The position numbers were made by a program, and so were the translations under genes. From Vitrella brassicaformis CCMP3155 (lineage: Eukaryota > Protista > Chromerida): a stretch of DNA of 64,000 bases. Each line of letters opens with the position of its first letter. Positions within the stretch are counted from its first letter, which is position 1. The stretch lies in NCBI GenBank assembly GCA_001179505.1, contig CDMY01000201.1:62001-126000 (forward strand). The letters run 5' to 3'. The notes beneath the pieces are model-generated. The model made no database searches. It was not told where the DNA came from and saw only the letters and a program-made list of their open reading frames with translations. Below, one piece after another: positions 1-64,000 of this stretch.

Positions 1-483
1 GGAAAACAGACACTAGACATACATACATTGCCTTGATGATGTTCATGGCACGATAAGCACGCAGAGGAAGGGACACAGACAGGCAGGCAGACAGACGGGC
101 TGAAAAACGAGTTGGGTTGTAGAAGCTCTCCTCTCTCTCTCTCTCTCTCTCTCCTCTCCCTCTCCCCAGCGGCTTTCAGCAGCTAGTCCAGTCAGTGTAT
201 CTCCCGATCGCTCTCGTATAAACGACCCATACATAAGCCATAGATCGAGACATACATACATACACGATGAAACGATAGATAGAAGGATACACACATGATG
301 ATAATGATAATGATAATGGTAACGGCAATGATATAAACGTACGAAGCGCATACCGACTTACATGCAGACATACACACACACACACACACACATACACAGA
401 GCTAGACAGATATCCCCTGTTTGTTTGGTCTACGCCGACCCCAAACTCACCCCCCTCCTTTTGCTAATGAGTGAGTCCGTCAG

Positions 484-2267
484 TCACCCAATGACCCACT
501 CGCCAGATGCGGGGCTTTCCCTCCTCTCCTGACCCTCAGACGACACCACATCACACACACCCAAACCAGACCCGGTCCCCTCAACCACTCCCTGCCCCTC
601 AGGCTGCTGCTGCTGCTGCAGCTCAGGCGCAGCACTGTCGACACTACTGTGGGCCGGGGTGCTGTCAGTGTGGGAGTTGGGTTGGGGTGGCTTCGATGTG
701 CGTCGCTTCTTCTTGCCGGCCACCAGGGAGTGGTAGGGCACAAATGCCTTGGTGGCCGGATCGTAGAAACCCTTACCTACACGGCAAGGCATACAGACCA
801 ATTGTTGGGGTGGGCTGGGTGTGTGGTGGGTGGGTGGCTCACAACTTACTGTCTCTGAGTCTGAAGGACTTCTTGCGTTCGTTCGTCTGCTGTCCGTTGG
901 AGGCCTCCTTGGCCTCGACCAGCGAATCTAGCTCCTCATGCCACTTCCAACGCAACGGCGGCTCGTCCTCAGCTACCTCAACCTGACGTCACGTTCACAC
1001 ACACACACACACACACGGGCCGAAGAGTTCTTCACTCTGCTGGTGTGGTGTGGTGTGGTGTGGTGTGTTGCAGTGCTATGACTGACCGTATCGAATCCCA
1101 CCGGTCGGTACCGCTTAGGGCCGAGCGGGCCAGCCGCAGGCAGCTGCACACACGGAGGGCTGACACATACAACAAACAACACAACACACACATGCAGAAG
1201 GCCCCCCTCCTTGCCTCCCTCCCTCCCTCCCTCCCTCCCTCTCTCCCTGTCTCCCTGTCTGCGTACGGTGAGGGGTTGAGGCCGGCCATGGATCCCGCCT
1301 TCCCGCTGACCGACAGCGGTGCGGCCTCGAGTATGAAGATGTTGAGGGCCAGCTTGGTGCCCTGGGTCACCACCTCACCGGCATGCTCGGCACGCTGGTC
1401 GATGAGCCCCTCGTCAGTCACGTTGGGCCACAGCACCGCACGCCCCTCCTGGGCCGCCACCCGGACGCCCATGTCGTAGCTGCTGGGCGCCTTGACGCGC
1501 GTGAAGAAGGTCGACCCGCCCGCCATCGGACCCTTCAGATACACCAACATCGCTGCGCACATACAGACACGGAAGAAACGAACTTCCATACGTACTCTCT
1601 GTTTCCTTTCCCGTTGTCTGTCTGCCTTACTTGCGAGTCGCTTGAGTTGCAGTGCCTTCCGGCCGCAGCCCTCGAAGAAGAACTGCCCCCGCTCCTCACA
1701 CCAGGCCCCGGAGTCGTGATGCGGCCCGAAATGGTGGCCCTTGTGGTACAGGAACGGTCGGGACACCTCCAGCTGCTCCATGGGCACCCCCAGGCCGTCA
1801 GCTATGCGCGTCACCAGTGGGTCCAGCAGCTCACGGGGCGGCAGACCTCGGCAGATGAACGAAGTGCGGATGGGGTCGGCCTCCATTTTGCCGTCGCGGG
1901 CGACGGCCGCCCGCATGCTGTTGGCCTTGTTCTTGAGGTGCCCGAAGCACCACTTCTTGATGGCCTTGACCCACTCGGACGGCATGAACTCGTCCACCAC
2001 ATACACCGGCAGCTCAGTCAGACCCGACACACGCGACACCTGCCAGCCCTCAGGGAACCCCTCGACGCCGCCTGCATCCCCGTCGGCATCTGCATGGTTG
2101 GTGTTGGAAGGGGCGTTGCCGAACAGGAGCCGATGCAGCTTCTCGCAGCCGTCGAATCGTGCCCGGGCGGCGTCTGCTGCTTGTGCGGTGGACACGGTGC
2201 CGGACGATGGCTGTGGGGAGGGGCGGGAGGAGGACGGCCCGGGATCGGTGGACGCCCCGCCGGGCAT
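484..2267 (-). CDS. Prolyl 4-hydroxylase alpha-like 2OG-Fe(II) oxygenase with C-terminal low-complexity extension (spliced, about 5 exons)
   Basis: HxD motif (FGPHHDS). After removing a GT-AG intron (about 1557-1628) the sequence reads RLATMLVYL, then GGSTFF, GRAVLWPN, distal His (AEHAGEVV) and the 2OG-binding Lys (GTKLALNIFI). Further in-phase exons at about 1140-1086, 982-851 and 775-484. The 3' end is less certain. Confidence 0.82.
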
Positions 2268-2616
2268 CTCAGATCTCCTCTGAGAGCGATGAATGCAGCA
2301 GAACTAGGACATCGTCAGACTGTCAGAGGGCGTCGGGGGAGGTCTACATGCAAGAAGGGCAGCGAAGCGATGGATGCTGCCGAGGAGAAGAGACCCAGAT
2401 AGAGCCACTGCGGCCTCAAACACAAGAGAAAAGGCGGCAGGCGATCCAACTGGGCGAGCTCAAAAGGGCATGAGCTGAGAAACTGCGACCACAGGCGAAG
2501 CGCGAAGAATCAGGGACTGTGAACAAGGGAGAAGGTCAGATAGGAAAGCGCTGGTGCCCCTTTCCATCCATACATCCATCGACTCATCTGAGGCTGTCAA
2601 GTCAAGGGGGATCAAG

Positions 2617-5600
2617 ATGCGCAAGAAGGTGGATAACCGGATCCGTGTGCTAGTGGAGAACTGCGTGCACTCTCGGCAGCGCGCCATGTTTGTGGTGGTT
2701 GGCGACAGGGGGAGGGACCAGGTGGTGAACTTCCACTACATGCTGACCAAGCTGACGAGCAGGAAGCCGACGGTGCTGTGGTGCTACAAGAAGGAACTCG
2801 GGTTCAGCTCTCATCGAAGGAAACGCATGAAGCAGATCAAAAAGAAGATACAGAAAGGTAGGTACCTAGGTACCGTCGCTCGGGTCAGGTGGGATGGATG
2901 CATATGTGTGTGTGTGTGTGTGTGTGTGCTGTGCGTGTCTGCATTAATACAGGCCAGTATGACCCGAACATCGACGACCCGTTTGAGCTGTTTGTGTCGT
3001 CGACGTCCATCCGCTATTGCTACTACAAGGAGAGCCACCTCATCCTCGGGCAGACCTTCGGCATGTGCGTACTGCAGGTATGTGCACCGCTCACACACAC
3101 ACGGACACACCACGCCACACACTTCGCCCACCTGAGGCCATCTGTTCCACTCGTCAGGATTTTGAGGCGCTATCGCCGAATTTGCTGTGTCGGACGATCG
3201 AGACCGTGGAAGGTGGTGGGATGATTCTCATCCTGCTCCGTACGATGGCCTCGCTCAAGCAGCTGTATGCACTCACCATGGACGTCCACTCGCGGTTTAC
3301 CGACAGCGCCTCGAGGCTGGAGAGCAGAGTCAAACCGAGATTCAACGAACGATTCATTCTCTCACTCGGTGGGTGGGTGGGCTGCCAGGCTAACACATAC
3401 TCACACCCACACACGCACGGATGTCTGTCTGTCTGTCTGGCTGGCTGGCTGTCTGTCTGTCTGTTCCTGATCGGTCAGGCGACTGCCCCAACTGTTTGGT
3501 GACCGATGACGAGCTCAACGTCCTGCCCCTCTCCCAAAACACCCTGCGGATCCTACCCTTGGACACCAGACACAGCAAGCGCCACCAAGACACCGACATC
3601 CTCGACGTCAAGAAGGGCCCGCCCATCTCCCAGGAGCTGCAGGAGCTCCGGGCGACCTTCGCCGACACACCACCATTAGGTCCCATCATTGGCCTCACCG
3701 TGACGGTAGACCAGGCCAAGGCCGTCATGACCGTGACGGACGCCATTGCCGAGAAGTTGCTGAGGACTACCGTGGCCATCACTGCGGCCAGGGGGCGGGG
3801 CAAGAGCGCGGCGCTAGGTTTGTGTGTGGCTGCTGCCGTGGCCTACTCGTATTCCAACATATTCGTGACGGCCCCCGCGCCAGAGAATGTCGGCACAGTC
3901 TTCGAATTCATACAAAAGGTGGGTGGGTGACCAAGAACAGAGGAAGAGACGCAAAGCACACGTGTCAAGTCGAGAGAGAACGGCGCAGACGGTTTTGTTC
4001 TTTCTGTGTGCTAGGGGTTTGAGGCTCTGGGGATGAAGGAACACACGGATTTCGAGCTTTTGAAAGGCACCAGTGCTGAGCTCAACAACCAGCTGGTCCG
4101 CATCAACGTCTTCAGGTCAGCCGAACCACACACAGATGGATGGATGGATGGATGGTTGGATGGATGCTGTGTGCTGTGCATGGGGTGTAGGGATCACCGT
4201 CAGACGATTCAGTACATCAGCCCCACCGACTACCAGTACCTCGCACAGGCTGAGCTCTTGGTCATCGACGAGGCGGCCGCCATCCCGCTGCCCCTCGTCA
4301 AGAGACTCATGGGGCCGTACATGGTGCTGATGTCGTCGACCATCAACGGCTACGAGGGCACCGGCCGGTCCCTCTCCCTCAAGCTGATAGAGGAGCTCAA
4401 ACACCCCAAGAAACACAAGAAGCCCCAGGGGCAGCTTGACGCCGCCATGGCCGCGCAGGACCGAGTGCTCAAGGAGGTCTCGCTGCAGGTCAGGGAGGGA
4501 GAGGGAGGGAGGTGCACAGGCATCCCGTCGGCAATTGTGTGCGTGTTGTGTGTGTGTGTGTGTGTGTATGTATGTGTGCTTTCAGGAGCCCATTCGTTAC
4601 GCGCCAGGCGACCCGACAGAGAAGTGGCTCAACGACCTGCTCTGCCTCGACGCCACCAACCCGACACCGCTCAAAAGCAACGTAGGATCTCCATACCACT
4701 TGATGGATGGGCAAGGACGGAAACACTGGACTGTCTGTCTGTTTTCTCTCCCTGCCCTGCCAGGAGCGTTTGCCCCCTCCGTCCGAGTGTGAGCTCTACA
4801 TGGTCGACCGCGACGCCCTCTTCTCCTACCACAAGGCGTCGGAGCGTTTCCTGCACAGCCTCACCTCCCTGTTCGTGTCGTCGCACTACAAAAACACTCC
4901 CAACGACCTGCTGATGATGGCCGACGCCCCACACCACTCCCTCTTCGTGCTGCTGCCGCGGCTGGCCGAGGACGCCACAGCGCTGCCCGACGTCCTGGTG
5001 GCCATCCAGTGTGCTGTGGAGGGCAAGCTTAGCCTCGATGCCGTCCAGGAAGCGCTCGGGAGAGGGCTCAAGCCTGCCGGTGGGTCCATGGGTGGTCGGG
5101 TGGGGGGAGGCGAGTGGAGACGGCCAAGTGGATGTGGTATGTGTTGTCTGTATGTTGTCTGGTGGTGCAGGCGACCTGCTTCCGTGGACGTTGGCGCAGC
5201 ACTTTGTGGACGAGGACATCGGGGCACTCACCGGGGTCAGAAAACACGGCAGGAAACGCACCACGTGTGTGTCATTTCTTCTGTCCTTCTCAGGTGCGCG
5301 TCGTGCGGATCGCCACCCATCCCTCCCTCCAGCGCATGGGCTACGGATCATTCGCTCTCTCGAGGCTCATCGAGTTCTTCGAGCGGAAACTGTTGTCCTT
5401 CGACGAGCCCACCGGGCCATCAGCTGCTGAGGCGGCGGCTGCTGTGGACGACGCGCAGATGGATGACAGGAACGAGGATGACGATGAGAGTGCGGACGAG
5501 GATGAGCAACAAGACGAGGCGGGAGAAGGAGATGAGGAAGAGGCAATGGCACAAGCCAACGGCCCTGCATCGAGCAGCAGCGACGCCCTCCACCCCCCAC

Positions 5601-7258
5601 AACCGCCGTCCGAGCTGCAGACAGAGCAGCTCAGGGCCCGCAAGACCCCACCCCTGCTCACTCCCGTCACTGAGGCCGCTCTCCCAGTGGCCCCCGACTA
5701 CCTCGGCACCTCCTTCGGGCTCACTCTGGAGCTCTTCAACTTCTGGCGCCGCCGGCAGTTCCAGCCGGTCTACCTCCGACAAGTGCCCAACGAGATCACG
5801 GGGGAGCACTCGGTCATCATGCTGCGACCCGTCAAGGCGCATGGTGGTGATGCTGAGGCCTTCCGGTGGCTGACGGGGTTTGTGGACGACTTCAGAGGGA
5901 GGTTCCTCAACTTGTTGGGAGGGCCGTTCGCCCACCTGCCCATATCGCTGTCCCTGTCGGTGCTCGACCCGCCCGTCACCAAGGCGCAGCAAAGCGATGT
6001 GGCGGCAGACGAGGACACGCACGAGAGAAGCGGCTTTGGCCTGCCGTCCGTCACTGCCAAGACGGTAAGACGGTGGGTGGTGGGGGCAGGCAGGCAGGCG
6101 ACATCGGTGTGTGTGTATTCCCTGTCTGTGTGTCGGTCTATCTGTCTGTCAGCTTGGTCAGTTCTTGACGAGCCACGACCTGCTGAGGCTGCGCAAGTAC
6201 GGGCAGCAGCTGGCCGACCTGACGCTCATCCAGGATCTGCTGCTGCCTGTTTGCTGGCTCCTCTTCAATGAACGGTCAGACAAAGACAGGCGCACGTCGC
6301 CAGATCCATCTGTATGTGTGTGTGTGTGTGTGCGGATCAGGTTGCCTGGCCTGACAATGTCGTATCTCCAGTGTGCGATCCTCATGGCGCTCGGTTGTCA
6401 ACGAAAAACAAGTAATGCAATCTGTGAGGCAGACAGGCAGGCAGGAAGGCTCAACGGGGGCAGGCCACACCATCCACCGATGGTTCTGATGTCCTTCGCA
6501 GTGTCATCTGTATGCGGCGAGTTCAATCTGCCCATCAACCAGGCGTCAGCCCTCCTCAACAAAGCCATACACAAGCTCTCAACTTACCTCAACGTGAGCA
6601 GCCCAGCCCAACCACCCATAAGCCTTCCCCTGTCCCCCATCCATCCATCCATCCATCCATCCACTGACTGCAGGGTCTACTCGAGCGTGAGGCGGAGAGC
6701 GAGGTCGACGCTGAGATGGGTGCCAGCCACCCGATGATGAGGGGGCCGTCGGCCGGGCCAGTGGGTGGCGGCGAGCTGCCCTCCAAAAGTTTTGAGGACG
6801 AGCTGGAGGAGAGCGCCGCGCCTGTGCGCGAGGAGCTGAGGCTTAAACGCGAGAAGCTCATGGAGGACCTTCGCAATGAGGGGCTCCTGCAGGTGGGTAC
6901 CTAGGGATGGGTGGTCGGGTGTGGCGTACATGGCGCGTCGTGTTGCTGGTTGTTTGTTGTTGGTGCAGAAGTTCTCCCTTGACGGTGTCGACATCGATGA
7001 GTTCCGACGGACGAGCAAGGGACACACGCCCAAAGGTGAGTGACAACGCAGCGCCAATTGAATTGCCAGGACAAACAGGCAGTAGATACGCACCTTTCCT
7101 TGTTGCCGGCCTGGCCTGCAGGTGTGGTGTCCTTGAAACGTGCAAGATCTCCTGATGCGGTGGCTGACCTGTCGCTGGTGCAGCAGCAGCGGCAGAAGGC
7201 GGCCGCCGCACACAAGGGGGGCGACAAGAAGAAAAAGAAACAGAAGGCACACCACTAA
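2617..7258 (+). CDS. NAT10: RNA cytidine acetyltransferase NAT10/Kre33 (multi-exon)
   Basis: Begins MRKKVDNRIRVLVEN..RAMFVVVGDRGRDQVVNFHYML. Helicase motifs TAARGRGKSAALG and ELLVIDEAAAIPLP, SSTINGYEGTGRSLSLKL, LFVSSHYKNTPNDL, GNAT motif RVVRIATHPSLQRMGYGS, and a Lys-rich C-terminus ending TAA at 7256-7258. Confidence 0.97.
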
Positions 7259-7453
7259 GGCTAGCAGACAGACGAGAACCAGGAGACGAAAGAGCGTCGG
7301 GAGGGAGGGCGATTTGGCGTTGCCTGTCTCACTGTCCCGACACTGACATGTGACGCTTGTCGGCCGTGCTGCACGTTTTCATCAAAGTATTCGCGTCGAT
7401 CTCAACTCTGCCGCGCAAGCGGCCGAGATCGTTCCGTTTACGAACAGGACAAG

Positions 7454-7954
7454 ATGACGTCGGACGCCGCGACTGTGGAGACCATCGAGAAGCTCATCTT
7501 GGCGCTCGATGCCGTCAACGAGGCGGCAGACAGCAGCAGCAGCAGCAGCAGCACCGACTCGAAGCAGAAAGCCGAAGCTAAACTCAAGGCTTGCCGGTGA
7601 CCAATGGGAGGACAGATCTCTGTCAACCAGCGCATCGGACGGATGGCCCGGGCCTCCATTTATGTGTGCAGTGGTCAGGTGAAGGAGGAGATCCGGCAGA
7701 TAGAGTCCACCCTGCCCATGCTCAAGGCCAAACACGAGGGGCTGCACAAACACCTCCAGAGTACGAGGGATGGATGGGGCGGTGCCACTTATCGACCATG
7801 GATGGATGACGTGCTGGTGATTTGAATGTGTGTGTGGGCAGATGACGTGTTTGGGGAGTGTTCGCTGGAGGAGATCATCTCTCTGTTTGCGCAGATCAGA
7901 CAGGCCATCGCGGGCAGCGCGTCGGGGGAGAGGGAGGGAAACACAGGACAGTAG
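7454..7954 (+). CDS. Small hypothetical helical protein (about 115 aa, 3 exons)
   Basis: MTSDAATVETIEKLILALDAVNEA..KLKAC / RGQVKEEIRQIESTLPMLKAKHEGLHKHLQ / NDVFGECSLEEIISLFAQIRQAIAG..TAG. Two GT-AG introns join in consistent phase. No family recognised. Confidence 0.6.
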
Positions 7955-8216
7955 CACAGAGTAGAGTAGGGGGGTTTTGTAATGGGTGAGTGGACATGTT
8001 GCAAGACGCGTCGTCTTCGACACATACATTCATGTGCCCCTTTGAGAGCCACACAAGCACGATCTCTGTGTGAGTGCTACACCACACATAGACAGCCAGA
8101 CATTCCGTCAACTCATCCATTCATCATTGCTCCATGACCCCGCCAAAATTGCTCAGCTTCGCGTATGTCTTCTCTGTCGCGTTGCAATGACCGAGAAAAG
8201 AGGATAAACAAGCCGT

Positions 8217-10782
8217 TCAGATATAAAATGTAGGCAGCGATCTGCTGCAGGCAGAGACAGGCACGGTGACACAGAAACACACACTACGAGCGCTCTCTCC
8301 TCTCTGCAATGCTCTCAACTCGGATGTCATTGGCAGCAACGCGACCAATGACATCCACGCCGGCCGCGTAGCCCCGTCGACATCCGGCTCCCCCGTGCCC
8401 GTCAGGCTGTTGTCGACCCCTATGGTCATCCTCCTGAACACACAGCAGCACAGGCAACAGAACAAAAAGCATCAACAGGCAGGCAGGCAGGCCGGCCGGG
8501 AGCAGGCAGTCCTTGCTGACCCTTCCATAGGTAGGGGGGAAATCGTGTGGGGTGAAGAAGATGAACCATTGCTCACGCGGAGGGGGCCGAGACTGCAATG
8601 AATGACGCACACCAAGACACACACACAGAAAGGTGAGATCTTCCACTGCAGCAGCGGATGGTCTTACCTTTGAGGATAGGCGTGGGATGACCGCCTGTGG
8701 GCGGATGTAACGCGACTCGCACCATTCAGACACCATCCGGGTGCTCCTCCACCGCACACGCACACGCAGTGCATTGGTGCCCACCACCGCACAGTCTGAC
8801 CGGACAAATATACACACACACACACACACATACACACCGGCTTTTGGACATATGTGTGTCTGAGTATTGTGTCTTGTGGCTGGTTGCTCACGGACCGTTG
8901 ATTCTGCTCCTCTCGGCCCCTTGTCCCCGCCACAAGGAAAGGATGCGCAGCATCAGCGTCGGTTTGCCGATGCTCCGGGCGATGTTGCCGGCCACCTTGG
9001 GGGGTGCTTTCTAGACAGACACACATTCCACCACGTCACTAGCCCCATTCCTCCCGCTCAGCCATGTACCAGCGACCCTGGCAGCGGTCTCCTTCCACGC
9101 TAGCGGCACCAACGTCGCCCTGTCGGCACCCGTCACGATTTGGCAACCGGACCACCAGAGGATCCTCCTTGGAGTCACCCATTCCGAGTCGCGTATTGGT
9201 GTGCCATCCTGAGCGACCAATACGAGGTCTTGCGCCTTCCAGAAGTCACCAAAATCAACCTGCTCTCTGAACCGCTGAAAGACGCCCATTGCTTGAGAGC
9301 TGTCGGCAGCCGCGACGACTTGCTGCTTGAAGTTGATGAGCAGCTGCGTATCTGTCAGCCAGCCAGCGCATCGTTGTTATGTTGTGCTGTGCTGTGGTCC
9401 TGGACTAGTTACCTCTGTGTGGTCCAGAGAGAGGAACACGGTGTCGGCTTCTGCGTCGGTGGGGAGACGGGGCACTGGCCTGCGTGGTGGCCTGCGTGAG
9501 GGAAGGAGTGGGCCCACAGCTGCACAACATGCAAATGTCACACGTCCTTGCCCACCTGCTCCTGTTCCTGTCGTCGTCATCGCAGGGGGGCCGGGTGACC
9601 CTGAATGAACAACCACCCACACACACACGACTGCGAGTCGTCGGTCCGCCGGCTGAGCTGGTGCGACTTACCGATAGCCTCAGCTGATGGGCCTGGTAGC
9701 GTGCTCCATTCTGGGTGTGTGGTCGACAATGCCGCAGCATCAGCTGACAGGACAAAACGCATCCAGCAGAATGAATGTGGATGCCATGATCTGTCTGCCT
9801 CTCTTCAGACGCACCGCAGAATGGGTCATCCCTCTCAAACAGCACCAAACTCAGTGAACCAGCAGCAGCAGCTGGAGGACAAACAAGACGGCACAGAGCA
9901 GCAGGTCAGGTGGAGAGGGGACTGGGGGAGGTGTGGACTCGGGATGGGCCGGGCTGAACGGCAGGTGGTTCGGGTGACGGGTAGGGATACGGCACGCCGT
10001 GGCTCGCTAGTAGTAAGCGTGCTGCCTCCCGTGTCTGTCGGTCCACACCACCACTGCTGCCGGCGGCACATGCCAAACCACCTGAAGAATCCGGCACCCA
10101 CCCTTGCCGTCCAGCAGCTTGGTGACGGTCTCGACGTGGTAGCCAATCTGCTGTTGTGGGGCAGCCGGGGCAGCAGCGGGCGATGTGGGTGTGGGCGAGA
10201 GGGAGCTGCTGCTGCCGCCATCGATGCTGCTGGTGGTGGTGGTGATGATGATGATGACGCTGGCGGGTGGCTCTCGATCTTTTTCTGGACGTAACGAAGG
10301 TCCCGAATGGCCTGATCCACATTCACACGTTGTGAGGCATTACTTGACATACATACGTACGCATGGAAGTCATTCTCACCTTCTTGATCATCAGCTCCGG
10401 CTTTCGCTTTGGTACCAGCTCCATTATCTTCTCCACACCTTCAGCAGCCGACGATCCACATCCTGCCTCTTGGCGAAGCCCAGAAGGGCCTTCGCCGCTC
10501 ACCACACGTCTCGGTTTCCGTCGAGAAATGCAGGGCCCTGAGACGGACGCACAAAGCGAACAGGCAGACGCATCATGCGAACATTCATTCATTGTATTCA
10601 CCTCGTCGGCTGGATTCTTGGAAAGGGTACGAGCCGCCCTCGTCGGAAAACGGGGTCGGCCTGACCCGATCCAGGTCGATTAGGACTGCCTCGCTCCCGC
10701 CGCCGCCCTTCGACCGAATGCCTATGTTCGGCTCCTGTGAATATGTCAAGATATGGCACACACGCACACACATAAAGACGCG

Positions 10783-10813
<31 letters not shown>

Positions 10814-11956
10814 AGAGAGAGAGAGAGAGTGAGGTTTGGAAGGTAAGCTCATCCCATCCCATCCCATCCCATGCGGCCCTTCAAGTAGTCCTTACATGGA
10901 TATCGCCGTGGATCAGGCTGGGCCTCAACCTGTCGAAATGCAGGAGGGCCTCAAACACCCCACAGCAGATATCCACCACCGTCGCCATCGGCTGCTTCTC
11001 CTCGAGCTGGTTGAGTGTACCTGCACGGCGTCGCACGTAGTGTGAATCTACGTGTGAGATGTTGTGTGCCAGTACGTGCCTCCATGTGTTTGTCTGTCTG
11101 TCTGTCTTTCGGTTGGCTTACCGGCCAGCCATTCCATCTTGTAGGCCTTGATCTGCAGTGCAGCCCTCCCGTCCCCTCAATACGGTAGATGTCCTTGCAT
11201 GTGATGACGTTGGGGTGGGGGGTGCCCGCCCAGCCGTCAAAACCCGTCCAGAGATAGCCATCGTCCTCCTACATATATGCGTACATGCAGGCAGTCAGAC
11301 AGTCAGAGAGACAGTCAGACACAGATAGACCAAAGCTCCACGCGTCCGTGGACCTGTAGGGCACAGTCGTGCTGGTCTGAACGACACCACAGACAGATGC
11401 ACGTGGATGTCTGCGTGTGTCGGTACCTGGATAGAGGACCTTGACCGTTCACTTGTTGCCCGCTCCATCTTCCACGGGCAGCACCGCCCGAAGACGGCCC
11501 GTCAGCGGCCGCTCCTCGTTCTCGTCCCACATCTGCCCCTTCTTCTCCTCAAGCCACTCCTGCGAACCATTCTTGATTCACTTATCGCCCTTTCCTTTCC
11601 TCCTTGTTTGCTGACCAGGGGCGTCGTGATCACTTGCCTTCCTCTTCCGCTAGAAGACCAACTGCACAAAGCAATGAAAGTGAATGGGTGCTGGGAAATG
11701 ACACGCCTGTAGAAATCTGGTCATTTCCCAAGCAGCTGCCGAGTAGGACGCCTCCCCCGAACACACTCTCGGCCACGAAATGGACGACAGGGAAGAGAAT
11801 CCCGGAGAGAAGACAGAGAGCGGCTGAAATCGAAAAGACCGCTGAAACACACACACACACTCGCACGCACGCCATGGTCGCTTGTCTGGCTTGGGTCTGG
11901 CTGCTCAGCGTCTGACGGTCACGAGACAGCCCTGAGGTACTCATCATGGGCTTCAT
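8217..11956 (-). pseudogene. Disabled gene for a signal-peptide-bearing atypical protein kinase with a long C-terminal extension
   Basis: Spliced N-terminus MKPMMTVFSISAALCLLSGILFPVVHFVAES. Kinase subdomains recognisable in order: TVKVLYP, HPNVITCKDIY, YKMEWLAG, LIHGDIH, AVLIDLD, RDVW*. In-frame TGA at 11449-11451 and 10499-10501. Frame changes are required near 11165, 10635 and 10440. The downstream extent to about 8220 is tentative. Confidence 0.72.
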
Positions 11957-13499
11957 CGTGGGAGCGTTGGTGCTCGTCACCCCTACAATTTGCAAGGGAA
12001 ACTGATACACATCCATCCAATTGTCTGTCCCAGTTGCCAGAGTGAACGGCGCGTCGCACTTGGTCACCTTTGCCGGTCAAAATGAGATGCTGAGAGGTCT
12101 GGACTGGCAGGGGTGTGGCGTGGCGGGAGAAGAGGCGATGGGTGACGCCAGCGGCGTATCGTTGCCTACATTTTATATCGGGGCTGAAGAACCAATGAGA
12201 GAGAGAGGAGGGCCACGACGACCGTGAGAGAGCGGCAAGCATCCTTGCTCGGAGGGTGAGTCGAGAGTGTGCGGGTAGCGCGCGCGGGAGTTTGCGGGTG
12301 CGGAGGCGTGCGGGAACAAGGGTGTCACAGGGAAGGCAGGAAATGCGCCGTCCAGCGACTAAATTCTTCCAAAAGACCCGTCTCCTGGCGGCGAGAAATT
12401 CAATTCGTAGACTACCCGTCTCGCGGCGAGAATTATCGCGGGACTTTCATGAACTTCATGGGTTTGATATCTCACCGTGTGTCAGGCAAAATCGTCAGAG
12501 TAGTCCCCCGAGTCTGCCACGAATTCACCCGTCCCTCCCTCTCCTCTTCACTCACACATGTCATGCCGAATCCTGCTGTTGCGGGACTCGTCAATGTTTG
12601 TACGAATGGATATGAGACTGGCAGTAGGTAGGTACATGCAGTGCACCCATGGATGTGGCATAAGCGAGAGAGACATACCGTGTAGTTACATGCAATGAAT
12701 GGATGGGCGAGCCCACTCGTCAATGGCCCTTTTGCATTGACGCTCGCCTCTTCCCTGGCTGACTGTCATGACCCACTCACCTCACCCCAGCCCATGCACC
12801 CACCCTTTGGCAATACCGTTCACGACCACAGATAGGACGACACGGCACCAGCATCCCGTCCACTCCACCCACGTCTGTCTTGGCGTGGCCGGCTGGCTGC
12901 CTAGGTCTATACAGTCAGAGAAAAAGAGACACCATCCCTACCCCCAAGTCAGTCAGTGACATCCATTGCGGCTTAGCTAGGTAGTCAGAGAGAGAGAAAG
13001 AGAGAGAGAGAGAGAAATAGACAGACAGAAGGAGCAACAAGACTGCAGCGCATAGCCAATGGACGGCGGCCGGTGTCATGAGTGACACGTCCAAGGGGCA
13101 GCCGAACGGTGGCTCGACGAAGGAAATGGGCACCCTCGTCGAGCTACCTTCGACCTTCCTCTCCCACGTGTGCACACACGACGCTGTCCGCCCGCCCGCC
13201 CGCCCGTCAGTGTGGATAAAATGTCTGCATGTACGTATCAGTTCACGCATCGCATCCACCCACTCACTTGACACCTCACAGCCACCCATACATACCATAC
13301 ACACACACTGCCCTCGGGCACACACGCACGCAATAATTCAAAAACACAGACAGACAGACAGACAGACAGAAGAGCTCCTCACGCACGCGTTTGTTCAGTG
13401 GTGAGTGAGTGAAGCCTTGTCGACGCAGCCATCCATCCATCCATCATCTTCTTCCTCCGCCGCAAACACTCGCTGCACAAGCTCTATCTACCAGCTCTG

Positions 13500-16400
13500 C
13501 TAGTGTACCGTCGTACGTAACGCTGCAGGCATGATCGATACCGTCTCAGCCGTTTCTCGCACGTCACATCGCTGTACATCACTGTGTCCGTCTGTCGGGG
13601 CACGACAGACGGCCAGAGTGAACGCCAACACGAATGACGAGCGAGAAACGTCTGAAGTGTATCTGGCGATCCACCCATCCATCCATCCATCCATCCGACA
13701 AGAAATGACACAACGTAATAAACACCGTGGCTGCCTCGGAGCCGCCCAAAGAGACCTACTTATCGGTTCTGCGCGGCGTGATGTGGGTGTGGGTGTGGGT
13801 GTGGAGCGTTGCCATGATGGCCGGTCGTTGCCGGGATGCAGACCCGCAGTATCTGAATCCGACGGTTCCCAGTGTCGCACACTGCCAACGTGGTCGACTG
13901 AACACACAAGACATACACGTCAGGCATGTAGAGGAACCACTTTCCCGCGTCAGCAGGGGTGTGCTTCTTACGTCGTAATCGGTCGATTGTTTCTCGGCGG
14001 GCGCCTCCATGTGTGCGAGGCCTGGCGGTGGCGGCAGCGGCGTGGTCACCTGGTGGGTGTGGTAGTGGCTGTGCGCCCGGGAATGGGCCGGCGGCCGGTG
14101 GGGGTCGTGGCGATGGTAGCCCCACAGGAAACCTACGTGCGCATGGTATGGATGGTATGTTGAATGCTGTATGGTATGCGTGTGGAGGGGAAGGCTGACT
14201 GACCTGTGACTTCTCGCGTGACGTATCGCGGCAGCACACAGATGCTAGTTGGGTGGTCATAGTGACCCAATGTGCCACCTGAATAGCCAGCACATCACCA
14301 CGCATCATGACCAAAGAAGCTCTTGCCTTTTGTGCCCGTCCGTCCCAGCGAGCTGCTGGCCTACCTACCTTTGCCGCCGATGAGTTTGTAGTAGACAGTG
14401 TTGCCATGGAAGATGCACACCCGCCGCACCATACTGGCCTCCCTCTTGGACACACCAGACGACAACAGAGCCGGCGCCGCAGGGGCCGCAGGCGGCTGGG
14501 GCGTCGGCCGCTTCACGATATCCGCGAAGGTCGGGCCGCCCCCGCCATCCTTCTTGCCCTGCCCAGATGGCAGCCTCGTGAGTGTGGGTGACGTCTTGGC
14601 CATGGCGATGGCATCGAGCTCCTCATAGGTCTTGTACGCGAACATGCCGACCCTGCTGCACTTCTGCCAATCGGGAGGGGGCGGGGGAGGGGGAGGGGCA
14701 TTGTGTGGGGGGGCAGAAGCGGCATGATGCGGGCTCGGAAAGGCTGAAATGGAACACGTAAGAGCAGAGCAAGATGCATGAAGGTGACCAACGATTGATG
14801 CAAAATGCTGGTGGTCTGTCTCTGTCGGCCCTACCAGCATCAGTGGTGGCGCCTCTATGGATAGAGGGTCTTGCTGCCGGGGGCGGCGCCTGCCCCCTGC
14901 CGGCGTGTTTGGGGGGCGCCGGGCCACTGGGGCCACTGGTGCAAGAGGCCGGGAGGGCGTATGGGAAGTGGAATGTCCTCTGTGTGGAGAGGTCGTGTGA
15001 CGAGGCAGGGATGGCCTGCTGTGAGGGGAGGGGCAGGTGCATGAGGTTGATGGCGAGGATGCAGTGGTGGGAGTTGAGACAGGCATAGAGGACCGGGGGC
15101 TGACGAGGGCTCTCACGGTCCATGCACAGGCTGCATCATATAACAGTGGATAGATACCACACACAGCCACATCACATCGATCCGATCCACGCTTGTGAGC
15201 CGTCAGAGTGCACCATTGCATTGCCCACCTCGTCGCCACGGCTCTCGTGAGCCCAAGGCTTGCGAAGTCGATACAGTACAAAGGCAGACCTGATAAACGG
15301 ACATGTAAGCAGCCGTCAAACATCTGCTGCGCTGATTGTGTCGTTTGTCGTTTGTCGCCTCACTCACCGTTTTTGAGCGACAGCCCGGTGATCCTGCCTG
15401 ACTGCCTCCTGGCGCCCTCGTCGCCCTCCGCCACCCACAGGACGTCGCGTGTGCAGTCCACACACAACGCCTTCGGGCAATGAATGCGGCCGGGACTTGA
15501 CCCAGATCCTAGGCCCTGAAGCTCTCGCCTCGGTGCTCCTGTAGAGATGTCGAAAGTCTGACATTCCAACCACATGAAGCACAACGATGAGCAAACGATC
15601 TTGTGCACGAGCGTGGGTGTGGCTTACGAGTATGCGATTTGTCGCCTCGTCCGCCACAATGACTTCCTCGTCCGAGAAGACGATCGACGACACGCGACGC
15701 AGCGAGAAGTCAGGCGACGCCTTGCCCCAGAAATTGCGGCCGAGAGTGCCCGTCGCCACCTCCCACAGAAGGCTGACGACCGGGGCTCGCCCGCCCATGA
15801 ACCCGCCGTCACGCGAGCCCCCGCTTTGGATGCGGAACATACACAGCCGGCCCGCAGATGCGACTGCGATAGACCTGAAGTCCTGATACGACACGGCCGT
15901 GGCGCGCTGAATCCACTCGGCAAATGGGCCAGTGGGCCGCGGAGGTGCCGGGGGGAGAGGAGTGGCTGGGGGGGAGGGTGAGGGCGATGGCAGGGGGGAT
16001 GGTGCGATGGCGTCGTCCTCAGGGCCGCCCAACCTGACAGCCGAGAAGCCGTCCATGTCCTCCTCGGGCGATGAGACGGGCTCAGATTTCACATTGGCAT
16101 TGGTGTTGGCATTCGAGACGCGTGTTGGTGGCGCTATCGCTCGGTCTGTGTGGTCGGTCACCCTGACCACGGTCTCCTGCGATGAGTCATGGTGCAGCGC
16201 GTCGAGCCGGACAGGCCCGTAGTCGTCATCGGCCGCTTCGCCAGGCGATGATGGGCCGGCATCTCTGCCTGATGGTGACGTGGCCGGCTCGACTTCATTT
16301 GACGACGAAAGCACGCCGTTCGATAGAGGCTGTTGTTGTTGGTCAGCGGTATCCGCAGGCGGCGGCAGGGGCATGGTTGGAGGCGACAGGCGGATGGCCT

Positions 16401-19400
16401 CTTCCTTTGCTGGTGTTGGCTTGTCGTCCCTGTCACTCTGACTCTCCTCAGCAATGGTGGGGGGCGGCAGCATCAGCATGTGTTCCACAGGGCCGTGAGA
16501 CGGCTCAGGCAGACACGACAAGGGGTGCGGCGTCGGCCCATCGACCGATCCTATCGCAGGGCTGCCTGCCGCGGGGCTGCCCGTCCTCTTGCCGCTCTGC
16601 AGCGACGCCGGCGAGTGCGACAGCGATGACATTGACGACGTAGCGCACACCTTGACGGGAACCACAGGAGGGATGGCTCCTTTCTCGGGTGTCAGGGGGC
16701 CCCCAACGCGCTGCTTCGACGCCAGTAGAGCCTCTTGGTAGGTCTTGGCCTTCCTCGTGGCCATCATCGGCATGCTCGTGAATGGCTCCGAGGCGCCTTG
16801 GGGCAGAGCAGACGGCGGCCGCATGCCCGTCGGAGAACTGACCGCCTTTGGGACCGGGGCGACAGTGACCGGCCGCTCCTGCCCCCCGACCACCTTGCCG
16901 CCTGTCTCACCGACGACGGCCTCTTCCTCTGCCTTGGACGCACCTGCCGGCTGGTCGTGGGTGTCTGCCGATGGGGGTGCGCCCACAGAGGTGTTGGTGA
17001 CGGCCGACAGGGAGGGGGATGACGCCAGGTGCTTGTTGGAGGCAGCGGCGGGGCTGGCACGTTCATCGTCTCTCGTGGACGGATCGCTGCCATCAGCCTT
17101 CAGGTCGTTGGGCGGCGATGCGGGAGCCTCCTCTTGTATCAGGGGCGCGGGGACGGGAGTACCGTTGCTGTGAGTGGTGATGGAGCTGAGGCCGGGCGAG
17201 ATGGTGGAGGATGCGGCGTCTGCCTCTGCAGTGTCGCCCTTGGGTAGGTGTGGGAGGGCAGGGGAGGGCGACTTGGACATCTTGGCGTGTGGGTCGGGGG
17301 GGCTGCCAGGGCGCTTGGTCGGCTCCACTGTGGGGCTGCAGATCGATGCCTCATCATCAGAGTCTGAGCAAAGAGAAAGAGAAGCAATGAGCAACCAGTG
17401 CTGCGCCTCGGGTGCATTTGTGGGCGTGCTGTGCTGTGCGTACCGTTGCCCGCCCCTGAAATCGATGAGGATGCGTCTGAGAGCTCCCCGTCATCAGTAC
17501 CGTCCCGACGCGCTGCGGAAACTCGCCCCGCCCCTCTCCGCCTCCTACACACACCGCCCTCCTCTTCATCGTCTGCTGTCCGGGTAGGGACGATCGCTGC
17601 AGGACGAGCAGCAGCTGCACCGTCACCATTGGGCACTGTCGACGCAGTGGCCGCCTCAGCGCTGCCCCTCTCCCCCTCTGCCGCACCCACATCGGTGGTC
17701 CTCTGCAGACAGGGCGAGCAGGTGAAAGATCCCGTGTGCAGCGACTGGCCGCCTTCAGGGATCGCCTCCAGCGGCATGAGGGGCCCGCCGCACTTGGCAC
17801 ACACACGGTGGTGGCTGCCGTGGCTGGCCTTGGACGGTCCCCTCCCGAGTCCCTTCCGCCTCTTGCCGCCGTGGTCGGCCAACGTTGGGAAATCCTCGAG
17901 CCGATCTAGCTCGAACCGAGGAGAGGGCTTGGGATCCTCCTTGCCCGCCACCGCCGATACAACTGGAGCTGCTGAAGCTGCTGGTGCTGGTGCTGGTGGT
18001 TGGGGCGGTGGCGGTGGGGATGGCTGGGGGGCGGGGGCAGGGGATGCAGCTGCAGCAGTGGGTTGGTCCTTGACGGCCTGCCAGACCTTCCGGCTGCCGT
18101 GGGCGTGTGCGGCGGTGTCGGACACGAAGCTGCCGCTCCCGTGGCCACTCGGGAAGGGGTGATCGTGGCGCGTGTGGTGGCCTCGGTGGGGGTGGGGGCG
18201 GGGCGGGCCGCCCCCCNNNNNNNNNNNNNNNNNNNNNNNNNNNNNNNNNNNNNNNNNNNNNNNNNNNNNNNNNNNNNNNNNNNNNNNNNNNNNNNNNNNN
18301 NNNNNNNNNNNNNNNNNNNNNNNNNNNNNNNNNNNNNNNNNNNNNNNNNNNNNNNNNNNNNNNNNNNNNNNNNNNNNNNNNNNNNNNNNNNNNNNNNNNN
18401 NNNNNNNNNNNNNNNNNNNNNNNNNNNNNNNNNNNNNNNNNNNNNNNNNNNNNNNNNNNNNNNNNNNNNNNNNNNNNNNNNNNNNNNNNNNNNNNNNNNN
18501 NNNNNNNNNNNNNNNNGGGCCGCCTCCTGGTGGGTGGCGGAACGACTCGGATGTCGATGACAGCTGCGAGGTGAGCGAAGAGGCACTTGGAGTGCGCTGA
18601 TTGTTGCGGAACGGACGACGGCCGCCGGGGGGCTGGTTGTGGAACTGACGCTGGCTCCGCAGACTGCCGGGGGTCGACAGGATGGTGCTCGGCGGGGAAG
18701 ACGTGCCGCCTCCCGTGCTGTACCCTCGGCTGCTGTAGCCGCCGCCCCCTCGTCTGTGATGGTGGGTCGGCCACTTGATGCCGCCGCCCTCCACCGGCAC
18801 GTCCACCATCACCCGCAGACCATCGACGATGAGCAGTGTCGACCCATCGCCGCCAGGGCGTGTGGCGCACAGCTTTGGGTACGTCAGCTGCAGCTCGGCA
18901 TACTGCGCGCACTCGACGGCCGTCCGGTCAAGCCCTCCCATACCAGCCGTCCCATCAGACGGCCGCGGAAGTCGCCTCCTGACGGTGGCCTCCGATGGTG
19001 TCGGCGTCACGCCCTCATCACCTGGCTGTGCCACAGCGGGCGTCTGTGGCGCGCTATCGAGTCCACCGCCGGACAAACGGCCCTCCCCGCTACTCCTGCC
19101 GGGTGTGGTGAGCAGCGAGAGGCTGACCCCACTGGCGCCGCTGACGCCTCTCGACGCCGTGATGCTGCCCGACAGCTGTGGCGGCGTGTCGGAGGACGAG
19201 GGCTCCCGGCCGGACACGGGGGGCGTTGTGGACATCCGTTCCAGCGGCTGACTGCTGACCTCTGACGGCATCGACGACATGCCAGTCGGCGATGCGGCCA
19301 TGTTGGATGCACGCGATGGGGACGTGGATGCGAAGGACGGCTGCGACTCGTTGCTGTACTCGGGCTGTAGGACAGGCACACGAAGCAGGTCAGGTGGAGA

Positions 19401-22307
19401 CGGGACTGGGAGCGGTGTGGACTCGGCAGGGGCCGGGCTGAAGGGCTCAATGGCCACAGCAGCAAGCTGGTGGGGGAGTGGTTCGGGGGATGGCGTGGTG
19501 TTGGCAGGAGAGGGCCTGACGTCTTGTCTCTGCAGGCGCTGGTGCATCCATGGGGGCGGGATGGAGTGGTGCGGCAAATACCCCAGAAACGCCTCCAAAT
19601 TCTGCATTGCATGCAGACCAGTAACATGCCAATGATTCATACATATTGGGGGTGCCGGCCGGGTGCCTCCATCTCTCTCTCTATGTCTGTGCTGTGCGTG
19701 AGAGTGAGTGATGCTGACCTGCCCATGGACCCTGCAGAGACTTGAGAACTTGTTGGCTCGGAAGAAGCAGCCCTCGACTGCACACTGGTGCTTGACGCAT
19801 ATCCTTGCGCGGCCGCTGTCTTCCGCACACACATCACAGGTGCCGTGGTAGCCCGATCGCTTTGAGTCGGCCACGGCCTGCTTGAGCATCTCGTGTATGG
19901 CTGTGACGTCGTGTGAGGGGGACGAGAAGCCGAGCTTCGTGAAGAACTCGGCGTAGCTGCTCATGGCCTGGATCTCCTTGGTCGTGTCCTGAAACGTCAG
20001 CACCATCTGCTTGGGGGGAACGCCCAGATGCTGGTCAAACTGCCTGCACACCATCAAAACACACCACACAGACACCCACATAAGTGGCGCTCTCCCTCTC
20101 CCTCTCCCTCCAGGTGTGGACGTCACGTCTGTCTTGCTCACTTCAGGGCTGTCAGGTTGGAGAAACACACGGGGAAGATGGCCTGGATGGCCGTCAACCG
20201 CATGCCGACTTGAGCCGCCTCGAAGCACCGGGCCACCGCCACATCAGGTGGGTCGTTGTCGATGTCCAAGTCGCCAAAGCTGCGCAGCACCCAGAAGATC
20301 GAGCGGGCCAGCTGCTCGCGGATGAGCGCCTGCGATGCCCGCACATCCCAGCGGTTGTCGGCCAGCAGGAAGCGCACGATAAACCTCCCGAAATCGGGCA
20401 CTCGTGACTTGACGCGCTGCTGGGGCTCGGATATGAAGGCTGTCACCGAGGTGCTGCAGTAGTTCCTCAGTGTGTTGTCGCGCTCGCCGAACGCTGCAGG
20501 AAACCGGCACAGACACACAAACACATACAGATACACATATATGGGTCACCGGTGTGATGAAAGAAGACATCCCATTCCTAGTTACGTACCCAGCAAAATG
20601 TGAAAGAGCGACGTGTATGCGGAGAGGATCCTCTCGGACGCATAGACGGGCTCGGGTGTGTCGGTGGAGGCGAAGTTGATGGAGCCCTGCCGGATGGGGG
20701 GCTTGTCGACCACGCCGGCCTTGCCCAGGTCGACAGAGAGGGTCTTCCACAACTCGCCAATGAACGTCAAGATGTTCTGTTCGCGTGCAGTGAGTGCAGC
20801 CATCGAGAGAGAGGATGGTGAAGTCTCAGTCAATATGTAGGCTGTGAGCGTGTCAGTTCACCCACCTCGTGTTCGCTCCTCTGGCTGTAGACCTTGGGCA
20901 GAAAGCGCTGAGAAACCAAGGAGACAAGAAACGAAGCAGGGACGCTGCCTCTTGGTTGTGTTCCGCGGCGGCTAGACTGCGTGGCGTGCCTACCGAGAGG
21001 GATTCGTCTATGGTCCTCCTGGTGATATCCATGGCGCTCCTCTGCCACCAGTAGTAGGTGATGACGTACGGCACCACACAGTGGATGTCCCCATACGCTG
21101 TCTTGACACTGGGGTATTGGGCGGGGGGCGATGACGACCGCCTCGGGAAGCCCGTCTGGCCGGCTGTGGGTGGGAGCTGTGGCGGCTTCTGCTGTGCGAT
21201 GAGCTGGTCGAAGCTGTCCTTGAAGATGACGCACGGCACCACGTGCAGGTTGGGCGTGTTGTTCTCGTCCTTGGCGAAACGAACACCGAAACACGGCACC
21301 TCCTTACCTGAATGAATTACCACATAGATATGGGTCCTCTCTGCCTTCATGGTTGTCGTTTATGTGTGTGTGTGTGTGTGTTTGTGTGTGTGTTTGCCTT
21401 GCCTACCTGCGTTGAAGACCTCCTTTGTGGTAAAGCATCGGTAGAACATGAGCCTCTCGGCCATCCGCTGCTTCTCGTCACGCTTGATGCGTCCGGGCTC
21501 GAAGCCCAGCCGCGTCAGTATCCCGTCCAGCTCCTCATCGCTGAAGGGCACCCTGTCGTCCTTGACAGAGCTGGGCGCCGCTTCACCCACCGGCGCCTCC
21601 TCCTCCCCCCTCCCGGCCGACGGCTGCGCGCATCTCTCGTCCACACACAGCCGAGAGGGCGGCTCTGGCGGAGAGACCGACGGGGCGATTGGGGGGAACG
21701 GGTGGGCGCCTGTATGGGGGCAGCCCTCCCTCGGACACACGAAGCGCCGCGTGGCGTCGATCATGTCTTGTATTTCCCTGGGGGTGAATTCCCTCTCCTT
21801 GTCGATGTCGCAGTGGAGGAAGAAGTAGAGCTCCAACAGCAGGTGCCTGAAGGTGAGGGCCGCGTGCCAGTAGACGCTTGACGGCGCCTGCAGCTGCTGA
21901 AAGTGGGTGCGGAAGTCGTCGAGCAGGGAGAAGCAGATGCGGCTGCCGAAGACGTGTGAGTGGAGGAAGGGGGTGAGGAGGGACATCTCGGGGGCCTGGT
22001 TAGGATACTGCTCCGACATATGCACGTGGAAATGAAGGATCGCTCCCTGTGCACACCAAAAGGGGAAGGAAACAAATGGACCGCACACACACATCCAGCC
22101 AGCCGTTTGTTCACCGCGTGACTCTTCCTGGGCGGATGTACCTACCTGGTATTGTCCATCAGTGAATCTGAAGTTGACGATGGCATCGTGTATGTCGTCC
22201 TCCGCCCACGTGACACCCACGTTGGCCAGCGGCCCCGCGCCACCCGCCTCAGGTGTGAGGCTCTTCTGGTCACGCACGATGGCCCTGACGGATGGACACG
22301 CCGACAT
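13500..22307 (-). CDS. Large multidomain protein: N-terminal UBC/E2-like domain, helical domain, Cys/His zinc-binding motifs, Pro/Ser-rich linker and C-terminal NHL beta-propeller repeats
   Basis: GAILHFHVHMSEQYPNQAPEMSLLTPFLHSHVFGSRICFSLL matches the E2 core, with a Cys at the catalytic position. CDVC..CVKHQCAVEGC..LCRVH and CAKC..CSPC motifs. NHL-like repeats: VIVADEATNRILV, IHCPKALCVD..VLWVAEGD, LAVCDTGNRRIQI. Long ORFs 17139-20228 and 15364-17394. A single-gene model and the exact ends are inferred; an assembly gap lies inside. Confidence 0.72.
18217..18516. other. Assembly gap (300 N)
   Basis: Run of N flanked by G/C-rich sequence, inside a Gly/Pro-rich coding exon. Confidence 0.99.
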
Positions 22308-22797
22308 TGAGGAACGAACGATAGCGACAGAGAGAGATGGGCGGGCGAATTCAGCAAATAGGTGGAGGGGTGGCGGGATGAGAATGAAAAGGGGAACCGG
22401 ATAAATGGCTGTGTCAGCTCATGTCACGAGGCCATGGGCAGAGAAGAGATGCCGCCAGAATGGCTGACGTCATCGGCGTTGGAACGCTGTCATGCCGGAG
22501 GGACAGCAGGCACGGGCCGGCGGGTGTCCTCGACGCTCATATTTCTATGCACAGTGTTGCCAGCTTGATTCTGCGTGCCGTCCTGCCCCAATGAGATGCA
22601 ATGGTAAGCGCTTGACGAAAGATCTTCACATTCGGACGTCCACTCGGTGACGCATGCCTCAGCAAATGTGGAGAGAACCAAAGCGATGCGCCTGACGTGG
22701 ACTTACCTCGAGCGAGCTTAGCTCGAGTTGCTGAGTTGAGCTCGCTTCGTATTTGTCAACCTCCCAGGCTCGTGTTGCCGATCTGCGTGCTGTTGCC

Positions 22798-23465
22798 ATG
22801 GATCCGGGAGTCGCGATGAGATTGGATCCGGCAGTGGTAGCTGGGATGATGCCCGCGATGATGGCTCAGATGAGTGCCGACGAGCCGGACGTGTCGAGGT
22901 GGAACATCATCTACCCCAACTACATCGACAAGAAGAAGACGCTGCCGGAGGGCAGGCGCATCCCACTCGCAAATGCCGTCGAAACACCAAAGCTCCAGGA
23001 GATGGTCGAAATCTGCAAGCATCTTGGCGTCGAACACAAACCAGAGGTGAGGAAGTGGACAGACAGGGAGGGGGAGAGGGGCGGAGGGAAAGGATCCACT
23101 GCAGTGTCCCTCTCTCTGTCTTGTGTGTGTGTCAGCTCAAGCAGTACCCCCGTGACTGGATGGTCGTCGGCCGCATCCGGTTCCGCCTCACCAAGCCAGA
23201 CAACACGCTGTGGAACCCGGAAGTGCCCACAAGTACGTATGCGAGCCCACCCATGCCCATGTGTGAATCATCTTGTGGACATCTGCCGTGCTGTGTTCTG
23301 TCTGGCTGTCTGTCACGGGTGTGGTGGTCATCAGAGAAGGCGTTGATGCTCAAGATGGGCGAGTTGATCCCCAAGCTCAAGTCGCGGGTGCATGGCGATG
23401 CGGCCGCCGCGGCAGCTGCGAGCAGCAGCACAGCATCCAAGAAACAAAAGAAGAAGAAAAAGTGA
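22798..23465 (+). CDS. SRP19: Signal recognition particle 19 kDa protein (3 exons)
   Basis: RWNIIYPNYIDKKKTLPEGRRIP..AVETPKLQEMVEICKHLG / KQYPRDWMVVGRIRFRL / KALMLKMGELIPKLKSR, with a Lys-rich tail ending TGA at 23463-23465. Confidence 0.95.
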
Positions 23466-24421
23466 CCGAGCAACATGCTCGACCGGATGCTGGGGAGATT
23501 CGCCAATGACCTGGTTTCTTGGCCAGTCGGCTGACTGTACAGTGGTGTGTGTGTGTGGCACCGTAGCGTCCGCGATGGTAACATTGTGGCAATCCAGTAT
23601 ACTGGAGCGCCACAATGTCATCATCGCTGTCATATCGCTGCCGCCACACCCCCAGTCGCACACGGAGACAGTGAAAGCGTATGTGGGCTGTTTGTACAGC
23701 AATGAGCGTGAGTGCGTGCGTGTCAGTGCATCACTGATGCCGTCACTGGTTCGACGTGACCGTTTGGCGCTCCAGTGCACCGGAGCACCACGATGGTTGC
23801 GATCGATGTGTGACGGGATAAGCGATGCACAAGCACCTGCACTCTTTCTGAGGGTCTGCTTATACGCGGCGATTGCAATTCAATTTGTATGCATCACGGC
23901 GAGTGTCTGTGTGTCGTTCGAGAGAACATGTATGCAGAGATCCCACAGACGGGTCGGATCAACGGATGGCTATACATCTATATATAGGAGTATGTATGTA
24001 CACATCGATACAGTCAGTCATCGGTACACAGCGCCAGACACCGAGGCAGCGATCCCGTGCACACCAGCACCAAGGCAACGAGGCAGCCCTCTCTTCTTCA
24101 TGACAAACCCACACCACAACAGAACTCGCAGACGCATCGATCGCCCCCGCCCCCATGATCGCGTCGGTGTGAGGCGCATACAGGCAGGCAGCGTGGCAGG
24201 TAGTCGACATGAAGGAGGAGGCGTACACAGTGCTATGCTATGCAGCGAGGAGTCAAAAAGCCATAAAGGCTGCTTCTGGGTGACACGAACACACAGCAAC
24301 AAATCCCTCCTGGCCATCAGCATGATAGCATGCCCGCCGTCGACACACATATTCCACCGCACCACAGCCCCACCACCAACACCCAACTCTCCACACACAC
24401 AGACAGTGGGTCGATCTGTTG

Positions 24422-27400
24422 TCACGAGAAATAGGCGGGGGTCCAGTTGGTGAAGGCCTGCCGACACAGTGGACACTCGCGCGGCTGCATGGTCTGAGCA
24501 CATTGAAGGCAGATGCAGAAGTGGCCGCACGGCTGCAGCACCACCGACCGCTCCCTCTCCTGGCACACTTGACACTCGGTCGCCTCCGCTCTCGCCCTCT
24601 GGTTGCTCTGCTGCATCTGCTGCCGCATTTCTTGACGAAGCTCGGCCTCACCCCTCTCGCGTGCCCTCTGCTGAGCCCGCCGCTCGAGTGACTGCAGCTG
24701 CGATTGCTCGTCGCTGAGTGCCGTCTGGCGATCCGCTAGCTGCATAGCAAAGCCGCTTAGCTCGTCTGCAGTGGTCAGTCCATTGAAGGTCTCGGTCAAC
24801 CTGAATGACTCACACATCACATCAAAGGACATGCACTGGTGTTGCCCGCCTCTGTGGTTGGGTGCTGACCTGTGGATGTGGTTGCTCCGTAGCTGATCTA
24901 TGTCGGCCTGCAACGCACGATTGGCCTCACCAGCGCTGACAGACACAAAGGGAGATGAACGTCATGGCGCTCTGTCGGAGTGTGCGTTGGCCGCCTGTCG
25001 GTTACGTACCTGGCATTCTCCTCCCTAAGCGATGCGACCTCCTGTCTGAGTGACGCCTCCCTCTCCCCAGCAGCACTGACGGACAAGGACGCGAACAGCA
25101 CACACACAGAGTGAGGCCCACTCATTGTGTAGTGGGTGAATGAGTGCCGTCTGGCTGACCTCTTGTATCTCTCGAAGTGGTGCTGCAGCTGGCGTACTTC
25201 GGCCTCCTTCTGCTCACGGGCAGACCTCTCGCGATCGATGTCACTGAGAGCACATCATAGGCGGTGAGGCGCACGTGGCCGTGTGTGCTTCCCATGTGTA
25301 CCTACATACCTGGTGAGCCGCTGGCGCTGTTGCGTAAGCTGCTGACAATAGACCTCATTGGCTTTCTGCATGTCAACCTGGAGCCGCTCGTTGGCCGCCA
25401 GAGTGTCGTTGACGGTCTGCTCCCCGGCCACCTGGGCCTCACGCAACCTACACACAACACATGGTTGATGTGTGTAGGTGATGTGTTGGTGTGTGTACCG
25501 TTCGCTCTCCTGCCGAGCGGCGAGAGTCTCTTGACGGGCGGCGTGAGTCTCCTGCTGGGCAGCATGAAGCTGTTGCTGAGCTGCCATATCCCGCTCCATC
25601 AACGCACGCCTGCAACAAATGAGACAAACGAGTGTGTCCTTCTCTGCCCCTCCCTGCCTCCCTCTCTCACTGCAATGCTTCGATCTGCTGGTCTTTGCGC
25701 GCCAGCTCAGCAGCAAACCTGACAGCGAGCGGCACTGAGACACCGTGGACACCCTGCCTTAAGCTGCCTCTCACCTGGCCCGCATCGCCTCAGTCTCCCC
25801 TCCACCACTCACACGCCCGTCGTCACCGCCCGCCGCCCCTCCATCGGTCTCTCCAGCCCCCTGACCAGCCAGACGCTCATCGCCACCGCCACCATGCTCA
25901 GTCACACCATCAAGCAACAGCAGGTCATCCAACTCATGCCCGCCATCGGGCAAAAGTGGATCCAGAGACTTACTGACAGCGCTCGCGGCAGCAGCGGCAG
26001 CTGGGCCATGAAGGGGGCTGTTGGATGGTTCGCTGTCCACGAGCTCGAGACCACTATCAGCCTCTCCCTCCCCCTCACGCACAGATGGGCGGCCGTCTTC
26101 CGCAATGGATGGTGCTGCTGCGACCAATGGGGGAGGGCTGGCCGATGCGGCAGGGATAGCCTGTGGCTTCTTGTTCTTGTGCCGTTTTTTCTTCTTGGCC
26201 TTCTTGCCGCCCTCGCCCCCCTGCTGCCCGCCCCCACCATGCTGCGGCTGGTCCTCCTCGCTTGAGAACTGCACGTCGAGCTCTCTCAGGAGGTCCTTCT
26301 CATTCTTGCGCGCCGTCGCCTCCCTGGCTGCCATGGCGGAACTGACGGCCTCGTCGGTCGTCTTGTCGGCTTGGCGCTCCATGCGCCGCTGCTCCCGAGC
26401 CTTCTCCTTCTTCCTGCTCTCGAGCCTCTCACGCAGCTCCTCGCGGACGAAGTCACAGAGGCTCTTGGGCTGGTCCTCCACGAGGGGCTCCTCGCCGGTG
26501 ACCATCTTATGAAGCGCATCTGATACAAAGGCGGAGCTGAATGTATGTCAGATTTGGTCAGGCAGAGCGGTACGCGCCTGGTAATGCTATTCGTACCGAT
26601 CTCTCTGACCACTTCTGCTCTTGCCGCTGTGTTTTTGCTGATTTGCTCGATGAGGCACGTGATCTGGCTGTCGACGTTCCCCTTGTCGGCCTTGGACGCG
26701 GTGGCCTTGGCCCTCTGCACCCTGAGGTTGTTTAGCTTGGTCTGCAGCGTCACCCGCAGCTTCTCGATCACCTCAAGCTGCTTGCGCTTCTCGTGCAAAT
26801 CCTGAACACAACACTGACAACCACACAGTGACGGCTCCAGACTATCCGCAAGACGTGATCTCGTGTACCGCTATCTGCGCCCTGTGCCTCTCCTGCTGAC
26901 TGATAGCGGCCGCCATCTGCGCCATGTGCCTCTCCACCTGACTGATAGCGGGGTCCTTCTGGTACACCAGCCTGGTGGCCTCTGACATAACACAACGAAG
27001 GAGAAAATACAGATGTGTGTCCCTGCCCTCTTCCCTTGCTCAGCTCACTCACCAGTGAGGGCGGCACGTAATGCATCGACATCCTCCTGAGTGATGTTGT
27101 TGATGGCAGAGCAGTCCTTGAGAGCCTCGAGCTGCGCAACACACTGCCGATACGCGAACAGTTCAAGCTCGGTCACAGAGAAGGGGTTCTGGAAGCACTT
27201 TGCTGAGTCGGGGCCGCGGTTGTGTGACATGCTGTCCCAGTACAGCTGCAGCAATAGGAACCCCCTGTTCATGACCGTCTGCACCCATGTGGAGGGGGCG
27301 AGGGGGTTGTAAGACCGCACGAGGGCACAGCACAGGTGCTTTGGGAGACGCGACGAAGAGTCCTGCTCATAGCGCGTCTCGAGCACGGACGGGAGACCTA

Positions 27401-30400
27401 AACAGGAGGCAGGCAAGCGGGCAGAGAGACGGGGTGGCGGTAGTCTAGCTAGTTGGCTCACCTGTCACGATGACTGGCTGTTTGTAGGCGTAATTCTCAT
27501 TGATTCCTCCAACGTATTCGAATTCGATGAGCGGAAGGAAGACATCGAATGCGAAAAGAGGACATCGACGAGAGGAGACATCGACGAGAGGAACGCCTGC
27601 AGGGGTCCACACGCACAAGCGCATAGTCGCACAAGCTGACATGCCCTCTCTGCGCATTCACGTACTTATGAGGTCCAGAACGAATGGTGGCTCGCTTCTG
27701 ATCTCCGTCTCCTTGGCTCGCAGCCTCTCCTCCCTCCTCTGCCGCTCCGCCGCCCGTCGGTCCTCCTCAGCTGCGTCAGCTGCTGGCGGCAGGCGGGCGT
27801 CATCGGCCGCCCACTGACGGTCTTTGACCTCATGCGCGGCTCGCAGCTCACTCTCACGCTCAGCATCGGCCCTGTCGACAGCCCCCTGCACCAATGACGC
27901 AAAGTCACCACTCGACAGGAACTGCTGGCTGATGAGCTTGCCCAGCGGGACGCGTGCTGAGGAACAAACAGGTGTGGAGCAGACGCATCTGATCGATCCA
28001 CATCGCTTCTGCACTTCGCGTACATGACAGAGAGAGCCTTGCGAGTGTGAGGTCCTCTAATGCGAGTCGAAGGAGGGACACAACGGTGTTTGCGGTGACA
28101 GGCAGACCTAGGCTCCTGAAGGGACACACGGCCAGCTGCATACTCGCTCGCAGACACACGAGTTTGTGTGACCTACTTGAGACTGCGTCGATTGGGATTG
28201 GTCTTGAGGGCAGCCGTCGCGGCGGACACGACTGTGTCCTCAACGATGGGCAGCGGAAACTCGCCAACCGGGAAGAAAGACAGATGGATGTCCCTGCACA
28301 CAATGGTCCCGAAGAGGCGTTCCATCGAACCCTGCGGACCAGAGAGATGCCAACAGAGAAGGCTATCAGCAAGGCTGTCTCAGTGTGGTTAGTGCTATTT
28401 CAGACCTTCAGTTGGTCGTATCGATAGGTTTCGCCCTCAGACTTGGTCAAGACCATATCGGACAGACTTAGAGTTTCAAACGACCTACCACAGAGGCCCT
28501 GCAAGCGATACGCCACATACAAGTACAGCCCAGTCTGTCAAATGGATTCGGCGGCCGACCTCGAGCAAGGTTAGATAGGGATTGAACAACATACGACATA
28601 GAGAGAGTGCCATTCGCCTGCACACACGCATCACATGTCATCAGTGAATGCCTCGGTTTCCCATTCTCCGCCGTGAAGTCATACCTCAGTGTCGTGAAGG
28701 GCGGTTCTTTCTTGTCGTGCCCTGTGTCGGCCGTCCGCCCCGCCTCTGTCCTCCCCTTTGTTTCCTCCGCTGAGTCTGCCGGCACGACAGTGGACGATGT
28801 GCTGGGAATGCGAGTGACGTCACGCGATGATGACGGTGGAGGGGAGGGACTGGTGCCGCTGCTGCCCTTGCCGTATCCTTCTGGCCGGGCCTTGAGCAAG
28901 GCACTCAACCGGTCGGCGAAGGCACGGCTCAGGCTTACGCCCTCTAGGCGCAGCGAGGCAAGTGAGGGCAGGCGACCGATGGCATTGACGAGTTGGGCGC
29001 ACTCCCCATCAGGCAGGCAAGTCAAATCCGCACCTGAGCGCCACACATACCTTGACAATCAGCGACAGCGTGCGCGCTCTCTTATGACCGCCTTACCTGC
29101 CACAGTGAGTGCCGTGAGTCTCTCTGCCCTCTGGAGGAAGCCGATGAGGTCGCTGACGTCATCGGCGGTCGGTGAGCACTCCCAGCGGATCGACAATGTC
29201 AACATCATGTAGGGTGAATACCTGATTGCAGGGAGGAAGCCGCGAACATGAGTGAATTGCTGTCCGTCATCTCTTCCCATCAACATACCTCGCCAGTGTC
29301 GCCACCAGCCGATTTTGCCTGCTCACTGAGATCAATGCAAATGGCGCTAGCAGCTCGCGATTGGCATACGATGAGATGCGGTCAGTCGAGCGGACGGGAC
29401 ACAACCTAATACCAGCCAGCACACAGTGGCCACGGGGTGTATTTGCATCTGTATGTGTGTGAATGACTCTTTACGCGTGTAGCAGACTTCGACATGAGAG
29501 CACGAGCATAGCGAGGTCTTTGGAGGAGAAGTAGTAGAGCCCACCAAGCTGGTAGATGGTGTGGAGGATTCTCTTGTCCGACAAACACCGCACCAGCCGA
29601 TTCTGACAGACACACAGCACAAGCGTGAGGGGTCGGTCACACATGGTCGCTCTCTACCCACCTGCTTGTTCTGCCGTTGTGCAGCCTCTCTGTGGGGGTC
29701 GCCTTGCGATGAGACCCACCGATCGATCGCCTCCTACACGGATCACACACACACACAAACACACACACAGTGGCGAGCAGTGATCGATCGGTCTACATGA
29801 TGGTCAGACCTTGCGGCGGCGATACTTGGCGAAGAAATCCAAAATCTGCAACCATAGGTGCACGGTGCACAGACCTGTGGGCGTGCGTGTTGGTGGCACT
29901 TCATTCACCTCCTGTATGAGACTGTCTTGTGAGGCCGCCGTGGGGGGCCCGGACAGGGCAGAGATGTCCACCTGCAAAATGAAGGGCATCACACACAGCA
30001 AGAGACGCATACAGGTGACCGAGGACTCGGTCATCGGCCCTTCCGGACCTGCAGAATCCGTTCGACGATCGGGTTGTCTTTGGCCTTGCCACTCATCAGC
30101 TGCCGATCACAGCAGCTGCACATATGAAGGCAATTCACTCGGTGCACTAAAGAGATGAAGGACAGACGCACCTGGCAAGGCTGTCCAGGACGCCAATTGC
30201 CATGCCGATGCTGCTGCCATCGGGGGCGGCGGATGCAGCGTCACTCGTCGCGACCGTCGACAGCAGAGAGCACATCACCTCGGACAGGCCCTCGCACGAA
30301 GCATACTGAAGTTGAGTGAAAACAGGAGTGCCGAGTGCTCATACATGCGCGTCGCATCCACTCTGACTGACCGAATTACGAGCAAGTATGAGATTGAGCA

Positions 30401-32285
30401 GATGAACCGAAGCCGTCACGACACCTTGTCCGTGGCGGCCATCCTTGGTCAGTCTGTCGCTCTGCAGGATGCTCACAGCCGCCGAGAGGAAGCCCGCCTG
30501 CGCAAGACGCTCGCAGTAGCCACATTCTGAGGAAACACAGACGCACACGAGATATCAATGTGCGCACACGAGATATCAATGTGCGGCATGGACCGTGCAC
30601 CATTACTCACCAGCCATTGCCAATGGAACACTCAGATAGATCCAGACGATGAAAGCCGGCCACTGAGCGGTGGCGTGGTCCTTCAGCAATGTGGCTATCT
30701 TGCCCAGGGCAGCGGAGCTCGCTGACACACTATAGCATATGGACGCCAACACACCTGCATCAGCACACGCCTACACACGCTCGTACAGCGGCATCCACAT
30801 GTCCCCCACCTAGCTCAGAGGGGAAGCGGAGGGCGTCTCTGAAGATGATGCCTATCAGCTCGTATGCCCTCCACACAATCACCTGATCACTGCTGATGAC
30901 CAGGGTCTCGACGAGCGCATCGATGTGGCAGAACATGTGCTGCTGAAACGCCCCCAGCGCCTCAGCCGTCACTGAATTACACACATAACACACACAGATT
31001 CACTTAAACACGACAGCCCTCTTTTCCGGTTCATCATGTGATCACCTGGGATTCTTTTGAGAACCACTGCCACATCTACCCCGAATTTCTGGTCCGATAG
31101 TGTCAGCCTCTTCACCCTTTCCTCCACCAAGACACCAAACAGCGGCAGCCACTCCACACCAAAGGGATACCCAGCCTGACAAAGCCATTTGAGGAAGCGC
31201 GTCGCCGCAGTCTGATGCTCTATGTCGCGGCTGCTGTCCTTGAAAATGGAAACAATGCAGCCGGCGAGGCCTCCCTGACCCTGCTGTCGATGCGCCTTGT
31301 CCTTTTTGGCCAGTGAGCGCACGAGGCCCTCGACTGATGGATCGTCGTTGGGCAGGCGGGGCGCTTCCGTGACTTTCTCCACATGGCTCGCGAAGGGGCC
31401 GATATCACCAGCCAGCAGAGCATCGGCAGCGAGGGACATGATGGCAACAACGTCAGAGCCGGACGTCTGGCCCTGCTGCCCGTTGGCCGTGACTTGTTGG
31501 TTGGATGTGATGGGGGAGGGGGGGGAGGGAGGGTATGGACGAGAGGAACCCGCTGGTTGCCGATTCGCTGATGCAGCCGCTGCGGCGATTGCGATTGACG
31601 ATGGGTTGGTGGAGCGAGTGGGGTTGGCGGCCTGCTCCTGTTGGGCACATGCGAAGATGTCGAACGCAGTGAGGGGCTGACGGCTGCCGTCCTGACAATC
31701 ACACCCACACCTCACACACATGCACACCCCTCCCTCGTGTCTGTCTGTCTGTACCGATGTGGCGTCCAGAGTGATGTCATCCTCTCCAGGCACACCGCCG
31801 TGCCCCGCCCCTCCCATCAGCCCTGATCCGTCTTTCTGCTGCTGCATGGTGATGCCCACAGCTGATGCGTTGCCTGCTGGTGAGTGGGTGGCGGTGAGAT
31901 GCATGGAGTGGGCGCGGGAGACGGATGGCTGCGGCTGCTGCTGATTCTGATGGGTGTCGACGCCCTCACTAGGGATCGGCGGACGCTGGATGCCGATGGG
32001 TGGGGAGCCCACGGGGACCTGCTGTAGGAGCAACTGAGACCCGTTGTCGCTGTTAGTCGCAGGGGTGCGCTCTCTGTGGGGAGATGTTGCTAGCGGGGCA
32101 GACGAGCTACCATCTAGACGGCCACAGACAGGGCCCCTGTTGCTCCCGGACGACTCATCGCCACTCATACACACATCCTGCTGCTGTGGCTGCTCCCGCT
32201 GGCTGGCATCTCCTTTGTCGGGCCTGCTGCTGTCTGCCGTCGGGCTGCCGGCAGATAGCGCTTCGGTGGTGGCTTCCGCGGACAT
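24422..32285 (-). CDS. Large multi-exon protein: low-complexity N-terminus, ARM/LRR-like helical region, long coiled coil and C-terminal C3HC4 RING finger (putative E3 ligase); may be two genes
   Basis: The terminal exon has CQVCQERERSVVLQPCGHFCICLQCAQTMQPRECPLCR (IAP/MDM2-type RING). Coiled-coil exons at 24600-26900, LxxLxLxG-like segments near 28900-29300 and helical-repeat-like exons at 29800-31400. The RING is certain; continuity as one gene is inferred. Confidence 0.62.
30542..30583. repeat. Exact tandem duplication of a 21-bp unit in an intron
   Basis: cgcacacgagatatcaatgtg occurs twice in tandem. Confidence 0.85.
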
Positions 32286-32591
32286 CAGCGCTCAGGCGGC
32301 TATCGATCTGCATGAGTCAAAGTCAAAACAGACACCGCACGGACACAAATGAGTCGGAAAGCGAAAGATCTTCTTGACATAGTGTCAGAAGCTAAGCACC
32401 GGCACCAGATGAGAGCACTTCGCCGCCAAGTTCTCTGGCGCCCATTCTCGCCATGATTCGCCGCGAGCTTGCGAGCTTAAGCTCTTCAAGGAAAGAAAGA
32501 GGGACTCTGGTTTGCATCAGCTGGCGGTGCATACTCTTGACATCCGATCAGTCGATACTCATCTGTGTCTGCATCTTTCGTCGATGAGGCG

Positions 32592-33574
32592 ATGAGCGCA
32601 CCAGCAGCAGCGGCAGCTGCAGTAGCAGCATCGGCAGCATCAGCGGCCAACGGGACGACATTGACCAAGCCATCCCGAAGGACGCTGGCCGACTTCTCCA
32701 AACTGGGACTCTCATTCCTCAGGAGATACGTTGTAAGCCGCCAACACACTCGCACGCACCTATCCTCTGCCCGCGACAGCACAGCACGCTTGTGTGTGTT
32801 TGTGTGTTGAGCAGGCCCACTTTCACCTGGAGGATGTTGACCCAGGCCAGGCGAAGGAGGTGCTCGTCAAGGCCGTGGCTGAGCACTTCGAGCAGATGGA
32901 AATCAACCCCGACGAAATCATCAAGAAGTTCCTCGAAATCAAAAAGGCTCAGGAGGTCAGTCAGTCGACGGCCGGGAGGGTCGGCCAGCCAACACATACA
33001 CACGCCTGCCTGCCTGCCTGCCTGCCTCCGTGTGTGCCTGGCTGTGTGCAGGAGAACATCCCCGAGGGTCCGCCACTGCTGCACCCCATGTCAGCGCTGA
33101 ACGGCAACCTTCGGCAGGGCCGCACGACCCGTCAGGAGGCGCGCAAGCAGCAGCAGGCACAGCAGGAGGCGCAGCAGCTGTATGACGCCTCGCCTCTGCT
33201 GCCGGGGGAGGGGGCGCTGTCCGGCTCACTCATGGATAGCATGGGCGACGGGATGGGCTCGCGCAAAGTGACGGCCAGTGACATGGGCAACGGAGCCAGC
33301 AGGTGGGTAGGTGGATGGATGAATGGATGGATAATGGGGCGAATGGCTGTGCTGCGTATGTTGTGGGCGTGATGCTTTGCAGGAAGGGTTTCGGCAAGAA
33401 GCCAAATGCGGTGAGTGACCATATGCACTGCCTGAGTGATGTTGGGTTGCCCTCATATCTTTCAAGATTGATCTGGATGGATGGATGGATGGATGTGTGT
33501 TTGTGTGGTGTTTGTGTGTGCAGGGCAATGGGAACGGCAAGGGGGTGAAGAAACCCATCAAGAAGAAGAAATAG
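32592..33574 (+). CDS. SAP30-like protein (Sin3-binding domain), histone deacetylase complex subunit
   Basis: ADFSKLGLSFLRRY / AHFHLEDVDPGQAKEVLVKAVAEHFEQMEINPDEIIKKFL fits the SAP30 Sin3-binding pattern (DfskL..LrrY..f.L....k.eL..aV..HF......e.i..F). Basic C-terminus KKPIKKKK, with TAG at 33572-33574. Confidence 0.75.
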
Positions 33575-34066
33575 ACGGAGGCAGGCAGGCGGGGCGGGTC
33601 TGGTGTAGCTCACTCGAACCTGCCTCTCCCTCTCTCTGCATATCTTGAGTCTGGCCGCCCTTTGATGCATGCCTTGAATTCCGAGAGACAGACACTGTGT
33701 CCGTAAGACTCTGTCTGTCTGTCTGTCTGTCTGTGTGTGAATACTGAATGCGTTGATCCACCTGCACGCCGTCACTGACGTTTCCACTCTTTGTCTGCAT
33801 CGCCAGCCAGACCAGCACTCTCGACCAAAAACACGCCGCGCAAATATGCTGTCACTCTCTCCCTCCCTCCCTCCCGACCGACCCTCCTATACACCATCCA
33901 TCCATCCATCGCTTCATCCCTTCATCCACACGCAGCTCTCTCTCAGCCCAAACTGCTGCCAACCAGTCAGTAGAGCAATAGTGCAGGCCACAATGATCGT
34001 TCATCGCCCATGCCGCTTACGAGAAACAACCAATACTGACAAAAGAAGCGGCGCCCACTCGCTCAC

Positions 34067-35499
34067 TTACTTGCTGAGCTCTTCGACGCTCTGTCACCAA
34101 CGCAGCAGACGGACACATGACCATCTTTGGTGGACATAGCTTGTTCGTCGTGTGCGTCACTCTACCCCACTTACCTGTCGCATTTCTTTGATGACGGCTT
34201 CGGGGTCATCCGCCTTGAAGATTGCCGTGCCTTCACATACACACCAACACGCAACAGCAGCGTCAAGCCAACCGGGGGCTATTTGAGCGTGTGCTCTGGT
34301 CCTTACCTGCCACAATTGCATTTGCCCCGGCAGCCGCGGCAATCTGATGTATTTATTGACAACACAGGTGTGTGCTGGGCGGGTGGGGCACACTTCACCA
34401 CTCGGCCATCTATCACCTTTGTTGTGTCGACGGTGAGTCCGCCGTCCACCTCGATGGTCAGCGAGGGGTACTTGGCACGGGCCGTCTTGACCTACAAACA
34501 AACACACACACATACACAGAGGGATGTAGGAGTGAGTGCAGGCGTCATACATACACATACAGAACAAGGCCCGCCTCGTGTGTGTTGGCGATTTATTTGT
34601 CCGCACTCACTTTGTCCATCATGTCTTCCATGAACTTCTGTCCGCCGAAGCCCGGCTCCACCGTCATGACCAGCAACGTGTCTATCAGACCTGCCCACCA
34701 CACCGCCACGCCACGTACGCAGGACAGGACAAGTACCTACCGACATCGACTCAGCATTGGTGTTGTGTGTACCTGAGTCGATGACGGGAAGCACGTCGTC
34801 GATGGATGTCTTGGGCTTCAACACGATGCCTGCAGTCAGTATCAGTCAGTGAGTGACACACAAATGAGCTCGAGCAGCCTCTCTACGTACCAACCTGCCT
34901 GCATGCCCTTCGCCTTGATGTCCTTGGCGATCTCAAGCGCCTCGGCAGTGCTGCCTGACAGAGACAGCACAGACAAAACGTTACCCAATTGACACTCGCA
35001 TGGACGTGTGGACACATCCATGCACCCATACATACCAGCCGCCTCGATGTGGAAGGTGAATTGGTTGACGCCCGCCTGTGCGAACTCATCCACCCACTTG
35101 TGGGGGTCCGACACCATCAGATGGCAGTCGAAGAAACCCTTGTTGTGTGGCCGCAGGGCCGCAACCACAGGAGCACCAAACGTCAAATTCGGCACAAAAT
35201 GACTGACCACAGCCAACAGGCAGACATGACTCTCGTCCCGGACCACTCACTCCCAAATGGCCGGGCACATCGCTCACCCGTCCTGAAACACACGCACACA
35301 CACACACACACATCAGTGCGTGCCCCCTGTGTTCCTCTATATCTGTTCTCCTTGGTGGCACGTGGGCTGGCTGACTGACCATGACATCGAGATGCAGCCA
35401 GTCCGCCCCCGCCTCCAGCATCCTCTGGCACTCATCGGCAAGCCTGGCAAAGTCACTGGACAGCACTGACGGAGCGATGTAGGCGCGACGAGGACCCAT
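34067..35499 (-). CDS. RPE: Ribulose-phosphate 3-epimerase (multi-exon)
   Basis: [95 protein letters not shown]. Stop TAA at 34069-34067. Confidence 0.97.
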
Positions 35500-35764
35500 G
35501 GCGCTGCTATCTGGGGCAGGAGATGGCGACTCGGTGGAGGGCTTCACTCGCTTCGCACTGACACAAGAACACACAAAAGGGCAGGGGCTCGGTGAGAAAT
35601 GCACCGAAGGAACACGTGCTTACGGAGGCTCTGGTGGGTCGTTGCTGGCTGGGGGAGGGGGAGGTTGGTGAGTTGTTGACATGCAACGACTCCAGAGACG
35701 TAGAAGCGATGAATGAACAGATGAGCAGGAGAGACCCCTCCGAAGATGCGAGCTCATCTTCAAA

Positions 35765-35959
35765 AACTCACCTCCTTTTCGGAGGAGATCTCGCTGATCT
35801 GAGCCTACGGCAGGGCATATACGCCTCCCATAGTGTCTGTCGTGACGGCAGGAAGCCGAGATCTGCAGCCATCGATGAGACACAAACTGTGACAATCCTG
35901 TCAGCCATCACCGACTGCAGATCTGTGTCGGCTACCCCCCCGTCAGATCAGTAATAAGT
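35765..35959 (+). promoter_or_regulatory. snRNA promoter block upstream of U2 (proximal element 35903-35924, distal element 35858-35879)
   Basis: About 160 bp nearly identical to the block upstream of U1. Contains AGCCATCACCGACTGCAGATCT ending 35 nt before U2 +1. Confidence 0.8.
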
Positions 35960-36150
35960 ATACCTTCTCGGCCTTTTGGCTAAGATCAAGTGTAGTAACT
36001 GTTCTTATCAGTGTGACAGCTGATATTGGTTCATTGAACCATGAATTGTCACAAGAATTCTTTCTCCGGGGAGAGCGGTTGTTCAGGCTTGCCTGTCGCC
36101 CTCTCGCGTGTCGCCTCGCCCTTACACTCTACGGCGAGTGTGGCACACCC
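35960..36150 (+). ncRNA. U2: U2 spliceosomal snRNA (divergent Sm site and loop IV)
   Basis: ATACCTTCTCGGCCTTTTGGCTAAGATCAAGTGTAGTA 5' end with branch-point recognition sequence GTAGTA at 35992-35997. Stem IIa TATCAG/CTGATA, IIb GGTTC-ATT-GAACC, IIc TGTGACA/TGTCACA, and stems III and IV all fold. Confidence 0.96.
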
Positions 36151-37659
36151 TTTTCTGGGCCTTCGGGCCTAACAATTGCTTCTATCTGACTGATTGCGTA
36201 GCCCTCTGGCTGCACATGATAGCCGGTTTGCATTCGCGCAGCTGGTGACAAGGTCTTCATGTGTGTGTGCCGCTTATGCCATGTATTGCTGACTTGCGTT
36301 CGCGCAGTCAGGGATGATGGACTCCTTATATGCACCGCAGCTGGCAGCAAATCGCTCCCATCCACACGCAGTTGATGCGCTCGCAACACACGCTGGCAAC
36401 ACAGAGTCCTCACCTCACATTCCTCCCTGTGTGTCACACCACACCACATCACACCACACCACACACACACCCAGTCACACAACACACCAACCAGGCGGGC
36501 AGAGAGGATATGAGTCAGGCAGGCAGAGAAGAAATGGACCATTCATCCATTCCTGAAGGCACCAGGGAGCATGCGATGAGGCGCGATGCTAATCTGTGAA
36601 TGACTCTCACGCCCGAGGGCGCCGCTTTCACACGCACAGCGCACATAGGAACCCCCGCCATGCGGTGTCACAGCCAGATGCACGAGCAGACACCTATCTG
36701 TGCATCAATCACATCAAAGCATTCTTCCTTCCTTCCCACGCCCGAAGGCGCCACTGATTTCATTCATCGTGCACGACACACATCCACCACGTACCACACA
36801 GCACAGCCACATAGGCACAAGCAGGAGAGGACGGACACAGTGCGTACGCTACGTGCATCCCGGAACCAACCGATCCACTCGCCCGCCCATCCATCCATCC
36901 ACCACATCCATACAGCACAGCCCCAGCTGATTGTGCTGCACGAGCTGAGTGGACTGCACGAGATAGGTCCTGCAGCAGGAGGGCCACCACGGCTGGTCGC
37001 ACGTGTGAGTGAGAAGCCGAGGAGCCGCCAACCGCCCACACGCACACTGACACAGGCACACACACACACACACACACATACACACAAACAGAGAGAGGGA
37101 GAGAGAGCCCACGAGACGAGCGAGATGATGACGCCGATTCTCTGGCCGTCCATGAATGCAACTGTGCTGTGTCGTGTGCAGCGACCATCTATGAGAAGTC
37201 TGCAGCGCTGCTGCGTCCCCACAGCGGACAGCCAGGCAGCTGTCTGAGACCGTGGCTGAATCACATACTCGGCCGGCCTGAATCAGCCAGACACAGACGG
37301 ACGGACAGACAGACAGACAGATGGACAACTCCTATCGCGTGTCGTGACACGTGTGTGTGTGTGTGTGTGCCTCTTTGCCTGTCCGCCTGGCTTCTCGCCG
37401 CGTCAGCCGATGAGACTGCGGCACTGCGCGGAGGGGAGCAGAAGGCCACACAAAAGATACAACGACCTGCACGCGCACAAAAGGGAGGAATATGAAGGCC
37501 AAAGACAGGCACGGAGCTGATGGAGGGGTCAAAGATCTGCCACCAGCTGGCGAAGGGCGACGAGTTTGAGGGCATGCAACGCCTCCTCAGCGATCAGCGA
37601 TGAATGGCTGGATGAAACGAGGGCCGCCTAGCGGGCAGATCATTGCGAGCTGGATCTTT

Positions 37660-37854
37660 GACCTTCCTCCTTTTTCTCGCGGAGATCTCGCTGATCTGAG
37701 CCTACGGCAGGGCATCCATGCATCCATAGTGACTGTCGTGACGGCAGGAAGCCGAGATCTGCAGCCATCGATGAGACACAAACTGAGACGATCCTATAAG
37801 CCATCACCGACTGCAGATCTATTACTGCCTGGCCCGTGCTCCCACACTTTGTTT
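37660..37854 (+). promoter_or_regulatory. snRNA promoter block upstream of U1 (proximal element 37799-37820, distal element 37754-37775)
   Basis: Near-identical to the U2 upstream block. The proximal element ends 34 nt before U1 +1. Confidence 0.8.
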
Positions 37855-38012
37855 AAACTTACCTGGCTGGGCCTCGGGGGCGCTCACGAAGGTCCCTGTG
37901 CTGTCGTGGAGCTCCCATTGCATTCGGGGGTACGTGAAGCGGCATGGGGGGGCTATGCTCCTGCCAACAGCGGAATTTCTGGCAGAGCTGGCTTGCGTTC
38001 GCGCAGCCGGCA
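37855..38012 (+). ncRNA. U1: U1 spliceosomal snRNA
   Basis: AAACTTACCTGG 5'-splice-site-binding end, loop I GCTCACGAAG (U1-70K-type), loop II CATTGCATTC (U1A-type), Sm site AATTTCTGG at 37974-37982, and terminal hairpin GCTGGCTTGCG-TTCG-CGCAGCCGGC. Confidence 0.95.
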
Positions 38013-38355
38013 ACGAATGTGTGATCTGCCCGCCAGAGATCTTCATCGGGGTTTTTGTGCGGGAGTCATGCCGTGACTGTGCGTCTCTGTTCGAGAATAC
38101 GCGTCTGTCAGCCGTAGATCTCACGAGAACAGGCCAGCAATTCCGCTATTGGCAGGAGCTGGCTTGCGTTCGCGCAGCCGGCAACGACAGCGTCAGATCT
38201 GAAGGCTTGTGCCTGTCCTTCTCTTGCCTACACACCGTCCATTAGCAAGCTGCCACCGTGGATCTCGCCACACAATCCATTCAGCGTGATTTTGTGAATG
38301 AATCCATGCACGTCATGAAGCGACGCACTACCCTCCTCTCAATGGCAATGCTTTG

Positions 38356-38473
38356 TTACGCCCAAGGGCGCAGGGGGGTGCAAAAATTGCGTCAGACGCG
38401 TTAACTGGGTCCCACGCACGGCATTCTTTAGTAAAAGGCGAAAGAATGATGCGAATGAGCGGAACACCGCGAT
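38356..38473 (-). ncRNA. U5: U5 spliceosomal snRNA
   Basis: The minus strand reads ATCGCGGTG..TCTTTCGCCTTTTACTAAAGA (invariant loop I GCCUUUUAC), then Sm site AATTTTTG (38388-38381) and terminal hairpin GCGCCC-TTG-GGCGT. Confidence 0.95.
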
Positions 38474-38744
38474 GGCTGATGATGGAGGGAGAGGGGTAGG
38501 CACACATAGATCTGCAGTCGGTGATGGCTGGCGAGATCGATGATTCTCCCTTTTGCCTTTTCCGGCAGGCATCTTGCTGATCTGAGCATATGTTTGGCCG
38601 TCCATGCACCCAAAGTGTCTGTCGTGGCGGCAGAGAGGCGAGATCTGCAGCCATCGATGAGAGACACAGTCAGACAGTCGGGTCAGTCAGCCATCACCGA
38701 ACGCAGATCTGTGTTGACCTGCCTTCTGTTGCCGACAGGTGGCC
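38474..38744. promoter_or_regulatory. 271-bp divergent promoter region shared by U5 (-) and U4 (+)
   Basis: Proximal element in minus orientation at 38508-38529 (34 nt from U5 +1) and in plus orientation at 38689-38710 (20/22 match, 34 nt from U4 +1). Distal element at 38640-38661. Confidence 0.8.
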
Positions 38745-38890
38745 ATCCCTGCGCTGGGGCGTTAGCGTGGCATATGACGCTTTGCGGATGCGCGCTGATT
38801 GCTAGTTGAAAACTACTCCAGTTCCGGTGGTTCCTGCCGAAAGGTATGGTTCCCAATTTTTGAAACGATCGGCCCTCAGGGGCTAACAGA
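38745..38890 (+). ncRNA. U4: U4 spliceosomal snRNA
   Basis: ATCCCTGCGCTGGGGC (U6 stem II partner), 5' stem-loop with kink-turn GCATATGA-CGC-TTT-GCG-GA-TGC, TTGCTAGTTGAAAACTAC (U6 stem I region), Sm site AATTTTTG at 38855-38862, and terminal hairpin GGCCCT-CAG-GGGCT. Confidence 0.93.
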
Positions 38891-39449
38891 GTCGATTCAC
38901 TGTGTCATGTTCCACCACGTCATGCGGGGCCACGCAGAGAGTCAGTGACGCGCGGAGGCCCTCAGGGGCTAGCAGTCCGTCTGCACGTCAGGTGTTCACG
39001 ACACAGACATTAACGTGCAGCGCCTGTCAGGTGGCAGACGCTCGTGTATGCCAAACATCCATTCACGCAGCCCAAATCTATGTTGGCCACACCCGTCCGG
39101 TCTCATGCGCACGCACACATTCGTCTGCATGGAGCAGCCCTGCTGCACACTCCGGCCGCCCGCCCACCCATCTATTGAACTATTCACAAAACGCCCCACA
39201 CGCTCTCCAGCCTCCCTCGCAGCATCACCAGCTCTCCAGCAGATGCATCGTATACATGAGCTGGTTGGTCACCAGGGATCACTCTCACGTGCCGGCCGCG
39301 GCGCAGTTCCACACAGGCGGCTGCTCCTCAACGCACACACAATATTGACTGACACAGCTGTCTTTCGACTGGCTGCCTCATTCTTGTGGCGTACCTTCTG
39401 TCCTTCATTCATTCAGCCAGCCAGCCCTCAGCAGCTCCACAAACCGACC

Positions 39450-41318
39450 CTCCAGCAAAGCGGATAAATCAGCTCAGCACCACAGCGGCGGCGATTCCAG
39501 AAGAGCAGCTCAGTCCAGTCAGTCCAGTCAGTCCAGAGCACGGCACGGCACGGCACGCACACGTCAATACCTACCTACTTCTGCCTGTCTGCTTACCCCA
39601 TACGAGCAGCTTCGCCTTGCCCTCGCCATCCGCAGCAAGAGCCGCACTGAATGTGCTCCCAGCAGACACACAACACTGCAAACACGCACACGGTGTTGTG
39701 TTGTGGACACCGTGTGTAGAGTCAGCGCACCTACCACACTGTTTGGCAGCCCGCTGACACGCTCGGGTCCCTTGGCCACACTGAAGGGAGCACCAGAGGA
39801 TGCTGCTGCTGCCGGTGCGACGGCCGGGTGGTCAGCTGCTGCGGCAGATGCGCGATGGTCGGGAAGCTGGAAGGGCGGGAGTTTGTGCTGCATGTCTGGC
39901 ACGTCTGGCAGTGGTTGGGGGTAGGGCAGGTTGGGGAGGGTGCCAAACGTGTAGACGTCACCTGCACGGCACGGCACGGCCACGCAAGGACAAGAAAGAA
40001 TCCAATGTATTTGTGTGTCTATCTGTCAGCAGTCTCTGTTTGTATTGCATGCAACGCCTACCGGTGTTAGTGAGAGCGATGGAGTGACAGAGGCCGCACG
40101 ACACCTGACGAACCTTGGTGCTCGCAAAGGCGCCCACACTCTGACACATCACATGCACACACGGGAGACGAACAAGTGGCGAGCCGCTATGCTATCTCTA
40201 CCTTACCTGTGGCAGCTCTTTCTCTGACGTGTGGCCGAGACCCAGCTGGCCTTGAAGATTCAGACCCCTGCTTAACGCACTCTCACACACATTCCATTCA
40301 TGGGTGAGTTCAGGTGAAATGGTATGGTGCTGTGCTGACCAGGCAAGAATGCGGCCCCGATCGGTGACAGCCAGGGTGTGGGCAGACCGAGATGCAACGC
40401 TGGACAGACCCTCGCCGCCCAACAGAGGCAGCTGCACCGCTCTGGGCTGCACGACGACCTCATTCTTGCCCTCAGCACAGTCCCTCTCGCTGCGCCACAG
40501 ACCCAGCTGGCCCTGCTTGTTCAGACCTGCACTCATCCGAAAACACATCAATCAATGTATGTGTAGGCAGAGAGATAGACCAAACACATTTCCACTTCAT
40601 TACCGCAGGCCATCAGCACTGTGGGTGTGCCGCCTGTCGGCCCCTCCGCGACGAGGAAGAATGACGCCGACCGTGCCGCCGCGACGCCCTTGACCGTGCA
40701 GCCTTCATGTCTTGTGGCTGTGATGGGCTGCAGGGACTCGACTGGCCGAGTGTTGCCTTGACCCACCTGCACAAACACAACACAACACGGGGAAGAGCGA
40801 TGGATGCCAATTAGGTATTTGGATGTCTGCATGGCATGCATCGTGCATTACCTCGCCGTACTGATTGCGGCCCTGAACACACGACAGCAGACAAGCCAAC
40901 CATTGGATGAAGAAGAGGCCTGCCTCCCGGTGTCCCGGTGTCCTCCATTCTTTCTGTTGCTCACCCATCCAAATGCCCTCCCTCTCTCCGTGAACAGCAC
41001 CACATGCTCCTCACCGCACGCAATGCCACAGATGGCGTCACCAGACGCCCCCAGCTCAGCGCCAAGCCTCAGATAAGCCCTCCTCCGCTGCGCGGCAACA
41101 TCAGCATCCTCTTTGGCCGCATCGGCATCGAATAGCGCCACCCCATACTTGTCTGCCAGCGCTACGTTGGCCTCACAGACGCCGAAATGCAGCCAGTTAG
41201 GTCTGGTGTCAGCCCTATGAGGTATTTGTGATAGATCTACCCATTCCCAATCGGGCTGGCGGGAGAGGGAGGCACCCTGGACCGCAGGAAGCTTGTAGCC
41301 ATGGACAGCGAGTGCCAT
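39450..41318 (-). CDS. RCC1-repeat (beta-propeller) protein
   Basis: Repeated RCC1 motifs: ICGIACGEEHVVLFTERGRAFGW, GRNQYGE, AGLNKQGQLGL, VASRSAHTLAVTDRGRILAW/GLNLQGQLGLG, VRQVSCGLCHSIALTNTG/DVYTFG. The 3' end is approximate. Confidence 0.85.
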
Positions 41319-41435
41319 AGATCTGAAATTCTAAGCTCGCATGTTCGGGCCTCCGCGAAACCGCTCTCTCCCTCGCCAGTCGCCGCCCATGGGCAGGGCG
41401 TTTTGAGTAATAATGTGACAAAGCCGCCATTCGGC

Positions 41436-44400
41436 ATGGTACGGTTTTGCAGCCCGGTCACGTTTGCATCGGCATGGCCCTTGATTCTGCTTTTGTGCAG
41501 GTGCTGGTCAAGTTCTACTGCAACGTGAACTGGACGCAGCACGGCCAATGGGTGGGCTGGCTACAGGAGACCACATTGATCAGATCCACTGCAGGATAGG
41601 ATGATGTGATGACTTGGCTGCATTCCATCCATGTTTGCCCCTGCCTGTGGTCGGTTTTTTTTTTTCCCCCTCCAGCCGCATGTGGTAGGCTCGTCGGGTG
41701 CGCTGGGCGAGTGGAATGCCCGCGGCGCACTGCCGCTGTTCGCAGAGGGCACCTTCCCATGGTTCACGGGCCAGGTATGTACAGAGCCCAGCCAGCAAAA
41801 GGCGAAGCCAAGGAGACCACGGGATCTGCTGCATCCATCATGGCATGGTGTCACCCCTTTCTGTCAGGTGACGGTGCAGCGTGGGACCCATGAGTGGAAG
41901 GTAACGGCAGAGCAGACCGCAGAGACGCCACATGGGGGCAATGACACCAGTGACCTGATCTCTTTAAGTGTTTGGTGGCTCTGTGTTCTGTGGTTGTGGC
42001 GTGTGTGCAGTTGATAGTCAAGGAGCGTGACGGCGGAGTGGTGTGGGAGGGCGGTACCAACCGGCTGCTCGAGATCGAGACCTACTGCCCGTTCCCCTCG
42101 TCCGCGCACGACCCCCTTACGCCCCCGCCCAACGTGCTGTCCACCACACCCACCCCCAACGGCATAGTCTTCATGCAGGTCCACTGGGGCCAGCCGTCGC
42201 CGCGCATCCTCCTCCACATCCCCGCCACCAACCCCATGTCGGCCTCCTCGCCGCAGCAGTCCATCGCACGCGCGCCGTCGCTGCCCCTGCCACACACACA
42301 GGTGACGTGACTGACGTGTGTGCAGAGAGAGATAAAGTTGGGCGCTCTCATCGATGCTCTGCCCGCCAAATGCAATCGATGCAGGCAATTTCGCGGTATG
42401 ATAGTGGGCGCCGTTCTCCGCCGTCTGCGTTGGCCGCTCCCCCTGTGGCAGTGACTGAGACCCTCCCAGCCCCGCCCAAGCAGCAGCCACAGCAGCACCA
42501 GCAGCACCAGCAACACCAGCAGCAGGCCAGAGAGCAAGACACCAACAGCACCATACCTGAGGTGCCATTCCAGGCGCTGACCGACCCAGACAGCAACACC
42601 ATCAACAGCAGCACCAAGCCGGTTGTGGCGATGGCGGTGGTGGCCACCAGTGGGTCGTCATCATCTCGTCAGCATGCGGGGAGCCAGGCTGTGGTGGCGA
42701 AGCTGGACAAGGGCGTCCAGGGGCAGGGGGGCGGTGCCTGTGGTGGGGGTGACGGTGGGCGTAAGGAGGAGATAGATGGGGTGCGGCTGCAGCTGGATAG
42801 ACTGGCTGACCAGATGGGCACCATGGTACGAGAGAGGGAGGGAGGGGGGCGATAGATAGCGACGCGCATTGTGTGTGGTGTTGGTGTTGGTGTGGTGTCT
42901 GTCTGTCTGTCTGTCTGCAGACGTGTTTGTATGAGTCGCTGCTGTTGGAGACCAAGCAGCTGGTAAGCAGGATGGATGCATCCGATGTTACACACATATG
43001 GATGACGACCAATGGACGGACGAACGGGTGTCTGCAGAGCTCTCGTGTAGACGAGTTGACCGCCGCTGAGGCGGCAACCTTGGAAGCCGCAAATACCGCA
43101 GTCAAGAGGTCACAATGAGACAAACATTCAACACGTGATGACGAACACACCACGCCGAACGTCTCATTGTTTGTGTCTTTCTTATCCATCAGGGAGTTTC
43201 CCCCGGCACCGTTCGCCATGCCGCCCTTCCCCTTCTACGCCCACCCATACGCAGCCCCCTACGCCCCATACCTTTACACACACCCCCACCCTCAACCGCA
43301 CCTAACAAACGCCCCACCACAGCCGATCTACGAGGAACTCCGCACACTGCTGACCCGGCAGCAGCAGCAGCAGCAGCAGCAGCCACAGCCACAGCAGACG
43401 GAGCCCCACCCTTACACAGCCAACAGAGCCATGGAGGGGCAGACATTGCTAGCAGAGGAGGGGCAGGAGGAGCACGGGCAGCACAGCGAGCCGGCGAGAC
43501 GCATGAATCTCTTCCGTCACCATCAGGAGTCGGCAGCCGCGCTCGAGACATTCCACCTCACCCGCGCCAAGCAGACCAGTGCAGTGCCGTCCAAGGTGCC
43601 CGCGCCCTTTCTCATCAAGCAGGAGGACATCTCACCGTCCCTCTCGCCCCCCGCCGTGCCCACGGAGACCTCGCCCAGCTGCCAGCTGCAGGGCCTGTCG
43701 CCGCCCGTGGTGCCCACCACCACAACAAACGATACACGCAAGGACACCATCCACGTGAACGTCTCACCCCCACTCCCGATCCCGGTGCCAGTGGGTGGTG
43801 CTGGTGCTCCCGGTGGTGGTGGCGGGGTCAAGGGCAAGAGGGGCGGGCCTGTGTTGGGTACTAGTGGTGGTGTGGTGAAGGAGGCCGGGCTGCCGCGGTT
43901 TGGGATAGGGGGCGATCGCGATGAGGGGCCGGTGGTGGGAGGAGGGGCAGAGAGAGGCAAGGGGGAGGCAAAGTTGGAAGACGGAGGAGGGTATGTAGAT
44001 GTCAAGGATAGGGAGAATTTCCGCCGTCGGTGGCAGGTGGACCCCGTCAGCGCCGGCAGCAAGGGCAAACTCTCAGGTGACACACATACACACACATAAT
44101 ACTGCCGTCCATCCATGTGGATTGCTCCTGATTGCTCCTCCCCCAGGCCCGACTCTCTCACTGTCGCCCCCGTTCCTGACCTACAATGTGTCCGCCAAGG
44201 CCCCCACGGCCATCGAACCGAAAGAACCCAAAGGCCCCGCACCAGCCCCCCTGCGACCGCCCAAGCAGGCCCTCTCCCCGCCCTCCCTGCCATCGCCCCT
44301 CTCACACAACGTCACTGTCCCGCCCGTCACGCCCACCAAGACGGCCGTCAGCAAAAACCCCAGCAACCTGCGACACGCCAAAGGAGCACCCAAGAAACCT

Positions 44401-44762
44401 GCCTTCAATGCACTGGTGGTTGAGAAGGGGCGAGACGCCAGTGGCAGCGGCAGTGGCAGTGGCAGCAACGAGTCGGAGCGTCGGCTTGGTTCGCGGTTGG
44501 TGGTGGCCAAGGCGGCGGCGGCGGCTGCTGCTGCTGGTGGTGTGGGTGGTGTGGGTGAGTTGCCTGTGACGGGAGGGAGTGGTGGGTCGACGGGCAGCCT
44601 TAGCGGTGTGGCGGTGTACGATTTGGAGGACAACGACGCCAAGAGTGAGATCAACATGGACGGACGGGGCGGCGAGGACGATGCCGACATCGACCTCAGA
44701 GGATGGTACATCCCCCCTACCGTCAAGACAGAACGAGACACCCACCGAGACCGACACACGAG

Positions 44763-44795
<33 letters not shown>

Positions 44796-45074
44796 TGTGG
44801 TTGTCCACCATCCATCAGGGATATCGAGCTGATCCCCGGTGCCACCCCGCGACCCTTCGGCAGCCAGGACCTAGAGGTAGACGGAGATGGCATTGGGGGT
44901 GGCGATGGTGATGGTGCCGAGGATGGTGAGGACGGCTACGGCACGTATGAGAGACACGATAGCACCTCGCGGCACATGGAGGGCCACCAGGGCAGCCTCA
45001 GCCGCCTGCAAAGCCGACTGATGCGGGACCCATTCACCGTCGGCAAGATGAACCAGTCTTACGAAGTCATGTGA
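41436..45074 (+). CDS. CBM20 starch-binding-domain protein with a long low-complexity C-terminal region
   Basis: Spliced N-terminus M/VLVKFYCNVNWTQHGQW/..VVGSSGALGEWNARGALPLFAEGTFPWFTGQ/VTVQRGTHEWK/LIVKERDGGVVWEGGTNRLLEI matches the CBM20 consensus (GS...LG.W...A..L....P.W ... K ... WE.G.NR). Followed by Gln/Pro/Gly-rich exons to TGA at 45072-45074. Confidence 0.8.
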
Positions 45075-46139
45075 ACGGGACGGGAGAGAGAGAGAGAGGG
45101 AAACAGGTAGGGAGACGTAGATAGGTATGGGTGTGGGTATGGGAGAGTGTGGGCTGGGAGAGGGGGCGGGGTTGGAATGGATGGATGGATTTCTTGTGCA
45201 TTGGTGCGTTTGGGTGGACGAATGAATGGACAGCGTGCGAATGGATGGATGGATGGATGGACCGTGTGGCTAGGTTTCAACTCAATAAATATGTCGGTAA
45301 ACGGGATTTGTGTGAGAGATTCCCACGCGCAGAAGGAAGCACAAAAAGCATTGACAGCCAACACTTACGTCACGTACGCATTGCATTCATTGTCGAGTGA
45401 GTCGGTGGTCTGTACACACACACAGAGAGAGAGGGACATCGAATGAATCGATATGGCATGCACGCAGGCAGGCAGGCAGTCGGACACACAGGCAGTTAAG
45501 GAGGGAGGGAGGGAGACAGTCGGACAGACAGACATGGAGGGAGGAGGTGAGAGGGTCCGGTCCGCACACAGCGAAAGCAAAAAATGCTGAACACACAAAC
45601 GAAGGAACGAAACAGTCGGAAACACTGCTGGTAGGTAAGCAGGGATAAATACGCAAAACTGCATCCATTCCATCCAAGAAGTAAGTGTATGTATGTTATG
45701 TGTGGCCATCTCTCTCTCCCTCTCTCCCCTGTAAGCTACAACCGGTCACCTCGCCCATCCGATCCGTCCATCCACTCCTTCCTTCATGGTGGTCTGGTCT
45801 CCACACACATTTGTGTCGTTCATCATGCCATCCATGCGTTCGTTCAAAGACAACGCGCACAGCACACGGACACTCTCACTCACTCACTGCACATAAATAA
45901 AGCCGAAGGGCGGGCACACAGACACACACACACAGCACGAACACACCAGGCACAGCCAACACAGATGGGGGGCAGCCAACGAGCCAAGCCAAGCCACCCT
46001 GTCAGAGGATCTGCCCGAGTGTCCTCGTCAGCCGCACGTCCGCCACGCCGGCCATGCCGCGAACACACTCACGCAATCAATGCCCCATCCCTCCCCTCCC
46101 CTCCTTGCCTGCCTGCCTACTGCAATGTGACCCCCCCCC

Positions 46140-46439
46140 NNNNNNNNNNNNNNNNNNNNNNNNNNNNNNNNNNNNNNNNNNNNNNNNNNNNNNNNNNNNN
46201 NNNNNNNNNNNNNNNNNNNNNNNNNNNNNNNNNNNNNNNNNNNNNNNNNNNNNNNNNNNNNNNNNNNNNNNNNNNNNNNNNNNNNNNNNNNNNNNNNNNN
46301 NNNNNNNNNNNNNNNNNNNNNNNNNNNNNNNNNNNNNNNNNNNNNNNNNNNNNNNNNNNNNNNNNNNNNNNNNNNNNNNNNNNNNNNNNNNNNNNNNNNN
46401 NNNNNNNNNNNNNNNNNNNNNNNNNNNNNNNNNNNNNNN
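46140..46439. other. Assembly gap (300 N) inside a poly-C tract
   Basis: Run of N with C homopolymer on both sides. Confidence 0.99.
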
Positions 46440-46899
46440 CCCCCCCCCCCCCCCCCCCCCCCACACACACACTCACTCAGACAGACAGACAGACAGGGAG
46501 AGAGGGGACGTGTGTGTGTGTCAGCTCAACCAGCTCAACCAGTTCAATCAACAACCTGTACTGTCATTATGTGTATGTGTGTGTGGTGGGTGCATGTTTG
46601 TTAAACGCCCCCCATCCCATCTCCCTCCCTCGCCTGTCTGGCTGGCTGTCACCTGTTGGCTGCACTGCAACGCACCACTCACTACCCACACCCATCTCAC
46701 CTGGCTCACAAACACAGCTGGCGGCCGGCCACAGAAAGAAAAAAGACAACGGGCCGACCGGTCTGTCTATGTCGCACCACCCACACACACGTGGGCAGGC
46801 GGAGAGGAACGAAAGCACGCAAAGAGGGAAAAGTGTGCGAGCTGAGCGTGGGTGAGAGAGTGGGTGTGGGTGTGGGTGTGGGGTGTTGTGGGCTGTTGC

Positions 46900-48564
46900 T
46901 CATGAGGTGACCATGGCCGTGGCCCCCTCGCCGTGGAGGTCGTGCTCGGCCGTGTTGAGAGCTGACCGCGGTAGGGACATCTTGGCCTCGAACTGGGTCT
47001 GCAGCGACGCCCACTTGCGCGCGCGGTCATCCTCGTACTGCTTCTGTCTGCAGGCCAACACACACACGCACACACAAACCATGCCGTTGCTGCCTCATCT
47101 CGACTGCGTGGCGTGTGTGGTGAGTGAGGGGGGGGGGGACGGCCAATGCAGTCAGTGGGTTTGGTTTGGTTTACTGACTTTTCCTCCGACTCTCTGTGTT
47201 TGTTTGAGCATTCGTCGAACAGCGGCGGGTCGGCCTCCATCAGCAGCTTCAACACGTTGTACGTCAAGCCGTGGACAGTGCTGACCCACCGATGGATGGA
47301 TGGACGGATGGATGGAACAAAGGCAGACAGGCAGGCAGGGACACACACGCAGCAAAGCGACATGCATCACCACACATCACATCCTCTAGGTATGTGTGTA
47401 TGTGTGTGGTGTGTGTCAGTCATGTTTTGTGGGTGGTGTGGTTGGTGGTTATTACTTGTTCCAGTGGTGTTTGGAGTTCTTGTACAGCGCACCAATGACA
47501 ATCGGGAACAGCGTCTGCAGTGAGTGAGTTGCAGAGATAGAAGGGAGAGGAGAGGGAATGGGTGGGACGCACGGCCGGCTGGCGGCTGGCTCTGTGTGTG
47601 TGTGTGTGTGTACCTGTCTGTTTTGGTTGATGAGTTTGACGATGTAATCATTGTTCCACAGAAACAGCACACGCTCAGCAACCTGCACACACACACACAC
47701 ACACAAAGCACCACAGCAGTCGTGTGCAGGTGTGTGTGGCCATCCATCCATCCATCCATCCGTCCGTCTGTCTGTCTGTGTGTGTACCTGGAAGTGTGGG
47801 CTGACGATGCAGGCGGCCACCTTCTTGAACAGGGGCTCCATCACACGCTGAAACTCGGGCGGCTGCGTCAACTCCAATATCTGCCACATCCCACACACAC
47901 ACAGATGGATGGATGGATCGATGTGGTCTCTCTGTCTGTCTCTCTGTTGGTCGTTCCTGTGTGTCCATTACCTCTTCCAGCTCGTTGAGGAATAGGACCT
48001 CCTTTGGTGTGTTGGTGACCGGCCAGTACCGCAGCAAACCCATCAGAATCGTCTCGGCCAAGCGGGGATCCTTCTCGACAAACCTGACACACACACACAC
48101 AGAGAGAGGGGGGGAGACCCACCGGTGTGTGCGATACACAGACACATGTGTGCAGCCAGCCAGGCGTCCTTACTGGGTCATGCAGTAAGCGAGTTGCTGG
48201 TGGAATGCGTTGAGCGTGCGGGCCTTGTGGAGGGGGATGAGCGAGTGCTCCAGGAACTGACGGTGCTCCTCCTTCAGCGGCAACGCAAACCCGTTGATAA
48301 TACTGCAGACAGCCACACACACAACACACAACACACACAGGGCCTGGATGGACAAATGGTATGTGTGTCTGTGTGTGTTGTGTGTGTGTGTCAGTCGGCA
48401 CGTCTGTCTGCGCACCTGCCGAGGATCTCGAGGAGTTCAGCGATTCCGTTGCGGACCTCGCACTCGTAGACGAACTTGTAGAAGACGTTCTGGATGGCCT
48501 TCCGCACAAACGACCTGCAAAGCCATCACATCAAACCACACATAGAGTCAAAGTGGGAGTGTAG

Positions 48565-48596
<32 letters not shown>

Positions 48597-48631
48597 CTCT
48601 GCCTGTCGGCTCTCTCTCCGACCGCCTCAAC

Positions 48632-48668
<37 letters not shown>

Positions 48669-49683
48669 TACCTGAGTGCCATGAATTTGCCGTAGATGCG
48701 ATGCAGGATGGTCTTGAGGTAGTCGCGCTCACGGGGATCCTCAGACGCGAACAACTCCAGCAACTGACAGACATGAACGAACGAAGAACGAATCAGTGTC
48801 GCACCACAAGACACACCACACCGTGCCAAGACACTCCATCACGTGTGCTGACTGACCTTGACAACGAAGTTTTGGTCGATGAACTTTTTGGCGACTTTTG
48901 GGTCGACGTCATTGGAGACCACGAACCGCAGGAAGAACTCATAGACTATCTGCAGGTGCGGCCACGACCTGCACAGCACAAACCAACACAGCCAGACACA
49001 CACACACACATACAGAGACAGAGAGATGTGTGTGTGGGGTGGGGGTGTGTGAGTGTGGGGTGGGCACGCTTCTAGCGTGGGTTCCTCTTCCTCCGGGTCG
49101 TATGTGATGACGTTCTGCGTCGTGGAGGCCGGCAGCGCACGGAAAATGTTCATGCCAACCTGACACACACAACGCACACCGGACACCGGACACGAGTGGG
49201 ATAGATGGTCTCTACCGGCTCATATGGCTCACCCACCATGTGCACGACGTCCTGCATGATCTGCTCGTTGTAGAAATTGCGAGTGTTGTTGACGTACCTA
49301 ACCAACAGACACAGAGACAGACAGACAGACAGACACACAGAGAGACGTGCATCAATCTAATCTCTCTCTCTCTCTCTCTGTGTGTGTGTATGTGTGTGTG
49401 TGTGTGTGTGTATGTTGTCGGTGTGTCTGCGTTGATTCACTCGTGGCTCGCTCACTCGACAATCTCCAGTAGCGTCTGTCGTTTGGCCTCCTTCTCCTTC
49501 ATGTAAGCGTCGGGCTGCTTGAAGTCGTATACGTAACAGCACGCCTGCAGCTTCTTGCGGAACAACTCCACTCGCTCACTCGCTGGCGCCTCTGATACCA
49601 TAGATGCGCCACGCCATGCACACAGACAGACGCATCTTGCCCCTCCTCTCTCTGTTTCTTGCCTCTCTCTCTCTGTGTGTCCG

Positions 49684-49730
<47 letters not shown>

Positions 49731-50673
49731 CTCTGAGTGCGGGCAGTGCGGCGAATGGGTTCTCCTCGCCCACGGTGTTGGCGTTTCTGTTGCCCCGGCC
49801 GGGCGGCGCCATCGCACCCACACCGCGGTTCGGACTCACCGCCCCTGCTGCCTTGGGAGCTGGTTTGTAAAGCAATCGCACACACACATATACAGAGAGA
49901 GATGAGCGCGTGCAGGTGGTTGCCATCCAATTGCCATGCCCTCGGGTACGGTACCCACCGACCCGGTGTGGAGGTTTGTGCGGATGGCGGCGATGCGGGA
50001 GGAGGCTGACCGGACGGGGCACCTGCCTTGGGCTGCACACACCACACACAAAGGCAGGCACCAATGACAGACAGACAGACAGACACGCAACACAACGCAC
50101 GGATCAGAGAAAAACGGTGCGGTGTTGGAGTCTTTCTCACCGCCGGCTTCTCGTTGGCACCCTGCAGTTGAGCGAATGGAGTGAGGTCCATGCAGACACA
50201 GACACAGACACACACACACCAAGAGAGCCATGCATGTCACGATGCATGACGAGATAGAAGAAAGGTCTTCTATGCGAGCCTGTCTGTCTGTCTGTATGTC
50301 TGTCTGTGTGCGCCTGATCTTCTCTTTTGGTTGGCGTGGTGTGTGGTGTGTGTGGTTCCTTACTGTGTCGGTTACCATGCGCCGTTTGACACTTTGGATC
50401 AACCTGCACACACACACACACACACACACATGCAACGAACGAACACAGGTACAGCACAGATAGCACAAACAAACAGACATGACACACACCGAGGGACACA
50501 TCCATCCATCCATCCAGACACACACATCAACCAAGTAACCACCATGGTACACACACTGCTCGTCTCCTCTCCTTGTGTGTCCCTCCCTGCCTGCGTCCGT
50601 GAGCACATGTGTGTCGCCTGGCTTGGCTCCCTCCCTCCCTCCCATGCTATGCTGCTTATTCCCTTTACTTCAT
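46900..50673 (-). CDS. Protein phosphatase 2A regulatory subunit B' (B56 family), multi-exon
   Basis: [155 protein letters not shown]. Confidence 0.96.
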
Positions 50674-51107
50674 GATGGTGTCTGTGTGGGTGTGGCGCTG
50701 CTGAGTCAGTCGGCGATGCTCTCAATCAACCAAAGACCACCACAGAAAGAAAGACGCTCCAAAATCGCTTCAAACTCCCCACAGCACAACTCCCACAGCG
50801 ATGGCAGACGGTTGCAGGGCCTCAGCGGCCTGACGCTGCTCTGCTTGACCCGCTCGTGAGAAGAGCTCCTGAGTTGGGTGGTCAGGCCGCCATGCCCGAT
50901 GGCAGAGAAGGACAAAGGCAGCCTCAGCCCTCCTGCTTCTCTCACCCCTCGTCGGCGACCTCTGCGAGCTTAGCTGCGAGCTTAGATCCTCCAGCGTGTT
51001 CTCACCTTTCCCCACTTATCTAGGACCATTTGCTCTCAGCGGCGAGTCGCATTTGTTGATTCATCTACTCCTCCAGAAATTTCGTTGTCGCTGTCTGCTG
51101 GTCACTG

Positions 51108-52637
51108 ATGGACCGGTTGCTGCTGCATTGCGTCGTCGGTGCGCCCATCACAGGCTTCCTCGTCACACGCAAATCTGAACGATGGAAAAACATAGGTAGG
51201 TGTGTCAGGCCGATCTGCAAGCACAACACAGCAGACGGACGGGTGATTCCTTTTCTCTCTCTCCGTGTGCGTGTGTGTGTGTGATTGTGTGTGCGCAGCG
51301 TTGGTAGCCGCGGTGGTGTTTGTGGTCGCGCTGGGGTGGATGGAGGTAAGCAAACAAGGAAGCCACACGGGCGCGTCCAGGTCTGCCATCCATCCATCAT
51401 GTCGTGGGGTGTGTGTGTCTGTGTGTGTGAATGTGTCCACCAGACGTACAAGGAGACGGCCAATTTGTACGACATGCTGGGCATCCCCGTGGGGTCCGAC
51501 CAGCGGGTCGTCTACCAGGCATGGAGAAGACACTCCCAGATGTACCACCCGGTGAGCCAGTCAGCGAGCGGGTGAGCGAGCCGAGGCAAGACGAGGCGTG
51601 TTATGAGTCCATGCGTGGCGGTGCCTGTAGGACAAGAACAGCAGCCCTGAAGCGCAGGAGTTCTACTACTACCTCAAGAAGGTAAGGTGTGATATGCGAT
51701 GGATGCGCCCAACACACGGACGGACCCAGAACGGCCTGCTGACTGATTCCTGTGTGTGGTGTGGTGTGTGTGGCTGTGTGTGGGTGTGTGTGGGTGTGTT
51801 GTGTTCAGGCGTATGAGACGCTGTCCAACAACGTCCTCAAGAGCAACTATAACCGGTTTGGAGACTACAACGACGGTCAGTCAGTGACGGAGTGAGGGAG
51901 TGAGTGAGCGCCAACCAATCCAATCCAGTGCACTCTCCACCTCACCTGTGGGCTGGGCCGTGTGCTGTGTGTCATGCACACAACACAGGTCACGTGACGG
52001 ACGAGACCTCCCAGACGATCGTGATGCTCAGCTTCGTCTCCTACCTCCTGCTCTTCTCCGTCGGCTGCCTCCTCACACTTGCTAAACCCATCCAATTCGC
52101 CAGACAAGTCCGTTGGCCGGGCGGACATCAGATGGATGTGGCACTCCGGGGCACATAGGACGAAGGTTATGTGTTCGTGTTGGGATGTGTGCAGATCTTT
52201 CTGGTGTATGTCGTGGCTGCATTCTGTCTTGAGCTGAATCTTCGGTTCGTGGAGGACGATGGGTCGATCCCCATGCTGCAGCACCTCCTGCCCTTCGAAA
52301 AGATACTCGTGAGCCCACTCCACCGATGTGGCCACATACACACAAATAATAGACGGCGGCTGTGCTGTCTTGCTTGCTTTGTGTTGTGTTGTGTTGTGTT
52401 GTGTGTCAGTTGATGCGCCAAATGTTCCCATCGGTCATGTGTGCGGCCATGATCTTGTCGAGCTTCCTGTATGTTGACCAGGACTCGATCAACCAGCAGC
52501 TCTACACGGGGGTCGTGCAGAGCAACGTGCGCATCTTCAACTGCGTCAGCACACTCAGCATGCACAGAGACAAAACCGGTGCGGGGCGCCCACACCCCAC
52601 ACCCTCACACACCCTCACACACCACACCGCTCGGTCT

Positions 52638-52668
<31 letters not shown>

Positions 52669-53299
52669 GTTCCCTCCTGTCAATCAAGCAGGTCTGTTCG
52701 GGCAGCAGAGGAAGAAGGGCGCCCCCCCATCGACAGCCAACCTGCCGGCGGCGAGCGAGAAGGGCCCAGGGAAGATCAAGAAGCGGACCACGGGCAGCGT
52801 GAGCAGGAGCGACGTTGTCACGGGAGGAGACAACAGGACAGCCGGCACCACCAGTGCCGACAACGCACAGGGAGGGGCGGGGGACGGCCCACAAGACTCC
52901 TTTGCGGTGAGTGAGTCGGTGACTGGATGGGGATGGGGGGGTGGGTGCGTCGGGGGTGGGGTGCACAGACACGGTTGTATCATGCCTCTGTGTGTGGATT
53001 GGATGTGTGTGTCAGTCGTTCTCGAAAGGCATGAACGAGGAACTGAGAGGCAAGCTGGACACCGTGCTGCTGAAATCGGTCAGCCATTGCGTGGGCTGGG
53101 TGCACTCTGCACTCACTCTTGACGCACGTGGCCTGGCCTAACTGTGGCGGTTGTTTGTGTTTGGTTTGTTTGCTTGGGTGCGGCGCAGGCGCAGGCTGCG
53201 ACGGGTCAGAACGCGCAGCAGGGGAGCGGCCAGCCCAACATGATGCAGATCGCATTCTGGGTGCTCATCTTCCTCGTCTACTGGACAAGCTCGAAATGA
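51108..53299 (+). CDS. Membrane-bound DnaJ (J-domain) co-chaperone with several transmembrane segments
   Basis: J-domain NLYDMLGIP..VYQAWRRHSQMYHP/DKN..YLKK/AYETLSNNVLKSNYNRFG, with HPD restored across an intron. Hydrophobic segments lie before and after it, plus a C-terminal hydrophobic tail (IAFWVLIFLVYW). The start is inferred. Confidence 0.88.
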
Positions 53300-54002
53300 A
53301 TGAATGAGTGAATGAATGATGCGTGTGTGGGGGTGGGGGTTGGGGGAACGTGAGAGGGGTGAGAGTGACGCGATCGATCGCTTGGATGCTTGTTTGCACC
53401 GCACCGTAGGGATGGATGAGGACGCTCATGAAGGAAGCAAGGGAGGCAGACACACGGACACTGACAGACATGAGTAAACGAATGAAGCCACATATCACAC
53501 ATGGACATCAACACGCACACGCACACGAAGGCCATGTACTGGGTGGGTCGGTCGGTCCAACAGCCAAGTAGGCTTCCCCCGCCCGTCCCCCTCTCCCGCA
53601 GCATCGATATGGATGTGCTGTGCAGAGGGGGTGTGGTGCGGGCAGGGCTACATGACATGGGGGGGTGTGGGGGTCTGTCTGTCTGTCTGTCTGTCAGTCC
53701 TTCTGTCTTTTGGTCGGTGTGTCATTTGTCCGTGTGTGTCATGGCGTGGCGTGCACTGCACCCGTGGGTGGCTGTACACACGAGACTCCACATGAGTCGG
53801 TCTTGGGGGTAGGGATGGGGGTGGGACTGGGGCGGTGAAGCTGTCCGTCACACGAACGGACTCTGCCTTCGGTCAACTCTGCACACACATACACACACAT
53901 ACACACACACATACACACATCCACAGCAGCAGCCTCCCTCCCCCCCCTCCCCCCCACCCCCCCACCCCACACACACGCACCTTTATTGCTGTGTTTATGT
54001 GT

Positions 54003-56797
54003 TCATGTCTTGGCTAGGTTGAGTGTGGGGTCGGCGAGGTCGGTCACGAGCGGCCGCTGTGCCAGCATGAGGGGCGGGATCTGCTCGATGGTGTACATGG
54101 CCGAGGCGGGGATCACCTTGTGCACAGCCATCTCGTTCATGAAGGACTCGATCAACTCCACACCCTGCACACCATGTACCAAACACACACACACGCCATC
54201 ATGCTGACCATCCATCCATCCATCCGTCCACCTGCTGCAGTGTTTGGTAGCCGGACTGCTCGTAGCAGTGGACGGCGATGGTCTCCACCAGACGAGCAGA
54301 CAACCCGCGCCACTCAGACGAACTGACAGACAGTGCACAAACAACCAGCCACGGGTCGGATGCACCATGTCTCTCTCTCTCTCTCTCTTTCTGTCTGTGT
54401 GTGCGTGTTTGTGTCTCATTGAGCGGTGCGCTGTGCTGACCCGAGGGCACACCGCACCACAGACTTGACGATGTCGGGCTGGCGGACGAACAACTTGGCC
54501 TACAGGGAAATGGGGTATAATACGCGGGATGGGTGTGCTGTGTCTCACCCTCCTACCTGAGCGATGAGCAGCCCCGGTCGGTAGAAGTCCGCCAGAGCCC
54601 GCTCGGCCTCAAACATACCCTGGAGGGCAGTACACACACGACATCCTTCGCTGCGCCGCGCCCTCTCTGTCTCACTGCAAACTGTATAGCCAGGTGCTTA
54701 GGTGCGTCTGAACCTGCAGTGTGTCTTGGTAGTTCATGACGCAGCTCCAGAAGCACGCCGTCACGGGGCAACCCTCAACCTATACACACATCCACCCCAC
54801 CACTGCAGGCTATGTGTGTGGGGGGCGGATGCGCAGCGCATCCATAAGTACTGACTGTGAATTGTAGGTATGGCGATTTGACGGCCACCGAGTCGGCGTG
54901 CAGCTCCTTCGACTGCATGAGCTGCACGGCAGCCGGGCCCAACAACTTGGCTACATCCTACACACACACACACACGCACCTCTTTGTCTCTCCCCGTGTG
55001 TGTGGCGTCATCGTGTGTGCGTGTCACGTCACATGGATAGGGTGCATGATTTCCGATGTGATGAAGACGAGTCGGATGTGGGTGTCGTGTCCGATGATGG
55101 CCGTCTTCTTGGCGAATGACCCGCACTCCAACGTGTCCACTATGTGCACTGGCAGACTCGCGAAACACTCCAAACAACTCTACACACCACACCACCACAG
55201 GAGAGCAAGACAGCATGGCTGGATGGGGGTGTGGGTGTGTGTTGGTACCTTGACGATGCGCTCGATTTTCTGGCGGATGGCCTCTTCGAATGAGGGCGAC
55301 CACAGACGCTCATGCTGCCAGATGGGAGGAGGTGAATTGGTGGGTTGTGTGCCCATCCATCCATCCATCCACCGATTACCATTTTGTAGAGTGCGAGTTC
55401 TCTGTCGGCATCGGTAGTCTGCGGATACAACACCCCGATCTGCACACAGCACAAGACAACACAACACAACACAACCACATCCACCGTCCATCAAACACGC
55501 ACACGAAATGCTCTCACACATGGTGTTTGTTTCTTCTTCCATCAGATGCACCTGTGGGGAGTCTCCCGTCCCAACGCCCTTCTGCTGGCCGCCGGCAGAG
55601 CCACCCTTGGCAGCACCCACACCAACAACACCGCCAACCACAGAGCTACGCACCATCCCGCCCTTACCCTCACCCTCACACACACCCACACCCATACCCA
55701 CACCCCGCTCCCCACCACCACACACAACTCCTGCACACACACACACACGCACACACAAACAATTCATCCACACGCAGCCGTGAGTGTGTCTCCCCCTCCC
55801 TCCGCTCTCATCTCGGGGGGCCCACACCGACCCTTCTGCTCATGCGTCGTGTCCACGGCTGCCAGGTCGAGCGGCTCGAGGGAGGGGCCGTGCGTCTGCT
55901 GCCGACTGGGACCGGCAGCTGATGCTGATGTTGACGCAGACGCAGCCCCAGCCTGGGCCGGTGCGGATGAGGTGGACTTGCGGCCGGGCTTCTTATTGGC
56001 GGAGTTGGTGGCGGTGCTCTTCTTCTTGTTATTGCCGTTGCTGTTGCGGGGCTGCATGGGGGGCTTCACCGGGTGCACCTCGCCGTCAGACGACACACGC
56101 AGGCTGCAGACCAACACACAGAGAGAGAGGCCACACACATGGATGGGGTGTGGTGTGGTGCGCTAGTCGCGACAAGGTGTGGTTCGTTGTATGTGCACTA
56201 TACTGTTTGCAGTTGCGCGAGATGTACGTGGGCAAACTGACACCACACACACACAGATGGATGGATGGATGGATGGATGGATCCACAGGGGTAAAGGAAG
56301 ACCGTTCCCTCCCTGCCTCACCTCTCATCGATAAGCGATGAGATGGTGCGGTCGAACTTGTCCGAGAAGCGGCCGCGGAGGCTCGACAGCGACATGCTGC
56401 CACCCTCAGACCCAACGATCCGCTCCAACTCAACGCCCACGTTGAACGGCACGATACCAAAACCTACACACCACGCCACAAACCACACCATTGCAAACAC
56501 ACAAATGGACGGACGAATGCATCCACATTGCCCATGGCATTGCAGCCGCCGCCGCTGCCGCTGCCGCTGCCTACCTTCAGGTACGAGCTCTACGACCTTC
56601 TTGCCAGCTCCGAGATCTTCCACCATGAGTAGCTCCCCCTTGTCGACCGCCATGCTCTGCAGCAGGGAGCCGAAGTCCTCCGCCGAGGGCGGTGTGAGGC
56701 CGAACTGGCGCGTCCACATGGGTCCCAGCTGTGAGATGGGCGTGGCGCCGCTCTCCAGCAGCAACCACTCCAGGCGATTTTTCACCAACGACGCCAT
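54003..56797 (-). CDS. Two LOTUS/OST-HTH-like domains fused to a 2'-5'-oligoadenylate-synthetase-like (nucleotidyltransferase + OAS1_C-like) domain lacking the catalytic aspartates
   Basis: N-terminal winged-helix-like repeats LEWLLLESGATPISQLGPMWTRQFG and LERIVGSEGGSMSLSSLRGRFSDKFD. Spliced C-terminal half: ECGSFAKKTAIIGHDTHIRLVFI, KLFVRQPDIVKSVVRCAL, LSARLVETIAVHCYE, QRPLVTDLADPTLNLA. These are collinear with OAS motifs GSxxKxT..SDADLV, F..rP..lKsLIRLvK, YALELLTVYAWE and RPVILDPADPTGNL. Confidence 0.72.
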
Positions 56798-57032
56798 CGC
56801 AGGGGAGGGGAAGGGGGGAGGGGAGGAGGGGAGGGGGAGAGAATTGGATGAGAACGGGCGGCCGAGGAGCGATGCAGGACGTCGTGGCTTTCGAGGGGGA
56901 GCCTCAGGCATGTAAACGCATCGGCTGTAAACAAAGGTCGGCTCTTGTCTTACAGTGATAGTAATCAATCCACATTGCTGTACGACAGCGCCTAAATGAA
57001 CGCATCACCCCGCTGGTATCCCGCCTATTGCT

Positions 57033-58362
57033 CTACGCTTTCAGCCTGAAAGGCAACTCGAAGCCATCCGTCTCCCCGCTCCATCGTTGATCATCCCACC
57101 ACCACCTCGTCTCCTTCACAGCTGTGTCGCTTTCGTCATCCCACCATCGGTCGACCGCCGCAGGCTGGTGTAGCGTCTCGTCCAATGGCTCGGCTGGCAG
57201 CTCTTCCAGCGACTCTTTGATGGCGGCATTCTCATCCAACAGCTGATCCAACTTTTGCACACACATGCACGGCAAAAAAATCAGCCAGCCAAGTATGGCA
57301 CATTTGACCCGGCATCGTACCTTTTGTAAGCTCTCCAACTCCTTCCCTTGCAGCGACAGCTGCTCTTTCACCACCAGTAGCTGAACACATGTACGTGCGA
57401 GCATCGACTTGTATTATCTGATCTCTCTCGTTCTCGTTCTCCCTCCTCAGTCACTTTCACTGACCTCCTTGAGAGCAGCACTGTCCTCCAGGCCCCCACC
57501 GAAGGCCTGCGTGTCGACGGTGCTCTGGTGATGAAAGCTAAGTGAAGGCTTTGGCCGCTTTGCAACGGCTACAGCCTCGATTGTGTCGACCTGTAGCGCA
57601 GATCGGATAAATGCATGCAGAGAACCAACAGGCAGAGAAAGAGTGCCGAGCCATTAGCTATCGCATACATGCAATGAATGCGCACTTGCCTTCAGATCGG
57701 GGGACTGTGTTGCTCCGTGGGAGGGCTCGTGCTGCAGCATCCCGGCTGTGGGCATCACAGCTGGACGCCGAACGAGGGGAAGGGAAAACATGAGACACGA
57801 ATAAGCATCGATGCGTACCAGGAGATGGACATCCGGGGGTGCGTGCTCGTGTCTCTTTACCTGTTACATGTTTGGCGTGAGCGGTCTCCCTCTCGCCATG
57901 GGGCTCGGGATGGTCTTCTTCAATCGTCTCAAAGCGCTGAATAAACACACATCCAAGCAACACCATGCAGCACAATCAGACGGCCTGCATCGGGCGGAAG
58001 CTCCTCATAGTCCTCACCTTTTCTTCCTTCCAGCGGTCATGGGTGAACTTGTGGTCTTGTGCATCTCCGCCGAATGTGCTGTGTTGCCACCAGGAGCGTC
58101 GTATCTCGGGCTCATGGTGGAGCGTCGTATCTCGCTCCTCGCCTTCATCGATATGTGTCTCCTCCATTACCTGTATGATTGCCTCGAGCCTCTGCACATC
58201 AGCCTTGGCCTCGCCCAGCTCTCTGGCCCGCTGCTTCATTGCCGTCGACCGACAGCAAAGAGTCCACAGCAGCGCCACTGAGACGACGAGAAACACGGCC
58301 GCTCCAGCCACAGGGATGATCCACGCCTCGAGTGGATGCTCCCAAAAGGTAAGAGAGCCCAT
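57033..58362 (-). CDS. Small single-pass membrane protein with coiled coil (hypothetical, spliced)
   Basis: N-terminal TM segment WIIPVAGAAVFLVVSVALLWTLCC, heptads (KQRARELGEAKADVQRLEAIIQ; KLDQLLDENAAIKESLEEL) and a terminal exon ending FRLKA*. Internal exon structure is uncertain. Confidence 0.55.
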
Positions 58363-59018
58363 GACAGCCGGCCGTCAGAGCCCCTGGCCTTCTGGATGGA
58401 GCAGCACCTCGGCAGGGAGCACCAAACAAAGTGACCTGATGCGAGGCTGATGGATGAGTTCAGTCAAGACAGTCGAGCAACACGAAGGATGGAGGCTCCT
58501 GTGGACGAACATTTGCCGATTTTTTGCTTCTCTCCATTCTCCCCCCTCAGTTCGTTTCATGCGGAGCCCTATTCAACCGACAGAGGCTGATGCGTCTACT
58601 CAGAGCTGCCCTCCCTTTCATAAGCAGCCGGTGGTGACTGTGACATCGTTGCCATTCGCGCTCGAGGGTCGACGTCGTCAGCGTTTGGTTCATGCTTGAC
58701 GCGGCTCTCCCGAGCGAAATAGACTATGATCATAGCCTCCCTCACAACTCAGGTTGGCCACCGCACACACACAGGGTGGGGAGCCGACACATGCACCCGG
58801 GAAGGACAGTGGAGATCACGCACAAGACAAGACAGGAAGGCGTAGCTGGCGGGCAGCTGGGTGCGCGCGAAGAGGGGGAGTGGAGAGCAGACGGATGGCT
58901 CTTGAAGGCCGCCAGGGATGGGCGTGATGCATGCACTTTGCCGCCTGTGGTTGTTGGTGTCATGTAATGGTTCGGATGTCTCTGGTTGTGTGCTGTGTGT
59001 GCTGCGTTGTGTGTTCAG

Positions 59019-61834
59019 TGGCAACGAACGGTACAGCAGGATTCGCGAGCACACCCGGCAGCGGCTACAAGAAGCGCAAGATGGAGGAGCCTCCCCCCGG
59101 CAGACTCGAGGAGGTGCGACGGCTGATCTCACCTCTCTCAAAGGACCAACTCATCGACATACTCGCACGGGCCGCATCCGTCCACGACGATGTGTACAAG
59201 GAGGCCGAGGCTATCGTTTCAGAAAGCCCAGCCAGCAGGAGGCTCATGGTACGTATGGTCAGGTGGCACACCATATCAAACCATGCCACACACAACACAA
59301 GGTATTTCATACCTTCTTCTTCTTCTTCTTCTCCTTCTTCTCATTGTGTGTCTTTATTTGTTGTATGTCCGTCCCGTCCGTGTGTGTGTGTGTGTGTGTG
59401 TGTGTGATACATACCGTCAGATTCGCAATGTTGCGTTCAGCACGACGGACGAGTCGTTCAACAATCTGATCAAGACGTACGGCGAGGTGGACGATGCCGT
59501 GCTGGTGCGCGAGAGGGACGGCCGGTCCAAGGGCTTCGGCTTCGTCACCTACAAGGACCTCACATCAGTCAACCGCATCCTCAAGGACACCGTCCAGCTC
59601 GACGGACGGGAGCTGCTCATCAAACTCGCCGCAGACCCATATGGATCCAACGCAAGTCGGTGGCGGCACACACGCCTGCACGTGCCTGTGTCTGTGTCTG
59701 TGTCTGTGTTGTGTGATGTGTTGTGTGGTGGTTGGTGCTATCTGCAGAGACTCCGAATGAGGGCAAGAAGAAGCTGTTCATTCGGAATCTGAGCGACAAG
59801 ACGACCAAGGACTCGCTGGCCAACGCGTTCAGCCAGTTCGGCGACATAGAGGAAACCGTCATCGTACAAGACGTGCACGGAAAGTGAGTGAGCACACCAC
59901 ACACACAGATGACATCGGCCCTCCCATTTCATGCCATTTGTGTGGACGCTGTGATTGATGTCTGGCCTGGCAGGTCGAAGGGTTATGGTTTTGTGGTGTA
60001 CAGTCGCCCGGAGGACGCCATCCGGGCCGTGCAGCAACCACAGAGGATCGTAGATGGTCAGTCAGCACACTCACACACGAACCACTTACCACACCACACC
60101 ACACCACACACAATCCTCAGCCCCACACGGAGTGAGTGTACCCATCTTTCCTGTGTTGCGTGTGTGCGTTGGTGCATCCATCGATCAGGTCGTATGACGT
60201 TTGTGAGTTTCGCGGCGCTGGGCAAGAACGACCGTCACGTCCATGGTGGCGGCCCCGGCGCGCCCCACTTCGGCGGCGGCAGTCCAGGCGCCCCCCTCTC
60301 GTCAGGTGGATACTCACCCCTGCACTACTACCCCTATGCACAGCACCGACACACAGCGGCCATGCAAGGCCACATGGCCGCCGCTGCCATGGCCTACCAT
60401 CGCTACCCCACACACCCTCACACCATGCACCCAAGGGCCACAGGGCCGCCCGGCTTCCCCTACCAGCCACATCAGCCGGGTGGGTACGGCTACCCGCAGT
60501 ACCCCCACCCACACCAGTCGGGTGGCGACCACTCGCCATACGCCAAGGCCCACCCCCAGCCGCCCATCCACCACTCATCGGCCTACCGCACATACGGCGC
60601 ATACCTCGCCCAGCCCATGCCGCCCCCGGAGCACATGCGTGGCCGATTCGGGGGCCTCGCCGCGCCGCAGTACGGCCAGACGGGCGCCAGCGCGTCGCCC
60701 GGCGGTCGGGGAGGGGGCGGGACGGGCCAGGCCGGGTCGCCTGACACGAGGCGGGGCGGGAGGAACGCTCCCGTGCCACCGCCAGGCCAGCCCACCGGGC
60801 CGGGATCGCCGTACGCGACGCAGCACAACGGGACCCATTACAATGGACACACAGGTGCGCAAAGGGGCGGAGTGAGTGAGGGACACGGGATGGGAACCGG
60901 TAGATAGATAGGGTAGCCGTCGGTGGGTGCATAGAGATAGTGGCGTGCCGTATGACTCGTGCGTCCGATCGACCGTACGGCTGATGGATTGGATGTGGCC
61001 TGGCCGCGTTGTCTGTGTGTGTGGTTTGTCTGTGTGTCCGTCTGGTTTTGTGTGTTTGTTTGTGTGGTCTGGTTGTAGTGTGGGTGGCTGTGGCTGTGGC
61101 TGCATCGGCATGGGTGACGTGATGGCGTGGATGGCGTGGCTGGCGTATGGATGACCTGACCACACAACTTGACGGCAACTAGAAGAAGCAAGGGAGGGCG
61201 GGCTTGGGGGAGGGGACCGGCAATACCTCCACACACCTCACCCCACCTCACCACATCCATCCATCCATCCATCCATCCACACACATGACATTCCATCAAC
61301 CTGTATCGTGACACACGTGTATGCGATGCTGATGTTGCCTGCCTGCCTACCTGCCTCTCCCCCCCCTCCCTCCCTGCGTCTCATCTTCTCTCCCCCCTCT
61401 GCCTGGTGTTTGTGTGTGCTGTCGGTAGGAGCGGCGATGGGCGTTGCGATGGGTGGCCACTCGCCCGGCATGAGCATGATGGGGCCTCTGCAGGGCATGG
61501 GCTACTACAACTCGAGCGGCGCGGCGGCCAACGGCACGGCGGGTCTGACGTCGCACCAGATGGCGGGCGGGGGGCAGATGGGCGCCCACCACACGCAGCA
61601 CGGCGGCATGGCGGCCGCGCACTACGGCCATGCAGGCCAGATGGGGCAGCAGGTGGGCAGCATGGGGCAGCAGGGCCAGGTCGGGCAGATGCCTGGACCA
61701 CCACCACCCTACTACCAACAACAACAGCAGGTACGCATCGCATCAAACACATGGTGAGGGAGAGAGAGGAGGTCCTTCTATGCCTTCCTTCGTGTGTGGT
61801 GTGTTTGTGTTAGGCAGCTGGGTACCCAAGGTAG
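59019..61834 (+). CDS. Two-RRM RNA-binding protein, similar to plant UBP1-associated protein 2, with a His/Pro/Gly/Gln-rich tail; true start lies upstream (possibly 58692)
   Basis: N-terminal ISPLSKDQLIDILARAASVHDDV; RRM1 with RNP1 SKGFGFVTY; RRM2 with KLFIRNL and RNP1 SKGYGFVVY; last exon AAGYPR then TAG at 61832-61834. Confidence 0.88.
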
Positions 61835-61999
61835 CTCGATAGAGGCGGGGTTCGGGATGCCCGTCTGGGGATACATGAAGGGACAGGGAGAGAAAGGGCG
61901 TGCCTAATTAGCACACTGGCTCGTGAGTTAGTCACATACACACACACCACACAACACTGACACACGGACAGACGGACAGACAGACGGACGGACGGACGG

Positions 62000-64000
62000 A
62001 CGGACAGACCGAGGGACAGTTGGGGGGATGATCCATACATATGGCAGGCAGGACACTATAGTGGCGGTGGTGTTTGGTGATTGATTCATCCAATGGATAG
62101 GTCGTATCTACGTGTGTTAGTGGGGGGCCGGGTGGCTGCGGTGCAGGGTGCGGGGTGCGGGGGGATGGGAAGCTGACGGCAGATAGGCAGGCAGGCAGGC
62201 AGGCAGGCAGCCAAGGAGGGGTGGACAGGTAGACACGTGTGCGTCGCACCGTCTGTCTGTCCGTCCGTCCGCCCGTCCTTGCCGGCATGTCCTTGCTGCT
62301 GCTGATTCATGAATCAATCAATGAGCCTGACTCAACCTGACTCCCGCCTCACTCCCTGGCTCCTTTCCTCCCTGTCCCTCTCTCTCTCTCTCTCTCTTTC
62401 TCTCTTTCTCTCCTGGCGGCCTCACTGACTGCTCTCTGCCTGTCTATCGAGTTTAATTATTTCTGTGCTGGCTGGTTTGGTGGGTGGGCGGAGGGGGGCG
62501 GGGAATGAAATGGGGCAGGGGATGGATGGGAGTGGGGTGGGTGGGGCGGGTATACCCTAGTGACAGACACGAAGAGTCGATGGATGAGTGGTGACGGAAT
62601 CATGTTTCGGGCTACTTACCTGTCCAGCTATTTCTATCTATAAGTCTGTCTGTTGGCTACCGTCTTTGTTTGTATCCATCCATCCATCCATGCGTCAACG
62701 TGATCGAATGAATGCCTCCTAGCTGCCTGGCTGCCTGGCTGCTTGTTTGTATGTCTGTCTGTCTGTCTGACTGACGAATATATATGGCCAAAGTGAGAGA
62801 GAGAGAAAGCAAAGCAAGCAAAGAAGGAAGCGAGAAGCGGTGCAATCAGATCAGTGGCAATGAGGTGACCCCTAGTTCGTATGTATGCCTGCCTGCCTGC
62901 CTGCCCACATTTCTTATGTATCCTCGTCCGTCCGTCCGCCTGTCAGTCTGTCCGTCTGTCTGCCCTTCTGCCTGGCTAGCCTCTCCCCTTCCGTCCGATC
63001 TATATGTCAAGTGTCGTTCGTTGTGTGAAGGCGTGGACAGACCGAACGAGGAAAGTGTAGTCGATTGAGATGCCAACAATTCATTCCACTGGCTGGCTGG
63101 CTGGCTGGCTGGCTCGGTCGGTCGGTCGGTCGGTGGGCGGGTGGGTCGGTGGGTTTTCGTGAGTGGGTGCGTGATTGATGGTTCATCGTTGAAAGCGCCA
63201 GCCGGCCACCGGCTGGCCAACCGATGGGACGTCACGCATCTATCTACCTAACTGTCTGTCTATCTGCTTGTTTGGTGTCATCTGCCCGCCTGCCTGCCTG
63301 CCTGCCTCTCTGTTCATGTGTGTGTGTTCGTGTCTGTGTATGTGTATGTGAATGTGTATGTGTGTGTGTGGATGATTCTGATTGAGAGTCATGCATGTGC
63401 GTGAGTGACGTGCTTGTTGCTACTATATAATGAAACCAATCGATGGATGGATGATCGTAGTGCCCATTCCACCCCGCCCCCACCCCGCCACCCCATCCCT
63501 TGCTATCTATCTGCATGTGAGTTCACCGTATTTATGACACGGAGAGAGAGAGAGACAACAAGAGAGAGAGAGAGACAGGTACACACTCTGGCTGGCTGGT
63601 TTAATCGTTGGTCTCTTGATGGAGGCGCTTGCTGGTGGTGCTGATGTGATGGTGGATGGATGGTGCTCGTATACATCGTCCATTGGGGGGCTTAGCTTAG
63701 CGTCTATGCTGCTTCCTTCCTGGCCCTTCTACGCAGGTCAGGTGGGTCCCTCCCTCCCTCCCTCTCCTCTCTCTCTTTTCCCCTCTTGTTTGTGTAGCGG
63801 TTGGTATGTATTATCTGCCGGCCGGCACAGTTTTGCCCCCCTCTCTCTCTTTCTCGCGTACCTTCCTCTGCCTCCTGACTGCCTGCCTGCCTGCTGGCGC
63901 ACCCATGCATCCAGCTGCCGCCCGACCCCACACACATGCCATGGCATGCGTGTGTGATGGCGGGTGGCCCGACCGACAGCACACAAACACATGTTATCTA
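62000..64000. repeat. Microsatellite-rich non-coding region ((GACG)n, (GGCA)n, (CT)n, (CCAT)n, (GGCT)n, (GGTC)n, (GT)n)
   Basis: Dense simple repeats and no convincing coding frame. The same repeat classes fill most introns in the window. Confidence 0.8.

What the first reader, a model, noticed from the sequence alone, without database searches (positions are those of the whole stretch)
35858..38710. Shared 22-bp proximal snRNA promoter element at fixed -34/-35 spacing, plus an inverted distal element
Seen in sequence: AGCCATCACCGACTGCAGATCT occurs at 35903-35924 (U2), 37799-37820 (U1), 38529-38508 (U5, minus strand) and 38689-38710 (U4, 20/22). The spacers to +1 are 35, 34, 34 and 34 nt, and the spacer sequences themselves differ. 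U2, U1 and U4 also have GAGATCTGCAGCCATCGATGAG 23-27 nt further upstream, which forms an inverted repeat with the proximal element (AGATCTGCAG...CTGCAGATCT), and a GCTGATCTGAGC box beyond that. No TATA box is evident. Established: snRNA genes use a SNAPc-bound PSE/USE at fixed spacing, and its sequence is lineage-specific. Inference: this is the PSE of this lineage, probably uncharacterised.
Basis: partly seen in the sequence, partly recalled or inferred. Interest (0 to 1): 0.75.

Follow-up and report, generated by a model that had tools for sequence, protein, structure and literature searches.

The report
snRNA gene promoter element of Vitrella
A 22-letter DNA signal sits at a fixed distance in front of every detectable splicing-RNA gene of the alga Vitrella brassicaformis, so it is very probably this lineage's version of the known snRNA promoter element; the same signal is also built into the end-repeats of a high-copy jumping gene.

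Summary
AGCCATCACCGACTGCAGATCT lies 34-35 nt upstream of U2, U1, U5 and U4 in the window.

Genome-wide (Vitrella brassicaformis CCMP3155, 72.7 Mb), the motif precedes all 15 detectable U1, U2, U4, U5 and U3 genes at 34-37 nt. Paralogous and unrelated promoters keep the motif while their spacers and flanks diverge.

The functional block is wider than 22 bp: CGATCT-N4-AGCCATCACCGA-N4-AGATCT-GTGTTGAC. The rDNA-linked U6 gene has only the 5' half, shifted 6 bp upstream. That suggests a shared core plus a Pol II-specific 3' part, as in insect PSEA/PSEB. A SNAP50 orthologue is encoded.

About 100 further copies sit in the U3 region of the LTRs of an intact Ty1/copia retrotransposon family. Eleven diverged LTR lineages keep the motif and its 34-nt distance to a conserved A.

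Verdict: a lineage-specific PSE, a new member of a known kind. I found no paper describing it. The scan flagged the same motif on another contig of this genome. SNAPc binding, start sites and LTR promoter use are inferred, not shown.

The parts
35903..35924 (+). Proximal element (PSE) of U2, exact 22-mer, 35 nt before the U2 start
37799..37820 (+). PSE of U1, exact 22-mer, 34 nt before the U1 start
38508..38529 (-). PSE of U5, exact 22-mer, 34 nt before the U5 start; divergent from the U4 promoter
38689..38710 (+). PSE of U4, 20/22; both mismatches fall in the variable N4 between the two conserved halves
35925..35932 (+). PSEB-like octamer GTGTCGGC directly abutting the U2 PSE (family consensus RTGYYGRC)
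38711..38718 (+). PSEB-like octamer GTGTTGAC abutting the U4 PSE; identical in U3 and in most LTR copies
37789..37794 (+). CGATCC at -10 to -5 of the U1 PSE. The U5 equivalent, CGATCT, is at 38534-38539(-). This is the upstream extension of the conserved block.
35858..35879 (+). Distal 22-mer GAGATCTGCAGCCATCGATGAG of U2; its GAGATCT core starts 45 bp upstream of the PSE
37754..37775 (+). Distal 22-mer of U1
38640..38661 (+). Distal 22-mer of U4, lying in the shared U5/U4 divergent intergenic region
35786..35804 (+). Far-distal module AGATCTCGCTGATCTGAGC of U2
37683..37701 (+). Far-distal module AGATCTCGCTGATCTGAGC of U1
38576..38587 (.). GCTGATCTGAGC box between U5 and U4. It is read in one orientation for U4 and in the opposite one for U5; the solo U1 promoter has a related module in the U5 orientation.
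35960..36153 (+). U2 snRNA gene
   Evidence: 151.5 bits
37855..38012 (+). U1 snRNA gene
   Evidence: 85.8 bits
38358..38473 (-). U5 snRNA gene
   Evidence: 76.4 bits
38745..38883 (+). U4 snRNA gene
   Evidence: 86.1 bits

Best explanation
The 22-mer is the core of the snRNA-type basal promoter of Vitrella brassicaformis, the functional equivalent of the animal PSE/PSEA. Its 5' half, (ATC)AGCCATCACCGA at -56 to -45, is most likely the SNAPc docking site, contacted by the SNAP190-type Myb repeats and SNAP50. Together with its 3' half AGATCT (-40 to -35) and the abutting octamer RTGYYGRC (-34 to -27), it fixes RNA polymerase II initiation on an A 34-35 bp downstream, without a TATA box. U6, presumably a Pol III gene, keeps only the 5' half, 6 bp further upstream, and lacks AGATCT and the octamer. 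The 3' part therefore probably contributes to polymerase choice, as PSEB versus TATA does in insects. A GAGATCT 42-46 bp upstream of the PSE is present in all 14 spliceosomal Pol II promoters. The orientation-independent AGATCT/GCTGATCTGAGC module probably acts as a distal enhancer. A Ty1/copia retrotransposon family carries the same block in the U3 part of its LTR and probably uses it to start its own transcript. Shown here: the positions, the genome-wide specificity and sensitivity, the conservation pattern, and the presence of SNAP50. Inferred: the binding protein, the start sites, the polymerase assignment, and promoter activity in the LTR.
For: Specificity: the 22-mer with up to 3 mismatches has 24 genomic sites against 0 for the reversed control, and 15 of them precede U1, U2, U4, U5 or U3 at 34-37 nt. 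Sensitivity: independent Rfam searches of the whole genome find 4 U1, 3 U2, 4 U5, 3 U4 and 1 U3, and all of them are motif-bearing loci. Footprint: among paralogues the 22-mer is invariant except in the N4 and at one position in each of two U5 copies, and a GAGATCT 42-46 bp upstream is kept, while the 34-nt spacer and the far flanks diverge. The solo U1 (L007), solo U5 (L017) and U3 (L020) share only these blocks with the cluster genes. The U6 gene next to the rDNA has TGATATTATCAGCCATCACCGAA at -72 to -50, which matches the LTR and Pol II 5' portion at 20 of 23 positions. A SNAPC3/SNAP50 orthologue is encoded (PF12251, 111 and 108.7 bits), and the public record calls it an snRNA-activating protein complex subunit of V. 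brassicaformis. Eleven diverged copia LTR lineages keep GCCATCACCGAA invariant; identity is 80% in the block against 53% elsewhere, and the 34-nt distance to a conserved A has no indels. Architecture precedents come from PMC1761439 (PSEA of about 21 bp plus PSEB of 8 bp, with TATA instead of PSEB in U6) and PMC9652321 (Myb repeats on the 5' half of the PSE, SNAP50 on the 3' half).
Against: There is no experimental start-site or binding data. The 5' ends are taken from Rfam alignments. Only one promoter-bearing U6 gene was found, so the split between a shared half and a Pol II-specific half rests on a single case, and its A/T box (TTAATTT at -19 to -13) is too close to the start for a canonical TATA. 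SNAP43 (PF09808) was not detected by the exon-wise search. The contigs holding RNase MRP, RNase P and SRP RNA genes appear in none of the listed exact-motif hits (100 of the 134 hits were listed), so the type-3 repertoire, if there is one, is small. U1, U2 and U4 promoters are homologous over about 170 bp, so the full distal 22-mer could be kept by shared descent or gene conversion. A PSE driving a roughly 5-kb retrotransposon RNA is unusual for SNAPc-type promoters, so the binding factor might be something else.
Confidence: 0.78

Rival explanations
1. The block is a real promoter element, but a lineage-specific activator binds it rather than SNAPc, for example a Myb or ApiAP2-type factor that recognises the GATC-containing words. 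It would serve as a strong, general Pol II core promoter that both the snRNA genes and the copia element use.
For: The element is about 45 bp, much longer than the 18-21 bp PSEs of humans and insects (PMC9652321, PMC1761439). It contains three GATC-type words: CGATCT, AGATCT and the distal GAGATCT. AGATCT is strongly clustered, with 13 of the window's 23 copies inside 2.9 kb. The block also drives, or at least sits in front of, a 1526-aa gag-pol ORF, which is not a typical SNAPc target. SNAP43 was not found.
Against: The 5' half is shared with U6, and a shared element between Pol II snRNA genes and U6 is the hallmark of SNAPc-type elements. SNAP50 is encoded. The full motif was found at no protein-coding gene other than the LTR. 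In trypanosomatids SNAP50 does associate with a retrotransposon promoter (PMC8190864).
Confidence: 0.17
2. The shared sequence reflects common descent or gene conversion among duplicated promoter cassettes, or relics of LTR insertions, and carries no sequence-specific function.
For: Three paralogous U2-U1-U5-U4 clusters exist. U1, U2 and U4 upstream regions are homologous over about 170 bp. A high-copy LTR carries the same block.
Against: Within the same paralogous alignments the 34-nt spacer and far flanks have diverged while the motif has not. U3, solo U1, solo U5, U6 and L019 have otherwise unrelated flanks. LTR lineages that are barely alignable elsewhere in U3 keep the motif. The position relative to the RNA 5' end is fixed in 15 of 15 genes.
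Confidence: 0.03

Closest known systems
Insect (Drosophila) snRNA promoters: PSEA (about 21 bp) plus PSEB (8 bp) in Pol II genes, and PSEA plus TATA in U6 (PMC1761439)
   Same: There is a roughly 21-22 bp upstream element at a fixed distance, starting at about -56 to -61. An 8-bp second element occurs only in the Pol II genes. The U6 promoter shares the upstream element but not the second one. The sequence is lineage-specific and evolves fast.
   Different: Here the octamer abuts the 22-mer directly, with no 8-bp gap. The U6 copy retains only the 5' 12 bp plus its upstream flank, and it is shifted 6 bp upstream. No convincing TATA lies at -25 to -30. The sequences are unrelated to the insect consensus.
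Vertebrate PSE/DSE snRNA promoters bound by SNAPc (PMC9652321, PMC11696126)
   Same: An essential gene-external element lies about 55 bp upstream of the Pol II snRNA genes and U6. The Pol II class is TATA-less. There are enhancer-like distal elements further upstream. The SNAP50 subunit is conserved in Vitrella. From memory, untested: the vertebrate PSE consensus begins TCACC, and the Vitrella core contains TCACCG.
   Different: The vertebrate PSE is 18 bp and is interchangeable between polymerase classes. The vertebrate DSE has octamer and SPH motifs at about -220. The Vitrella distal elements are AGATCT-based and lie at about -100 and about -170.
Plant USE (RTCCCACATCG) plus TATA snRNA promoters
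   Same: [quoted passage not shown]
   Different: Plant promoters of both classes have a TATA box at about -30. The Vitrella Pol II snRNA genes have none.
Pr77 promoter of trypanosomatid non-LTR retrotransposons, which associates with TBP and SNAP50 (PMC8190864)
   Same: A mobile element appears to use components of the snRNA/SL-RNA transcription machinery.
   Different: Pr77 is an internal promoter at the 5' end of LINE/SINE-like elements, and direct SNAP50 binding to it is weak. Here a canonical upstream PSE-type block sits in the U3 region of a Ty1/copia LTR.

Membership tests
PSE-type (SNAPc-dependent) snRNA promoter element | Lies upstream of snRNA genes at a fixed distance of roughly -50 to -60 from the start | tested here: met
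   15 of 15 U1, U2, U4, U5 and U3 genes have the element starting at -56 or -57 (U3 at about -59 by the Rfam start)
PSE-type (SNAPc-dependent) snRNA promoter element | Shared by Pol II-transcribed snRNA genes and the Pol III-transcribed U6 gene | tested here: inconclusive
   The rDNA-linked U6 has the 5' half (20 of 23 positions match, including flank) at -72 to -50. This is a single gene. The second U6 copy (L045) has no motif.
PSE-type (SNAPc-dependent) snRNA promoter element | Restricted to snRNA-type genes rather than being a general promoter word | tested here: inconclusive
   The full motif occurs only at sn(o)RNA genes, at one orphan site (L019), and in copia LTRs (86 or more of the 100 listed sites). 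No ordinary protein-coding gene has it.
PSE-type (SNAPc-dependent) snRNA promoter element | The genome encodes the SNAPc core subunits (SNAP50, SNAP43, SNAP190) | tested here: inconclusive
   SNAP50/SNAPC3 is present. SNAP43 (PF09808) was not detected exon by exon. SNAP190 was not sought, because Myb repeats are not diagnostic.
PSE-type (SNAPc-dependent) snRNA promoter element | Bound by SNAPc and required for transcription | not testable with these tools
   Needs EMSA or ChIP and promoter mutagenesis
Insect-type bipartite PSEA/PSEB promoter | A second 8-bp element is present in Pol II genes and is replaced by TATA in U6 | tested here: inconclusive
   RTGYYGRC abuts the PSE in Pol II genes and LTRs and is absent from U6. 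However, the U6 A/T box (TTAATTT) lies at -19 to -13, not at a TATA position.
Plant USE + TATA promoter | A TATA box at about -30 in the Pol II snRNA genes | tested here: not met
   The region -34 to -18 is RTGYYGRC followed by a pyrimidine-rich tract in all 14 genes
Ty1/copia LTR retrotransposon (the repeat that carries the motif) | LTR with TG...CA ends, a primer-binding site after the 5' LTR and a polypurine tract before the 3' LTR | tested here: met
   The ends are TGTCAGG...CGCACA. GAGAGGGGG lies directly upstream in several copies, and a shared TGGGCGCAGCAAC lies directly downstream in others
Ty1/copia LTR retrotransposon (the repeat that carries the motif) | gag, protease, integrase and RT domains in copia order | tested here: met
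   The L089 1526-aa ORF has Retrotran_gag_2, Pol_BBD, gag_pre-integrs, rve, SH3_retrovirus and RVT_2 in that order; see also L023 and L024

The most novel reading that the evidence does not exclude
A family of intact, high-copy Ty1/copia retrotransposons transcribes its genomic RNA from a bona fide snRNA-type (SNAPc/PSE) promoter embedded in the U3 region of its LTR. LTR insertions then scatter ready-made snRNA-type promoters across the genome, and one orphan motif site (L019) and several half-sites may be products or targets of this. It would be the first LTR element I know of that relies on the snRNA transcription machinery. It would also imply that in chromerids a PSE-type promoter can produce a long, translatable transcript.
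Probability: 0.4. Interest if true: 0.72.

Novelty: new member of a known kind. Interest (0 to 1): 0.58.

Why it matters
Nothing appears to be published on snRNA promoters in chromerids, the free-living photosynthetic sisters of apicomplexan parasites. A defined, compact promoter of about 45 bp with a predictable start 34 nt downstream gives a direct handle for expressing small RNAs such as guide RNAs in Vitrella. It also allows de novo discovery of unannotated small RNA genes. It adds a deep-branching alveolate data point to the question of how SNAPc-type promoters select Pol II or Pol III. The motif's presence in an active-looking copia LTR raises a testable question: can snRNA transcription machinery be hijacked by an LTR retrotransposon?

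Tried and rejected
1. I first took the transcripts downstream of sites L014-L016 and L022-L024 for a new small-RNA family. I rejected this once the repeat proved to be a copia LTR, so those sequences are its R/U5 region.

2. The two motif copies 1088 bp apart on C564 are not a tandem array or an LTR pair. The 672-bp identity flanks an assembly gap and is a scaffolding artefact.

3. Permissive Rfam scans of nine orphan full-motif or LTR loci and 20 half-site loci found no known RNA family. ARAGORN found no tRNA, including tRNA-Sec.

4. L019 (full motif) and L077 (half-site followed by an Sm-like AGAUUUUUUGG) do not fold better than shuffled sequence (z = +1.0 and 0.0). L019 has no TTTAGGG-type telomerase template. 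Both remain unidentified.

5. The metagenome scan for cross-species conservation returned only two further copies of the same copia LTR plus what look like chance bacterial matches.

I could only establish that their contigs are absent from the listed exact-motif hits. One search listed 100 of its 134 hits.

7. The partial U1 3'-end copy downstream of U1 is not a conserved 3' signal. It is missing at the solo U1 and in cluster C104.
Full report
OBSERVATION

The 22-mer AGCCATCACCGACTGCAGATCT occurs exactly at window 35903-35924(+), 37799-37820(+) and 38508-38529(-). It occurs with two mismatches at 38689-38710(+). None of 100 dinucleotide-preserving shuffles gave any match.

Rfam places U2 at 35960-36153(+), U1 at 37855-38012(+), U5 at 38358-38473(-) and U4 at 38745-38883(+).

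The distal 22-mer GAGATCTGCAGCCATCGATGAG is exact at 35858, 37754 and 38640, which is 23, 23 and 27 nt upstream of the proximal element. GCTGATCTGAGC is at 35793, 37690 and 38576. Taken alone, that 12-mer is only marginally non-random.

AGATCT is strongly concentrated here. Thirteen of the window's 23 copies lie within 35786-38710.

ORGANISM

The assembly has 72.7 Mb in 1064 contigs. A SNAP50-type ORF from contig C341 matches an NCBI protein of Vitrella brassicaformis CCMP3155 at 94% identity. This confirms the organism named in earlier scan notes.

GENOME-WIDE TEST: SPECIFICITY

With up to 3 mismatches the 22-mer has 24 sites, against 0 for the reversed control. Rfam shows that 15 of them lie 34-37 nt upstream of small RNA genes:
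- three paralogous U2-U1-U5-U4 clusters (C104, C201 which is the window, and C594)
- a solo U1 (C318)
- a solo U5 (C176)
- the single U3 gene (C294)

GENOME-WIDE TEST: SENSITIVITY

Independent whole-genome Rfam searches find 4 U1, 3 U2, 4 U5, 3 U4 and 1 U3 genes. Every one is a motif-bearing locus. U12 was not detected.

PHYLOGENETIC FOOTPRINT

Alignments of the paralogous promoters show the 22-mer invariant, apart from the N4 and one position in each of two U5 copies. The 34-nt spacer and the far flanks have diverged.

The solo U1, solo U5 and U3 promoters are otherwise unrelated to the cluster promoters but keep the motif. The two solo genes also keep a GAGATCT 42-46 bp upstream of it.

Comparing all independent contexts widens the conserved block to about 45 bp: CGATC(T/C)-N4-AGCCATCACCGA-N4-AGATCT-RTGYYGRC, followed by a pyrimidine-rich stretch.

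DISTAL ELEMENTS

The full distal 22-mer is shared only by U1, U2 and U4. Their upstream regions are homologous over about 170 bp, so shared descent cannot be excluded for that element.

Its GAGATCT core, however, recurs at the same distance in all 14 spliceosomal promoters.

The AGATCT-CGCTGATCTGAGC module lies in one orientation for U1, U2 and U4. It lies in the opposite orientation for U5 and, in a related form, for the solo U1. That is the behaviour expected of an enhancer-like distal element.

U6

Two U6 genes were found.

One lies 631 bp downstream of the 28S rRNA on the same strand. It has TGATATTATCAGCCATCACCGAA, with the 12-mer at -62 to -51. This matches the 5' part of the LTR and Pol II block at 20 of 23 positions. 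There is no AGATCT and no octamer. The only A/T box, TTAATTT, is at -19 to -13.

The other U6 copy (C877) has no motif.

The 5' half is therefore shared between the Pol II class and U6, and the 3' half is specific to the Pol II class. This parallels insect PSEA/PSEB (PMC1761439). In the human structure the Myb repeats of SNAP190 hold the 5' half of the PSE and SNAP50 holds the 3' half (PMC9652321).

This rests on one U6 gene.

SNAPc

A SNAPC3/SNAP50 orthologue is encoded (PF12251, 111 bits and 108.7 bits). SNAP43 (PF09808) was not detected by the exon-wise search, which does not show that it is absent.

THE DISPERSED REPEAT

Relaxing the N4 gives 134 sites against 2 in the control. Of the 100 listed sites, 79 are the single variant ...CCGAAGTGAGATCT. 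Seven more carry other LTR-type variants, 14 are at sn(o)RNA-type genes, and 34 hits were not listed. Many sites lie at contig ends.

These copies share a block of about 322 bp with sharp boundaries. The evidence that this block is an LTR is as follows:
- Its ends are TGTCAGG...CGCACA.
- A polypurine tract, GAGAGGGGG, lies directly upstream in some copies.
- A common TGGGCGCAGCAAC lies directly downstream in others.
- Neighbouring ORFs hit copia-type gag and RVT_2.
- A metagenome contig (L089) holds a 5' LTR followed by an uninterrupted 1526-aa ORF with gag, protease, integrase and RT in that order.

The motif sits in the sense orientation in U3.

Eleven LTR lineages are barely alignable elsewhere in U3. 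They keep GCCATCACCGAA invariant, with 80% identity in the 41-column block against 53% elsewhere. They also keep an indel-free 34-nt distance to a conserved A.

It argues for function rather than against it, because a retrotransposon appears to carry and conserve the same promoter. SNAP50 association with a retrotransposon promoter has a partial precedent in trypanosomatids (PMC8190864).

HALF-SITES AND ORPHANS

The 12-mer without AGATCT occurs 30 and 7 times in the two searches, against 4 and 2 in the controls. Most of these are degenerate LTRs or coding sequence. None lies on the contigs that hold the RNase MRP, RNase P or SRP RNA genes.

Four orphans remain unexplained:
- L019 has the full motif. 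It also has an upstream GTGACGGCATCGATGAG that echoes the distal element.
- L077 has a half-site, and an Sm-like AGAUUUUUUGG follows about 85 nt downstream.
- L052 and L076 are unrelated loci that share a 30-bp block around the 12-mer.

None of these matches an Rfam family, and neither of the two I folded (L019, L077) folds better than shuffled sequence.

LITERATURE AND EARLIER SCAN NOTES

Full-text searches found no paper on snRNA promoters in Vitrella, chromerids or apicomplexans. They also found no LTR element with a PSE-type promoter.

The scan had already flagged the same motif on another contig of this genome (s1-199382). Earlier notes on the U6 in the rDNA unit and on the U6-LINE junction agree with what I found.

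VERDICT

It is a new member of a known kind.

The wider block, the split between the U6 half-site and the Pol II-specific part, and the copia LTR carrying the promoter are additions to the original finding.

SNAPc binding, the start sites, the polymerase assignment and LTR promoter activity are inferred and need the experiments listed under the next steps.

Noticed in passing
L089 (metagenome contig JAAUYM010141167.1) 224-5157, minus strand; about 100 LTR copies across G000, for example C234:106995 and C288:83013: An apparently intact Ty1/copia element. It has one 1526-aa ORF (gag, protease, integrase, RT), and its 322-bp LTR carries the snRNA-type promoter block. LTR copies are 94-99% identical, and many contigs end inside them.
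   Followed up: yes
L044 (G000:C449:26893-30000): U6 at 1501-1608(-), 28S rRNA at 2240-3108(-): The only U6 gene with the promoter half-site lies 631 bp downstream of the 28S rRNA on the same strand, that is, inside the rDNA unit.
   Followed up: partly
L045 (G000:C877:877-984, minus strand): A second, sequence-identical U6 copy has no upstream motif and is followed directly by an ATG-initiated reading frame. An earlier scan note calls this a U6-LINE junction.
   Followed up: no
window 36228-36241, 36294-36307, 37993-38006 and 38164-38177: The UUCG-capped hairpin UUGCGUUCGCGCAG is the 3' terminal stem-loop of U1. It recurs twice downstream of U2, conserved in all three clusters, and once in a partial U1 3'-end copy about 150 nt downstream of U1. 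There were 4 hits against 0.03 expected.
   Followed up: partly
window 36154-36175, 38884-38890 and 38350-38357; also L001-L017: U2, U4 and U5 genes all end in a terminal hairpin followed by TAAC(A), and U1 ends in AAC. This is a candidate shared 3'-end signal.
   Followed up: no
L019 (G000:C241:73059-73080, minus strand): A full-motif site with a distal-element-like GTGACGGCATCGATGAG upstream. The downstream transcript matches no Rfam family and shows no excess structure. It is an unidentified snRNA-type transcription unit.
   Followed up: partly
L077 (G000:C878:98002-98018, plus strand): A half-site followed, about 85 nt downstream, by an Sm-site-like AGAUUUUUUGG that sits between possible hairpins. 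It could be a short Sm-class RNA. There is no Rfam match.
   Followed up: partly
L052 (C40:158135, minus strand) and L076 (C757:16189, minus strand): Two otherwise unrelated loci share a 30-bp block, ACAGCCATCACCGACAAAGCA plus flanks, at 90% identity. L076 has TATACAA about 27 nt further on. These may be a second, Pol III-like promoter variant.
   Followed up: partly
L048 (G000:C564) 2801-3121 and 3226 onward: A copia 3' LTR ends about 105 bp upstream of the ATG of a Mg-chelatase ChlI-like gene on the same strand, so the LTR could donate a promoter or read-through transcripts to it.
   Followed up: no
window 36400-36480, 37050-37080 and 37300-37370: The 1.7-kb U2-U1 spacer is filled with CA/GT and CAGA microsatellites and holds no detectable gene.
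   Followed up: no

Follow-up and report, generated by a model that had tools for sequence, protein, structure and literature searches.

Both plants and protists related to the chromerids have previously been found to carry clusters that mix different snRNA genes. In Symbiodinium minutum, all five snRNAs, U6 included, are found in one cluster (Shoguchi et al., 2013, as cited in PMC4083563). The same review counts about 70 further snRNA loci scattered through the Symbiodinium genome, and it contrasts the cluster with the scattered snRNA genes of Plasmodium and Tetrahymena (PMC4083563). Perkinsus marinus carries SL RNA-U2-U4 linkages (PMC3101222). Among plants, Arabidopsis has U1-U4 and U2-U5 tandem pairs with 180-300-nt spacers that have been duplicated as units, and the paper that describes them also cites snRNA clusters of Drosophila (PMC545797). 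The U3-U5 linkage of Euglena and the small-RNA gene linkages of trypanosomatids have likewise been multiplied by locus duplication (PMC2784804).

The locus described here, in Vitrella brassicaformis CCMP3155, adds another case. Chromerids, which are free-living and intron-rich, form the sister lineage of the apicomplexan parasites, and we found no description of chromerid snRNA genes or promoters in the literature searched. Like Symbiodinium (PMC4083563), Vitrella is a myzozoan alveolate in which different spliceosomal snRNA genes stand side by side in a compact arrangement. Unlike the five-snRNA cluster of that account, however, the Vitrella locus has no U6 within the whole 64-kb stretch of DNA that we analysed (hereafter the window). 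The linkage of different Sm-class small-RNA genes in short units is shared with Perkinsus marinus, an alveolate of the dinoflagellate side, but the units of Perkinsus centre on SL RNA genes and include U2 and/or U4 only (PMC3101222), whereas the Vitrella cluster adds U1 and U5 and shows no SL RNA gene in an Rfam scan at E<=1. Short mixed snRNA gene groups in which each gene has its own upstream element are also a feature of Arabidopsis; there the genes come in pairs, while here all four Sm-class genes are together (PMC545797). These precedents in Symbiodinium minutum, Perkinsus marinus and Arabidopsis make the cluster less novel than an earlier note on this DNA had implied.

Four intact snRNA genes within 3 kb

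Scanning the whole window with Rfam 15 cmscan at gathering thresholds returned exactly four above-gathering matches, all full-length and uncut, which correspond to U2, U1, U5 and U4 genes packed within 3 kb. The U2 gene (35960..36153, plus strand) aligns to model positions 1-192/192 of RF00004 with 151.5 bits against a gathering threshold of 46 (E 2.8e-31), and the U1 gene (37855..38012, plus strand) to positions 1-166/166 of RF00003 with 85.8 bits against 69.5 (E 7.5e-20). The U5 gene (38358..38473, minus strand) matches positions 1-117/117 of RF00020 with 76.4 bits against 40 (E 3.2e-11), and the U4 gene (38745..38883, plus strand) matches positions 1-138/138 of RF00015 with 86.1 bits against 46 (E 9e-18). 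The limits given for U2 are its Rfam extent; in part of the scripted analyses, window positions 35959-36012 were masked and U2 was taken from 36013 onward. The earlier note had placed the four genes at these positions and on these strands, and had named a search with Rfam models as the check on its claim; within the window, all four models match above gathering.

The covariance-model alignments show diagnostic motifs of each gene. U2 carries the branch-point recognition sequence GUAGUA, U1 (5' end AAACUUACCUG) carries the 5' splice-site recognition sequence ACUUACCUG, the invariant loop I of U5 reads CGCCUUUUACU, and U4 has its 5' stem-loop along with the regions predicted to pair with U6. Sm sites are present in U1 (AAUUUCUGG), U5 (AAUUUUUG) and U4 (AAUUUUUGA). 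In U2, the Sm region reads AAUUCUUUCUCCGG in place of the consensus AUUUUUGG, which is U-rich and non-canonical relative to A U4-6 G, and a T4 run lies at the end of the Rfam extent.

U1 and U5 are convergent, with 345 bp separating their 3' ends, and U5 and U4 are divergent, with 271 bp separating their +1 positions. U2 lies 1.7 kb away from U1, with microsatellite-rich DNA between the two. The cluster is flanked by the N-terminal exon of RPE (~35.4-35.5 kb, minus strand; PF00834) and by RCC1-like repeats (40.2-41.3 kb, minus strand; PF00415/PF25390). A permissive Rfam scan of the 64-kb window at E<=1 added no U6, U11, U12, U4atac or U6atac, and bacterial-type promoter and terminator scans together with a tRNA scan of the cluster region returned nothing relevant. 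The gene orientations, the two flanking genes and the lack of U6 in the window are thus as they had originally been described.

A proximal box at fixed distance and distal upstream blocks

Upstream of each of the four snRNA genes, on the strand of that gene, lies a 22-mer, AGCCATCACCGA(CT/AC)GCAGATCT. The box of U2, AGCCATCACCGACTGCAGATCT, occupies -57..-36 (35903..35924, plus strand), and those of U1 (37799..37820, plus strand), U5 (38508..38529, minus strand) and U4 (38689..38710, plus strand; a GAAC variant) all occupy -56..-35. The distance from the end of the box to +1 is 36 nt for U2 and 35 nt for the other three genes. Four copies of the 21-mer core are present in the 64-kb window against 0.04 expected, a count reached in 0/100 shuffles, and the box is not present in the other 60 kb. 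Windows across the box are identical at 18-20 of 20 positions in every pairwise comparison, and the -34..-1 spacers are not conserved. The upstream homology ends precisely where the box itself ends on its 3' side, and the unrelated RNA bodies start 35 nt further on. U5 has in common with the other genes only the box and its immediate flank, which argues that the box is not merely a by-product of recent duplication. One element thus precedes all Sm-class genes of the cluster at a fixed distance from +1, as in a PSE-type promoter, with promoter function judged here from conservation among four paralogous promoters of one genome.

Metazoan snRNA promoters of the PSE/DSE type are recognised by SNAPc, and their Pol II class lacks a TATA element. 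The Vitrella promoters resemble these in having a proximal element of ~20 bp at a fixed distance in all Sm-class genes, a distal region and no TATA. The Vitrella box also contains TCACC, which we take to be the core of the human PSE and treat as a lead only; at -56..-35, the box stands somewhat nearer the start than the human element does. Further differences from the metazoan type are the lineage-specific sequence of the box and an inverted PSE-like copy within the distal element; a SNAPc homologue is only a putative binder of the box. Plant snRNA promoters, on the other hand, combine a USE with a TATA element, whereas no TATA-like element is found at -30..-25 in any of the four Vitrella spacers. 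We infer that the polymerase is probably Pol II, because these spacers lack such an element ~25-30 bp upstream and because the Sm sites inside the U4 and U5 genes contain T5 runs, at which Pol III would be expected to stop; these two genes would then not rely on T-run termination.

A distal block of ~145-180 bp is common to U2, U1 and U4. In the U2 block (35657..35902, plus strand), a far box, GCTGATCTGAGC, lies at 35793-35804 and an inverted PSE-like box, AGATCTGCAGCCATCGATG, at 35859-35877. The corresponding boxes are found at 37690-37701 and 37755-37773 in the U1 block (37549..37798, plus strand), and at 38576-38587 and 38641-38659 in the block that separates U5 from the divergent U4 (38531..38688, not assigned to a strand). 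The inverted box, which agrees with the reverse complement of the PSE at 15/19 positions, is present in three exact copies against 0.02 expected, at -101..-82 in both U2 and U1 and, in U4, at -104..-86. The upstream regions of U2 and U1 can be aligned over 277 nt at 77.6% identity, and their blocks are 91-95% identical over the proximal ~140 bp, a similarity that recent gene conversion could explain as plausibly as constraint. With the U1 and U2 blocks, the U5-U4 block shares 73-77% identity; it differs from the U1 block by ~25% but retains the boxes. It lies between back-to-back genes and probably serves both U5 and U4.

We further note that the palindrome AGATCT is concentrated around the cluster, with 13 of its 23 window copies in 35700-39000 against 0.54 expected (Poisson P 3.5e-14), although these counts are partly non-independent, since the blocks are repeats. 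Three copies (38037, 38116 and 38195) follow one another in exact 79-bp steps between the convergent U1 and U5 genes (38037..38200). A search for relatives in metagenomes with the exact 21-mer of the box gave nine loci, each an isolated chance match; the DNA around them is GC-rich and apparently bacterial, and neither an snRNA nor a promoter block lies alongside.

Terminal hairpins and their downstream copies

At their other end, all four genes have a GC-rich terminal hairpin followed directly by (U)AAC(A/G)A (4/4; nominal chance ~1e-10 for a motif defined post hoc). In U1 the hairpin is followed by AACGA, to 38017, in U5 by UAACAA and in U4 by UAACAG. In U2 an extra hairpin, GGGCCUUCGGGCC, lies past the Rfam extent at 36156-36171 and is followed by UAACAA; the mature U2 RNA or its processing signal probably reaches ~36177.

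Parts of these 3' ends recur further downstream. An 'echo' of U1 in the convergent U1/U5 spacer (38133..38187, plus strand) consists of an inverted copy of U1 nt 103-129 (93%) and then an exact copy of U1 nt 131-162, that is, of the terminal hairpin plus AACGA. Two hairpins resembling the U1 terminal hairpin lie downstream of U2 (36220..36317, plus strand; 36220-36251 and 36286-36317), and a copy of the U4 terminal hairpin (38957..38975, plus strand), matching at 18/19 nt, lies 74 nt beyond the U4 3' end. The hairpin core TTGCRTTCGCGCAG has four copies in 64 kb, all of them inside the cluster and on the plus strand. The structure is kept among the echo hairpins, but covariation across their three distinct sequences is not significant, since 112/500 shuffles do equally well. 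The read-through fold on the U5 side is in no way unusual (z = -0.08). In the Euglena and trypanosomatid linkages, too, small-RNA genes form convergent pairs separated by short spacers, and a putative termination signal closely follows each 3' end; there, however, the partners are U3 snoRNA, tRNAs and 5S, and the trypanosomatid genes rely on Pol III and tRNA-gene elements (PMC2784804).

Proposed expression of the cluster and competing explanations

We consider it likely that the four Sm-class spliceosomal snRNA genes form a genuine locus of the nuclear genome, each gene a short, probably Pol II-transcribed and PSE-driven unit of its own, with one promoter type throughout. Transcription of each unit would begin with the binding of a SNAPc-like, snRNA-type basal factor to the 22-bp box AGCCATCACCGA..GCAGATCT, and the bound box would set the start at an A, 35 nt (36 nt in U2) beyond its last base. 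The distal block (~-176..-80), with its inverted PSE-like and far boxes, may act as an upstream activating element, and the single block between U5 and U4 would probably work for both. The 3' ends may, with less certainty, form at the GC-rich terminal hairpin and the (U)AAC(A/G)A that follows it, and the downstream hairpin copies, including those between the convergent U1 and U5, might be back-up termination or processing sites.

The earlier note had viewed the cluster as a co-regulated, one-of-each locus that could fix snRNA stoichiometry. The first part of this proposal stands to the extent that there is one gene of each kind inside the 64-kb window and that a promoter type shared by the four genes fits common transcriptional control. 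The second is speculation, since each gene is a separate unit behind a promoter box of its own and RNA levels are not determined by linkage alone; the distal architecture also differs among them, U2 lies 1.7 kb off, and nothing measured in this analysis supports the idea.

Other explanations for the same features have been considered. The upstream blocks might be no more than what recent local duplication or gene conversion has left behind, in which case they would play no part as promoters and the real elements would be located elsewhere or internally. The U2/U1 alignment is indeed longer, at 277 nt, than a promoter requires, and one genome has been examined. We nevertheless consider this improbable, as U5 shares just the 22-mer and its immediate flank yet has it at an identical distance, the U4 block has diverged by ~25% and still retains three discrete boxes, homology halts at the 3' edge of the box with the RNA bodies 35 nt on, and the box is missing from the other 60 kb. 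It is slightly less probable again that the copies here are silent or redundant, forming a duplicated, decaying cluster while the working snRNAs come from other loci. The unusual Sm region of U2 would fit such decay, but a decaying copy is not expected to retain four promoters and four RNAs intact, and here four full-length genes score far above gathering with the functional motifs outside that Sm region in place and 4/4 carry the promoter box at the exact spacing.

A further alternative treats the distal block as a gene, in which the inverted box (~-100..-82) drives a divergent minus-strand RNA of ~65-80 nt, possibly related to spliced leaders, as in the SL-U2-U4 linkages of Perkinsus. In its favour are the 15/19 match of the inverted box to the PSE reverse complement and the finding that a start 35 nt off would give an RNA with GCUCAGAUCAGC and a small hairpin. 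The two sides of the hairpin stem differ in a compatible way between the types, CCUCC/GGAGG in U2/U1 and UGCC/GGCA in U4. The CCGUAG..GCUCA of the would-be RNA presumably resembles dinoflagellate leader ends, which we regard as a lead only, and the U2 copy goes on with AG|GUGAGU and then a U-run. SL RNA genes are moreover linked to U2 and U4 in Perkinsus (PMC3101222). The would-be spacer (-127..-101), however, is among the best-conserved parts of the block (windows identical at 7-9/10 positions between the U1 and U4 blocks and at 9-10/10 between U1 and U2), whereas the real spacers show no conservation. Only the U2 copy has the 5'ss-like and Sm-like parts, CCGUAG is not retained in the U4 block, the RNA of the U4 copy would run into the U5 PSE, and at E<=1 neither strand of the block matches any Rfam family, SL RNAs included. 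An SL-like RNA was set aside as the main reading because this conservation profile is unlike that of a box, a free spacer and an RNA and because of the lack of an Rfam match; we judge it very unlikely. Least credible of all, in our view to the point of being negligible, is transcription into one or two long polycistronic precursors that are later cut and thereby enforce equal synthesis. The genes are compact, three of them lie on one strand, and the downstream hairpins could be processing sites, but every gene is preceded by a promoter box of its own at a fixed distance, U5 runs in the opposite direction, and 1.7 kb of microsatellite-rich DNA separates U2 from U1.

Beyond the model of separate, probably Pol II-driven units, the elements at both ends may be taken together. 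The cluster would then be an expression module complete in itself, with signals specific to its lineage at either end. The 22-bp box would correspond, in myzozoans or chromerids, to the PSE, and a previously undescribed system of 3'-end formation and fail-safe termination would consist of the terminal hairpin, (U)AAC(A/G)A and the echoes. We find this joint reading doubtful. If it were true, the box would mark every PSE-driven small RNA gene genome-wide, possibly including telomerase RNA, U3 and MRP, and the U1 echo, in which an inverted copy of the Sm region precedes a direct copy of the hairpin, would make read-through RNA fold back as a 27-bp duplex, concealing the Sm site and flagging the RNA for cleavage, while also insulating the convergent U1 and U5 units from each other.

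With this locus, gene models of U1, U2, U4 and U5 that are complete and of high confidence become available for a chromerid, and mixed clusters of Sm-class RNA genes are extended from the dinoflagellate/perkinsid side to the apicomplexan side of Myzozoa. It can now be asked, in testable form, whether clustering is the ancestral state and disappeared in those parasites whose genes are scattered. In practical terms, most is gained from the 22-bp box at its fixed distance, which offers a genome-wide probe for further small-RNA genes of this class, both in Vitrella and in related species. Such a probe would be useful where RNAs such as telomerase RNA have proved hard to find computationally, as in Apicomplexa, where computational discovery of telomerase RNA failed (PMC9841428).

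The surroundings of the cluster contain a duplication of their own. The sole homologue found for a 438-aa ORF near the cluster is a protein of Vitrella brassicaformis CCMP3155 itself, encoded on contig CDMY01000214.1 (GCA_001179505.1). The paralogous locus on that contig has no snRNA and no PSE, and the duplication ends before the cluster; the shared segment, at 26.0-32.3 kb of the window, spans ~6 kb at ~77% identity.

Identity and arrangement of the four snRNA genes

A scan of the whole 64-kb window with the Rfam 15 covariance models at their curated gathering thresholds identifies exactly four RNAs, all of them full-length: U2 (35960-36153, + strand, 151.5 bits), U1 (37855-38012, + strand, 85.8 bits), U5 (38473-38358, - strand, 76.4 bits) and U4 (38745-38883, + strand, 86.1 bits). 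The places and strands that the earlier note had assigned to these genes from sequence alone are thereby confirmed. The Rfam alignments further reveal the branch-point recognition sequence in U2, the 5' ACUUACCUG in U1, the invariant loop I in U5 and the 5' stem-loop in U4. Sm sites are visible in U1, U4 and U5, the corresponding region of U2 is U-rich and non-canonical, and the +1 base is A in all four genes. Neither U6 nor any minor-spliceosome RNA is detected in the 64-kb window at a permissive E<=1, in line with the absence of U6 that had been reported for it; the only extra matches at this level are sub-threshold and microRNA-like, and lie a long way from the snRNA genes, in low-complexity DNA. 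A tRNA scan finds no tRNA genes between 36013 and the window's end.

The cluster extends over 2,924 bp from the start of U2 to the end of U4. U1 and U5 are convergent, with 3' ends 345 bp apart, while U5 and U4 are divergent, with starts 271 bp apart; U2 lies upstream of U1 across a gap of 1,701 bp that is rich in CA/GT microsatellites. This gap also contains inverted arms made up of (CA)n and (GT)n microsatellites (37036-37075 and 37351-37390), with about 275 nt between them. The flanking genes are also as previously described, with an N-terminal exon of ribulose-phosphate 3-epimerase (RPE; ~35.4-35.5 kb, - strand) on one side and RCC1-like repeats (40.2-41.3 kb, - strand) on the other. The observation of the cluster thus stands and its interpretation is supported in part, but the proposal that gene linkage fixes snRNA stoichiometry is unsupported by any measurement in this analysis.

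Elements shared by the upstream regions

Alignment of the four upstream regions reveals one invariant element, a PSE-like 22-mer that reads AGCCATCACCGA(CT/AC)GCAGATCT. The window contains four copies of its 21-mer core, compared with 0.04 expected (0 of 100 shuffles reach four); one copy precedes each snRNA gene, on that gene's strand. Measured from its last base, the box is 35 nt upstream of +1 in U1, U4 and U5 and 36 nt upstream in U2, and the intervening spacers show no conservation among the four genes. A TATA-like element at -30 to -25 is absent from all four spacers, and T5 runs occur inside the Sm sites of U4 and U5. In the light of what is established about snRNA promoters and Pol III termination, these features of the sequence lead us to infer that the genes are probably transcribed by Pol II from a PSE-type promoter. 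Metagenome matches to the box, considered as possible loci of relatives, were rejected as chance matches.

Beyond the box, U2, U1 and U4 have a distal block in common. One of its components is a far box, GCTGATCTGAGC, located around -169 to -154; another is a well-conserved stretch (about -127 to -80) with the 19-mer AGATCTGCAGCCATCGATG in it, which is present in three exact copies against 0.02 expected and agrees with the reverse-complemented PSE at 15 of 19 positions. Aligned with each other over 277 nt, the upstream regions of U2 and U1 are 77.6% identical (91-95% in the proximal ~140 nt), and the U4 block shares 73-77% identity with the U2 and U1 blocks. The gap from the U5 box to the U4 box is wholly occupied by this U4 block, which makes U5 and U4 a back-to-back pair with a single distal element between them. 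The hexamer AGATCT is enriched about 24-fold (13 of the 23 window copies fall within 35700-39000, against 0.54 expected), an excess partly due to the repeated blocks. We also note that three of these palindromes, at 38037, 38116 and 38195, follow one another in exact 79-bp steps in the convergent spacer between U1 and U5. The homology between U2 and U1 runs on at ~80% past the conserved promoter block (35657-35760 versus 37549-37650) and extends into DNA upstream of RPE, which is divergently oriented; this suggests that a local duplication took in part of the RPE 5' flank.

The upstream blocks might be footprints of duplication that carry no function. The best argument to the contrary comes from U5, which has only the box and its immediate flank in common with the other three genes, at an equal distance to +1; we therefore regard the box as probably functional rather than as a mere trace of duplication, and footprints without function as unlikely. 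Silence of these full-length, box-bearing copies is similarly improbable, as is polycistronic transcription of a cluster whose members lie on both strands, each with a box of its own.

The distal block could instead harbour a divergent small RNA, possibly SL-like, a reading made attractive by the linkage of SL RNA genes with U2 and U4 in Perkinsus. On the minus strand, the U2 and U1 blocks have a far box that reads CCGUAGGCUCAGAUCAGC (35793-35814 and 37690-37711), which recalls both ends of the dinoflagellate spliced leader. However, CCGUAGGCUCAGAUCAGC is not retained in the U4 block, the would-be spacer is among the best-conserved parts of the block, features resembling a 5' splice site and an Sm site are confined to one copy, and no Rfam family matches the distal block at E<=1. 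These observations argue against a divergent RNA.

3' ends and downstream hairpin copies

In all four genes a GC-rich terminal hairpin comes immediately before (U)AAC(A/G)A: ...GCCGGC-AACGA in U1, ...GGGGC-UAACAG in U4, ...GGGCG-UAACAA in U5 and GGGCCUUCGGGCC-UAACAA in U2. The U2 hairpin is a putative extra one (36156-36171) past the end of the Rfam model, and a larger fold of the U2 3' domain, computed by minimum energy, does not show it as a separate hairpin. The nominal chance of the motif is ~1e-10 for four of four genes and ~1e-7 without U2, both generous figures since the motif was defined post hoc.

Copies of these terminal hairpins recur downstream of the genes. U1 nt 131-162 are repeated exactly at 38156-38187, and just before this repeat the U1 Sm-site region is present as an inverted copy (93%; 38133-38159). 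Two U1-related hairpins are found downstream of U2 (36220-36251 and 36286-36317), and the U4 terminal hairpin has a second copy at 38957-38975. The hairpin core TTGCRTTCGCGCAG occurs four times in the 64 kb, only in the cluster and only on the + strand. The predicted fold of a U1 read-through RNA (37950-38195) is far better than that of shuffled controls (z = -5.5) and buries the Sm site within a 27-bp helix; read-through from the U5 side gives no comparable fold. Among the downstream hairpins, 93% of cells retain the structure and two pairs have both partners changed, in a comparison of only three distinct sequences whose control is non-significant. We tentatively consider, at somewhat below even likelihood, that these copies serve as back-up termination or processing sites; alternatively, they are relics of rearranged copies.

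Two hairpins in the U2-U1 spacer, at 36605-36626 and 36734-36755 (129 nt apart; minus-strand reading GGCGCC(C/U)UCGGGCGUG), resemble the U5 terminal stem-loop; they could be remnants of earlier U5 copies or a chance likeness.

Comparison with other lineages and surrounding DNA

Mixed snRNA clusters have been published, and this type of cluster is thus already known. Symbiodinium minutum has all five snRNAs in a cluster, while the genes of Plasmodium and Tetrahymena are scattered (PMC4083563); Perkinsus marinus has SL-U2-U4 units (PMC3101222), Arabidopsis has seven U1-U4 pairs and one U2-U5 pair (PMC545797), and Euglena and trypanosomatids have U3-U5 and other small-RNA linkages (PMC2784804). 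The literature searched holds no description of chromerid snRNA genes or promoters, or of an apicomplexan snRNA PSE. As far as that literature shows, a four-gene Sm-class cluster with a lineage-specific PSE-like box is described here for the first time on the apicomplexan side of Myzozoa; the cluster is of value for annotation, and the promoter box for probing for further small-RNA genes.

None of 12 mechanical ORFs spanning the cluster is on record. A neighbouring 438-aa ORF (30972-32285, - strand) has as its only homologue a 62%-identical V. brassicaformis CCMP3155 protein, the paralogue P0001, encoded on contig CDMY01000214.1 (GCA_001179505.1). This match agrees with the assignment of the stretch to V. 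brassicaformis, even though a paralogue was hit rather than the record of the window itself. Window 26001-32349 aligns in opposite orientation with 9593-15996 of L010, DNA from that contig, with 77% identity over ~5.5 kb and 84% over a further 271 nt, and is an old segmental duplication carrying the ORF and its paralogue. The duplicated segment (~6 kb) ends short of the snRNA cluster, and no snRNA genes lie on its CDMY01000214.1 counterpart. The ORF at 32794-33369 (+ strand) encodes a SAP30 Sin3-binding domain (PF13867, E 4e-9) and probably represents an exon of a gene for a histone-deacetylase-complex subunit. Several marine sediment metagenome runs from 2023-2025 contain 6-23% of the 31-mers of the stretch, which hints at the presence of Vitrella or a very close relative in sediments.
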